NCBI GenBank assembly: GCA_951406725.2 | Contig: OX597818.1 | Location: 37,324,001-37,388,000 of the forward strand | Length of the DNA stretch: 64,000 nt | Direction of reading: 5' to 3' | Origin: Octopus vulgaris | Taxonomy: Eukaryota | Shown: positions 1 through 64,000 of the stretch, piece after piece | How positions within the stretch are numbered: position 1 is the stretch's first letter | Layout: each line of letters begins with the position of its first letter | Translations under genes and position numbers: made by a program | Notes under the pieces: generated by a model | Told to the model about the DNA's origin: nothing | Seen by the model: only the letters and a program-made list of their open reading frames with translations | Database searches by the model: none

Positions 1-264
1 TGATGATTTTTTCCCTCCTTAATAACAGCATTACTAGTAAAGAATGAGTTGATTTGTGAAATTTTTTTATTTAGTTATAGGTTTATTTTTATTTTCTAGT
101 ATGAGAGGAATAAGTTTTTATATTTATTTACTAGATTGACAGTTTTTGTTGTTTTTTTTTTTTTATTACAGCTGAATGCCTTTCTTTATTTACTCACCTA
201 TGAAATAGAAACTTACTCAAACTAGAAAACAGTTCTGTGACTTTCTCAAGGGAACAGTCAAATA

Positions 265-489
265 TAGTGCTTCCCAAACTGATAAATTCTAGCCCCACCC
301 ACAAAAAAAAATTTGTTTGCCCCTACCCTATTTCTATTTATGAGTAAACAAAATATAGTTTATGTCTTTAAAATTTTTTCATTCTTCATCATGGTGTGAG
401 CAAGTTTTAATACCAACTTAATTCTAATTGATATGACAATTTTTGTTTGCCCCTTTTTTAATTTTACCGCCCCTTTATAAGAAACACTG
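265..489. mobile_element. Degenerate hAT-like MITE
   Basis: Ends TAGTGCTTCCCAAAC ... AAGAAACACTG resemble CAGTGTTTCCC-type TIRs; no clean TSD. Confidence 0.3.
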
Positions 490-1084
490 ACTGACTTAAT
501 AGGTGTAATAAGGTTTGAACTCATGACCATGTAATCAAAAGCTTGGTGGTAATTGTGTCGGAAATTCCTTGCTACTTGTTTAATACCTAATACTTAGAAT
601 GTTTCTACATCGAAGAATATAACTTCTCTTTTAGAATTTTTACTCCCACCCAAAATATGACGGGCCATTCTTAACTTTTAACTTATTGACTGATTAAGTT
701 TCAGTGATAGAGCATAAGAAAACTGAAAATTTATCAATGGTTCCATGGTTTCCAGATCTGAGCTGGAATCTTTTAAAGTTATCTTAGCTTTACAATCTTC
801 CAGTTTCAAGTATTTGATTGCTTATCTTTATTATACTTGCTGGATCTAGAGGAAGAGGCTTTTGCAATACCTCGTGGGCTGGCAAGATTGATACTATTAA
901 TTTTCCTCTTGAACCTTTGTGAGTCGACAGGTGTAAGGAAAATGTAACCAGGGTGTATGTGTGTATGCGTTCATGCATGCACACTCACACATTCTAAGAC
1001 ATTGATTAATGAAATCAATATGTTACCCTCTTTCATCTAACTATCAGAAGCTTTATTATCATAGGAAAGTAAAACAGAATTTTT

Positions 1085-1690
1085 ATGCAGATAAGTTCTT
1101 TCAGTTATTGAAATATGTACCTACATATAACCTTACATACATTTTGAAACAATCATTTGAGCAAAGTTATATAGAATTCAATCAAAAAATAGGTACACTT
1201 TATGGAGAAAAAGAAACTCCTCTGAACAAAATTATATGCAATTCAATAAAAAAAAAAATGCAGGTTTTTAAGTTTAAGCAACAAGTATAAAAAATACAAA
1301 ATTACAAAAAAGCATCAATGGTTGACTACTTTATCTTCATCTTAAGAGCTTCTAATTCTTCCCTGTAACAATCAACACTACCATTACTGATCTTTTAACT
1401 TTAAGATCTCTGTTTAATATGGAGAACATTTTTCTTCAAGTTGTATAAATCATTGAATTAGATACCTGTGGTTCTGTTAACTCCTTAAGGTCTTCATGGA
1501 CGAGTGTCTTGTTACCAGAGTGCAATAAATCCTGAATATCGTCTTCATCAATTTACATTCTACTTGCACCATTTGTACAAGGCTGTTTATTGCTGATTGA
1601 GATTGCTTTCATCCTCAATCCTATCATCTTTATATACATTTAATGTACATCTTGGGCAGTGAAATGGCTTGAATTTATAACTATTGGATT
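1085..1690 (-). mobile_element. Tigger/pogo-type transposase relic (C-terminal part)
   Basis: Minus-strand fragments IDEDDIQDLLHSGNKTLVHEDLKEL and CYREELEALKMKIK*STIDAFF resemble the acidic C-terminus of Tigger transposases; interrupted by stops and frameshifts. Confidence 0.5.
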
Positions 1691-1699
1691 ACTGCTGGT

Positions 1700-2560
1700 T
1701 GTAATACCTGTTTTTAGAACAATTCTACTGTGCAGTGTCTCATCAGACATTTGTCTTTCATCATCTCTTCTGAAACCCAGCCTTTCATACCCAACATCTT
1801 CTTTTGTCACATCTTCCAGTCCTCTGTCTTTATGGGTATCCTGCCATCAGTTGCTCTCAACACTTTTTCCATGAGCACCCATCTGCTCTTCTACAAACTT
1901 CAGCAGAAGCCTTTAATGTGCAACCTCGTGGCTCACTTCTGCTCTGTCTCTCTATCATACTGCTTAACATTAGCCATTCAACATATCCTTGTTGCTTCAT
2001 TTCTCTCTACATTAACACCTATGTTTCATTATTGTACAGCAACACTTATTGTGCATACTTCATACTGCCTGCTTTTCTAATGAAGCAAAAATACACATTA
2101 CTGTAAACAAAGTTAACAATCCTTTAAACTTTTTCCATTCTTTTTCTTATTCTTGTTACTATATGTTCACTACAACTACATCCATTCCCAATTACATTAT
2201 CTACCAATTGTAAATTCACTCGATGTAGTGAACCACCTCAACAATTCATGAAATTCATTTCTTGGGTACCCCCCGCAACATTTTATTGTATTCCACATTT
2301 TGTGTATCCACTGCTTCCACTGAATACACAGCTTTGAATTCCTTATTTTCAGCCTGTATATCAAGCAAGGCTATTTTCCAACTGGCACTGGGATTTTGCT
2401 CTCACTTTTACTAACTGGCAATTTGATCTTTTCTACATTGATTTTTAAGCCTTAAATTTTAAACATTGCTTCCCTGTCTAGAACTTTTTCCCACTACTTC
2501 TCAACAGATTTTCTCTGAAGACCTGCTCATCAACATATAAAATCCATGTATGTAACAATC
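1700..2560 (-). mobile_element. Highly degraded RTE-like LINE fragment
   Basis: Patchy similarity to the better preserved LINE at 20295-22430; no intact ORF. Confidence 0.4.
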
Positions 2561-2589
2561 CAGATTCCATACTTTTGTGAATAGAAGCA

Positions 2590-2855
2590 ACCAATCCACA
2601 CTGTAAAGTGGTTGGCATTTGGAAGGGCATCCAGCTGTTAAAATCATGCCAAAATTAACCTCGCCTGTGCTAGTGTTACATAAAAAGCACTGAGTACACT
2701 CTGCAGAGTGGTTGGTGTTAGGAAGGGCATCCAGCTATAAAAACCCTGCCAAAACAAACATAGTAGCCTAGGGTAGTTTTCTACTTGACCAGCTCCTGTC
2801 AACCATTTTATCCATGCATGCATAGAAGATGGATGTTAATTGATAATGATGATGA
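2590..2855 (+). mobile_element. RTE LINE 3' UTR fragment with duplicated module and (GAT)n tail
   Basis: Two copies of AGTGGTTGG...GGAAGGGCATCCAGCTG, then CCATGC...GGATGTTAA and GATGATGA; matches the 3' end of the LINE at 20295-20520. Confidence 0.7.
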
Positions 2856-3229
2856 AGAAGAGAGTTGATGACAGAATCCTACTGGATATTTACCATGTTG
2901 CTAACCCTAAACTTTCTAACACCATCTTCATATATAAATTTCAGTCTTCACAAGGTTAATCTATGATTAGTGTAATACAGAGCAAGGGACATCGTTAAAA
3001 CCCTTCTTTGGCTTCATTGACGACTTGGTCCAGTTGTTCGAGAGGTCTTTAATTGTTCATCTTCAATTCATCTCTTTTTTTCCTTTGTAAGCATTTGATT
3101 GATACTACTTAATCAGTCAGTGCAGATGGTACCTTACTGAACTACCTGATTAAGTACCAGCCAATGAGGGATCCTCAATCTGGTTGTTTGACTTTTTAGA
3201 AAATAGCAACTAAATCTCTTGCAAATCAC

Positions 3230-4237
3230 GGTGAATGTTGACATTATAACCCAGAAACGAAATCGAAAAAAAAAAAATACTGCAACAGGTGTAAACCAAA
3301 AAAAAGGTGCAGAAAACGAATCTGAAAACAAAAATGTGTGGAGAGCAATGGGGGCAGGGAGGCCTTCGGAAAATTCACAAGATCTGATGTTTTTCCCTCG
3401 TAACTTTTAGGAAAATGGGTTTTTTCTTAATGAAATTTTATATAAATACCTTTCAAACAGTATAGATTATAATTATAAAGAAATTTGTGGGGAAAATCTT
3501 TTCTGAAAGGGTGGGGAGAGAACTTCGGAAAATTCACAAGATCCAATGCTTTTCTCTTTTAACTTTGAGGAAAATGGACATCTTTCTACTTCACACCCAT
3601 GTAGGAAACAAATCTGAAAATAAAAATGCGCAAAAAGCAACAGGTGGGGAGATGACTTCGGAAAATTCACACGATCCAAGTTTTTCCCTTGTAACTTTCG
3701 GGAAAATGGATATCTTTTAATGAAATTGTCTACAAATATCTTTTAAGCAGCATGCATTACGGATGCTTAATGTGCCGCAAACCCTTATTTTTCTTCAGAA
3801 AAAAGTAGGGTGGGAGGAAACTGGAATTATTGGAAACTGTTTTTCTTTTTTTTTTGATGAATGAATTACAGTGACCTAATATGCCACAAAACCCTTTTTT
3901 GTCCGGAAAACGGGGTCTGTTTCTTTCTTTAAAATTTTGCTAAATTTTTACAAGTGCACCTCTATAAAAATTAGTGGTAATGAAGTCTAGACGGGAGAGA
4001 GAAAGAATGTTACAAAATCCTTATAAAAGCCACGTTAGTGTTTGTGTGAAGCTAAGTATTATATTAAAACAAAATATCTTTTACATAGCTCTTAAAAATC
4101 ACTAGTTTTCAAATGGTATCCAATGTTTTTACTTTGCTTTAGCAATTTTTCATGCTGAAATTTTTGTTTTCAGATTCATTTTCTACACTTTTTTTTTTTT
4201 CCGAATTCGTTTCTGGGTAATAATGTCAACATTAACC
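3230..4237. mobile_element. Non-autonomous DNA transposon with GG-starting TIRs and 8-bp TSD (Merlin-like)
   Basis: Left GGTGAATGTTGACATTATAACCCAGAAACGAA and right TTCGTTTCTGGGTAATAATGTCAACATTAACC are inverted repeats; perfect TSD CAAATCAC at 3222-3229 and 4238-4245; three internal repeats TTCGGAAAATTCACAnGATC. Confidence 0.85.
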
Positions 4238-5119
4238 CAAATCACACCTACTGTCTTTTAAAATAGACAGATGTATTGGATAATGTAGTTTGATATGAAC
4301 TATGTCTGGAGAGATGAATTGGTCACAGATTAAATTTGTTGATCATTGTTCTTCTGGATCAAGGCAAACCCAAGACTAAACAACAAGCACCTGATTAAAT
4401 GAGTGACCAACATATGACCTGTTGCCTTCAATATCTTAATAGCTATCCCTTAACTGACCTACTTTGACATATGTCATAAGTGCCTTGATATAAGTCATAA
4501 CTTCAGTTTCCTTACTTCTCAAGTCATTCATTTATAAATGCTTCTATTCATGAAAGTTCAGGCAATTAACTTGATTTATTAGCTAATGGAGTATGAAAAT
4601 TACTAATGAAATATCAAAGTTCTTGTGCCAATCAATTATTAGATAAAGAAAACATGGATGATATGATTATTTTGAAGTGTAGTTGATTTAAATTTGCTAT
4701 TTGAATCCAGTGACACCAACTTTAAAATTTTGTCCTGATTTTCAAGGCAATTAATTTCATAGCTTCTTCTTTCGTAACTGATCTTATTCATTCTGCTTCA
4801 GGAACTGCATGAAATTTTACTCAGTACCAAGTTGTAATTGTCATAGATATAAAACTGGTGATTACAAAATATAGAGCAAAATGCTACAAAATATCAGACA
4901 ATTAAATACCAGGCAGCAGTCAAAATTACATTTTTATAGATAAACAATATTATTTTTCTCAACCAAAAATAATTCATAAGCACCTTATGCAAGACTATAT
5001 TTCAGAATCATATGTAGATTCGTAGGTAGTGTGGTAGCTATGCAATAAAAAATCATCTTTACTGTCATCTTTGACTAATATTAGGACTCATCATTTGGAT
5101 ACAAAGTTGATATATTTGT

Positions 5120-5293
5120 TTCAAACTTTTTGGCTGAAGGCCAGCTGTTTTACGGAAGGGAGTAAACCAATAACATTGACCCCAAAAGGATGAAATGCAA
5201 AGTTGATCATGACAGTATTTGAACTCAGAATGTAAAACCAGAAGAAATGCCGCTAAGCATTTTGCCCAGTATGCTAACATTTCTGCCAGCCCA
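5120..5293 (-). mobile_element. tRNA-headed SINE, family B
   Basis: Reverse complement of the 16961-type head (GCTGGCAGAAATGTTAGCA...TTCTGAGTTCAAAT...TTTCATCCTTTTGGGGTC). Confidence 0.75.
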
Positions 5294-5949
5294 CTCATTG
5301 CTTTACACAAAATTCGTATATTAACTTCAATAACATATTATTTTTCACTCAGGTTATTCGATCTTTTAGATCCAATCTGGATTATATTCTGTTTCATTTT
5401 AAACACACCTTAGTGTTATAGAGAGTATTGTTTAAATCAGAAGTCATTTACAGAGTGTACATATATGAAATTGCAAAGACATCTCAATTACATTCAAATT
5501 TATGAAGAAAGTAGTAGATATAGTATCATCCCGGCAGCTTCTTTCAATGTATCCTAATTGGAACCACTTATCTTCATAAGAGCTTAGTTTAGTTTCATTT
5601 GTATCTTCTTACAAATATGGTTTCCAAGCTTGCCTACAGTATTGAAGGTAAAACTGTTCAACTTGTATACTGCTGAGTATATTCAGACTTGTATGGTTTT
5701 CTGTGACAAATACAGATCCTATTTACTGTTTTTGTTTTTGACCTATGTGAAATTATATCTACTGCGTCGTTGATTTCAAAACCAGGTTTGTTCTTTTGTA
5801 AATATGATCGTGACTATTGCCAAGGAAGCAATCATACCAAGGATCTTTCTGCCCGTTATTGTGCAAAATGTCTATTATTCAGAAATTCTATAGTCTTGTA
5901 AAGTGAATGTAGTGACTGTGCATTAATGATGTTCAAGTTGTGACCGATG

Positions 5950-6150
5950 CCAATGTTTCATAACTGGCACCCATGCCAGTAGCACATAAAAAGCACTCAC
6001 TACACTCTTGGAGTGGTTGGCCTTAGGAAGGACATCCAGCTGTAGAAACTCTGCCAGATCAGATTGGAACCCGGTGCTGCTACTAGTTTTCAGTCAAACC
6101 GGCCAACTCATGGAAAATGGACATTAAATGATGATGAGGATGAGGATGAA
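5950..6150 (+). mobile_element. RTE LINE 3' UTR fragment
   Basis: AAAAGCACTCACTACACTCTTGGAGTGGTTGG...ACATTAAATGATGATGAG tail shared with other copies. Confidence 0.7.
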
Positions 6151-6950
6151 AGAAACAAGATTGACAGCACCCAATTTGAGAACGTTTTCAAGATCCCTGT
6201 TTATGGTGTAGCACAGGTTTGGCTTTAGGCATCTAGGTTACATGTGGGTGACATCTGGGTGTAGAAGTTTAGAGAGTGAGGAGTAGCATTATCCATGTTG
6301 TTAGGCATGGGTATGGGCAGTAGTGACAGCAGGTAGGTTGTTGATGTATTGAAGGTAAAATGTGAGGGATGAAACCAAACTAGGAGTGCATAGGAGTTGA
6401 TGACATGTGAGTTAGGGAAAAAAGCTATTAGTACATGGTGTGATCTAGGGGGAAGTCTCCTATCACAAAAGATGTGAGCAAGATGGGGTCCATAGACAAA
6501 CGGATTAGCTTCAAATTCTCATGCCAAACAGTCAAATACTTTGTAATTTCAAGTGAAGCAACATTGATTTCATCAAATTTCTTGAGGGTGATGGCACATG
6601 GATAAGAAGAGCAGGTCTCTGGTAAAAAGATAATCATTAAGAAAGAAGAACATGTCAAGATGTTGGATGTGGTTGTTGCTAATCACTTTCTTGTTCGTTT
6701 TTTAGATGTTGGAAGTGAGGGTGACAGAATCATAGATGGTAGGGCCAGAGAGGTTGCCCTTCTTGAGAATGCTGTAGCATGTTTCAAAACATCAGAGTAG
6801 ATTCTTGTTGAGAGAGGAATGTAGATTGAAGGGTTTGGTGAGGAGAGAGCCTAACTTTGGGGCATATTGTTTGACAGTAATGGAATGAACACTGAGGAGG
6901 TCGATCATCTGAAATAAAGGTATTTTCACACTTGGTATGTATGTACACAT
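6150..6950 (-). mobile_element. Possible degraded LINE endonuclease region
   Basis: ORF 6428-6658 contains VIGDF, like the APE-endonuclease GDFN motif; otherwise weak. Confidence 0.3.
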
Positions 6951-6984
6951 TAACAAATGATAGATAGATAGACAGACAGACTCC

Positions 6985-7445
6985 CGTGTTGATGGCACGC
7001 AAAAAGCACCATCCGAACATGGTCAATGCCAGGTCCGCCTGACTGGCTCCTGTGCTGGTGGCATATAAAAAGCACCAACCGATTGTGACCAGTGCCAGTA
7101 ACCCCTGACCTGCTCTTTGGCCGGTGACATGTAAAAAGCACCATCCAAATATGTTGGTTACCAGGCTCACCTTACTGGCTTCAGGGCCAGTGGCACATAA
7201 AAAGCACCATCCAAATGTGATTGTTGCCAGACCCGCCTTACTGGCCCCTATGCCGGTGGCATGTAAAAAGCACCCACTACATTCTCGGAGTGGTTGGTGT
7301 CATGAAGGGCATCCAGCTTTAGAAACTCTGCCAGACCAGATTGGAGCCTGGTGCAGCCGCTGGCTCTTCAGACCTCAGCTAAACCATCCAACCCATGCCA
7401 GCATGGAAAACAGACGTTAATCGGTGGTGGTGGTGGTGGCAGCAG
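6985..7445 (+). repeat. RTE LINE 3' UTR with five 66-bp tandem modules
   Basis: AAAAAGCACC at 7001, 7067, 7133, 7199 and 7265 (exact 66-bp period), followed by the standard RTE tail (CCAACCCATGCCAGCATGGAAAACAGACGTTAA). Confidence 0.85.
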
Positions 7446-7830
7446 CTTTGGACAGACAGACAGACAATAAGCTTGGTGGAATGGAACAGAATAGTTTCAG
7501 AAGAGTGTGTATATTGTGAAATGGGATACAAAGTAGACAGCAAATGTGGAGGCTCTCAAGTATTGTAGTCTGTTTTCTTTACCTAAACAATGCTCAGTAT
7601 TTGTTTGATATTTTTCAATATTATCTTTCACTGTCACCAAATATCCAGCCTAAACTAATTTTATGTTGTTTTTTTTTTTTTTTTGTTTTTTTTTATTATA
7701 ATCAGAACAATAATGCCAGCAGTTTGATTCTCACCTGAAAAATACAGACCCTAAATTTTTCCATCCGTTTTTAGCATGAAGTTTCAAGTGTTCTGAATTT
7801 TGTTATATTAAATGCTTCCCTGGTATTTAA

Positions 7831-8118
<288 letters not shown>

Positions 8119-8159
8119 TAGATCAAAATCTTTAAGTTTCAAATTTCCAGTAGTGTTTC

Positions 8160-8395
8160 TTGTGAGTGGATTTGGTAGACGGAAACTGAAAGAAGCCTGT
8201 CATAGATATGTATATATATATATGTGTGCGTGTTAGTATGTCTGTGTTTACGTCCCCATAACTTAGCAGTTCGGCAAAAGAGACCGATAGAATAAGTACT
8301 AGACTTACAAAGAATATGTCCTGGGGTCGATTTTCTCGACTAAAGGCGGTGCTCCAGCATGACCACAGTCAAATGACTGAAACAAGTAAAAAGAG
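8160..8395 (+). mobile_element. SINE family A, 3' half (CR1-type tail)
   Basis: TTGTGAGTGGATTTGGTAGACGGAAACTGAAAGAAGCC ... CAGTCAAATGACTGAAACAAGTAAA, as in copies at 31334 and 60482. Confidence 0.85.
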
Positions 8396-8587
8396 TATAT
8401 ATTTCTGAATAAAGTTGTATGAAACTTAATTCACTTCTGAAATGAAAATGTCAGCTTTTCCACTTTTTTAACCGCCTAGCTTAAACATAATAAAGTATTG
8501 CTTGTCAATTTGAAGTGAACACTGTCTGTAACTACTTAACTGAACCTAATGGCAGTTTCTTTTGGAGTTGAAAATATACTTTAGATT

Positions 8588-8962
8588 AGGTGCAGCATAA
8601 TTGCGGTTAAGAAGTTCACTTCTCAACCATGTGGACTCGGGTTCAGTCCCACTATGGATAACCTTAGGCAAGTGTCTTCTATTATAGCCCCAGACCAACC
8701 AGTGCCTTGTGAGTGGTTTGGTTTATGCAAACTGAAAGAAGCTCAACATGTGTGTGTGTTAGTGTCTCCTTATTTTGATGGCATATAACAGTTGTAAATG
8801 TCTCGTCTCTCATACAAGAGGCATCGTTCATTTCCAATCTTCTGGCCATGGGGAAATATAACATTGCATGGACATAGGTGAGGGTTTGTGAGAGAAGGGA
8901 CATCTAGTTGTACCCATGCAAACATGGAAAGTTGGATGTTAAAGCAATGATGAAAACGATGA
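8588..8962 (+). mobile_element. SINE family A head/body with RTE-type tail
   Basis: tRNA-like head with B box GGGTTCAGTCCC; ends ACCCATGCAAACATGGAAAGTTGGATGTTAAAGCAATGATGA. Confidence 0.75.
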
Positions 8963-8978
8963 TTAATTCAACTTTTAA

Positions 8979-9198
8979 CCCTTTAGCATTCAGATTAATT
9001 TGTTAAAAGTAATCCTTATTTATTCACATTAAAAAAAGTTTATCTGATATTATTTTGTAGCTTCAAGATAGGAAAGATGTAATTACTTATTTTTAGAATG
9101 ACATTGCAGGGTAGGTGTGAGATGCTGGTTCTGGCCAGTTTGAGCATAAAATGTGTAGAATATTCAGGCCGGATACAGCCGGTTTAAACACTAAAGGG
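8979..9198. mobile_element. piggyBac-type MITE family 1
   Basis: TTAA|CCCTTTAGCATT ... AAACACTAAAGGG|TTAA; homologous copies at 12832 and 42750. Confidence 0.85.
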
Positions 9199-9284
9199 TT
9201 AAACATGACCTGAACTCAGCCAACAAAGGTTTGAGATATAAGCAAACTACTGGCTTTAAACATGGGAAATTGTTATACTTTAAC

Positions 9285-9430
9285 TCTCAGAGTGGTTGGC
9301 GTTAGGAAGGGCATCCAACGTTAGAAACTCTGCCAGATCAGTATGCAGCCATCTGGTTCGCCAGTCCTCAGTCAAATCATCCAACCCATGCTAGCATGGA
9401 AAGCAGACGTTAAACGATGATGATGATGGT
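9285..9430 (+). mobile_element. RTE LINE 3' end fragment
   Basis: AGTGGTTGGCGTTAGGAAGGGCATCC ... GACGTTAAACGATGATGATG. Confidence 0.8.
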
Positions 9431-10821
9431 GTTGATGTCATGCAATACCAAAGCTCGTCTTCATAAAGTATATGTAAGAAATATATTGTAGAAAGCATAC
9501 ACAGTGAATTTAGAGCATCTGCAACAATTGCTACATGGGTTGTCTGTTGGATGCGCAATGTTTGCTTACAAAAAGGTGTGTCGACAGAGTTTGACTAACA
9601 TGGATAGATAATGTAAATTAATGGTACATATTAAGTGAAAGCATGATTTGCTCAAAAGTACTAAGATTTGAGAGGAAGTGGTTTGGTTAGGTACAAGAAG
9701 ATTAATCTTAATGGAGAAATGATGCTGAATTAAGATATGTAGATAAGAAACTGTATTGCAAACCTGAACGGCCATATCAGTGTTAAAAAAAATAAACCTG
9801 GTGATATTAGCAATATCAGAGAAGAGAAAGAAGTTGTTGGTAGAAGGGATAATGTACAGTAATAAAGAGAGAAAAAAATGAATGAAAAAACTGAATGAAA
9901 ATTGCAAGTTGATTTAGTGCAAATGAGTTGAGGAATCTCTTGAATATCAGAAGTCTAAGCATGTGCATCTAAGTTTAAATGGGAGATATACACTGGGTGA
10001 AGAAGTTCTTAGAGTGTTTACAAAGTAAAGAGATAAACCAGGGAAGACATAAACGATAGTTACTGCGAACTTTAAATAGTTAGGGCACTCTGATGAGGTA
10101 ATAAAGGATAGGGACTATAGAAAAAAAGTGACCCTTCTTGGATCAACTAATTCTGCAAGAGATAGGTTTTAAATCATTAATAAGAATACTAATTAAGAAC
10201 ATTGTAGACATTGTATGCCTCCCTTTTCTCTCTCTCTCCCTGAATAGGGAGGAGCGAGCCTGTTTTCTCTCGGTAGTTGCTATGGCGAAAGAAGTAGTAT
10301 GGAAGACGAGAGTGAAAGGAATTGCAACAGGCATGTTCATCTCCAGTCTCGAGCTAATCGACTTTTTAGTTTTCCACATGAAACGGAAAATAAGGCTGGA
10401 GAAGAAATGCCTGTTGCAAAGTGTGTTTCGTAAAAGATGGAAGTATATAGCAAGTATGTTGCGAGTGAAAGAACCTGTTTAATCGAGAATGTAAAAAGGG
10501 AGAAAGCAAAGTCTTCAGTGTGAGTATGTGGTTTGTGGGGTCAACTGCATCCTCCGCTTCATTTTTTGTTAATCACTCATTCTCATTTAATTGTATATAT
10601 TTTAATTGTTTGTTTATTCATACGTTTCGTCTCATTCGATACCCTGACCTCAACGTTTGTTTTGTCTGTCCTCGTATTGTCCCCTCTTTTTCTCAACCTT
10701 ATGGTGAATAAAGAAATACTCTCTCTCTCTATCTTTCTATTTATTGAGAACCATTTTTAATGAAATATATTTGTAGCACCTCCAAGTTCTTAAACATCAA
10801 ACTTCATTCTGTTCCATCTAG

Positions 10822-11085
<264 letters not shown>

Positions 11086-12831
11086 TAAATCATGTTTTCA
11101 TATCTTTCATAAAATGACATATACAACAACCTTTACTTAATATCAAAATTCTGTGTTTTGATGGCTAGACTATCAAAGATGTATTCTAAATAACTCCTCA
11201 CTGATCTAATTTGTCTTATACAAAAAAAAATAGAGAGTACATAGCTTTTGTCATTTTCCGTCATGTACTCATGACATTGATAGATTGATTTATTTGCTAA
11301 TTAATTAGTTAACTAATACACAACCCATAAAACATTTGAGTTTAGGGAGGATAGATTTGAAATTCCATAGATTGGCATTTATTTCAGAAATGTAAAGCTA
11401 CTACTGGTCTCTATTACTATATCCTTCCTTTCCTCTAATCTAACAACTTTATCAGGGTCCTAAAAGCATTATAACAGTGGTCTTTAATCCATACACAATC
11501 TAATTAGATCATTTACAAAGAGGTCATGAATTAATAACTATTCAAACCAAGATTTATTTTCATTTACTTTTATCCTGTAGATCTTAGCTGCCATCCAAAC
11601 CTAAATTCTGATATCATCTCATATAGAATTCTTCTCTTAAATAACTCTTCATGTATTCCTTATATGACACTGTTTTTCTCCCTACTCACATCCTTATTTC
11701 TTTTCAATTCATTAATCATGTTTTCTCAACCTCCTTTTAGTTGCACTTAGTCTCAAATCCACATTGCATATCAAATACATTTTTACTCTATCACTGCAAG
11801 TTGTCTTTTGGGCTCATATTTTATCACTAATTAGCATAAAATTCCTTAGTCACCCCTGTATTAAATCCACCTCTAGCACCTATTCTATGTAACCTCTTAT
11901 CCTCCAGTAATCTAAGCAGCCAAAAGTCTTCACTTCTTAGCTACGCTTTCTAATAGATGCCTCATCCTCATACAACATCCTCAAAATATTCATTTAACTA
12001 CCTACTCCTTTCCTACATATTAAATAGAACTAATTCTTTGATGAATCTTATATTGTGGCACCTACTTTTAAATAGTGCTTTAGATCCAACATTGCTCTCA
12101 TCTTTAAGCTCTTTGACCATTCTGGAAACTCATATTGTCTCCATGTAGAAATACCATAACATCCCATGGCTACAGTAAGGATTAACATGAAGAAAAGATG
12201 GAGGATGGTGTTAGCATCTTGACGACATCTAATCCTCATCGATATCATTTTATGTCCATTTCTTTCCTTGCTGGTTTGGATTAGATTTGTCTTCTCCAGT
12301 AAGGTATCTCAACACTTGTTGCAGTATGTCATCATTTCTTTCATGTGGTCCAGTGTCCTGAGATCAGATTTGACCAATTCTTCCCACATCCTTCTTGGTT
12401 TTCCACATCTGCAGAGTCCTAATCTAAATCTTAGCCTGCTCATTGAGTATACTGATAGTCAGGTACCAAAGCTTTCTCTTATTACTGAAATGCTCTTTTA
12501 AATTCTATTTGTTTGGTTGCTCCACCTGTTACAAATCGCTGCAATCCTTCAACTCATACCCTACCAGTTTAAATGTAGAAAACTCACATTAGCTTTGCTC
12601 CAGCATACCCCTAAAAATGGTAGGCTGGTCGCAGCTGAAATGCCCTTCATCATAGGTCTTGTTGGTGAGGGTTGATGTGGAGGCTAAACAACAGTTGCAA
12701 AAGTAGTTTTAACAAGAAAAATATATTTTTTTTTTTTGGCCAGTATTTAAAATTAGCTAAATTAGTGATTGGCAACGTTGCTATAAATTTTGATACTGGA
12801 ATTTGAATGTATCATTCTTTGTTTACTTTAA

Positions 12832-13015
12832 CCCTTTAGCATTCAGATTTCTCTGTCACATGTACAGCATATTTATTCACCTTATCTTTTAATGTCAAGA
12901 TTTTGATGATGTGACTGTTTATTTTTAGAATGACATTATAGGGTAAGTGTGAGGGGCAGGATCAGGACATTTTGAACATATATTGTCCAGATATGATCGG
13001 TTTAAATGCTAAGGG
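12832..13015. mobile_element. piggyBac-type MITE family 1
   Basis: TTAA|CCCTTTAGCATTCAGATT ... TTTAAATGCTAAGGG; colinear with 8979-9198. Confidence 0.8.
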
Positions 13016-13270
13016 TTTAAATTCATTCCCTCTTATATTTGTTTTAACCACCTCAAATCCAAGTCTTTTCACTGTTTTTGTACAATCATACACAAACCAC
13101 CATCCAATAAGCCAACAAGGAAATAGCTGTCAAATTATCTTAAATCCTACCTTACCATCTTTAAAAAGGAAGGAAACATTGGATAATATATTTCTGGCTG
13201 GAATAGTCATTGCTGAAACACTTTTGGTTATAGATCTGCTCAATCATGTCTGATTTGAGACTAAAGTAAT

Positions 13271-13663
13271 CTTTTATCTTTTACTTGTTTCAGTTATTAG
13301 ACTGCAGCCATTCTGGGGGCACCACTTTGAATTTTTTAATCAAATGAATTGACCCCAACATTTATTTTATTAAGCCTGCTACTTATTCTGTCAGTCTCTT
13401 TTGCCAAACTGCTAAGTTAGGAGGAACACAAACACACCAACACCAGTCATCAAGCAGTGGAGGTGGGGGATAAACACAGACACAAAGACACACACACATA
13501 TACACGATGGGCTTCTTTCAGTTTCCATCTACCAAATCCACTCACAAGGCTTTGGTTGGCCTAAAGCTATAGAAGACACTTACCCAAGGTGCCAAGCTGT
13601 GGGACTGAACCTGGAACCATGTGGTTGGGAAGTAAGCTTTTTACTACACTGCCACGCCTACAC
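13271..13663 (-). mobile_element. SINE family A (CR1-type tail)
   Basis: Reverse complement of the family A head, body and tail. Confidence 0.85.
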
Positions 13664-14363
13664 CTAATAACTATAATCCCAACTTCAACCCATTTCCTTC
13701 AGTTCTTAACACTCCAGTTGTCTCTTTTTTCACTTGGGATCAGGAGACTGTATTTCCCAGGAATTATTTATTTCCTCTTATATACTTACATATATCCAGC
13801 TCATAAGTAATAAGTTACAATGACACCAGTTATTATATTTTTCATACTATTTATCTAATCAACTGGAAATTAGCCATTTTAAGCTAGTTTAATTACTGAG
13901 CTTAAGCTTCTTCATCAGGTTAGTGATTATTTTTTTAGCATTTGCATTTCTGTTTGATTTCGTATTTATTTATATATTTCCTTACAGATTCTTTATAGCA
14001 TGTAGTCTTTTTGATTATTTGTAGGCAAAGGAGGTGGGTGGAGTCTGATTTCTATTTTGGAGGTAGAATTACAAGCAGGTAGAAAGTTGATTGGCTGTAG
14101 ATTATTTCTCAATGCTTTTCAAGTGTTATATTAATCACTATGGGAATGAGAAAGTTGTGCAAAAATGAATGAATCATTTAATCACATGCCAGCTAGCTTT
14201 CTTTTTCACATAGGCTTATATGATAAAGTTAGCCAGGTGAAGCCCATCTTTCTATAGGCTGCTGATTACAGCCAGAAATCACTGTTACAAAAAAATAATT
14301 GAAGTGAAACGGCACATTTAGGACTTGAAATTGTTTTGTAGATTCACTTGCTAGAAACTTTAA

Positions 14364-14585
14364 CCCTTTCATTACCGTATTTATTTTGAGATGCTCTGTG
14401 TTTCTTTCAATTATTTTAAATATGACAAAGAATTTAGTAAAATAACTTAGTTACCATTTAGCTAGTGTCAGTAACATAAATTGTGACAAAGGTTTGGTGG
14501 AAGATTTTAATTCAAAACTTAAGAAAACAAAACATTTGTACTACAGTGCCAGAAGGTGGTTTCGGCCAGGTTGGTAATGAAAGGG
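14364..14585. mobile_element. piggyBac-type MITE family 2
   Basis: TTAA|CCCTTTCATTACC ... GGTAATGAAAGGG|TTAA (13-bp perfect TIR); closely similar copies at 19182 and 26193. Confidence 0.9.
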
Positions 14586-14826
14586 TTAACATTACTTTAT
14601 TATAGTCAAATCACAACATTTATAGATAAAAGCAATTTTGAAAAACAAGTGGAAAAACAAATTTGAAGTTAACTCAGCATCCCAAATTACAGCCATTTAA
14701 AAAGAAACCCTCCTGTCTTCATGTGGATTCATTTTTCTGTGCTATAGTTTTGTTGATGACTAACTAAATCCATATTTCTTTATATCAAGGGAAAGTTATC
14801 TGCTTGTTAAAATGTCCCTTGAAATA

Positions 14827-15755
14827 TTGGGTCATCCCATAAATAATGCAGTTTTTTCAATTGCATGAAAAATTGGAGGGGGACGGGATAAACTACCTGC
14901 ATCAACTTGCTATAAAAGCAGGTAGTAATTTTACCTTGTCCTTATCCTTATTTACCTTGTCCTTATTCTTAGTGCAAGTTTTGAAGAGTGCAATTCGATT
15001 TTAAGTTATTTTTTCAGTTATAATGAAAGTGACAAAGGAGCATATTCAGCATATTTTGCTTTATGAGTTCAATAAAGGCAACAGCACAACAGAAAGTGCA
15101 AAGAATATTAATGCAGTATATGGGGTTTGGACAATAAGCATGAGCCAATATCAATGGTGGTTCCAGAAATTCCAAGCCAGAAACTACAGCCTAGAAGATG
15201 AGCCTCATCCTGCAAGACCTGTAGTGCTCGACAAAGATGTCCTGCAAACCTTGGTGGAGCAAAATCCCATTGTAACTGTTGAGGAACTAGCAGAGAATCT
15301 TGTATTTGGTCATTCAACCAGTCATTCCGGTCAGCACTAGAAGAAAAACAACAATCTTTGGTTTCAAGACAAAAGGTGTTCTTCCACCTGGTTAATGCTC
15401 AACCACATACAGCGAAGATGACATTCCAAAGGCTGGAGCAGTTTGAATGGGAAACGATGCCCCACCCACCATATTCACCAGACATTGCTCCATCTGATTA
15501 TCATTTATTCCACAGTCTTCAAAATCATTTGGATGGAAAAAATATAAGTTCTGTAGATGAGATCAGAACAGTTAGAGGAATATTTTTCATCACAGAGTGA
15601 ATTTTGGAAGAGGGGCCTTACAAGTCCACCAGCTAGATGGAAGAGCATTGTAGAAAATGAAGGAGAGTATATTTTAAATTAAAAAAGAACTATATCTTAA
15701 TTTTGGAAAATAAAAAAAGTATTAAAAAAACCACATTATTTATGGGATGATCCAA
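14827..15755 (+). mobile_element. Internally deleted mariner (DD34D) transposon with transposase pseudogene
   Basis: TA|TTGGGTCATCCCATAAATAATG ... CATTATTTATGGGATGATCCAA|TA. ORF 15023-15340 is the HTH N-terminus (ILLYEFNKG...WFQKF...LEDEP); ORF 15358-15600 has HPPYSPDIAPSDYHLF. Confidence 0.95.
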
Positions 15756-16168
15756 TACTTTGGTGGTTAATTTTACTATTACCATGTATGGTAGTATTTC
15801 TTTGCCAAACACAAACCACACTAGCTTCATAATAACAATTCTTACTTTAGTAGCCAAATCATTTTGAAACATTCTGAGAAAGTTTTTCAAAATATCTCCA
15901 CCACAACCATTTAACACAAGACTTTTCTTCCTATTCTGTACAAAAGTAATCCTTTGTAATGATAAAATAATGTTGTCAGCTGGTATTAATCTCAGGAAAT
16001 TTAATAATAATGCTTACTACACTTCTTTTATTTGTTTCTGCAGTGAGGAGCCCATAGTTTACAGCAGTGGTTCCCAACCTGTGGTCTGCTGACCCCTGGT
16101 GGCCCACAGAGGTAGTACTGGGGGTCTGTGAACTAAATTCAAAATTTCATATATATATATATATATAT

Positions 16169-16474
16169 AAACAATTGCAGCATGAAAGGTGTTTATAAGC
16201 CATTTAAGAAACACATAATAACCGTTAGATCCACTTCAACATTTAAATTTAATTTGTCAAAATATTTTCGTCGCTTTGAGATTGCGACCTGTTCACTGAC
16301 AAAACTACGTGCTGCATCTCTTATTTTGATAAATTAAATTCAAATGTTGAAGTGAATCTAACAGTTTTTGTGTGTTTCTTAAATGGCTTATAAACACCTT
16401 CCACGCTGCAATTGTTTTCGTTCCAGCACATGATCTCAGATCAAGTTACTCGCTATGCAAGTACATCTCCGTAA
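16169..16474 (-). mobile_element. Fold-back element in (TA)n, probable Penelope-like terminal relic
   Basis: About 96-bp inverted arms 16169-16264 / 16322-16417, one-sided extension to about 16474, (TA)n on both sides, hammerhead-like motif inside. Confidence 0.65.
16253..16303 (-). ncRNA. Minimal type I hammerhead-ribozyme-like motif, G3-C8 variant
   Basis: Minus strand reads UUUGUCA-GUGAACA-G-GUCGC-aaucucaaa-GCGAC-GAA-AAUAUU-U-UGACAAA: 7-bp stem I, core, 5-bp stem II, GAAA, palindromic stem III. Confidence 0.55.
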
Positions 16475-16541
<67 letters not shown>

Positions 16542-16960
16542 AGGATAAACATATTAAAAGGGGGCTGTGAGAAAACTCATTTAAATATAAGGGATCCTTG
16601 GTCGTGAAAAGATTGGAAACCACTTGTTTTCAGTAACCACATTCACCTATTGTCTTTTGGCCTGATATCTTCGACATATCTCCAGATTCTCTACTCTACC
16701 CTAACGTTTCTCTCTCTCTCTTTCTTTCCCATTTACTTTCTTACCCACCCTCCATGAATACATCACATAATCATTAATTTAGTGGGGTACTTTTGAAATA
16801 GTAAAGCCATTAAACTATCACCCTGTGGTCATACAAAATTTTCTTCGACTTACTATACTCCTAAGTCTACGTAGTTGAAGGGCCTTTCATCATATAATCA
16901 AAACATAATTCTCTTTTCTGATCAGCACACTTTATTTTTGAATATATCAAATAATAATTT

Positions 16961-17175
16961 AAGGCAGCGAGCTGGCAGAAACGTTAGCATGCTAGGCAAA
17001 ACGCTTAGAGGTATTTTGTCTGTCTTTACATTCTGAGTTCAAATTCCGCTGAGGTCGACTCTGCCTTTCATCTTTTCGGGGTTGATAAATTAAGTACCAG
17101 TTGTGCACTGGGTTTGATCTAATTGACTGGCCCCCTCCCCAAAAAATTCTGGGCCTTGTGCCTAAGAGTAGAAAC
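16961..17175 (+). mobile_element. tRNA-headed SINE, family B
   Basis: AAGGCAGCGAGCTGGCAGAAACGTTAGC...CTGAGTTCAAATTCCGC...GCCTTTCATCTTTTCGGGGTTGATAAATTAAGTACCAG; several copies in the window. Confidence 0.85.
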
Positions 17176-17711
17176 AAATTTATCAATTATTACTACCTGC
17201 CAAGAAAGATAACCAAAATTCAGATCACTAAATTACTGTGTAGAAAGGCTTCAATAATTCTTCCAATGCTTTTAAAAATAACCTAGGCATTTAAAAAAAA
17301 ATTAATTCATTGAAAATTACAAGATAACAATTCCCTAGGAATTACAGCTTTGGTTAATTAGAACAGAAAGGAGACTGAATTTGTTGACCTTTCGCAAAGT
17401 AAGTTCTTGACTCGACCATTTCCATTTAGTTGGTTGTAGACATTTGTAAAAGTTTTCCCATGTCATGAAAACTGTCATTGACATTATTGAATTCCAGTTG
17501 TATACACTAATTCATTAGCTTCAGAATAAATAGTGTCCTGACTCGTGTCGTAGCACCAACTAAGGACAGCAATGTCTTAGGTTTTTAACTGTGGTGAAAA
17601 AGGAGAGGTATACCTAAAGATGGATTAAACATAAATGTTCATTAAAATGATTCTTAAAACTTAAACCCAGACAAGCATTTTTCAAATATTCTCAGCTATT
17701 TTTGAATTGGT

Positions 17712-18125
17712 AAAGGCAGTGGATTGACAGTATTGTTAGAGAATTAGAAAAATGCTTTGTGTCATTTGGTCCTGCACTTTGCATTCTCACTTTGCGCAGA
17801 GGCGGTACCATAGCCAATGAGGGTTATCCGAGGCGTGGTTATTGCTAGTTGAAAACTTTGCATTCTCAGTTCAAATCCTGCCAAAATCAACTTTACCTTT
17901 CATTTTTTGAAGGTTGATAAGTATTAATCAAGTAGTGGGGTTGATTGCTCAGTAGAATTTTGTCCGTCTTTACATTCTGAGTTCAAATACCACCAAGGTT
18001 GACTTTGCCTTACATCCTTTCGGGTTTGAGGAAATAAGTGCCAGTTAAGTACTAGGATTTATGTTATCAACTAATCCCCTATCCCTAAATTTCAGGCCGT
18101 GTGCCTCTAGTAGAAAGGATTATTA
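17712..18125 (+). mobile_element. Two adjacent degraded family B SINE copies; the first is interrupted by the U4 retrocopy
   Basis: Repeated GTTCAAAT B-box-like and CTTTCAT/TACATCCTTTCGGG body motifs. Confidence 0.65.
17789..17859 (+). pseudogene. 3'-truncated U4 snRNA retrocopy
   Basis: CTTTGCGCAGAGGCGGTACCATAGCCAATGAGGGTTATCCGAGGCGTGGTTATTGCTAGTTGAAAACTTT matches the first ~70 nt of metazoan U4; flanked by direct repeat ACTTTGCATTCTCA (17776-17789, 17855-17868). Confidence 0.9.
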
Positions 18126-19181
18126 TTATTAATTTGAGCAATGGGTAATAGATTCAATAAAATAATAGGCAAAATGCTGTGTTATTTAGTTAAATCCTTA
18201 TACATTTGAATTCAAATCTTCCTGAACTCAACTGTCCTCCTTTTGGGTGAGATCAATTTAAAATTTCTGGACTTATGCCAATATAAGAAACCAATTTTAT
18301 TTTAATTTTTTTTCTTTATTATTATTGTTTACCTTGGTTTTCTTTCTCGTTATTATTTTGTTCATGTTTTTTATGTTTTTGTTAACATTTTTATTCAATT
18401 TGTTAGTTTTTGTTCTTTTTTGTTTTGTTTTGTTTTTTTTTTCTTTTAATTTGACATTTCATCTAAGCCAAATTTCTTCACCTTAATTCCTCAAATGTGA
18501 ATACGTTTAAAAAAAAAAAAAAAGTACAAATGTACATATTTATGTACCTGTTTTCTGTAATTTATTTTGAATAGTAATTTTCTGCAGAAATACTGTAGAT
18601 GAAATATATTAAAAAAATATATAAATTAAAGATATTTTATAGAATTGAATAGAAATTTTTGGGTATCCTAAAATCCTGCAAATTTTTTCTGCAGCCGGAG
18701 AATTGCGGAATTCTTCCGGGACAGGTAAATATAAGCATATACACATTTATTTTAGAAAATGATTGCACTTTTTTTATGGGATTTTTCAGCCTCTACAAGT
18801 GAACTGTTTATGCATACACATTAACAAATGGAAAATTTGGTTGAAGGGAGAATTGTAAATCTGAATCATTAATTTATTATTTATAATTCTTAGAAATTAG
18901 CAAAATCGGGGTAGAGTACCAAACTGAACATCCTACATTCTATGTACTATGTTCAAATACTGCCATGGTTGACTTTATTATTTACTTCTCTGGGTTTGAT
19001 AGATATGTAATAAGTTTTATATACCGGGGTTTGTTTCCATTGCTTGTACTTCCTACCCTTCCTCTCCAATGTATTTTATTAAAATATATCCTTTTATTTA
19101 TTTATTTATTTAGCTCAAATATTAGAAATATATAAATTTGAATTAATTCAAGTACATGGTTGTGATAACATCTACATACAA

Positions 19182-19401
19182 CCCTTTCGTTACTGTATTT
19201 CTTTTGAGATGCTCTGTGTTTCTTTTAATTACTTTAAATATAACAAAATATTTAGTAAAATAACTTAGTTATCATTGAGCTAGTGTTAGGAACATAAATT
19301 GTGACTAAGGTTTGGTGGAAGATTTTAATTCAAACCTTATGAAAACAAGACATTTGTACTGAGAGCCAGAGCCGGTTTCAGCCGGGTTGGTAATGAAAGG
19401 G
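19182..19401. mobile_element. piggyBac-type MITE family 2
   Basis: CCCTTTCGTTACTG ... GGTAATGAAAGGG|TTAA; left TTAA mutated. Confidence 0.88.
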
Positions 19402-20294
19402 TTAATTAAATAGTTTGATATCTTGAGGGTAGGGGGAAACCACTTCTGTGGCTTCTATCTTAAGACATTCTGGCTATTAAATCACTGACTATTGAAAATA
19501 ATAAAAATAGTTGTTCCTTTACAATGGGGACTGCCCCTGGTTGGTGGTTAGTCATTATACAATTTGTTAGCATCAACATGTCCTCACTCCATCCCACTCG
19601 TTTTTGTTTTTGTTTTTTTTTTTTTTCCTTTTATTAATATTAATCACTGGCAACCGTTCTTTCGATGTAAATTGGGATTTTTTTTTTTTTTCCGCAAGAA
19701 ACGTCTATGTAACTTTTTATTCCTATGTTATTGGTTTCATTTTTAAAATTACATATTGGTGGAATGTGATAACTCTTTATATATATATAACTACTAAATA
19801 AATATGTTTTAATGGCTGTGTGGGTTTGTATGGGCAAGGTGGGAAGGACCCTTAGTTATCTCCAAACATTGCATTACTGTTTCTTCATGAAAGGTCATTG
19901 CAACATGCATGTCTATAATTTCTATGACCTTGTTGATCGCCTCAAAAGGTATTATCTAATTATGTATGTCTTGGTGGCAAAAAGTAAAGTTTTAAAGTTA
20001 AGCATATATACATTTTTTTTTTATTTTTAATACTTTTTTCTTTCAGAACAGAAAGAAATAAGTTGTTTTTTTTCTTATTTGTGGTTTCTAAATTTCCAGA
20101 TGAAGTTGTCTTTAAATTCTCATCTTTTCTGAATATATGGGGCCTGCTTATTTTGACATATTGATTTAATTATATTATTTTAATTATATGTTGCTGTTGT
20201 TGTTCTTTTAGAGTATAGGCTAATTTGTGCATGTGTTTGTGTTTATGAGTGTGTGTGTGTGCAAATATATATATATATATATATATATATAGGT

Positions 20295-22430
20295 ATCATC
20301 ATCATCATTTGACATCCACTTTCCGTACTGGCATGGGCTGGATGGTTTGACTGAGGACTGGCAAGCCAGGAGGCTGTACCAGGCTCCAGTCTGATCTGGC
20401 ATGGTTTCTACAGCTGGATGCCCTTCCTAATGCCAACCACTCTGAGAGTATAGTGGGTGCTTTTACGTGCCACTGGCACAGAGGCCAGTCAGGCAGCACT
20501 GGCATCAGCCACAATTACAATTTAATTTGATTCAATAGGTCTTCTCAAGCACAGCATATTGCCTGACGATTGAAGGGTACTTTTAAACAGGCCAGTTATG
20601 CAACACCAGCATTGGTCGCAGCTATGATCTCACTTGACAGGTCTTCTCAATCACAGCATATCTCCAAAGGTCTCAGTTGCTTGTCATTGCCTCTGTGAGG
20701 CCCAACATTCAAAGGTTGTGCTTCACCACCTAATCCCATGTCTTCCTGGGTCTACCTTCCCACAGGTTCCTTCCACTGTTAAGATGTGATACTTCTTTAC
20801 ACAGCTGTCCTCATCCATACGCAACACATGACCATACCAGTGCAGTCATTTCTCTTGCACACCACATCTGATGTTTCTTATGTCCAACTTTTCTGAAAGT
20901 GCTTACACTCTATCATGTATGCACACTGACATTACACATCTAGTGGAGTATACTGGCTTCATTTCTTTCAAGCCTACGCATGTCCTCAGGAGTCACAGCC
21001 CATGTTTCACTACCATGTAGCATGGCTGTTCACACACATGCATCATACAGTCTACCTTTCACTGTGAGTGAGAGGCCCTTTGTTACCAGCAGAGGTAGGA
21101 GCTCTCTGAACCTTGCCCAAGCTATTCTTATTCTAGCAGCTATGCTCTCAGAGCATCCACTCTCGCTACAGACTTGGTCACCTAAGTAACGGAAGCTATC
21201 AACTAATTCTGGCATGTGATGGAGTCTGTTTTCTGTACATCTTCAGTGTTTATTGCCCCTGTGCATCTGCCACACATGCAAAAGCTGTTTTCCTAGTTAA
21301 CCTTCCTTTGATATAGCTGCACCTCTTATGTGTCCATAGCTTACACTAGGTACATCTTAAAGGAGTTTCTACCTACGCCTTTTCTACAGGGCCATCTACC
21401 TGAAGGGGTTTGTGATTTTTCTGCCTTCCTACTTATTAAGATTTTGGTTTTTGCTAGATTGACTCTTAGGCCCTTCAATTCTGGACCTTGTTTCCACATC
21501 TGAAACTTCTTCTCTAGTTCTGGTAGTGACTCAGCTATTAGAGCAGGGTCATCAGCATAGAGGAGCTCCCAGGGGCAGCCTGTCTTGAATTCCTCTGTTA
21601 TTGCCTGGAGGACTATGATGAATATGAAGAAGCTAAAGACTGATTCTTGGTGAACCCCTACTTCTACCCCGAATTCTTCATTATTCTTGTTGCCAATCCT
21701 CACCTTACTGACAGACTCTCTTTCTCCTGTTCATTCCTTTCATTTAGCAACCTTTCATAGTGGTGTCTACAAGTCTTTCTTTGCAGCATCATTAAATGCA
21801 AGTGAGCCATCATCCATGCGGATATATTTCTCTCCTATGACATCACAATTCTCTCTCACACACTGTTTTGCAATATGAAACACTTCGAGTCTCTGGTCCT
21901 CACAATCCAGAACATTGGCAAATTTTTTTTATCTGCTTCCCCTCTGGCTAAGTAAACCTGTCTCCTAGCTTCCCTTCTGACCATCTGATACATTTCCCTA
22001 CTACCACCACACTTCCAGTCCTTCCATGCTCGTTTCTTTTTCCTAATGGCCCTGTCAACTACATTGTTCCACAACCATGTTACCTTAGGTCAAGAGGGAA
22101 CTTTGCACCAGCCATAGATCTGGTCAGTAGCCCTCAACAGGTTATCCCGTAGGAACTTTCAGTTGTCCTCCACACTATGTGTTGCTCTATCCTCTTCTTT
22201 TTCATCAAAAGCTTCAAGTAATACGTCTCTAAATATCTGTCAATTCAGAGGATCCTTTAACTTGCAAACCCTTCTTTTCCATACTGATCATCTTCTGGGC
22301 AGCCATTTAACCCTGATCCTGAAGTTGCTAACTACTAACCTATGTTGTGGGGTGCATTCTTCACCTGGGAAAGTTTTGGTATTTATAAGTAGCCATCTTT
22401 CCTGTTTATTTGAAATGGCTCACAGGAAAG
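20295..22430 (-). mobile_element. RTE-type LINE, 5'-truncated, RT pseudogene with 3' UTR and (GAT)n tail
   Basis: Minus-strand ORFs with VGVHQESVFS...PWELLYADD...GLRVNLAKTK and VDSFRYLG...ARIRIAWARFRELLPLL...RLYDACV; frameshifts and stops; (CAT)n at 20295. Confidence 0.92.
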
Positions 22431-22448
22431 ATGGCTACTTAAAACTCC

Positions 22449-23215
22449 TAACAGAGGAATTTTAAGACCAGCAGTCCATGAGAACTCCTTGTATGCTGAT
22501 GAACTTCTTTTTATAGCTGAATTTGTAATGGATTTAGAGAAGAAATTCCAGTTGTGGAAGCAAAACTCAGAATCAAGAAGCCTCAGTGTAAACTTAACAA
22601 GGTTTTAGTATGTTGCAAAGAAGACAGGACCCTATTACTTTCAGAGATTCAACTGTGCTCAACAAGCAGAAAAGGAGTAAATAGAAATTCCATATAGGGT
22701 ATTAAGTGTAAACTGTGGACACACTAGAAGTGTAATGCAATCACAGGCAGCCTAGCAGTGAAGGTTGATTTGATTTCATATGTGGTTTATGCATAAGGGT
22801 AATTAGCAACAATAGCACACACAAAATATATTCCTTCAAATGCTCAGGAGGCTCTCTAGAAATAGTCATAAATTTTTGTTTCCTTAGTAACCTGATTGCT
22901 GTTGGAAGTGGATGTTCCAAAAGTATAAAAGTATAATGATAAAAGTTAATGATTGAAAAATGTTCAAAGTGTCATTCGCCTTTAGTGGTTAAAAAGGGTT
23001 TGTTTGTTTTTTTCTCAGAGTAAAGTGTAGATTGTATGATGCTTGTGTACAAAGTGTGATGTTGCATGGTAGTGAAATGCAGGTCTTTGAATGCAGAAGA
23101 TTTGCAAAGGCTAGAAAAAGTAAAGTGAGCATGTTCCACTGGATGTGTTATGTTAGTGTGCATGAACAACAGGGCACAAATGAACAGACAAAACATGCTG
23201 GATATTATCAATGAG
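22449..23215 (+). mobile_element. Older RTE-type LINE fragment in the opposite orientation
   Basis: ACAGAGGAATTTTAAGAC...TATGCTGATGA (YADx region) and ORF YDACVQSVMLHGSE; covers the same region as 20900-21610 but is more decayed. Confidence 0.8.
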
Positions 23216-24465
23216 CTTATGATCATAAGTCAAACAGTGTAGTCACTAGTTCACATACTGATCTTAAAATTCCTGTATGATGCAAAATCAGAGAATTTTA
23301 ATATATAAACGATGGGACCAAGCAAGCTATATTATGTTCTTTTTTTACATATCACATGATTACGAATGTACTGGTACTTAGTCATTCTGTATGAAACAGG
23401 TAACATGTATCAATAATATTCTAGGCTACAAGCTAGTGTGAGGGTTGGCATGTCAAAAAATAAACCCAACATTTCCTCTGCATGTCATAAAAGGCATCTA
23501 AAAGGAGTTGAGGTAGGATTTGCACTCTGGCCTCAAAACCTTCACTATCAATGACTACCCAGACACAGGGGTTGCAGGGTTGTTACCTGAGTGGTACAAT
23601 GGTGTTACTTGCCAGGAGTAGGGAACCATCAACAAATGGTAGATGCAATGACGTGAGGGAATGCCATCATACTATTACAAACCAGTAAGGTATTGTCAAG
23701 AATGTACATCCTCATATAACAGACACAACATGTCTGATGAAGGGCACATACCATGGTAAAAATAAACCCTGATTGTATAATAGCAAGACTGGCAAAGACA
23801 TAGGTACCTCAATGCACTCATTTAACCTACTGGAAATAGCAACACAGTATCCCTTGAAATGCTGCTTGACCATCCTGAGAAAAGGACACATTGAATAATT
23901 TAGTCATGGTTATACAAAATTACAGAATGACCACAGGTCTGCTTAATCTCAAGGCTGACCATGGGCTAAACAACAACTGTGCATTTGATTTTTGATTTTT
24001 CTACCCAAGCTGACTTCCTTGTTTCTTTACTTGAACGGATGATAAAACACTTGTTACTTTTGTTGAAATTAATAGTATATATTTCAGAAATGCCTCAGTG
24101 TGGTCACTTGACCTTTTAGAAATACCAAGCAAATTTCTCACAAACTGCACGTTATCTTACAAAAAAAAAAAAAGAGGTGCATTGCATAATGTTGACATGG
24201 AGCAACTGAGTCTGAGGAAATGACAGTTGGTCATAGTTTGAATGTCTTTGATCAGAGTTCTGTTTGAGTAGGGCTGACACGGGCCTAACCAATGTCTGTG
24301 CTGACATAATGCATTTACAACAACAGCAACACAAACAACTGAAACTTGAGATTTAATTAAACTATGGAATAAATATATTCAGAAACAAATCTAGCGTAAT
24401 TTAAGACTTATTGGAATTTATTCTCACACATTACTATATTGTGTAAATACTAAGTATGTTTTAGA

Positions 24466-24467
<2 letters not shown>

Positions 24468-24559
<92 letters not shown>

Positions 24560-24580
24560 CACACACATATGCACGCACAC
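24468..24580. repeat. (CT)n-(CTAT)n-(CA)n compound microsatellite
   Basis: Directly visible. Confidence 0.95.
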
Positions 24581-26192
24581 ACAACCTTATTACTTTGCTT
24601 GTAATTAAATATAATGGTTGGCTGAAGGGAATGAATTTTTTTTTTTTTTAATCTGTCTTTCCAGCTTACTAATTTTAAATTTATTCGAAATTTTGATAAT
24701 AGCATGAATTGCAGAATTCCTTTAAAAAATTATTCCAACTATCTCCTCCTGTTAATGAATGCTTCTTCTCGTAATGTTTTGAAGATCTAATAATTCTGAA
24801 AATACGATAAATATTACAGTCCTTCCTTTTTTTTAGTGATGTTTGCTTATTTATTAACTAATCCTTACCCACCTCTTATCATTCTTCAAGTTTATTACAA
24901 TGAGTTCCTATGTAGCTGATATAATACCATTTTACGGAGATTATTGAGTATAATGTTAAACTGTTCTTAGAATTATGTTCACTTTATCCCATACATATGA
25001 TTATTTAATGAATATACAGGAGTTATATGTAAGCTACTTCAGGTTTCATGCTTGGATAACACAGTAATAGGATGGGCTGGTATAATGTACTATGCATGAT
25101 CCAGCAATCCTTCTGGCTCAAATGACACAGCTACTCTGAGGAAATACAAAGAACTGCACCAACTTTCTAAAATGAGACCAGAAGTTTATACAAGATGCAA
25201 GCATCTCAACAAATTTCTGTTATCGAACTGGAAGAGACATGCAGTTTAACACACTTTAGCTTTTCCTCCATTTGACTACCTACTTTAGACATAGTTATTT
25301 TTACTGTAAACACCCAAACAGATTAAGGGCATATAACATTCTCATTTTCCTTTAATGTTTTTCCCTCATTTTTTTTTCTTTTTTTGTGATTTTTTTCTCA
25401 TTTTTTTTTTCCTTGCATTTCCTCACAGAGTAACCATGTCATTTGTACCTGAGCAGTTGCTGGATTGTGCCCTGTATGCTATCCAAGCATGGAACTTAAA
25501 TCCTGTTTTCATTAAATGATACTTGTCTCTCACTGGATGTGTCCATTTTTGCTGGTCCTACACACAAGCAAACAGTACAAAGTATATATATATATATATA
25601 TATAAGTTAGGTAGTAGTGTTCTCTTAGTATATTACAATTCCAAAATATTTAGTATTCTGTAAAGTTAGTGTACTAAACACAGTAGCATTTAGTTAGTTT
25701 AATTAAACAGATCAGAAAAAATTTAAATGCTATCACTATGCCATGTATGGGTCTTGAATAGAAAATGTTGTTTTTTTTTCTTTGGGGTGGTTTCCTATGC
25801 TTTTATCTATTAAACATGCATCTATATGGAATTACAGGTTGTGTTCAAATGAACAAATACGCACATCACTTTCTGTTTGTGTGAGCAAAAGCAACTGTAA
25901 TGTCTGTGGCAATGCCCCCTGCATCACCACATCCTCTGGCTGAAACAAGTAAAAAAAATATATTGAGGATAACATGCCAGTGTATGATTAATTGGTAGGA
26001 AAGATAAGGGAAGATCCAATATTGTGGAATAAAGTATTTGTAGATGATAATTGAAGGGAGACAATGCAGTGGATGTCTTGTTTGAATCTAAAGACAGAAA
26101 AAAATATGTTGGCATAGAGAAATAGCAAATAGGTGAATGCTTAATAGCATTTATACAACAGTACAACTGATTAAAATAGTAAAGTGCCTTAA

Positions 26193-26411
26193 CCCTTTCG
26201 TTACTGTATTTATTTTGAGATGCTCTGTGTTTCTCTCAATTATTTTAGATATAACAAAGAATTTAGTAAAATAGCTAAGTTTTCATTCAGCTAGTATTAG
26301 GAACATAAACTGTGACTAAGGTTTGGTGGAAGATTTTAATTCAAAACTAATGAAAACAAGACATTTGTACTCAGTGCCAGAGCCGGTTTAGCCGGGTTGG
26401 TAACGAAAGGG
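26193..26411. mobile_element. piggyBac-type MITE family 2
   Basis: TTAA|CCCTTTCGTTAC ... GTAACGAAAGGG|TTAA. Confidence 0.9.
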
Positions 26412-27138
26412 TTAAAATGGTGATTAACATAACTATTTCAAGGCAAAGTAATGAAAATTCCAAAATAAAGTGCTTGATATTGCATTTGAATGTATCAGTT
26501 GAAGAAGACAATCTAAAGATCACTGAATGGATGTTCTGGTTTTCAGGAATAGATGAAACTGCTAAAGGAATTTTTGAGATCTAAATTGTTCTACTTCCAT
26601 TCACATCTATGTGGTTTCTCTACCATCTTTTCCATCCATTACTGGTTTTTATTGAAATACATGTCAATACTCTTCAGTTTACAGTTTATGTATAAAATTA
26701 AACTAAACTGCTAAAATTAAAATGAAGAAGTTTTTCAGAATTTGTAGAATTTTCTGGCAGCCTTCAACTGCAGGGGACATCAACTGTTAACTAATTTTAT
26801 TTTTTTGTCAGTCCTTCTGTAATTAATTTTCTGCTGTTATTAGGATTATCAGGAAAAAGTGTTTTCACTTTTCAAGAAATGCTAATGTATTTATAAAATG
26901 TGTGATAAATGCTTTTGAGTAAAATCTTCTTAGCCAGGGCCTGGTTTTGATAACTGATTATAGAAAATTCATTTCTCTTTAGCCTTTAAATAAGGGATAA
27001 ATGTTACATTTATTTCCCCCATGCTTAAGTAACAAATCAATAGTTAAAGTATGAATTTGAAAATTATAAGATATATATATATATATACACACACACATAC
27101 ACGCATACATATAAAATATTAATATGCTTGAATTTTAA

Positions 27139-27552
<414 letters not shown>

Positions 27553-27592
27553 TAATCTTCTACATTACATTCATCAAATTAGCAATCATTTA

Positions 27593-28089
27593 TAGTGACC
27601 CCTCGCTACTTTGCAGTTCAACTATTGCAGATTCACAACTTCGCAGATTTTTAAGATATATATATATGAACGACTAAAATTTTTCATTAAATCCATTAAG
27701 ATATTAATAATAAATATTATTTCCTAGTCTAGGAACAACAAAAGAAGTGTAAAATAGCAAAAAAGCATATACAGGGGTATTTGAACTTAAGACGGGCTGT
27801 GATTGGTGCAATGGAGAGTGACGTCGAATCACAGCTTTCTGTTTTGTAATCTGGCCTGTGTAACAGTAACGATCTTTATTTTTTTTAATCTAAAGTGTTA
27901 TTGCCTAACAGTTGTCCTTGTTATTAATAGACTACTGTAATGGGTGGGTTGTTAACAGTACAGGGCGGGTTTTAAAAGTCCAAATACACGTTAAATAAAT
28001 ACTGTAAATATGGTGTCCCTACTTCGCAGAAATTCAGTTATCGCGGCCGGTCTCGGAACCAATCTACCGCGATAAACGAGGGATCACTG
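27593..28089. mobile_element. Tigger/pogo-like MITE
   Basis: TA|TAGTGACCCCTCGCTA ... TAAACGAGGGATCACTG imperfect TIRs; sub-terminal TTCGC/ATCGCG repeats. Confidence 0.7.
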
Positions 28090-28814
28090 GACTAACTTTT
28101 TCAATAACGGCAGGACTTTAAATAGGTTTATGATTTACGATTCTCTTTTGCGATCTTACCATGATTAGCCTGGTCCATAAAATACCAATAACATGACAAA
28201 GTAAGTTGGACTGAGTCTGTAATCCTATGACCTGAGAGTTACTCAGGAGAAGGGTTGGTTATCATATCTGCTGTTATCATGTGCTATCAAAGCTGTTAGA
28301 ACAAGTCATGCAACCTTTATATAGTGACTTCATTTGCTAGAAATAGCAGCCAGATTTCTTCCAGATCACATCCAGCCATCTTAAAAAAGGAAAGAAGATG
28401 TTAGAATGGCATAGACCTTGGGACAGTACTGAAATAGTGATGAGACGGTAGTAGCTAGAACGTATTTAGTCATAGATTTACTTAATAAAGATTAATCTTG
28501 GATTAAACAATCTAACTATTGGATAAACTTTCTCACTATACCACCTCAAAGAAGGATTAGCTATTTTATTTTGTATGTTTTATCTTTCAATTTTTTAAAA
28601 TATTAAATAATTTGTATTACTTTCCTTATTAAAATAAGTAACTCTTCAGTTATTCCATATATTTTCTACTTAGTAACTCTCTTTACCTTTACTGAATCAC
28701 ATCCAGTTACAAGGTAAAAACTGGACAAACATGTTTTAACGTTCAAATGTTCGTGTGGTCACCAACCTACTTAACTTGCTTACATACATATTCATTTTAG
28801 TTAAATTTTAAGTA

Positions 28815-29796
28815 CAGTAATGCTTCGATATATGAGTTTATCTTTCTCCAGAGACTGCTCGTAAAGCAAAAATTTGTATAGCAGGGCAATAATTTCCCAT
28901 AGTAGCAATGTTATAAGTCATAATTCTTTCCCAGAAAAATATTTTACCTATAAAATTTATAATACTTGTAGATAAATGGCAATAAAGCAACAGTAGAATG
29001 TAAAGAATATTTTATGTAAAGTAAAAAGAATGTCAAGATCATTTATGATAAAAAATATTATTATTATAGAATCTCTTTCACTCACACTAGATTTGCACAC
29101 ACCATCTTTTGTACACACAATTGCCTATTCACAAGTACTCATAGACAGACTTATTTTTCAAAAACAAGTCTAGAGTTATTTGCTTAGAAGAAACTTTTTT
29201 TTGCCCTTTATAAATTTCTTGGTAACACACAGAGGCATTTGTTATGGTAGTAGAAACTTTTGCACTTTGTTCAAAATTTGAATCTTATGCTTTAACCTTT
29301 TTATATTAATTCATCATCATCGTTTAACGTCCGTTTTCCATGCTAGCATGAGCTGGACGGTTCGACCAAGGCTCCAGTCTGATCTGGCAGTGTTTCTACA
29401 GCTGGATGTCCTTCCTAACGCCAACCACTCCGTGAGTGTAGTGGATGCTTTTTATGTGCCACTGGCACAGGTATCACAACTACAATTTCCATTTGATTTT
29501 TATTTTGATGTTGATGTACTTGACTCAATAGGTCTCCTCAAGCATGGCAGGTCGCCCTACAATCCAAGGTAAGCACAGCAGGCGATCCAAGGTACTTTGG
29601 ATGGGATGGGGCAGGAAACAACAAACAACCATGAACTCACGTTATTTGTCGGGTCTTTGCAGTCACAGCATATCTCCAGAGATCTCGGTCTTTCGTCATT
29701 GCCTCTGTGAGGCCCAATGTCCGAAGGTCATGCTTGACCACCTCATCCCATAATAAAACTCATAAACTCAGGACCTCATAAAGTGATATATTATTG
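28815..29796. mobile_element. Old Tigger-like MITE interrupted by a LINE 3' end
   Basis: TA|CAGTAATGCTTCGATATATGAG ... CTCATAAAGTGATATATTATTG|TA degenerate TIRs. Confidence 0.5.
29311..29750 (-). mobile_element. 5'-truncated RTE LINE 3' end
   Basis: Colinear with 20295-20740, including the CATCATCAT tail and the ORF end. Confidence 0.85.
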
Positions 29797-30337
29797 TAGT
29801 CTCTTTATGGCAGGGTCATGCAAAACGGAATAAACTACTTACCTTCAAGTTAAACAACTTCATACACTACATATCATAATTTATTTGCTGACTAGAATGT
29901 TCTTAGATGCATTTTTAACTACTTGTAACATCCTTTATGCAACATGTTTTAATTGCACCTGTAATTCAAAAGATACATCCTTGTCGCACATGCTGTGTGA
30001 CACACCAATTCTGCTTGAGAATTATACTAAGGATACATGTATCTGTCGAATGCCACATACATGTTAATTCAGGACCAAGTAATTCACTTGATCAAACAAT
30101 TCAGTCCTCACATTCATATAAAAGATAGCTACCAAGCTACAGAAAACAAAAGAGTAATCTGTGAACATTGATGAATATCATATATATTATAATTTCACCC
30201 TTACAAAGTATATTTTGTAAAAGAATTATTTGATTATTAAGATTTGATTATTAATTGTTGGTTTTGAGAAAATAATGTTTGTTTTGTTCTGATTTTTTTA
30301 AAGCATATTTCTCATTGCTACATTGACATTTTTTTAA

Positions 30338-30526
<189 letters not shown>

Positions 30527-30594
30527 TAAATTACAATAGTTAAAATAATTACATTCCTGAAGCAATCAGTATTTACTTTAGGCATTTACATATA

Positions 30595-30907
30595 TGAGGA
30601 GGCGCAATGGTCCAGTTATTAGGGCAGCAGACTTGCGATCGGAGGATCGCGGTTTCAATTTCCAGACCAGGCGTTGTGTGTGTTTATTGAGCGAAAACAC
30701 CTACAGCTCCATGAGGGTCTGGCAGGGAGTGGTGGTGGCCCCTGTTGTACTCTTTTGCCCCAACTTTCTCTCACTCTTTCTTCCTGTTTCTTGAGTAACG
30801 CTGCGATGGACTGGTGTCCAGCAGCGGGGAACACATACGCCATAGAAACCGGGAAACTGGACCCATGAGCCTGGCTAGGCTTGAAAAGGGGTGCATAAAT
30901 AAAAAAT
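30595..30907 (+). mobile_element. tRNA-derived SINE (distinct, CpG-rich, relatively young)
   Basis: GGAGGCGCAATGGTCCAGTTATTAGGGCAGCAGACTTGCGATCGGAGGATCGCGGTTTCAATTTCC tRNA-like head with A/B boxes; A-rich tail. Confidence 0.75.
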
Positions 30908-31333
30908 AGATTTATATATATATATATATATATATAGTCCAACCTATGCCAGCATGGAAAGCAGATGTTAAATTATTATAATGTTGATGTATGTGTGTGT
31001 GTGTAATGGTTCGAGCATTGTACACATGATCACGCTTTCAGTTCCAAGACCAGGTGGTATGTTGTGTTCTTGAGCAAAACACTTCATCTTGCATTGCTCT
31101 GCGATCACTTTGACACCTAACCTGACACACCATGCACCTGTTCAAGCAACATCGATGTGATGGAGAGAGTGAGCTAATGTACGGCACAAGCATTTGATCA
31201 CTATAAACAAATCATTTGTGAAGGTTGTTCAGAACTGTCTTTCTCACACTATGTAAAAGACTGACAGTAGTTGTGAATTTAAGTTAGTGATCTACTGGTT
31301 AAGTCAGAATTTTAAAACTTTTTAAAAAACTTT

Positions 31334-31718
31334 GTGCTGGAGTGGCTGTGTGGTAAGTAGCTTGCTTACCAACCACATGGTTCTGAGTTCAGTCCCATTG
31401 CATAGCACCTTGGGCAAGTGCCTTCTACTATAGCCTCGGACCGACCAAAGCCTTGTGAGTGGATTTGGTAGACGGAAACTGAAAGAAGCCTGTCATATAT
31501 GTGTGTGTGTGTCTGTGTTTGTCCCCCCAACATCGCTTGACAACCGATGCTGGTATGTTTACATCCCTGTAACTTAGCAGTTCGGCAAAAGAGACTGATA
31601 GAATAAGTACTAGGCTTACAAAGAATAAGTTCTTGGGTCGATTTGCTTGACTAAAGACGGTGCTCCAGCATGGCCGCAGTCAAATGACCGAAACAAGTAA
31701 AAGAGTAAAGAGAGAGTA
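31334..31718 (+). mobile_element. SINE family A, full length (CR1-type tail)
   Basis: GGAGTGGCTGTGTGGTAAGTAGCTTGCTTACCAACCACATGGTTCTGAGTTCAGTCCC head, internal (TG)n, tail CCAGCATGGCCGCAGTCAAATGACCGAAACAAGTAAAAGAGTAAA. Confidence 0.9.
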
Positions 31719-32188
31719 ACAACTGGGCAATTGCCAGATTGCCCAAATCCCTCTTGCTGATTTCTATTTCATGAGCAATGACTAGAAAAAGGAAAGATAT
31801 CCTGGATAATGTATCTTATCCAAAGGCTTAGATTTTCAGAAGCAATCCAATAATGGAGAGATAGTGAACCAACAGGACGTCAAATGGCTGAAAGGACTAT
31901 TATATATTAGCATACAGCTCCCTGTTGTAAGGAAACAAAACCTTCCCTAATTAACAAATGGTTTGCTAAATTGCAGTACTCAATACAGGTATCTTGTATG
32001 GAAAAGGCAGCAAGAAATTATTTCACCTTTTACTCTTCCCATAAAAACTTCTACAAGAAATAAAGGAATTAAGAAATACCCTTTTCTTTCAATATGGATG
32101 TAAACCTGTTTTTTTTTAAAAAAGAAGACCTCATTGGCTATTTTTGAGGATATTGAGAAGAAAATTATTTAGATGTGATAGTTTGTAA

Positions 32189-32434
<246 letters not shown>

Positions 32435-32857
32435 TAATTATGTTTAAGATTTCTAAAAACTGTTTCATTTACATTGCTGAGATTTTAGAAAAATATCTTT
32501 TTAAATCTTCTTTATTATTATGTATCTTCTTTATTATTATGTATCTATCTATTGGCCTATGTACCTACCTATATTTCTATCTATCCATCTCTATTGTCAA
32601 TGGAATCTTACTCAAAAAAACAAAACAATGTTCTTTTCTTCTAAACAATACCCCCAAAAAACATCTGTTTTATATAAATGAACAAGCTGTTTGTACATTC
32701 ACAAAATTTTATTTGACAAGTTCGAGAAACAAATGAAAGCGCTAATAATAAAGAAGAAATAAAAAGATATTTTTTCCAAAATTCTGACGACTTTTTTTCT
32801 TGGTATATATATATATATATATATATATATAATGTATATATGTGTATGTGTGTATAA

Positions 32858-33223
<366 letters not shown>

Positions 33224-34256
33224 TAGATTATTGTTTTGGGGAGAGTTTTTTCATAAGCAGATAGTCTCATTTATTTAATTTTTTTTTTTATTTTTTCATT
33301 TGAAACGTGTAGTTTCCACTATTCGGTTTGAATTTTATGTTTCTGCTGCATTTCAGTTCATATGACCTTCTTTCACTTATCTACACATACTTTCTTTCTC
33401 TCTCTCTTTCTATCCCCCTTCTCTCTGTATATGTGAATAATATATATATAATTACATTGAATACTTCCAGGCTAATAAAGTCATTCATATAACAGTCAAG
33501 AAATTAATAATTCTTTAGCTAAGTTTAGCTACAGTAATTCATATAATTTCTCTAATATTATGTGTGCAACATTTTTTCCTCCACTTGCCTCATTAAAAAC
33601 TTGATTGGGGCAAATTCAATAACATTGCACAACCATCAGAAGTTAGTTAAAATAATATAGCTTTTTTTTTTTTTTGTATAAATATTAGATCTTAATTGTA
33701 TCTTATTTCAACTCAGACTGCAATAGTAATTAACTATTTTTATTTGCTTTGGTATCATGTACAAAGCCACAAAGTAGATTATTATTAACACCTTATAGAA
33801 CTAGTTGTTATAGTAATATTCTTCTTCTCTGCTCCTTTTTAGTTTTTTTTTTCACTCTCACCTTCACCACTCTTTCATTACTCCTCCTTCCTTCCATCTC
33901 TACTTATTTCTCTCCATTCAAGAAGTTATTCTCTCTCTCTCTCTGTCTATTTTCAATAGATTCAGTAGATTATAATTTATAACAATAACTTCTAGCTAGA
34001 AATAAAATCGTCGTTTTAAGTCCTGATCAAGCTGGGATTTGGGTTTCTTTTTCTCCAGTATCCACTACATTACTGCTATTTATTCTATTAACCTTCAAAA
34101 AGGCTTTTCTAAAAGACAGAGTTTAATTCATGTCTTCGAAGTTCTAATTTTTCTCTGTGCCACTTGTTATAATGGTGAAAATATTTCACATTTAGAAAGA
34201 CATTAATCTGCAAAGTGTCTCTTAGAAAAAATGCTACCTTGTTTGTCATCTTCTTC

Positions 34257-34666
34257 ATTGTTTTATTATCCACTCTTCCGTGCTTGCATGGGTCAATCAG
34301 AGTTTATTGAAGCAGGTTTTCTATGGCCAGATATCATTGCTATCCCTAATCCCTACCTGTTTCCAAACAAGGTGATATTTCCCCATGGCCATACATGTTT
34401 TCATAGAGAATTGGAAATGAATAACATTCGTTTACAACAATCACATGATGTCAAGTCAAGGAGACAAACATTCTCACCCTCACACATTCGTGTATGTGTG
34501 TGAAAGAGACAGGCTTCTTTCTGTTTCCGTCTAAGAAATCCACTAACAAGACATTTGTCAGCCCAAGGCTATAGAAGAAGGTACTTGCTCAAGGTGCTAT
34601 GCAGTAGTACTGAACCCAAAACTCTGTGGTTAGGAAGCAAATTTATTAACTACACAGCCATACCTG
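34257..34666 (-). mobile_element. SINE family A head with RTE-type tail
   Basis: Reverse complement of the 8588-type arrangement. Confidence 0.7.
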
Positions 34667-34890
34667 CATGTCTGCTATATAGTGCTATGTACATTTGAGT
34701 CAATGAACATAATTTTTGTGCGACTGTAGGAAGTGATATTGAATAACAATAGCTGTGAGTTGAATTGTTGTTGTTGAAAACCGTTGTTCTTCTTTGTCCA
34801 GGCTGCAACATAGAGTTAGCAGATCAACTACTGGGAAGTAACACATATTCAACTGATGAGATATAGTTTAGGTTTGGAGGTCTTTTTGTT

Positions 34891-35516
34891 AGTAATCAAA
34901 GTGTAAAATTTGACCAAACGTAGCATAGAAAATTCTTTCAGATTGGGCCAATGATTCCTTGTGACTTTGGGCAGGTTCATATTTTTATCCAAGTAGAAAA
35001 AGGGTAAAAGACTGTGTCTATTCTGATGGAATCTTAAAATCAGGATGGTAAATGACTAAGTAGCCCATGAATTATATACACCATCATTGTTTTTATGTCT
35101 CCTTTTATCCATGCTTGCATGTGTTGAACAAGACTTCTTAAAGCGATGTTCTATGGCCAGAAGCTGCTTCTGAGGCCAACCCTTGCTTGTTTTCAAGTAA
35201 GGTGCTTTATTCCACTGGTCTTTGCATGTCAAACTGCCAAGTGGGACACTTTCTTATGAGGGACATAAACAACACCACCACTTCCCCCCGAGCAGTGTTT
35301 ATGCAAAGACATCAGGAGACAAATAGATGTACACACACATACACAAACATGCAACAAGCTTCCTTGCAGTTTCCATTATCCAAATTTTCACTTACAAACC
35401 ATTAGTCAATCTAAGGCTATAATAAAAGGCACCTGCTCAAAGTCACAAGGAATCATTGGCCCAATCTGAAAGAATTTTTTGTGCTACGTTTGGTCAAATT
35501 TTACACTTTGATTACT
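34891..35516. repeat. 86-bp inverted duplication (34891-34976 / 35431-35516)
   Basis: Arms differ at about 3 positions; spacer about 454 bp. Confidence 0.9.
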
Positions 35517-37658
35517 TTTATATTCGTCACATCTCATTTGAAGGGGTCATGCCATTGTAAAGTTTAAACTTTGAACACGAAGACCCAGCAATTAAGATGT
35601 TAGAATACTGGAAGCGTATTTGTTTTATTTAACTTCAAAACATTTGTATTAGCGTAATCTATTTGATTGAGTGACAAACAAAGGGAAAACAGAACATAGC
35701 GATAGGAGAGATATGTTAATATAAAAAAATTGATTAATGATTATGTGCAGAAAATGGTTTTGTAGCAGTGTGTTGCTACATGCTGTTTGATGCTGGCCAG
35801 CATTGTTTGATCACCGAACGCAGCTATGATCTATATCTTCATAACTATATTAGTTGTCTGTGTCTAGTAATAAGGTTTTCTTTGTAATGTAGATGAAAAA
35901 GATGATTCATTTTCCAAGATTGATAAATGTACACTACCATATATCATCTGAGAAATTACATGAAATCATAACAAAAAAAAAAAAAAGAAAATTCTGTAGA
36001 ATTTGTCTTAAAGTGAATATTATTTAATAAGTAGGGTCTAGTGTGAGAGGATCGCCTCTATTTCCACTAACATTGATATCTGAACTGATTAAATCTTTCT
36101 TCACAACAGGTCTATGTTATTGTAAGAACATATGTTTAGCTCATTATTAAAGATTATCTTCCAGTATCTTCTTTCAGTTGCATGTTTATTACCTTTTCTC
36201 TTACTCTTATCTCATGACAAGAATGCTATCAATAACACATTAAGGAAAAGGAAATATACGCATTCGCATCAGATAAAACCTTTTCACTCCACTGGATACC
36301 ATTTTCTTTTGTTTTATCTTTTCTCTAATAGTTAATGTATTTCTAGCATTTATTTTGCCTGCTGCATGAATTTATGCACACTCGTGATATATTTTGGTTG
36401 TATACAAACAGGGTGGGTAACAGCAGTGGAAGTTTATAACTATATGTATATCATAAGTGTAGTCTTTTTTATGTGATTCTTTTTGATAAAATGAAAGTGA
36501 GATGTTTATACAAATAATTCTTGTCTTAAAACAAAATAAACAGGAATAAGTGATAATCCAATCATATTTTACAAACTAGCTAACTTTAAAGATAACCTCT
36601 TCAATTGCTTCACATTAAAATTTTAGATATTTTTTTCTTCTTCTTCTTAAAAATAATCCCCAATTAATATTAAAATAACTTTAACTAGCAAGTCAAGATA
36701 AAAATAAATTTAAAATTTGGAAAATAAACTATTTATTTTACTTATTAGAACATTTAGCTGTTATATATTTAAGATTTTCTTAATTACTCCAGCACCAAGC
36801 TGTAATTATGAATTGAATGTGTGTTCCAACATATCCAACATTCAACTCTTAATCATAATTTATAGAGAGCATTTTGCCACTGATTTACTTTTACAAATAA
36901 ATTATCAATAGATTCTAATTCTTTCTCAATGCCAAACAGACTGTGCTACTCATTAGTGTGTGTTTTTATCTGTTTACTTTGAAATTCTTCTCTTTACAAT
37001 GTTTGCTTTGTGTGTTTTTGTTTTTTTGTTGATTTGTTTTCTTTAAATATCTTGCTGCCAAATCTGCTTCTACTTATTACATGATTGCATAGCAGAAATA
37101 CAATGTCTTTTTTTTTTTTAATTGTATCATGTAATAGTATTGGAAGTGTTTAGACAACATTTGGTTTATTAAAATAGTTTTTGTCTGAGGCCTAATTGAA
37201 ACTTTTTAGTATAAACTCTTAAACAATGTGCTCTCATTTGTCTACTCAATTCTCAAAATTCCAATCAAGTATGTCCTCCCATGTCATTTTCATTGGCTTT
37301 ATTGATGATTTTGTTTCTTGATTTCAAATCAATATAAATAATTCAGCTTTGGCATAAAAGCAATTAAAATAGCAAAAGAAAAAAAAGATTCATTGCTATC
37401 TTGACCAACTTTAGATACTCTCCTTTCAACAGAAACGTGCAACAATGCACATAAGAGCCATAAATCTAAATCAATGCTTAGGAATTAGCTCCAATGATTC
37501 TGTTATATACTCAAAAGAAGCTACATATTAATCTGAAAGTTGTGTATTAAATGAAATTGTTTAAAAATATAAAATGTATTATGTTGTGCACCTTCAAAAT
37601 ATATTTTGCCAAAAAATACTTATGTTTGGCACTGATAAAAAAAAGAATTACTTGCTAA

Positions 37659-38788
37659 CCCTTTAACACTAATTCCATTGAGATCACTACTGAGTTGTAG
37701 AGATGGCAATAAATAAAGTATTAAACAATTTTAGTAGAAATAATAATTTGCTGCTTTAAAGCTTAATATGGTGTGTATTAACATCCGAAAAAGGACTGTA
37801 CCAGGTCTTTGAGTGTGCTAAAATAAATTTTAATAACATAAAGGATTTCATTAAACTGAGTGACAGTATACTGCCAGTCTTATGTTCTGGAAAAGATTCT
37901 AGCTTTATTGCCAATTTGAAAGTGGAAAGAGTAGCCTTGTAGAACTTGTTTTCATCTTTGCAAGTTAGGCAGTTGAGTGTCCTGGAACTAAATATCCCAG
38001 GACCTTCCTTGCTTTCCATGATATGAAAGGCAAAAGCAAATTGCTGCTGTGCCTCAACAACCGAAATGCAACTGACTGCCTTCCAATTTTTTCAGCATGG
38101 TCCACTGAAAGAGAAAGGATCCGTCCACGAGGTTTTGTTCCACATAACGGTTTGTTTCGTCGATGATATATGTCCCAAAGATCGAATCCCTCTGAAGAAA
38201 ATCTGGAAAAATCTTACAGGTTTTTGCCATCTCTTCATTCTCTAATATTTCCCTCTTTCTCTCTTTCCATTTAATGTGCTGCAAAGAAACAACACCAAAA
38301 GATAGCTCCCGACTAACTATGAGAATGCATGCTTCTCACCTATTGGGCAGAAAAGTGGGTTATTATCTAGCTGTATATGGCCAGGGTCACTTTCTGGTTT
38401 CTACAATGGTTTGACTTTTTGTTGGTAGATATGTAGCCATACATTCAATCCATCTACTCTTCTGGCTTGAGGATGGCTGACAATCGCAATGATCCAGAGA
38501 GGATTTATCTCTTAATAATTTGTCAGCTGATCAGATCATTGATTGAACACTATGGAAAGAGGGACATAAATTTCTTGGCATTCATGTTAATGTTGTTTGA
38601 CTTGATTACCACTCACATTACTTCAACTCAATGTATTCATTGTCAGTGGTGGCTTCTTTGATGCATTTTCTTCCAATTCTCTCACTAATTCACCTCTAGT
38701 ACAACTCTTGTACACTCTTGACTTTCATTCCCATCCCACTGCCAAGCTTTTTGCATGCAATCTGCATGCTTCTTGCCATTAAAAGAAC

Positions 38789-38790
<2 letters not shown>
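37659..38790. mobile_element. piggyBac transposase relic, apparently rearranged
   Basis: CTAA|CCCTTTAAC end; minus-strand IIDETNRYVEQ resembles the piggyBac IVxETNRYAxQ motif; plus-strand Cys-rich remnants (CIHCQ; HCQAFCMQSACF). Confidence 0.45.
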
Positions 38791-38822
<32 letters not shown>

Positions 38823-40085
38823 TTTTTTTTGTACCTGTTTTATTCTCAGTATCATAAAAGAATATTGCAAAGCTTCAATTAATATTGTGAAAGATTAATA
38901 AAACTTAAAGATTCGCCTTAATTACCCATTGAACTGATTTTTATACAACCTATGTGTTATTGGTATTTGATGGTTTTGTTCTTAAATATAATTAATGTAA
39001 GCCACTGCTAGAGGAATATCTTCATTTACTGAATAATATACAAACACTGTCAGCAATGTGTCGTAATCTGTTGGCAAATATAGCTGGGTACTATTAGAAT
39101 AATGTCTTCAATGATAGGGAAAATGGCCTCAGACTAGTTTCTAATTTACCTTAAATTAATTATGAAAAGTTAATTTAAAATATTTTACTTAAGCCTGCTT
39201 CAGACCAAAATTGACAGAACTAATAAAGACAGTTATCAAACCAACTCATCTAATCTTCAGAAAATGATAACCAAGTTTAATTATAATTAGATTGCTAGCA
39301 TTGATAGTAATGGAAGTGCTGGTATGAAGTACCGCCAAATTTAGTAAAATACATTTTCGGTGGAAAGTCAATGTTAAGTTATGTATTGCTCAAAAAGGAG
39401 TTTCTTCAAATGCTTTACATACCACATGTGACTAATTTTATCCCTAGTTGATATTAATTGGAGATTATTTGGAATATAGAATCTTGAAAAATGATGACAT
39501 TAAATTGGTTCAGTCTTGCCTTGATTCTTTAGCTGTTATTTTCAGTTTGTGTTCGAGTGTGGAAATTAATGCAAAGTTGAGGAATTGTTTGATCTTGGAT
39601 TTTTCTTTGTGAAATAGAACTTGAGTAGTTTGCTTTCTTAGTTATTATTAACTCAGTCCATACAATCAAGTCATTTATATTGAAATTGTTACTTATGGAT
39701 GTGTATTTAACAGAAATGGTTTGCATGGAATCTTTTAGAATACTAATAAAAGAACCTTTACATTATATTTATAATGTGAGTGGGAAATTTATAAAAGAGA
39801 GTCTGATTCATATTTTCTTCATTCATATATCTTACATTTGAGAATCGCTACCATTTGTAGACAGATTTTTTTAGAAATATAGATTTTGTAACGTGTTCCT
39901 TTTTTAAAAATAAGTTTCTTAGCCTCTTGAATAATAACATTACTCAGGTGAGAAGTCTTACTTATAATACTGAAACAATATTACTTTGGAAATTAACATA
40001 ACCTTTATGATTTATGTAAGCAGTAGTTGAACCAATTGTGTGTATATATGATACTATGATATATATATATATATATATATATATA

Positions 40086-40523
40086 CGTTTAAATATTTGT
40101 TGTGCCAGATTTTTTATGTGAAGTCGTGTGTTGAAACAGATATTGTTATATTTCGGAATGGTCATATTGCCAGTTTAGCCAATAAAAACACACGCACTAT
40201 ATATTTGGTGTTATTTTGCTTCAGTGATATTTATTTTTTACATTAATCTTAATCTTATTTCAGCCAGAGTTCTTTCGTCACACTCCTGTGACCGCATCAA
40301 AATGGCTGACGGTTAGTAAGGAGAGACACAAACAAATAAGAAAGAAGAAAACAAAGGACCACTGATGCAGTCACAGGAGTGTGACGAAAGAACTCTGGCC
40401 GAAATAAGATTAAGATTAATGTAAAAAAATAAATATCACTGAAGCAAAATAACACCAAATATATAGTGCGTGTGTTTTTATTGGCTAAACTGGCAATATG
40501 ACCATTCCGAAATATAACAATAT
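40086..40523 (+). mobile_element. Second fold-back element in (TA)n, probable Penelope-like terminal relic
   Basis: About 160-bp near-perfect inverted arms 40140-40299 / 40363-40523, about 63-nt spacer, one-sided extension 40086-40139, flanking (TA)n. Confidence 0.7.
40356..40400 (+). ncRNA. Minimal type I hammerhead-ribozyme-like motif
   Basis: GGACCA-CUGAUG-CA-GUCACA-ggag-UGUGAC-GAA-AGaaCU-C-UGGCC; predicted cleavage after C40395. Confidence 0.5.
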
Positions 40524-40541
40524 ATATATATATATATATAT

Positions 40542-40986
40542 CATAGTATCAACCAGGTCTCAGATGCTGTTATACACTGCTGAACACAATGCACTTCTAA
40601 TTCTGTCTTGATTGCATCATTCTTTTCCATCTTGACCCAAATTGCTAAACTAAATCATTTTCCCATCATTGTAGAAGCCTTCCAAGTGACTTTTTCCAAT
40701 CTCTTGGATACCGCTCAGCTACTACATGGGTCCATCTGTTGTCTTTGAACTTTGCTACCTGTCTGACCCAGTGAATTTTTGTATTCTACAATCACATTGT
40801 TCTCTCTGCCTCAGTCTCCAATTATCTCATTTTCAATATGTTCTCAGAATAATACACATGTCAGACTCTTTAATAGTACTGCTCTACCTGTGTTCTTATA
40901 CACAAGTGAGACGTGGGCTACTCTGAAGAGGATAGATCAACAATTGGCTACAACACAAAGAGCCATAGAAAGATCCATGCTAGGAA
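40542..40986 (-). mobile_element. RTE LINE 3' end with inverted 5' segment
   Basis: Plus strand 40851-40986 encodes HVRLFNSTALPVFLYTSETW...QRAIERSMLG; minus strand from about 40850 encodes EHIENEII ... WVRQVAKFKDNRWTHVVAERYPRDWKKSLGR. Confidence 0.8.
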
Positions 40987-41024
40987 TATATATATATATA
41001 TATATATATATTCACACACATATA

Positions 41025-41444
41025 CAGGTCATCGTCAACTTATGACCGATCGACTTTGCAATGATTGGCGTGCCAGCTCCTGGCATCAATAATAAATAGT
41101 CCAGTTGAAATCTAATGGGTTTACTTTCTTGAAATTAACCTGTTTACAGATGATGTCAGCTAACAATGCATCTCCTAGGTTTGGTTATCAATCGCCACTG
41201 TGTTGGATGACTATCCTGTCACAGAGACATCGAGGCAACCTTGTATTCATCAGACGACAGCTTGAGACTCCGAAATTTTTGACTAACACCAGTATGATAG
41301 TATCATACAGAATGCTGTGTGTGACTTTTACCTGAGAATGTACCTCCAGAATGTAAAAACATAAAACAAAGCTATGTAGGCCTATAGGTCGACTTACGAC
41401 CATTCAGTCAGAACCAGTTGTAGTCGTAAGTCAATGTTGACCTG
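41025..41444. mobile_element. Tigger/pogo-like MITE
   Basis: TA|CAGGTCATCGTCAACTTATGAC ... GTCGTAAGTCAATGTTGACCTG|TA. Confidence 0.8.
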
Positions 41445-42749
41445 TATATATATAAATATATATATATATATGTATGTATACACACACACATGTACACACA
41501 GGTAAGCACATAAGTGCAAAACAAGATGGAAAAGATAGTACTCGAATACCAAAGGTAGAGTAATATGCTTTTTGTTAACGCTGCAAAATTATCGTAGTTA
41601 TGATAGAAATATATGTGTGTATGTGTATATATAATTATAATTGTAGGGCACTAAATATTGTTGTTTAAAATCTATACTAAAGGTTCCCTTACCAAGATAT
41701 TTTTAAAGCTGTTTCTGATTTGACTTTATAATCAACATTTTATTATATTTCTTATATCACAATTCAGTTTTAAATATATGAGATATATTGTATTCATAAT
41801 TTAATGCTAATGTTCATACAGCTTGAAGAAAAATTGTAACCATCGTTTAGAGAAACATAACCAGCCATATGTGAGATGGTGGTTACTGCTAGCTAAAAGA
41901 GAGATTTATTGCAATTAAAAAAAGTATAACACAAGAAACTATCTTGTGTGTTGTTTTTATTTTGGGTTGGTGGATGGATAGCTTCTACTGTTGCTTTTAT
42001 TTTTCTAGAAATTCTTGTGTTTTGGAAAAGGAAATCAAATCGGATACAATTGAGAATTGTAAAAGTGGAATTGTTTTCAGTAGATATGCCCTTAGCATAT
42101 GTAATGACTTTCCTTGTTGCATTATTTGTCTCCTTAATCTAGCTAACCACAAAATAATAAATCCACATTTAAGTGATTACATGAAGCCATAAAAAGCAAA
42201 GAATCTCTAATTGGAAAGGTTATCAAAGTTGTGTGTGCCTCTGTACATGTCAGAGAATAATTTACAAAATTTACATTAGATCTTTTATTTTATCTAAATT
42301 ATTATCCCTATAATGTAAGATGAGTAATCTTTGTTTTTTTACTTGTTTCAGTCATTAGACTGCAACCATACAGGGGCATTGCCTTAAAGAATCTTTAGTA
42401 GAATGAATCAACCCTCATACTTATTACTGAAGCATTTTGAATTATCTAATGTTGTTTTTTTTTTTTAATCTGACTGAAATAACAACATAACATCACATTT
42501 TCATCAAATTTTACTCTTTGTATTTTGGAAGGGATTCTTTTTAACTCTGAAAAGGTGTTTTTTTTTTTTCTTTCTTTCCTTTCTTAATTTGTTAACTTGA
42601 AAATGATATTAGAATTGGAATTAAAATCTTGATCTACCTCTGATAGTATTTATGAAACAAAGCTTGCCATCAAGAACTAATGATATTACATAAATTAATT
42701 TGTAAACCACAATATTTTTTTTTAATCACTAATAGATACAGTAGTTTAA

Positions 42750-42958
42750 CCCTTTAGTGTTCAGATTATTCTATCAAACATAATGCTTATTGATTCCCAT
42801 TGATTTGAATTAATCATGCATTATCTCATATCTTCAAGATCTTGATGGTGTAATTACTTAATGTAGAATAACATTGTAGGGTAGGTATGAGAGCCTGGAT
42901 CTGGTCAGTTTGAACATAAAACAGATTAACTATTTTGGCCGGTTTAAATACTAAAGGG
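42750..42958. mobile_element. piggyBac-type MITE family 1
   Basis: TTAA|CCCTTTAGTGTT ... AATACTAAAGGG|TTAA. Confidence 0.85.
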
Positions 42959-44624
42959 TTAAGCATAATGTATCAATGTTGTTGGTTCCAAATATGTCAG
43001 GTTTGAAATTACATCAGCCATTCTGTGAAAGTCTTGTAATTCATTACATGATTTCTTTCAATTTGGACAACTACTTAGAATTCCATACCAATCTCTCTTC
43101 CAGTCAACAGATGACTATACATCTACAACAAAGGATTAAATCATTGGCATATTTGTTACAGAATTTTGAAGTTTTTTCTTCTTTTTTGTTACCCTGCTGC
43201 ATACATTTAAAATGGTTCCTTTGATTCAGAGATTGTCAAATAGTTACACACATGTACTTGCTCTTTTCTTGCATAATTTGTGCTTATAGGTTCAGTATGA
43301 TATAATATAAATTACTTGACTGTTTGACTTCTTATTGATGTTTCATAGTTTTTCATTTTTCTCTTTGTCTAAGCTTATTATATTACAACCTGTTTTAGTA
43401 TCACTCACTTCCAAGAAATATTCCTATGTTATAGGATATCAGCAATTTGCTATTAGTGTTTCCCTCAAGTAGTAGGTAATGTCCTATAGAAAGGGGCTTT
43501 TCTTTGTGTATGTCATGCTTTTATAGCTATAAATACTTTGTCTGTGAATTATATTTCTATTTTCTAGTTTCTCTCTTACATATGTGGGATATATTTCTAT
43601 GATATCAGTCTTTGTGGAAATATTTCTTGTGTTCATTGTAGCCTAGAGTGTCATGTAATAGGGAAGGGTATAGTTCTTCTGAAATTCCCTTGAATAAACC
43701 AGATTAATTAATTTGCATGGAAAAAAAAACTAACATTACAAATTACTACTGCTTCTTTGTTACTGAATTACATAAACCTGCTTAATTCTTTATCATCCCC
43801 CACTTTACAATTTACCTGGGCAGCTGTATAACAACCATTCATCATAACTTCTCATAAATTATTGAGCTGCTAACAGCTCTTACTCTGGACAGGAAATGAG
43901 TTATTATTTCATCAGAATTTGTCTCTTGGCCATTTCTTTGTGTAATTAATGGCTGTATTGTTTGATTAGAAACGTCTCACAGTTCTTGTAAATATTCTGC
44001 TTATTTTCTGTTCCCTTATAGCTCCACCATCGTCATCGGTGTCAGTATCCCGGCGGGACAAATCCTTCATCCAACTATCCAGGACAAGTTAACATTCAGG
44101 TTAGGCTGATTTCTGGTGTATTTCTTGATCCATGCTACTAATAACAACTAATAGCAAACATCTTACTTCTCTTCTTGTTAGTGTACCTGCAAGGCTGCGC
44201 ACACTTTTGGGCATGTACATATAGCTGCCTGCGCACATACGTGCCCTCTTTGTGAAGATTTATGTATACATAATTTACATAAAATCATTTATTAGTTCCT
44301 AAAGGAAGTCTTATCAGTAAAAGAGTCTGTTTCTTAATGGATGTCCCTCTCAGCAGTTTTCAGATAACGACTGCCTTTCCACTGTAACATCAGTTGTATC
44401 AACTTTGGGCTTCTTTCATTTCAAGCCAGCTTTACTCATTTAGCAACAAGCCGAGAAAGAGTATAATATCACTGTAGAGAATGATAGAAATCTAAATAAA
44501 TAACACTCCATTACTATGGTAGCTGTGTAGAGGTTAGGTAATATATAGAGTGAGGGAATATATATATGTGAATACAAAAGTTTTTGGCACCCTTCTGTAT
44601 TGTTATTGACAGCTATAATTATTT

Positions 44625-44848
44625 CTTTATTACCCACAGGGGGCTGAACATAGAGGGGACAAGCAGACAGACAAAGGGATTAAGTCGATTACATCGACCC
44701 CAGTGCGTAACTGGTACTTATTTAATCGATCCCGAAAGGATGAAAGGCAAAGTCGACCTTAGCGGAATTTGAACTCAGGACGTAGCGGCAGACGAAATAC
44801 CGCTAAGCATTTCGCCCAGAGTGCTAACGTTTCTGCCAGCTCGCCACC
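44625..44848 (-). mobile_element. tRNA-headed SINE, family B (young, CpG intact)
   Basis: Reverse complement of the family B head and body; its 3' part differs from the 16961 copy. Confidence 0.85.
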
Positions 44849-45894
44849 CTACGGCAGCTATAATGTAGCTATTAATTGTACAATCAAGTGAGGTTTTCTG
44901 TCTTTAAAAGGAAGATAACTCCTTAGAACTTCTATCATGAAGTACTAAAATAGAAACAAATAATAACTGAGCATAAAGAAAATGTATTTTCATTATGATT
45001 TTGTAAAATTTCTCTTTGCCTTAAAAATAAGCTTGATATGAGTATTGCAGTTGCAATTATATGATCACTATGTGTTAAAGCAAATAAGCCTTGTGTTAAC
45101 GTAGAAGAAAGTATATTATAATGTAGATGTAAAAACAAGAAGAGAGATCCATTACACAAAGAATATTGCTGAAATGGCTTAACTGTTTGCTTAGATGATA
45201 AGTGCTTATATATATTTTCCAGGAAAGATGAGAATTAACAAGCAATTTTATGATACAATTATCAACATCTTTCTCATGAGACAAAGCGAAAGAACTTAAT
45301 CTACAAATGCTAGTGAAAACCTGGAGGCAAATAACGAAGATACATTATGGCAGATTCTTTTACAGGAAATGAGAAGAAAATTTTCAGGATTAAATAATAG
45401 ATGCATAAAAATAATCAGTAGAATTAGAGAAAAATTGTGATAGTTTTCATTAGCAGGATTTAACTCAGTAAAAATAAAAAGCGTGAGGTATGTTGGAATA
45501 TCATGAAGGTAAAAAAAAAACCTTAATGTTTAGATAACAGGCTTTGTCTTAGGTATCAGATATTTTGCCTCACAGCATGTGAATATAACTTCTTTTTTTG
45601 TTTTGATATATAAGTGGCTCAAAGGTAGTCGAGAGTGACAGAAGCAATAGTGTATTAAACTATGTCTTTCCAGATTTATTTCATTTCACTTACTTTCTGG
45701 TTTTCAACCCAGCTAGGATCAACTTTGTCCTTCTTCTCACTGATGTTGATTCCTTCTATTTCAATAAAAAGTGTGTTACTGATATAGATAAACAAACATT
45801 GATATTCATAAGGTAGAAACCATATGTAAGAGATCAAAGAATATAGTGGGGTAAAGATAGTTACTGTGATGTTTGTCTTTCTCCTTAAGTATAT

Positions 45895-46230
45895 CTTTTA
45901 TCTTTTACTTGTTTCAGTCATTAGACTACAGCCATGTTGTAGAGATTTTTTGTCAAATGAACTGACCCCAGTACTTTTCCTTTTTTAAGCCTGGTACTTA
46001 TTCTATCAGTCTCTTTTGCTGAGCTGCTTAGTTATTAGGACATAAACAAACAAAGACACACACATAGATAGATAGATAGATAGATAGATAGACAACAGGT
46101 TTCTTTCAGTTTCCATCTACCAAATCCATTCACAAAGGCTTTGGTCAGCCCAAATCTATAGTTGAAGACACTTGCCCAAGGTGCCATGCAGAGGAACTGA
46201 ACCCAGAACCATGTGGTTGTGAAACAAGTT
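45895..46230 (-). mobile_element. SINE family A
   Basis: TTTTACTTGTTTCAGTCATTAGACT ... AGACACTTGCCCAAGGTGCC...GAACCATGTGGTTG. Confidence 0.8.
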
Positions 46231-47256
46231 TAAAATAAATTACATGAAGCATGTAGCTAGTATGAAATGTAGTTATAGTGTTAGGGGCAGCAATTTTCAT
46301 TTTAATAAATATATCTATTGTTCACAAGTGTTAACTTTAGTTGATCCCTTGTTTTACCTATCTGCTTTTTTTTTTTTTTGCAAAATTGTAATTAATAGGT
46401 TATCACTATAAAAAAAAAGTTATTTGTATAGAATAAATATTTTAAATTTCTTTCATAACTGGTTACACTGAACTGACTTCTCAATGTTACATTTTAAAGT
46501 ATCTGTATTGTGTAACTACTAACTACACTAGTACTCAAACTGGGACTAATGGACTAATACAGCAACATTAGTCCCAATCTGTTGGTTAAAGAATATAACA
46601 TTGAGGATTTATGCAAAATTGCTTTTCCATTCTGACACTCATTATAGGTCTCAAAATTCTTTTTTTTGCAAACTAGGGTTACCTGCCTGTAAATGCTATT
46701 TTAGTGGATTATGTTCAATCAAAATTTGTATTTGTGGAATAAAGAAGGGGAAAAAGAGTAACATCTGTTTCCAAGTGTATTTGTGGTATTTCTTCTTTCG
46801 GTGTTATTTCTTTATATCAGATTTTTTTGAGAATTTTCTTTACTTTGTTGGTTTGAATTCTTACAGCAAATATTAGGTTACTCATGACAAATATTAAAAC
46901 AACCATTTGCATTTACATCATAAACCATATAAATTGTTTTGATGGGCAGCTACTCCCTACAGTAAACCCCACCCGTCCACCTGTCTTTTCTCTTCATATA
47001 GGGTGTTTAAACATTTGAATTAGTAGATTCTCTATCATTTATAAAGTGTAACAAGTTTCTATTTGTGTGTCATTGTAACTTTTGCATCTATTTTCATCAG
47101 TTTTCTCTTGCATCTATTTTCATTGTTTTCATTTATTACTGACAAGAATACTTTGTCGATCCTCATTTGTATCAATTAAAATTTTCTATTACCTCATGGA
47201 TGCTTATTTGCCCTCATTGTATTAATACTTTTTGTGAATATATGTATAGAAAACGT

Positions 47257-47291
<35 letters not shown>

Positions 47292-47834
47292 CTACTAATT
47301 CTTTTGTGTATGCCATTCAATCTATGCCACATGTTTAAATCAATCAGAAAATTCTCTCCAAACATTACTACTTTAGTATAGTCTAGATTATCATTATGAG
47401 CTTTTTAATGGAAAGAAATTATAACATTCAAGAAATATGTTTAGTGCATGTTAAAAGTTAATTTTTCCAGATTTTTTTTTCCCCATTTATAATTATAATT
47501 ATAGTATTTTTGCTGCTAGTGTTATCTAGCCTAAGCAAATAGCTTATGATTACAATGCATGTATATGTGAAACTTAGTATCACGCAAAATGAAAACCATA
47601 TTGATACTAAGAATTTTTAATAATCCTGCAAGTTCACTACTAAACTTTTTATACTTTCACTAATAATGTAATTTTTATGGTTGTTACAAAGTCCATTGCA
47701 TCAAATTTTCATTCCATTTGTGTATTCATTGTTGAATTTTGCTGATAACTTGTAATATTGTCTTCGATATTAGGTGTTTATTTTAGAAGTAATGTTGACC
47801 AAAAATAATAATTTGTCAGTAATGAATAGTGAGA

Positions 47835-48155
47835 CTATTGGTGGTGTCTGTTTGGGGTGACCCCCTTTGGTCATGAATGACCATGAGATTGCACCTACAA
47901 AGTTACCCTCTGAGGCACAAGTTCAGGCAAGGTTATTTATGGAAGACCAGCAGTCACCTATGTATACTAGCCTCTCCTCTCTATGCTACCAATGTTATCC
48001 AAGGGAAAGGCAAAAGCCAATACAGCTTGGCATCAGTGATGTTGCAACTCATTTCTACAGCTGAGTGAACTGGAGCAATGTGAAGTAAAGTGTCTTGCTC
48101 AAGAACACAACATGCAGCCCAGTCCGAGAATTGAACTCACAACCTCACGATCGTA
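47835..48155 (-). mobile_element. tRNA-derived SINE (further family)
   Basis: GAATTGAACTCACAACCTC (reverse B box), AAGTGTCTTGCTCAAGAACACAAC body, GGTCATGAATGACCATG hairpin tail. Confidence 0.65.
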
Positions 48156-48572
48156 CCTTCATTGGTGTCAGTTTACTTATATGTTTAATGCAGTAATGGA
48201 CATAACTATTTTTTTATGTTCCACTTTTTTTCAATTAGTAGATGAGTTCGCAGTCACATAGTGACTGATTCACATTTCGTTTGGTTTCAATATATATTCA
48301 AGACTTATAAATAAGCATGTAAATATTGTATGGTGTCCTTATTGGTCAAGAAAATAAGAATTAAGACTTCCAGTCAGTGCTGTTTTCATCATTTAATGGA
48401 TTTGAATATCAGTGAATCCTTATCACAAGAATATTAATATTTAATATATCATCAGCGGGTAAAACTAATGGGGTGGAAGAATCAAAACTTTATATTTGCT
48501 GCTGTTGCTATTGTTGTAAATTCATTCACTCTTTTCTTTTTTCTTTTTCTTTCAGTGAATTTTCCCTTTTAG

Positions 48573-48775
48573 GTGGACATGCAAGATCTGATTGGACTCA
48601 TCAGCATCATTTCCAGTATCAGCATCATTGTCCTTCTGCAGCACCATGGTCTGCATCCCCCCCTGATGGAGGCCGGTGGAGGACACCGTATTGCCAGAGA
48701 TGTGGGAGGTTATTCGAACTTCTTCTCTGTTTACCTGATGACCACCTTTCCCAGAGATTAGCAAGTGAATGCTAA
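48573..48775 (+). CDS. DYRK1A: Probable next (possibly terminal) DYRK1 coding exon
   Basis: Pyrimidine tract then cttttAG; phase 1 fits the 33182 donor. Gives GGHARSDWTHQHH, resembling the post-PEST motif GRARSDPTHQH of vertebrate DYRK1A. Open to TAA 48773-48775; the 3' boundary is uncertain. Confidence 0.6.
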
Positions 48776-50734
48776 AAGAGCCTGTTAGTCCTGAAACTGC
48801 AGTGCAACAGCTACCACTTTTACAGACATCTGGCAGGACTGGTCACTTTCAGACCACTTCCACTCTCATCATCCACCAGATCAGTCAATCATTCATTGGC
48901 TCACTCTACACATTAGTGTGCATGTGTATGTATTTGTATGCAAGTGGGACATCAACTGTGATGATAATGTGTTATAATACCTTGTAGGAACATCCTACAT
49001 CAAACCACCCCAGTGCTACCTTTAGTACAACTAATAGACTGTTATCAACCTTCATTGAACAAACAAACAAACAAACAAAACAAAACAAAAATATTAAAAA
49101 AAAAAATTTGCTGGAGAGAGAGCTTGAAGTAGAGGATGGTATGTTCTTTATTGTAGCAATATCTGTAACTGGTGGAGGGGTGGTGCTGTAGAAATCTGGT
49201 TATCACCATCAGTTGCATGTACAACAAACCTCATGTTTACCACCATCTTCTTCACAGGTATCCTAATGTCATTCATTTCAAGAAGCCATCTAACAGTTGT
49301 GACTATGGCAGTTAAAGGTGGCTACTTTGTTGGAAGCGGATTTCAATGATTTCAATTAAGCCATCACTGTCTTTCATGGTCGCACTATGCATGAGCACAA
49401 TTTTGGGGGATGTGCTTTCAAACCTGTCCAACATGTCTTCCTCATAGCAATTTATCCAAACAGCTTGGTCATAATTTCTAACATCAAAAACCTTCTCTGC
49501 TCATCTCAATTTGAAACAAGCAGTACTCACACTGAAAAAGTTAACGTTGTGAAACAGAACTGGTCAACTAACTCAAGTGTCTCCTTGGTCAAAATCTTAA
49601 CCCTCCAGATGACATTGACATCGCCACTCCACCCCCACTAGTCTGGCTGTTGTCTTTATTTACAAGCCTTGCATACCAAGTTGCAACAGCCTTTTTATGA
49701 CAAAAGAACCGAACAAAAGATTAACATGATAGGGAAGAGTTTTTCATTTTGGTAATATGTTCATCAGTCCAACAATCGATTTTATTTATTTAAACTTTAT
49801 ATCATAATTATTTTTTTTATTAGACTCATCAGCAACCAGATGATGATGATGATGATAATGATGATGATAAAACCTGTATGAAACTAAGAATGATGAGGAA
49901 TCAAAAATTAGGAAATTTAACATTGTTTCCTCCATCATAAACTCCTCTGTCAGCTAATTTTGGAGAAAATGACTGGTTGTGGTTTTGCTTTTTATTTTCA
50001 TTTTTAATTCTTTTAATCAAACCTATAATTTATTATGTCAATTTCCATTAATTATATTCTCTGATGGGGTCAGTATTCATGGAAATATGCTTCATGTTCC
50101 CTTAGGGTACCAGCTCAACTTATTTAGCATGTAGCAATAATGTATTACAGCTTGTGACCCATCAAGAAGTGGAACGCCAGATAAGAAGGCCTCAACCAAT
50201 CACCTCTAGTATCCTTCTGCAAGGAAAGCTTGCCACCGGTATTTTATAATCTGTGAACATCACAATCCAATTCATAGTTTCCAAAAAAAAAAAAAAAAAA
50301 ACCATCATCAGCAAAGCAATAGCTTACAATGGAATTCTACAGGTTTGACTGCTATGTTGATATATCATCTTGAAAGTCAAAAACCCTGAGTTTCTCTCAT
50401 ATCTCATAATATTACAAAGTAAAGTGTCAAGCATTCGATCAGAAGAGCTGAGAGGTTGCCAGCATTCAGATGGATCAAGTTGGCCACCAATGTAAAGTTT
50501 AGGTGGGTCACGTGGCCACAGCATCCAATCAGATGAGCTGGGCAGCTGCTACCTTCCAGTCAGGTGAGCTGGGCACATGCCGGTATCTTTCGTGGTGGGT
50601 TAAAAGGCCACTGTTATTCAATTAGGTGCACAAAGCAACCACGCATTCTCTGGTGTGAGTTGAGTGGTTGCGACTGGCATCTTGTCAGGAAAATTGAGTG
50701 GCTGCAGCTGGTGTCCAACCAAGCATGTCATATA

Positions 50735-50890
50735 ACAGATGCCATCCAATCAGGCAGGTCGAGCTGCCACAGATGCCATCCAATCAAGCAGGTCGAGTGA
50801 CAGATGCCATCCAAACAGGCAGGTCGAGTGACAGATGCCATCCAATCAGGCAGGTCGAGTGACAGATGCCATCCAATCAGGCAGGTCGAA
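50735..50890 (+). repeat. 31-bp minisatellite, 5 units (ACAGATGCCATCCAATCAGGCAGGTCGAGTG)
   Basis: Unit starts at 50735, 50769, 50800, 50831 and 50862. Confidence 0.95.
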
Positions 50891-50908
50891 CAGCCGTTGA
50901 TGTTAATA

Positions 50909-50945
50909 TATATAAGAAGAAAAAAAAGAGTTTGGCATTCAGTCA
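50909..50945 (+). promoter_or_regulatory. Candidate TATA plus Inr core promoter downstream of the CCAAT array
   Basis: TATATAAG 50909-50916 and TCAGTC 50939-50944, about 30-32 nt apart; motif evidence only. Confidence 0.35.
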
Positions 50946-51214
50946 ACTACGTTGAGGGGAAACAGGCATTCAGTCTGGTGTGTCAGGTGGAAACTGACAT
51001 TCAAGGTAATGTCCCTATATGTTAAGTAATTTGGTATTTAAATTTTAGGGGCCATAAATGTAAAACGTTACTGCTTCTTATGTATAACTATAGCTTCCAG
51101 TTGATAACAGCTAGATTAAGACATTTTTTATAAATTCTAAACTTCACCTTATTTTGAACACTAGAGAACATGTTCTAGCATTTTGTATTTCTTTCTACTA
51201 GGGATAGCTATAAG

Positions 51215-51258
51215 TGTGTGTATGTATGTATATATATATATGTATGTATGTCTGTGTG

Positions 51259-51306
<48 letters not shown>

Positions 51307-51376
51307 TATATGTATGTATATATGTATGTATGTATATATGTATGTATGTATATATATATGTATGTGTATATATATA

Positions 51377-51412
<36 letters not shown>

Positions 51413-51610
51413 CAAAATTTTGTGTGCGTGTGTACACATGTAATTCTACACAAACATGCATGTTGGTTAAAAACACATATATAGAGATAATTATATACAT
51501 TTTTATATATAAACATTGTTTTATATATGTGTATATGTGATCAGTGTGTATGTGTATATATATATAATTATGTGAATATTTATATAATTATGCATATATA
51601 TATGCACACT
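51215..51610. repeat. (TA)/(TATG) compound microsatellite
   Basis: Directly visible; explains the YI/MYVC ORFs. Confidence 0.95.
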
Positions 51611-51995
51611 TATAATCATGTATGTATAGGATAGATAGGTAGAAATCAGAAACAGCATGAGTAAGATTATAAGCAAATAGGAAAATAACAAACATTATTT
51701 ATTATTTATGTTATTTTTATCTATAGACATCCTTATCTCTACGCAGAACAAAACACTACTTCGTTGCAGATTAACTATAACAGCTATTTATTTATATGTC
51801 CAACCCATGCTAGCATGGAAAGCAGACATTAAACGATGATGATGATGATATGACAAAGTGAATTAGTAATATTTCAATTGCATATAATGTATGCATTCCA
51901 AGTGGTTGTGTAACAACTTGTTACCTTGGCACTACTGTCATCATATATACATAAGCTTAATTATATCTCTATATTACAAATATATAATATACAAA

Positions 51996-52033
<38 letters not shown>

Positions 52034-52308
52034 TACATGTTGTATATGCATTTGTAAATATATGTGTGTGTATACATACATATATATATACGGTGATGGG
52101 TGAAAATTTTATAAATATAATAATAAGTCCTCTCTGTACATTGACTATAGAAAATGGTCTAATATTAGGGCATATAAATCCCCTACAGAAAATATTAGTA
52201 AGCATGGAAAACAATGCAAGTGATAATGCCCATTTTGTTTTCCATGAGCACTAATATTTGACTATTTTCTATCGTCAATATTCAGTGAAAACTTCCAATT
52301 ATATTTAA

Positions 52309-52312
<4 letters not shown>

Positions 52313-52360
<48 letters not shown>

Positions 52361-52612
52361 TACATACATATATATACCTACATAAATATATACATACATA
52401 TATAAATATATATACATACATACATAAATATATATACATACATACATATATATATATACACACACATACATATATATTTACCTATATCTACATATATATA
52501 TATACCTACATATATATATATATATACATATATATGTATACATACATGTACATACATATATATGTGTGTGTATGTATATATAAGTATATATATATATATA
52601 TATAATATACAC
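52313..52612. repeat. (TA)/(CATA) compound microsatellite
   Basis: Directly visible. Confidence 0.95.
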
Positions 52613-53261
52613 ATAGGTATCAAGATAAAAGTGGGACTAAGACATATATGGCATTATATGATTATATAAGAAGTTACATAAACATTCAAAAATATAAGCA
52701 ACAAAGTAAAAAAGATATATATACCTAGATAGTACTTCATGTCTGTTGCAAAGATTCAGTTATTGGTTGATGAATGATGTGTATAATGCAAATTGGTACA
52801 ATAATACACATCACACAATTAGAAATTATTATGAACACCATAAACGAGAAATTTCAATATATATATATATATATATATTTCATGTTTATGGGTTCTTAAT
52901 TATTTCTCCTTGTATGATATGTATTACTGCACCAGTATGTTCGCCTGTTTGCAGAATACACATTGTCACTGAATATTTGAAACAGCTGTAAAGGATATCA
53001 GGATATATATATATATTTGCTTTTGTAAGTTATATTTTTTGTTATGTTTATATAACATTAAGCTATATAATGTAGTTGTCCATCTTTTATCTTTTTATAA
53101 CACTCGTCAGGTGCAGAGGTCTTAGAGCCAAGTCTTATTTTGTGGCAATATTTTTAACCTAATAAGTAAGTTGGATTTTAAGAGTTTTGGACCTTTCTGA
53201 GTATTAATCCGGTGTTCATCAATTGTACGCTTATACTAGCATCTTCTGACACATTGTAACA

Positions 53262-53757
53262 CATACACACATGTATATGTATTTATATTTGCTATATATA
53301 TATACATACACATGTGTATGTATATATTTATATATATATATACATGTGTATGTATATATTTATATATATACATATATATATACATGTGTACGTATATATT
53401 TATATATATATATACATACATGTGTATGTATATATTTATATATATATATATATATTCATGTGTATATATTTATATATATATATATATTTTCATGTGTATG
53501 TATATATTTATATATATGTATATATATTCATGTGTATGTATATATTTATATATATATACATGAGTATGTATATTTATATATATTTGTATGTATATATATA
53601 CATATATATATCTGTATGTATGTATTTGCAATATATGTGCATATATAGTAATCTATATGCTTAATATATGTATGTATACACGTGTGTATGTACATATATT
53701 TGTTTCTATCTACATACACACACACACACGCGCGACATATTTCATATATGTATGCAT
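53262..53757. repeat. TA-rich microsatellite with higher-order ~30-bp unit (CATGTGTATGTATATATTTATATATAT)
   Basis: Directly visible. Confidence 0.9.
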
Positions 53758-55416
53758 AAATTATTCCCGTTAACTTTTTATATTCTGCGAGATAGTGATT
53801 ATGTGAAGGATTTTAATTTCAGAAGTTATCTCTCTTTCTCTCTCTCTCACTCTCACTCCCTCTCTCTCTTTCTTTTTCTCTCTTGTTTATTAACTAAATA
53901 CAGTAATTGTATAATTTCCTATTGATCTCTTTCTCTTTCTAATATATCTCTATATTTATTCAACTCTAAAATTGGCTGCACATCTTTTAACGATTGCTTA
54001 CGTTAGCTGATGAAGTTCCACTAGTCAATAGTAACTGGGACTTTTCCTATTTCTTTCCCACTTAATCTTTATTAAGATCTTCATTTTCCCCTGATAATCT
54101 ATCCCTAAACAATATTCTCAAACAGTAATTGCAAGAGAGTGCGTTTTAAGGAGAGAGTGCAAAGGAAAGAGAGATTAGTATAGAAAATAGGACAAAAAAA
54201 ATTAAATAGGTTTATTTGAATTAACTTTTGAGATAAGTTCAAAATAAATAAACGAGCAGTAATGTTATTTTATATAGATTGGATATTATGGATATTAATG
54301 TAACGATAATCAATGATGATGGTTATAATGATGAATGGAAACTTGTAACCCAGGACACAGTGAGGTGTAAGGCATAGGTACAGACTAAGAGGATGGAAAT
54401 GTGGTGACTGAACATTTTCCCTCCCTCAACCAACAGTGATCACACAAACTTAATGCCAAATAATTAACATATTGAAAAGAAAAATAATTATGATGATAAT
54501 GATGATAATAATAATAATAATGATAATAATGATAATATTAATAATAATAATGATGATGATGATGATTTAAAATGAAAAAAAAAATCATTAATTTAGGAAT
54601 AAATCTGTACATATCCCATGATTCATTGTAAATATCCATTTTGTGTCATTATTTTGGATAGATATGTGGTCTTGTGGGTCTATCCTGCTTGAAAAAAAAA
54701 ATATTCTCACTACATAATGCTTAAGTCTTCTGTTGTTTGCTGACCACATGCACAGCTGGTCAATTATCTGACCTGCCACTTTTTGGCCTCTGTTATCTAT
54801 GCCCCTTCCCCCCTCTCCTTCCTATCTCCCATTATCAACCCACCACCTCTTTGCTACAGAATGAATTCTTATTTCTTTCATCCTTTGATTATTATTTTTT
54901 TCGTTTTTTTTTTTGTTTTGATTTTTTTTTTTTGTTTTTTTTTTTTTTACTTTCTTTTAGCTCCCATTCTATATTCCCACCAACCAGTTCTTCCTTCTCT
55001 AATCACCACATTCGAAACTTATCCACCAACACCACACAACCATCCCCAACCCTCCCACACTAAGAGACTCTTTCCCCCCACCCCGCTCCTTTCTTACTTT
55101 CCTCTGGGCTGAAAGTGTCAACAAGTTGTAAGATAATATCTATTGCAAAGAGTACGATTTTAAAAAAAAAATACACAAAAAGAGGAAAAATAAAATTTGC
55201 AAAAAATATATTTGGGCACTGCATTGTCAATATTCATGAAACTCTTGTTTATTTTTTGTTTTGTTTTGGGAATTTCTCTTTTTTTTTGTTGGTTATTTTC
55301 TTGGGTTTTGCTTTGTTTAATTTTTTTTTTAATTTTTGTTTTTTTTTTCTTGTTATTTTTAGTTGTTTTTTTTTATATTGTAATCTAAAGGAAAATTCAT
55401 TGGAAAAAAGTCATTC

Positions 55417-55447
<31 letters not shown>

Positions 55448-56283
55448 TATATACAGAAACAAGCTTAATGCCTACTCAACTACTCTTTAACATTACTAGA
55501 ACTTGACTTGGAGAAGAGAGGAAGAAAGGTAATTTTGAAAAAAAAAAAAAAAAAATGTCTCTGTATACAGATGGTTCATCTCTCATGTTCCAGGTCTCTT
55601 TCCAAATAGATAAAGGGAGAAAGGAGAAAAATCAAATGAAATTGAAATAAAGATTTAAAAAAACAAAAAAGGAAAAAAAAAATTTTTTTTCTAAGTTGGG
55701 GGGAGAGGTACGAAATAGCAAAGAAAAACCCCGCTTCCCCCCAAACGAGAAAAAGAAACACGATGTCAATACATTCATTTTTGGCTGTCATCTTGCAGAT
55801 TTCTACTCTGGGTTTTATAAATTCAGATATGTCTGCACTGTTATGATTTTTTTTTTTTAAATAAGCAATTATAAATAAAATCTGGGGAAAAAAATCCCAA
55901 GAAAATGCACATTTTTTTTCTCTAATATTCCATTTTTTTTTTTTTTTTTTAATGTTTGTCATGTTAGTGGGGGAGTGTGAGAGAGAGAGAGAGAGAGAAA
56001 TATGATATTCTCTAATTCATTTTGATATAACTTCTGCATGATGTGATAATGAACGGTCAATATCAACAACCATATCTGAAATTATGTGAAACGTATGGTC
56101 ATTTTAATGGGGTTTCTTCATTTGTTTTTGTTTTTAATGAATGCTGATATATTACTGAAATATGAAAAGGGAAGTTCTTACCACCAGTTAGTTATTTCAG
56201 CGTCATTAAACAGACATACTGGTAGAATTTTTCTGTTGCAGTCAAATTTAGTTTACTTTCTCCTCAGTAGGTGTTTTGTATCA

Positions 56284-56319
<36 letters not shown>

Positions 56320-58014
56320 GGCATGTGCTCCAAATCAAAGTGCAGGGTAAGCTGTAAGCATTAATAAAGCAAACTGACAACAAAAGGCCATTTTACTATG
56401 ATATAAACACAAATATTTACATTCAGGTATTATAACATCTCAAGGAAAAAATAAAAGTTGAGTGAATTTTACCTATACATGTAGACATAAAACATGTATA
56501 CAAAATAGTAAATACACTTTTTTATTTCTCAGCTGTACTTACATATATATCTAATATTGCCATTTTTATACATAAAACTTATCTCTAAAAATTAGCTTAA
56601 TCAACAGTTAAACACACAAGCACAACCACCTTACTCTATAATTACAGTGAATAGAGGTAGACTTCAGTTTGTGTTGATGATAACTATATTTAATGTATTA
56701 TAGAGCTGAACTCACAGTATTTGGGTTTCGTAGGTTTATGCTTCACATAGGCATTGAAAGGTAGTGAAAAATTGCTTGTCTAAAATCAAAATAGTAGCTC
56801 TTTACTGAGTTATTCACTGCTTTCTTTACACTTTTTGAGAATTTTTATAATGTACTGGAAATCATTTACTTTTTATATTTAGTAATTGATATAGTTTTAG
56901 TTTGGTTAAGTACAGCCTATCTTGACTACACAGATGGCACTTCTCCAATATATATGAGTGTATGATCTGTTATACTGTAGTTTTTAAGACTGAATGATTC
57001 TTATCAATCCCTTTCAGTGTAGACTGAGAAAAGCAGGTGCAGTGGTAAGGTTTTAAATACAGTTGATGCTAGCAGGGTATAAGGTCTATGTACCTGTGGT
57101 AGATGAAAACCAAAGTCTTCAGTTTGAGAAAGTTTTTTCATAAACAAGCCAATTCAGAATCAAGAAGAATGCTAAAATATTGAGATATATATTCTTCTAA
57201 AATATATCATCCACAGAAATACATTATGTTCTTGATAACAATGATGATTTGCATGAAAAATGTCTTGTAACTCTTAGCAGTACATCTTGGAGATATCCTG
57301 CTCCATACTGACAATAGCCAGAAATTGCAGGCACAAGAATTCATGGAGCCAGTGGCTTAAATGAGAACTGAAGCCTCACAGAGAGTTTACTGTACATTTA
57401 CCAAAAATTGTGACTGTATGATTTATTTTGGAATCAAGTTTCAAATTTATGAATAAGGATAAAAGTGATATTCATGCTTAACTACCTAAGATTTTTGTGA
57501 GACATAAATTAAAACTAGATTATGGATTCAGTTTAAGAAATTGTTCTATTTTGCTGCTTAAATAGGATGTGTTTCTAATACAGTTACGTCTCAATCTCCA
57601 CAATTCTTTGTTCGATTTCACTAGTCACGGCAGTTTGTCACCAGCATGTAGTCTCCATTCATTTCTAGAACTGTGTAGTTATCCTGCACACATGCACAAA
57701 CACAAACTTCCTAACATACATTAAAAACAAAACCCTATCAATAGGTAAGCTTCTGTTTACTAACATACTATTATCTCGTTGATGCTGTATGTCATCCTTC
57801 TGTTTCATTTATTGATATTACAGCGGTGTTTGTCTGAATTTGTGAATTTTGTGTCATTCTAACCCAGATCCCATAGTAAATACCTTTTTTTTTTGCTCCA
57901 TCCTCTATCAACTTTCAAAACTTGTTCCTTCCTTTTAAATTCAAAGCAATCAATTAGTAGATCAAGTTAAATCCAACTGTGTCAACTCCTCTGATCTAGG
58001 AAAGCTTATTCTGT

Positions 58015-58350
58015 TGGCACAGTTGTATGATTAAGAAGCATGCCTTGTATCCCAGTAGATTTTAGTTCAGTCCCACTGCATGACACCTTGAGCAAGTGTT
58101 TTCTACTCTAACCCTGGACCAACCAGTGCCTTGGAAGTGATGCTGGGAGACATGAACCCTGTGTATGTTTATGTTTTTGTTTGTCTCGCTGGCTTGTTTA
58201 CCTTGTAACCTAGTAGTTTGGTAAAAGAGACTGACAGAATAAGTACCAAACTTTAAAAAAAGTTCCTGGGGTCAATTTGTTCAACTGAACCTTTCAAGGC
58301 AATGCCCCAGCATGACCACAGTTGGGTGACTGAAACAAAAGGATAAAAAT
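58015..58350 (+). mobile_element. SINE family A, degraded
   Basis: GTTCAGTCCCACTGCATGACACCTTGAGCAAGTG ... CCCAGCATGACCACAGTTGGGTGACTGAAAC. Confidence 0.75.
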
Positions 58351-59027
58351 TGAATGTTGGTACAGCTGTATCACCTGCCTACATCAATCAACTTCTTGAT
58401 GCTCAGTTGCTTTCTCAATTCATTTAATTTGATAAGGTACATCTAATATACCATACTGAACTCATTAACCTCTGTTGTTGATTTTCTACAATTACTATTA
58501 CACAACACTAGTGTCACATGTCTTATGCATGGCTTATAAAGTCTAAAATAATGTGGAGAACCTTGATGCCTATACAGGTAGCTAGAAATCCTTCAAAATA
58601 TGTTCTTCCATCTTTGAAACCTTGCCTAAATACTATTACTATATTAAGTCAATAAGAGAGTTATGGCCACTACTAAGGCTTGTAAAAATAATAGAACATG
58701 CAATACCAAGATAATAGAGTTCTTAAAATTTCAAAATATCACATAATCATTACTCAGTTTTTCATTTAGAAAGTTTTCTGATACACTGGCCTTTCTACGA
58801 ATATTAGAAAAATTTTAACAAACTTACTTTTTGTTATAGAAATGTGTGTGTCTGTATGAATGTTTATATTCCGTGTGCTATATATATAGCAGCGACTCCA
58901 TCTAAGAATATCTGGAGAAGGAATATTATTCCGAAATATCATATCAGACAATGGATGACTAAATTACAACAGGTATATAGCCCATTGTCTGTATTATAGT
59001 GCAGTGTTATCAATTCGAAACTTTTTA

Positions 59028-59436
59028 TTACTCTTTTACTTGTTTCAGTCATTTGACAGCGGTCATGCTGGAGCACCGCCTTTAGTCGAGCAAATCGACC
59101 CCAGGACTTATTCTTTGTAAGCCTAGTACTTAGTCTATCAGTCTCTTTTGCCGAACCACTAAGTTAAAGGGACGCAAACACACTAGCATCAGTTGTCAAG
59201 CAATGTTGGGGGGACAAACACACACACACACTCATACATACATACACACACACATATATATATACATATTTATGATGGGCTTCTTTCAGTTTCCATCTAC
59301 CAAATCCACTCACAAGGCTTTGGTCAGCCCGAAGCTATAGTAGAAGATACTTGCCCAAGGTGCCACGCAGTGGGACTGAACCCAGAACCATGTGGTTGGT
59401 AAGCAAGCTACTTACCACACAGCCACTCCTGTGCCT
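59028..59436 (-). mobile_element. SINE family A, full length
   Basis: Reverse complement of the 31334 copy. Confidence 0.9.
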
Positions 59437-59760
59437 ATCTTTACAAACAATACACAATGCTTCAAGCAAACTACAATACTCATATATTCCACATTTTGCA
59501 TGAAAGCATTGAACTAAAAATTGGTGCTGTTTCTTCATATTCCATATATATATAAAAAAAAGTTCTTCTCTGGCTCTGCATTTTTAAATATGGGTGGAAT
59601 AATAAAAATTCACTTCTCGAAAAACATGCAAGGGTTGGTGACAGAAGACAACTAGCTGTAAAGTAATGTCTCAGTAATATATATTCACCCAATTCTCACT
59701 AGAAATAGAAGAAAATAGCTATTAAATGGACACACGAAATATATTATTGTTATAATAATC

Positions 59761-60048
59761 AGAGGTCCACAGCTCTTCAATATCCTCCCAAAGGACCTGA
59801 GAGACCTGCATGGGGTGGATGTAGGTGTCTTCAAAATAAAGCTGGACCTCTTCCTGTCAGGTGTCCCAGACGAACCAACTTCGCGGCAGGAGGTGCAGAT
59901 GAGGGTTGCTGCATCAAACTCTCTCATGCACTGAATGTCAATTCCTAAAAAGCATTCATGAAGTAAAATTATGTAGCAACACCAAATGGCAGTGTCCCAG
60001 CATGGCCACAGCTCGTGAGCTGAAACTAAATAAAATAAAATAAATAAG
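59761..60048 (+). mobile_element. CR1-type LINE 3' end
   Basis: Encodes RGPQLFNILPKDLRDLHGVDVGVFKIKLDLFLSGVPDEP...AASNSL (CR1-like ORF2 C-terminus); ends CCCAGCATGGCCACAGCTCGTGAGCTGAAAC plus (TAAAA)n. Confidence 0.8.
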
Positions 60049-60481
60049 AATGTCAACATTTTATAGCTTTACTAGTATCTTAACAATGAACTTGCAAGGC
60101 AGCCTCTCTGCAATTGGTCAGTCTATTTAAGATAACAACCAAATCACAATCTACTTTCTCAAATATAGAAATGACATTGAATAATAGAGAGTTGCATATC
60201 CCTAAAAAGGCAGAATACTTATACCTCAAATAGCTTTGATTATATCTGCTCAATCAGGGTTGTTGGGGGCAAGGGTTTAATCAATACCAACAATATCTAC
60301 TTTTTTCTGTCTTTTATCAGTATTCTAAGAAATGGGATTTTTGTTAAACATTTGAAAAATTAGAGAGTTTACTTTGATTGCATATAATTCTTTATTTATC
60401 CAATACATAGGAAGGTTTTTCTTCGTTAGAAATCAAAAGTGAAAAAAAATATTGAATATGAAGACTATTTAAAATATACAT

Positions 60482-60840
60482 AGGCGTAGGAGTGGCTGTG
60501 TGGTAAGTAGCTTGCTTACGAACCACATGGTTCCAGGTTCAGTCCCATTGTGTGGCACATTGGGCAAGTGTCTTCTACTGTAGCCTCAGGCCAACCAAAG
60601 CCTTGTGAGTGGATTTGGTAGATGGAATATATGTGTGTGTGTTTGTGTGTCTATTTGTCCCTCCAACATTGCTTGACAACCAATACTGGTGTGTTTACGT
60701 CCCCGTAACTTAGCAGTTCAGCAAAAGAGACCGATAGACTAAGTACTAGGCTTACAAAGAATAAGTTCTGGGGTCGATTTGCTCCGCTAAAGGCTGTGCT
60801 CCAGTATGGCCACAGTCAAATGACTGAAACAAGTAAAAGT
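60482..60840 (+). mobile_element. SINE family A, near full length
   Basis: Same head, body and tail as the 31334 copy. Confidence 0.9.
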
Positions 60841-61483
60841 GTTCTCATGACAAATCCCATTAATAATTTTTTTTTGTATAATAAACTCCATTTATTATGA
60901 TTTAATTACAAAGAAACAGAAAAAAGAGAGTGGGGGTAAGTAGCAGAAGGTGGAGGGGAAAGGAGCAAGGGGTCAACACACCTCAAAACAAATGGCATTG
61001 CCACAGAGAATGGCCAGCAACACTTTGCTGTGGCAGTCACTCACCTTGCAGGGCTGTGGAGGAAATCTGTAGTATGGGGTCAGAGAACACCTGAGGTTTC
61101 AATGGCAAAAACTGAAAGCCAATCAGGCCCCTGTATGTATTTATTTTTCTCTTTTCTGCTTTAGGGGTAGTGATCACTGGGTTTGCAAATTATAACAGCC
61201 AATTTGATAAATAAGTACACTTAATACTTTCGAGGTTTTTGATTTTTTTTTTCAGGTATTTTTTCTTTCCATGGAGTATACTGTATGCTTAAATTCTTGA
61301 ATTTGTCAAATCATCACAATTTCTAATTGTTTCAGTTACAATTCTTCCCCCTCCCCCCAGTCTATATCTTTCCATGTTTTACATGAGTTAAATCTTCAGA
61401 TTTCAACATATTCACAAAATATTCAAAGTGTAGGGTTCCCCACTCCCTATCATTATTAAAGTATGGCAAAATTGTTACTATAT

Positions 61484-61860
61484 AGGTGCAGGAGTGGCTG
61501 TGTGGTAAGTAGCTTGCTTACAAACCACATGGTTCGAGGTTCAGGACAAATGTCTTCTACTATAGCCTCAGGCCAACCAAAGCCTTGTGAGTGGATTTGG
61601 TAGACGGAAACTGAAAGAAGCTTGTTGGTGTGTATATATATATATATCTGTGTGTGTGTGTGTTCGTGTGTCTGTTTGTCCCCGCCATCATTTGAAAACT
61701 GATGCTGGTGTGTTTACTTCCTCGTAACCTACCAATTCAGCAAAAGAGATTGATAGAATAAGTACTAGGCTTACAAGGAATAAGTCCTGGGGTCAATTTG
61801 TTCAACTGAAGGTGGTGCTCCAGCATGGCCGCAGTCAAATGACTGAAACAAATAAAAGAA
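61484..61860 (+). mobile_element. SINE family A
   Basis: Same head, body and tail, with a small internal deletion. Confidence 0.88.
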
Positions 61861-61865
61861 TAATA

Positions 61866-62225
61866 CCAGGTAAAATGCTTAGCTGCATTTCACATCCATC
61901 TTTACATTCCGAATTCAAATGCCACCATGGTTAACATTACCTTTCATCCTTTTAGGGTCAATAAGATAAGTACCAGTTGAGCACTGGGGTCAGTTTGCCC
62001 TTGTGCCAAAATTTGAAACCATTATTATTATTATTATTGAACCAGTGAGCTGGCAGAATCATTTGCACACCATGCAAACTGCTTAGCAGCATTTCATCCG
62101 TCTTTGCCTTTCATATTTTTAAGGTTGATAAATTAAGTACCAGTGAAATACTGGGGTTGATGTAATCGAATTTCAGACCTTGTGCCTTCAGACCTTCTAT
62201 TAAAAATAGAAAGGATGATTATTAT
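61866..62225 (+). mobile_element. Two tandem family B SINE fragments
   Basis: AAATGCTTAGC...CTTTCATCCTTTTAGGGTCAATAAGATAAGTACCAG and GAGCTGGCAGAATC...GATAAATTAAGTACCAG, each with (ATT)n tails. Confidence 0.75.
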
Positions 62226-62299
62226 TATTATTATCATTATAGACTACTATTAATTTTGGCTTTATTCTCCAGTTGGACAAACTGAAACATTAATAGGCT

Positions 62300-62536
62300 T
62301 TACTCTTTTACTTGTTTCAGTCATTTGACTGTGGCCATGCTGAAGCACCACCTTTAGTCGAGCAAATCGATCCCAGGACTTATTCTTTGTAAGCCTAGTA
62401 CTTATTCTATTGGTCCCTTTTTGCCAAACCACTAAGTTATGAGGATGTAAACACACCAGCATCGGTTGTCAAGCGATGTTGGGGGGACAAACAGACACAC
62501 ACACATATATATACATATATATGTATATATATATAC

Positions 62537-62569
<33 letters not shown>

Positions 62570-62738
62570 CATATATACGACTGGCTTCTTTCAGTTTCCA
62601 TCTACCAAATCTATTCACAAGACTGGTCGGCCCGAGGCTATAGTAGAAGACACTTGCCCAAGGTGCCACACAGTGGGACTGAACTGGAACCATGTGGCTG
62701 GTAAGCAAGCTACTTACCACACAGCCACTCCTGCGCCT
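62300..62738 (-). mobile_element. SINE family A, full length
   Basis: Reverse complement of the 31334 and 60482 copies. Confidence 0.9.
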
Positions 62739-64000
62739 TAAAATCTGTTAGGACCCATGACCAATATACCTTGAATCTGTTTTGGAATAGGTGCTAAGTA
62801 TTACACGAACTGTATTTGGTAATTCCCATAATGTATTTGGTCATAAGGTTACCATTGAAGACTTTTTGTATCTCTAGTGCGTGTCAGCAGTGTGGAATCC
62901 AGCTTCCTCTAAACAGTCTTCTTGCAATGATAAACTCAAGTACTGTAGGCTACTGAAGCACTGTAAAATACTATAGGGCTACTGCTGTTTTCAAAAAGAA
63001 TGTTCTTTCTACTTTACTGTAGCTGTTAAGTTCATAAACAATGTGGTATATGATACTGAAATGTCTCAACCACAGACAATACTTTGTTCATTCATTAAGC
63101 CCTTTCAATCTTTATGGAGCTTAGGTCATTTTCTCCACTATTCTTCTAAGTTTTGAATTGCTATCAATGCTTCTGTAATTTTGCTTTCTCTAGGTTGGAG
63201 TATTGGCCCTACACAAATTTATTTTTATCTCTGAAAAGAAGTGATCCATATTAGTCAGGCCTCTATCCTTTGACCTGTCTAAAATGGGAAGTACTACCAG
63301 AAGGTTGTGCTTCGCTGACATAGCTCTCAGGGTCATTGAAGTACACAGGCTACCACACTACAACAAGAACTGGACCTTGTGGTAGTCAGACACAATGTTG
63401 ATTAAAGAATACAAACAATAACACTTCTGTTTGTTAAATACCCTGAACCTCTTAGTATATGTTGATCTTGTATTATTTTTCTCTGAAGGAATATGTTTGT
63501 CAATCCTATAACTCACCTGTTCTTAAAACAGTACTGAATTTTTTTCTTTTTCTTAATTCCACACAAGATAACAAAACATTTGGTCTTTGAGAAAGAACCA
63601 CCATATATCAGGTTGTAATCATTGCCTTTTCACAGCTAGATGAGCTGATCTACAGAGAGTTGGCCACAGACACAATGCTATATCAGTGACTTGGTTTGAA
63701 TTGCCAATATTTCAGTTTATTAATGTGGCCAACCTAACTCTCTGAATAAATGGAGTGTTAGCTTTAATTTATGCCATAATAGTTTTAATTTCTGAAAGCT
63801 ATTACACTTCACTTAGCCTGCTAATGACCTAGGAATAGTGTGTTTCAAATTCCCTAAAATTGCTGGCACTAGACCAGCTGTTTTAGGGAATGGTTAAGTT
63901 TATTACATCAACCCAAGGGCTCAACTGGTATTTATTTTATTAATGATGAAAGGCAAAGTCAATTTGGGAGGATTTGAAAACAGAACAAAAAGAGATGGAA

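Follow-up and report, generated by a model that had tools for sequence, protein, structure and literature searches.

A hammerhead-type motif with a G3-C8 core in the terminal repeat of a Penelope-like element family of Octopus vulgaris

Results

The DNA analyzed here (the window) is a 64-kb stretch of Octopus vulgaris contig OX597818.1. It contains a 306-bp fold-back made of two short terminal-repeat (pLTR) copies joined 5' to 5', one of which has a tail. The minus-strand copy (16169..16320) is short-ended, running from a likely cap-derived G at 16320 and a start A at 16319 to the first of two 3' end classes (~+150). The plus-strand copy (16322..16474) is inverted and 5' truncated, beginning at ~+55 inside stem III of the motif described below and reaching the long 3' end (+207). 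The two arms (16169-16264 and 16322-16417, 96 nt) are 92% complementary, and a 57-nt tail is present on the plus-strand arm only (16418..16474). The first 31 codons of the parent open reading frame (ORF) lie at 16383..16474 on the plus strand, with a stop codon in the window copy. The (TA)n target sequence, for which no strand applies, flanks the insertion on the left (16149..16170) and right (16475..16540). This 306-bp fold-back is a typical insertion of a Penelope-like element (PLE).

Kinase exons on the plus strand flank the element at ~10.9 kb and ~27.2 kb, the 27-kb exon giving a Pkinase match. From its motifs, we take the host kinase gene to be DYRK1/minibrain. With complementary arms situated between kinase exons, the intronic fold-back setting described in the original prediction was confirmed. 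Since the motif lies on the minus strand between plus-strand exons, the host pre-mRNA carries it in antisense orientation. Both the PLE insertion and the TA tracts around it are nested in an older element (16066-16626) with short terminal inverted repeats, hAT-type MITE-like by eye. A U4 snRNA match at 17788-17931 (77.5 bits; gathering score, 46) has a degenerate 3' part, overlaps a dispersed repeat, and is probably a U4-derived retrocopy. Decayed transposase fragments, presumably mariner-like given their motifs, are found in the same intron at 15005-15600.

Descriptor matching and folding identified a minimal type I hammerhead motif with a G3-C8 core on the minus strand of the fold-back (16253..16303). 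Stem I (7 bp) pairs 16303-16297 with 16259-16253. The core GUGAACA (16290..16296) carries the flipped 3-8 pair (G3 at 16296, C8 at 16291) and is followed, within 16270..16289, by an extra G (16289), the 5-bp stem II (16288-16284 with 16274-16270), and loop II. The segment 16260..16269 holds GAA (16269-16267), the palindrome AAUAUU (16266-16261), and U17 (16260), placing the predicted cut at the 16260/16259 boundary of the same strand. The stems, GUGAACA, extra G, palindrome, and U were therefore as originally described. The invariant hammerhead core residues U4, G5, A6, A9, G12, A13, A14, A15.1-U16.1, and a non-G at 17 are all present in the window motif. In contrast, the literal CUGANGA (C3 and G8) is absent from the motif and from the first 100 family matches listed. 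The active hammerhead fold includes a Watson-Crick 3-8 pair; such a pair is found here, and it covaries among homologues.

The motif was the sole match across the 64-kb window when a descriptor permitting any Watson-Crick 3-8 pair was used, so that the N3-N8-tolerant scan proposed at the outset returned this motif alone. Local shuffles yielded 0/200 matches with 7/5-bp stems and 3/200 with 5/4-bp stems. The folding z score was -3.2, with no equally stable sequence among 200 shuffles. An Rfam search over 15000-18000 (E<=10) gave no hammerhead match. This result, together with thousands of family motifs whose core is not CUGANGA, bears out the expectation that CUGANGA searches overlook the motif.

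A first look at the 2.8-Gb genome gave 4,561 candidate copies of the element, 40 of which were scored. The core pattern with positions 3, 7, and 8 free had 7,704 exact genome matches (arms counted, not insertions), versus 7 for controls. Among the first 100 of these listed, 93 carried G3-C8, 7 had single departures, and none had C3-G8. A sample anchored in the 3' part of the element (82 loci and 122 distinct arms, among them a duplicated insertion represented by five near-identical copies) had G3 in 71/75 and C8 in 74/80 arms. Within the motif, a minor letter reached at least 10% at four loop II sites, one stem II CpG site, and one stem I site, such that loop II accounts for four of the six polymorphic sites. 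The sole common non-CpG stem variant (stem I, 18/95) retains pairing as U.G. No letter besides G3 and C8 occurred at 4% or more in any of four public runs, which bear the labels of four organisms; these runs are contigs, and in one run the core is covered by a single contig. G3-C8 is the family state, with stems kept, and the family-wide check called for by the original prediction came out in its favor. However, family copies are ~90% alike and the family is young, so constancy of the motif within it is weak evidence on its own. The inverted junction is not the same in every copy; many copies consist of a single arm, some with target duplications. The 3' ends fall into two classes, ~+150 and ~+207; of 43 inverted pairs, 38 combine a member of each class.

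The parent element encodes one ORF with reverse transcriptase (RT) and C-terminal GIY-YIG domains, represented by a 1025-aa open frame with YVDD and DK motifs at locus L307. This ORF matched PF01541 above the cut-off (25.4 bits) and gave no match to Pfam RVT_1. At a second locus (L330), the terminal repeat continues in frame into the ORF; therefore, the last 92 nt of the repeat are the first 31 codons. Two features by which PLEs are recognized were found: a terminal repeat containing the ORF start (partial tandem), and an inverted copy that is truncated at its 5' end, with a tail on one side only, as in those 38 of 43 inverted pairs and as described for PLEs in the available part of PMC8557442. 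Together with the RT/GIY-YIG ORF, which begins within the terminal repeat, they corroborate the Penelope-like origin proposed initially. An acceptor-like sequence precedes the start, and no spliced leader was seen. None of the eight parent copies examined had an intact 5' hammerhead at the ORF start; a two-ribozyme transcript for the G3-C8 family is inferred, this arrangement being seen in the sister family described below.

Homologues of the parent included RT- or GIY-YIG-labelled proteins, some from marine animals (120 listed); the best named homologue among those listed is labelled Octopus vulgaris (52% identity). A search of viral contigs found no relative. The Neptune-like families of the same genome, its most abundant GIY-YIG elements, were considered as parent and rejected, as they share no DNA similarity with the element except incidental nearby copies. 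The tandem arrays of hammerhead-bearing units expected of a non-LTR retrozyme were not seen at the loci examined, where copies are single or inverted. The RT3-RT4 spacing is 131 residues in the parent versus 62 in a same-genome Neptune-like family. Despite their C-terminal endonuclease, the ORFs of L307 and of the sister-family locus L308 are longer than a Neptune-like family by ~70 residues in the RT3-RT4 interval, resembling the insertion-in-fingers of N-terminal-endonuclease (EN) PLEs. From these sequences, the two may belong to an as yet unnamed PLE lineage.

The sister family has 58% identity over the RT query and open frames of up to 1,312 aa, and it grouped with the G3-C8 family in an RT-EN tree with support of 98/99 (L322, from which no RT frame was extracted, was omitted). 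Its hammerhead lies at the homologous place and has the extra G and U17 of the G3-C8 family. Among the first 100 listed of 3,879 matches, 98 carry C3-G8 (motif, for example, at L308:6392-6440). One stem II pair differs by a compensated change from G-C to A-U. Full 5' repeats were present in 3/3 sister copies. At position 9, the first 100 listed comprise 92 with C, 5 with A, and 3 with T despite many long open frames, and C9 recurs in the metagenome relative L317; this C9 would be either a tolerated core variant or a sign of dispensable cutting. The canonical core occurs in 5 of the first 100 listed sister copies and in 14 relics.

Searching for C3-G8 within the flanks of the G3-C8 family returned 14 genome matches, all of them decayed relatives that are other, older elements. 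None of the 14 continues into the family's 3' part, and several instead lead into a sister-type ORF start. In one relic (L351), CUGAUGA sits within identical stems I and II. Given C3-G8 in both the sister family and these older relics, C3-G8 is the ancestral state and G3-C8 the derived one.

Eleven metagenome relatives were scanned with positions 3, 4, 7, 8, and 9 free. Five yielded one core each, and in all five the 3-8 pair is Watson-Crick (three C-G and two U-A). In the other six, several of which end short of the 3' sequence, that scan found no core; in one of the six (L325), a core was found only by a scan demanding a Watson-Crick 3-8 pair. Across the lineage motifs tabulated, G5, A6, and G12-A13-A14 are kept in 9/9, together with a non-G at 17, and a single relative (L318) has G4. 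The extra base is present in 9/9 motifs and U17 in 8/9. The original prediction had called both atypical; they are in fact normal for the lineage and also occur in published PLE hammerheads. The 3' region of L323 holds a related hammerhead with U15.1-A16.1 replacing A15.1-U16.1 and the palindrome UAGCUA. Same-genome Neptune-like families (L068, L070, L071, L074, L085, L112, and L293) carry minimal hammerheads with U3-A8 or canonical C3-G8, and an uninterrupted 781-aa frame is present in many copies of one such family.

Across homologous elements, the 3-8 pair covaries among G-C, C-G, and U-A, and on this comparison selection on the fold appears well supported. Two earlier claims gain from it: that C3G and G8C are mutually compensatory, given the covariation seen in the sister family, relics, and marine relatives, and that the motif represents a selected non-canonical hammerhead-type fold, given family-wide G3-C8 alongside C3-G8 and U3-A8.

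Of 122 arms, 46 begin at -3..+10, and there is no excess at the cut site (4/122 within 3 nt versus ~3 expected). The base before +1 is C in the template (T in L307), whereas in short copies it is G in 11/17 of the sample (p = 6e-4). Of 767 non-C matches, the first 100 listed include 81 with G. Short copies begin with this non-templated G ~60 nt ahead of the cut site, and the window copy carries it at 16320. Copying of the cap by RT is established retrotransposon behavior, and we infer that the G arose in this way. Taken together, the copy ends and the extra G indicate that the templates were likely capped and uncut, and short copies were likely made from such RNA. A splice-site origin of the 5' end is the less parsimonious account, as the copies have no more than a single G in common upstream. 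Drosophila Penelope has an internal promoter, according to the available part of PMC2377424.

In the natural 207-nt unit, pair probability was predicted to be 0.69-1.0 for stem I and at least 0.996 for stem II. In contrast, within the window fold-back the predicted stem I pair probability was at most 0.001. With the fold-back predicted to sequester stem I, and with an orientation opposite to that of the host gene, the window copy is probably inert. Several features weigh against activity in general. The lowest-energy fold includes a competing G3.U17 wobble (-13.0 versus -11.6 kcal/mol). The AAUAUU palindrome, through which stem III could form only across two RNAs, has a very weak self-duplex energy of -0.2 kcal/mol, and the evaluated dimer reached -23.2 against a two-strand minimum of -31.3. 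The extra base is G, in contrast to the A, C, or U of the PLE consensus as given in the available part of PMC4209133. The lineage also tolerates core damage, namely, C9 in the young sister family and G4 in one relative.

As far as the available parts of PMC4209133 and PMC11167929 describe them, metazoan PLE hammerheads are slow and possibly require protein. Engineered C3G/G8C partially rescued a PLE hammerhead that needs PLE protein (PMC11167929, in part), and an engineered G3-C8 hammerhead was reported to have higher activity when position 17 was G rather than C, a result stated without data in the part of PMC3884650 consulted. This suggests that a non-C at 17 may ease the 3-8 flip. Catalysis by the G3-C8 hammerhead of the family is likely.

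Discussion

We favor, as probable if well short of certain, the reading that the motif represents a hammerhead carried in the terminal repeat of a PLE family that passed from an ancestral C3-G8 to G3-C8. In the parent it would be a ribozyme under selection, slow and dependent on protein or on dimer formation, and the intronic copy would be a by-product predicted not to cut. In the proposed sequence of events, a repeat-borne promoter would start capped RNA at the equivalent of 16319, 23 nt ahead of G3. The element protein would nick (TA)n DNA and prime reverse transcription within the RNA at ~+150 and ~+207, on both strands. A cDNA reaching the cap would gain a G, and one stopping early would give two copies inverted 5' to 5', of which one has a tail; a pair of internal priming sites accounts for the inverted copy and the one-sided tail (PMC11167929, available part). 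Because the templates keep the whole hammerhead, cutting would lie off the copy-making path. It would more likely be late or rare, for example, to trim tandem precursors or to decap the RNA and so limit translation.

The same uncut templates are what a fold selected for something other than cutting would leave, such as a leader structure for protein binding or translation control in which positions 3 and 8 must pair but catalysis is vestigial. The C9 fixed in the young sister family and found again in L317, the G4 in L318, and the lack of effect of hammerhead mutants on insertion in vitro in another PLE (PMC11167929, in part) point the same way. However, all nine lineage motifs retain G5, A6, G12-A13-A14, and a non-G 17; the covarying 3-8 pair belongs to the active fold; and the canonical core persists in a minority of sister copies and in the relics. 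We therefore regard a purely structural role as a serious contender, though an unlikely one. Loss of the ribozyme in the family founder, with changes at 3 and 8 complementary by coincidence, appears improbable. In its favor, each single change is near-lethal to activity (10^5-fold for G8C), so that the path crosses a valley, and copies ~90% alike are too young for a strong test of selection. Yet two random core changes would give a Watson-Crick 3-8 pair in only ~0.4% of cases (1/78 x 1/3), the rest of the core, both stems, and the palindrome are intact, and subfamily variation lies in loop II. A miniature inverted-repeat DNA transposon or hairpin-RNA locus with an incidental motif, as TA repeats flanking 96-nt inverted arms might suggest, is very hard to credit: the junction varies, many copies are single arms, some have target duplications, and the sequence forms the 3' terminus of an RT-GIY-YIG element whose ORF begins within it.

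On the question of why PLEs retain hammerheads, this genome offers a natural rescue series whose members have matching stems (the C3-G8 ancestors, the G3-C8 family, and the C9 sister family), as well as intact-looking sister ORFs and a statistical record of copying from uncut RNA. Thousands of motifs escape CUGANGA searches, and some PLE families regarded as hammerhead-less may need to be rescanned with a free 3-8 pair. A broader synthesis, which we put forward tentatively as more doubtful than not, would make this the first natural, massively amplified G3-C8 hammerhead, in a PLE lineage that samples three Watson-Crick 3-8 forms and tolerates C9 and G4. The flip would be allowed by U17 avoiding a G3-C17 trap, attenuation of the ribozyme would be deliberate and its action gated by protein, and the genome, with its thousands of cap-marked copies, would document that PLEs copy uncut, capped RNA.

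No natural G3-C8 hammerhead was found in the searchable literature, outside of which some directly relevant core-variant studies fall. Natural 3-8 covariation in hammerheads does exist, the variant given in the available part of PMC3088659 being U3-A8, and a natural U3-A8 variant is also found among the metazoan PLE hammerheads of PMC4209133 (available part). With those hammerheads, as presented in the same part of that paper, the octopus motif shares its site in the terminal repeat, an extra base between 9 and 10.1, G10.1-C11.1, a palindromic loopless stem III, and a U17 that is common there (24/56 by our own count). It differs in that G3-C8 occurs in 0/56 of the Fig. S3 motifs and in its extra G, the consensus there being H; the published descriptor would overlook a G3-C8 core.

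The C-terminal-EN PLEs Nematis and Neptune, as covered by the available part of PMC8557442, share with the octopus element an RT with C-terminal GIY-YIG and a CX2-5CxxC linker, as well as inverted 5'-truncated copies and a (TA)n bias. The octopus linker spacing is Nematis-like, by eye only. In contrast to these clades, the octopus element has DKS rather than DKG and a divergent RT4, and its RT3-RT4 spacing exceeds that of the same-genome Neptune-like family.

Relative to Poseidon PAc of Anolis, as far as the available part of PMC11167929 extends, G3-C8 is a laboratory mutant there and the natural state in the octopus family. The PAc ORF begins in stem II, whereas the octopus ORF begins ~56 nt past the cut site, and the tail is 30-40 nt in PAc versus 57 nt in the octopus element. 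According to the same source, the two nevertheless have in common a hammerhead near the ORF start, an AT-rich target, priming on both strands, and a tail set by two internal RT start sites, with uncut RNA as the main template in vitro.

What the first reader, a model, noticed from the sequence alone, without database searches (positions are those of the whole stretch)
40086..40523. Second, unrelated 160-bp-arm palindrome carrying a CUGAUG...GAAA hammerhead-like motif
Seen: near-perfect inverted arms 40140-40299 / 40363-40523 between (TA)n tracts. At the inner end of the right arm is CCA-CUGAUG-CA-GUCACA(GGAG)UGUGAC-GAAA-GAAC-UC-UGG (40356-40400), and the left arm holds most of the motif in antisense. 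As in the 16253 motif, 8 nt rather than 7 separate stems I and II. The complete motif is in the sense of the DYRK1 pre-mRNA. Inference: either a potential intronic self-cleavage site, or more likely one masked by the long hairpin, which would itself be a strong ADAR substrate in a cephalopod.
Basis: partly seen in the sequence, partly recalled or inferred. Interest (0 to 1): 0.7.

Follow-up and report, generated by a model that had tools for sequence, protein, structure and literature searches.

The report
Fold-back Penelope retroelement stump, altered hammerhead
The palindrome is real and belongs to a very abundant repeat family; it is most likely a dead, two-piece stump of a Penelope-like jumping gene in a kinase-gene intron, and its hammerhead-type motif has an altered core and is predicted to be buried in a long hairpin, so it likely does not cut the host RNA.

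Summary
Confirmed: arms 40140-40299 and 40363-40523 (158 of 161 columns identical) lie between (TA)n tracts in a DYRK1-type intron, with a hammerhead-type motif at 40359-40398 (0 of 300 shuffles gave one). Contigs from four public runs show thousands of related sequences. Other copies have the same head-to-head layout, with the inverted partner cut off at varying points. A one-sided 54-nt tail carries a 27-codon frame. This is the published insertion pattern of Penelope-like elements (pLTR, inverted 5'-truncated copy, tail), not a fixed-TIR MITE. No RT/GIY-YIG ORF could be linked, because no genome is held. The unusual part is C instead of A at core position 9 (A in all 90 published rows seen), apparently family-wide. 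Folding the ribozyme inside the hairpin costs 35-44 kcal/mol, so cleavage of the pre-mRNA is unlikely. ADAR editing is plausible but untested. Verdict: new member of a known kind, low interest, with one testable oddity.

The parts
40298..40523 (+). Forward unit: pLTR-like end module of the element (5' leader, hammerhead motif, about 125 nt of 3' sequence), without tail
   Evidence: loose ends behind 40299 equal the reverse complement of the spacer up to 40362 (X2 62, X18 22, X9 6 contigs), so the + strand spacer is the natural 5' context. Loose ends before 40298 show further upstream family sequence.
40359..40398 (+). Minimal type I hammerhead-type motif: 3-bp stem I, core C3-U4-G5-A6-U7-G8-C9 plus one extra nucleotide, 6-bp stem II with G10.1-C11.1, G12-A13-A14, 2-bp helix III with AA loop, U16.1-C17
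   Evidence: compared with PMC4209133 Fig S3
40395..40395 (+). H17; cleavage would occur 3' of it. C/U polymorphic in the family (other letter 4-21% of depth at the mirror position 40267)
   Evidence: (table 3)
40140..40299 (-). Inverted, 5'-truncated second copy, beginning at U4 of the hammerhead core (C3 and the native 5' strand of stem I are missing)
40086..40139 (-). 54-nt one-sided 3' extension (PLE 'tail')
   Evidence: Present on the left copy only. Other copies stop at 40140 and go into (TA)n (X2 42, X18 23 contigs); depth falls steadily along the tail.
40085..40165 (-). Open frame of 27 codons from an ATG at 40165 through the tail; likely the N-terminus of the parent element's ORF (inferred). 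The right arm holds only its first 8 codons (ATG at 40498)
   Evidence: open by chance in 16% of shuffles. One unnamed relative, P0003, 62% identical over 29 residues, E 2.7e-4. Break-point cluster at 40165.
40298..40299 (.). Head-to-head junction with 2-nt microhomology
   Evidence: joints of other copies also land at 40297-40301; the upstream family sequence ends next to the same CA dinucleotide
40059..40085 (.). Left (TA)n tract (target site)
40520..40541 (.). Right (TA)n tract (target site)
40049..40059 (-). 11-nt inverted duplicate of the right flank 40541-40551, embedded in TA repeats; origin unexplained
   Evidence: (I4: 40049-40080 vs 40520-40551, 32 of 32 complementary)
33183..48572 (+). 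Host intron of the DYRK1-type kinase gene (GT..AG, phase 1)
   Evidence: inferred from the sequence, no transcript seen
16169..16474 (-). Second, sequence-unrelated element with the same layout mirrored; its hammerhead (16253-16303, minus strand) has G3/C8 covariation, A9, an extra G and a palindromic helix III

Best explanation
This is a copy of an abundant repeat family, most likely a dead-on-arrival insertion of a Penelope-like retrotransposon built from two short reverse transcripts of the element's end module joined head to head in a (TA)n tract, and its hammerhead motif is predicted not to cut the host pre-mRNA. Inferred steps: the element's endonuclease nicks the AT-rich target; both 3' ends prime reverse transcription at internal sites of the element RNA, one at the pLTR edge (right arm, no tail) and one 54 nt further on (left arm, with tail); the left cDNA stops inside the hammerhead core and is joined to the right one through 2 nt of microhomology; each arm later took one CpG-type change. 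Shown here: the layout, the family's abundance, variable truncation in other copies and the computed masking. In the pre-mRNA the left arm is made first and would capture the motif as it emerges, leaving a 160-bp duplex that is removed with the intron and would be an ADAR substrate.
For:: 9397, 7722, 3053 and 387 contigs laid in 4 of 4 runs (three organism labels). 9 of the 15 joints shown (54 in all) link different left-arm positions (40183-40253) to 40297-40301, so the inverted partner's length varies between copies. Tail-less copies end at 40140 in (TA)n. Published layout: direct pLTR of about 218 bp, shorter adjacent inverted pLTR, optional 31-bp tail, and pLTR plus tail encoding the first 12-22 aa of the ORF (PMC3846280); the same in PMC8557442 with (TA)n bias. 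A purified PLE protein cuts and extends both strands, starts at two internal sites that bracket the tail, and needs no hammerhead cleavage (PMC11167929). Minimal-hammerhead traits match, and dual motifs on opposite strands 100-700 bp apart were already noted (PMC4209133). Forcing the hammerhead fold costs +43.7 kcal/mol in the full hairpin and +34.9 in a transcript ending at 40400, but only +0.1 in the isolated motif.
Against: No RT or GIY-YIG ORF was linked to the family. There is no genome; protein searches with the 27-codon frame found no long protein; five short peptide words are absent from the PLE supplement of PMC8557442. The frame is open by chance in 16% of shuffles. The tail (54 nt) is longer than the published 30-40 nt. 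Position 9 is not A and loop 3 is not palindromic. No direct TSD can be seen in (TA)n, and the 11-nt inverted flank duplicate is unexplained. The 5' ends of forward units cluster near 40298, which fits a short non-autonomous unit as well as truncation of a full element.
Confidence: 0.85

Rival explanations
1. A short non-autonomous, PLE-mobilised unit of about 245 nt (retrozyme- or SINE-like) with its own fixed 5' end, moved in trans, rather than truncated copies of a full-length element. This is a variant of the best explanation, not its opposite.
For: Forward-unit starts of other copies lie 0-15 nt upstream of 40298 in the joints shown (tables 5 and 5c). Loose ends before 40298 have median lengths of 16-32 nt. 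No long protein starts with the frame.
Against: Contigs break in repeats, and table 5c lists at most 40 letters, so short loose ends are expected. A transcription start inside the pLTR of an autonomous element would give the same clustering. Tail-side loose ends run on for a median of 57-88 nt. Retrozymes are head-to-tail tandems (part 1 of 5 of 10.64898/2026.07.22.740005); this is head to head.
Confidence: 0.3
2. A MITE or foldback DNA transposon whose terminal inverted repeats happen to contain a hammerhead-like string.
For: Near-perfect 160-bp arms, small size, high copy number, TA target.
Against: The ends are asymmetric (tail on one side), the inverted arm's inner end varies between copies, the motif is absent from 300 of 300 shuffles, and an unrelated family in the window has the same layout and motif.
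Confidence: 0.05
3. An active or regulated intronic ribozyme: ADAR editing or a protein opens the duplex, the motif folds (possibly as a dimer with another transcribed copy) and cuts the DYRK1 pre-mRNA after C40395.
For: The motif is in the pre-mRNA sense. In isolation the hammerhead fold is within 0.1 kcal/mol of the MFE. This copy has an A at 40369 that could stand in for A9 with C bulged. A PLE hammerhead was shown to be protein-assisted.
Against: Masking by 35-44 kcal/mol. A9 normally forms a sheared pair with the general base G12 (PMC2553840; PMC11300833). A single minimal motif showed no cleavage. The family majority has G at that extra position. A copy only 2% diverged between its arms gives no sign of host selection.
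Confidence: 0.05

Closest known systems
Insertion units of endonuclease-positive Penelope-like elements: pLTR + adjacent inverted 5'-truncated copy + tail (PMC3846280; PMC8557442 Fig 2; PMC11167929)
   Same: Head-to-head layout, forward unit of about 225 bp, shorter inverted copy, tail on one end only, first codons of a frame in the pLTR and continued in the tail, microhomology at the junction, (TA)n target.
   Different: No body or ORF in this copy; tail of 54 nt rather than 30-40; an 11-nt inverted duplicate of flank; clade not assigned. By eye it is not the published Naiad_Obim or Naiad_Ovul 3' end, and its motif differs from that of Hydra-1_oBim.
Minimal type I hammerheads (min-HHR) of metazoan PLEs (Cervera and de la Pena 2014, PMC4209133)
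   Same: Short helix I, 6-bp helix II with G10.1-C11.1, extra nucleotide between 9 and 10.1, vestigial helix III, U16.1-H17.
   Different: Position 9 is C (A in 56 of 56 rows of Fig S3 and 34 of 34 rows of PMC8557442 File S2). The extra nucleotide is G in the family majority (G in 1 of 56 rows). Loop 3 is AA, not palindromic.
Palindromic repeats as ADAR hyper-editing substrates (Xenopus Harbinger; PMC5625713)
   Same: A single insertion folds into a long, nearly perfect duplex with a short loop inside a transcript.
   Different: Here the hairpin is likely made by retrotransposition, not by TIRs, and editing was not measured. That paper left octopus out of its repeat-class analysis.

Membership tests
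EN+ Penelope-like element | Single ORF with PLE reverse transcriptase and GIY-YIG endonuclease (in the parent element) | tested here: inconclusive
   No genome. A 27-codon frame gave one short unnamed relative and one unrelated repeat protein; searches for longer proteins found none, which the tool itself calls weak evidence.
EN+ Penelope-like element | Inverted 5'-truncated copy adjacent to the pLTR, of variable length | tested here: met
   This locus and 9 of 15 joints shown
EN+ Penelope-like element | Optional tail at one end only | tested here: met
   40086-40139 on the left copy only; tail-less copies end at 40140. Length 54 nt against 30-40 nt published.
EN+ Penelope-like element | Hammerhead motif within the pLTR | tested here: met
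   variant core, see the rows below
EN+ Penelope-like element | pLTR and tail contain the first codons of the ORF | tested here: inconclusive
   ATG at 40165, open through the tail; chance 16%; 2 of the 4 polymorphic sites listed in the frame are synonymous third positions (read by eye)
EN+ Penelope-like element | Partial tandem pLTR-ORF-pLTR copies elsewhere in the genome | not testable with these tools
EN+ Penelope-like element (microsatellite-targeting clades) | Insertion into (TA)n | tested here: met
   This locus; loose ends before 40140 are (TA)n in X2 (42 contigs) and X18 (23)
Minimal type I hammerhead | C3-U4-G5-A6-N7-G8 and G12-A13-A14-A15.1, U16.1-H17 | tested here: met
Minimal type I hammerhead | A9 | tested here: not met
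   C in both arms; no other letter at 8% or more listed at 40294 in 4 runs
Minimal type I hammerhead | Extra nucleotide before a long helix II with G10.1-C11.1 | tested here: met
   PMC4209133
Minimal type I hammerhead | Palindromic helix III/loop 3 allowing a dimer | tested here: not met
   A15.1-U16.1 and G15.2-C16.2 pair, but the AA loop gives two A-A mismatches in a dimer (self-cofold -2.0 kcal/mol). Non-palindromic loops also occur in PMC8557442 File S2, with longer helices.
Minimal type I hammerhead | Self-cleavage after H17 | not testable with these tools
   Needs an assay or raw RNA reads; all runs laid were contigs
MITE / TIR element | Symmetric fixed ends and uniform internal structure | tested here: not met
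   One-sided tail and variable inner junctions
Non-LTR retrozyme | Head-to-tail tandem units, each with a type I hammerhead | tested here: not met
   No tandem unit at this locus; other loci not seen

The most novel reading that the evidence does not exclude
A very successful Penelope family kept the whole hammerhead scaffold while fixing C at position 9, which can Watson-Crick pair with the general base G12 and so switch catalysis off. The fold would then be a non-catalytic signal for the element's protein, or a protein-unlocked switch. Its stereotyped fold-back insertions, of order ten thousand per genome and shared with other families such as the 16-kb one, would be a main source of the perfect intronic duplexes behind the extreme A-to-I hyper-editing reported for octopus.
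Probability: 0.2. Interest if true: 0.55.

Novelty: new member of a known kind. Interest (0 to 1): 0.25.

Why it matters
As a locus it is ordinary: one of thousands of similar stumps. Two points could matter. First, the role of hammerheads in Penelope-like elements is open (PMC8557442, PMC11167929). An abundant family with a non-canonical position 9, beside a family with G3/C8 covariation in the same window, gives a natural pair for asking whether catalysis or only the fold is selected. Second, such hairpins are easily filed as MITEs or SINEs, and they may supply much of the long duplex RNA that ADAR edits in cephalopods; PMC5625713 could not assign octopus editing to repeat classes.

Tried and rejected
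Whole-genome copy collection: no genome held. Rfam: only U4 at the gathering score in the window; no hammerhead model up to E=10 at either motif, and the miRNA hits there only reflect hairpins. Metagenome scans: an exact 21-nt motif gave 0 hits. A loose C9-core pattern gave 117 loci fetched of about 130; 16 had a stem II of 5 bp or more, 0 of 117 also had a stem I of 3 bp or more, and none resembled the element by blastn, so they were rejected as chance. Protein searches with the tail frame: P0002 is an unrelated repeat protein; the Atlas gave no usable hit; three word-index searches gave nothing new. The 7-bp stem I seen on the minus strand of the left arm was first read as a second complete ribozyme, then rejected: one search shows that its 5' strand is the complement of the forward unit's leader, so the junction makes it, and the core there has 10 nt and lacks C3. 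No RNA holder is listed on record; X9 is only guessed to be RNA and its contigs cannot show editing or cleavage ends. Literature searches found no description of this family or of an A9C core; most subscription papers are not held. Lunse et al. 2016/2017 on about 150,000 short-stem-III variants (number recalled) was not held and may already list such cores. The O. vulgaris repeat paper has no mention of hammerhead or ribozyme in its main text; its supplement was listed but not read, and Repbase/Dfam libraries were not available. The bioRxiv retrozyme preprint's supplements are closed.

Full report
Observation. The two arms lie at 40140-40299 and 40363-40523 and differ at 3 of 161 columns: G/A at 40293/40369 and T/C at 40262/40400, both in CpG context and one on each arm, plus one A in an A-run. 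The region folds at -277.6 kcal/mol, z = -34. The motif at 40359-40398 has stem I (3 bp), an 8-nt junction, stem II (6 bp, G10.1-C11.1), GAAA, a 2-bp helix III and U-C17. A relaxed descriptor finds it and the 16253 motif in the window and nothing in 300 of 300 shuffles; I wrote the descriptor after seeing both motifs. Rfam does not recognise it. Kinase exons run on the + strand, and the element lies in a GT..AG intron at 33183-48572 whose exons join in frame.

The left copy runs 54 nt further (40086-40139) than the right one. Outside the two (TA)n tracts, 11 nt of unique flank are duplicated in inverted orientation (I4). The 16-kb element shares no sequence with this one but has the same plan mirrored: a complete hammerhead on the tail-less copy and a shorter inverted copy with an extension.

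The family. No genome is held, so I laid the contigs of 4 of the 24 listed runs on 40086-40375 at 80% likeness. 9397, 7722, 3053 and 387 contigs were laid, in three organism labels. Summed depth over single-contig depth would suggest of order 10^4 copies, but the tool warns that this is no copy number; the contig counts show thousands of variants. Loose ends behind 40299 are the reverse complement of the spacer, so the + strand spacer is the natural leader of the hammerhead, and the left copy is cut off at U4. Loose ends before 40298 show more leader. Of the 15 joints shown (54 in all), 9 link left-arm positions 40183-40253 to 40297-40301: other copies are also head to head, with inverted partners of different length. 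Many copies end at 40140 in (TA)n, and depth falls along the tail. Within the motif, the only letters listed at 8% or more are C/U at H17 and the mirror of 40400. The joints at 40299/40362 have 6 letters (5 in X9) fitting both sides, which means G at the extra position. Differences close to an alignment end can be missed, so this is likely rather than certain. The family is young enough that few changes are expected anywhere (1 listed site in 37 nt of motif, 8 in the 123 nt beyond), so this is no proof of selection.

The tail. An ATG at 40165 (minus strand) opens 27 codons through the tail. On its own this is weak, at 16% by chance. A search of 1.84 billion proteins gave 2 hits: an unrelated repeat protein and P0003, an unnamed 79-aa product 62% identical over 29 residues, E 2.7e-4, probably a diverged copy. 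75-127 contigs per DNA-type run break at 40165 with heterogeneous loose ends. That may mean relatives with other leaders, a truncation hot spot, or clipping at the common variant at 40166. No long protein was found.

Comparison with print. PMC3846280 (passages) describes a direct pLTR of 218 bp, an overlapping shorter inverted pLTR, an optional 31-bp tail, and the first 12-22 aa of the ORF in pLTR plus tail. PMC8557442 (abstract, passages, section 11, supplement parts 2 and 24 and three term searches) gives the same layout and (TA)n bias, and lists octopus Naiad and Hydra families that do not match this one. PMC11167929 (parts 1-2 of 4) shows both-strand cutting and extension, two internal start sites that bracket the tail, protein-assisted hammerhead cleavage, and insertion that does not need it. 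PMC4209133 (parts 1-2 of 4, supplement parts 1-2 of 3) defines the minimal hammerhead: 54 of 56 rows have the 8-nt junction, all 56 have A9, monomers did not cleave, and opposite-strand pairs 100-700 bp apart were seen. All 34 rows of PMC8557442 File S2 also have A9. A9 pairs in sheared fashion with G12 (passages of PMC2553840 and PMC11300833). The passages seen of PMC3088659 list other core variants but none at position 9; its figures were not seen. PMC9901934 (passages) reports low activity for core mutations apart from the C3/G8 swap. That A9 substitutions cut activity strongly is otherwise recalled. PMC5625713 (passages) reports octopus as exceptional in hyper-editing and in long duplexes, with no repeat-class analysis. 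PMC13282606 (part 1 of 3 and passages) counts 31 recently active Penelope-like families in O. vulgaris. PMC6765202: passages only. The retrozyme preprint: part 1 of 5.

Mechanism. Shown: layout, abundance, variable truncation, computed masking. Inferred: both ends of a cut (TA)n target primed reverse transcription on element RNA at two internal sites, and the cDNAs were joined at a 2-nt microhomology. In the pre-mRNA the left arm precedes the motif. Forcing the hammerhead costs +34.9 kcal/mol once 40400 is transcribed and +43.7 in the full hairpin, against +0.1 in isolation, and stem II has a probability near 1e-16. With C9, a 2-bp helix III and no partner in the same sense, cleavage of the host transcript is unlikely. 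The duplex holds 110 adenosines and would be an ADAR target; this was not tested.

Verdict. A real feature, most likely a new member of a well-described kind. Earlier notes of this scan report the same pattern in shark- and fish-type genomes; they are unchecked AI notes and not support. The remaining oddities are the apparently family-wide C9, the clustered 5' ends and the inverted flank duplicate. Interest 0.25.

Noticed in passing
window 16253-16303 (-): The other family's minimal hammerhead has G3 with C8 (a swapped 3-8 pair), A9, an extra G, a 7-bp stem I and a palindromic helix III. It looks more canonical than the 40-kb motif. The G3/C8 swap is not among the 56 rows of PMC4209133 Fig S3, but is known as a partly active lab mutant.
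   Followed up: partly
window 16064-16628: The 16-kb hairpin sits inside another short element whose ends look like inverted repeats of a hAT-type transposon (label recalled, not tested).
   Followed up: no
window 40049-40059 and 40541-40551: 11-nt inverted duplication of unique flank around the insertion; it could come from fold-back copying at the (TA)n tract before, during or after insertion.
   Followed up: partly
window 40298-40309 and 40396-40402: The forward unit's leader has a 7-nt direct repeat of the sequence just after the cleavage site. Its first 7 nt also equal the family-majority context of the ATG at 40165, a possible aid to template jumps.
   Followed up: no
window 17788-17931 (+): U4 snRNA match (77.5 bits) inside an intron of the kinase gene, followed by a T-rich stretch; gene or retrocopy not decided.
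   Followed up: no
window about 40640-40985 (+): Decayed coding fragment that resembles the C-terminal end of an RTE-type LINE ORF (recalled; no Pfam hit), ending at another (TA)n tract.
   Followed up: partly
window 15005-15600 (+) and 21341-21730 (-): Mariner transposase fragment (HTH_48, E 1e-17) and LINE reverse-transcriptase fragment (RVT_1, E 2.5e-6).
   Followed up: no
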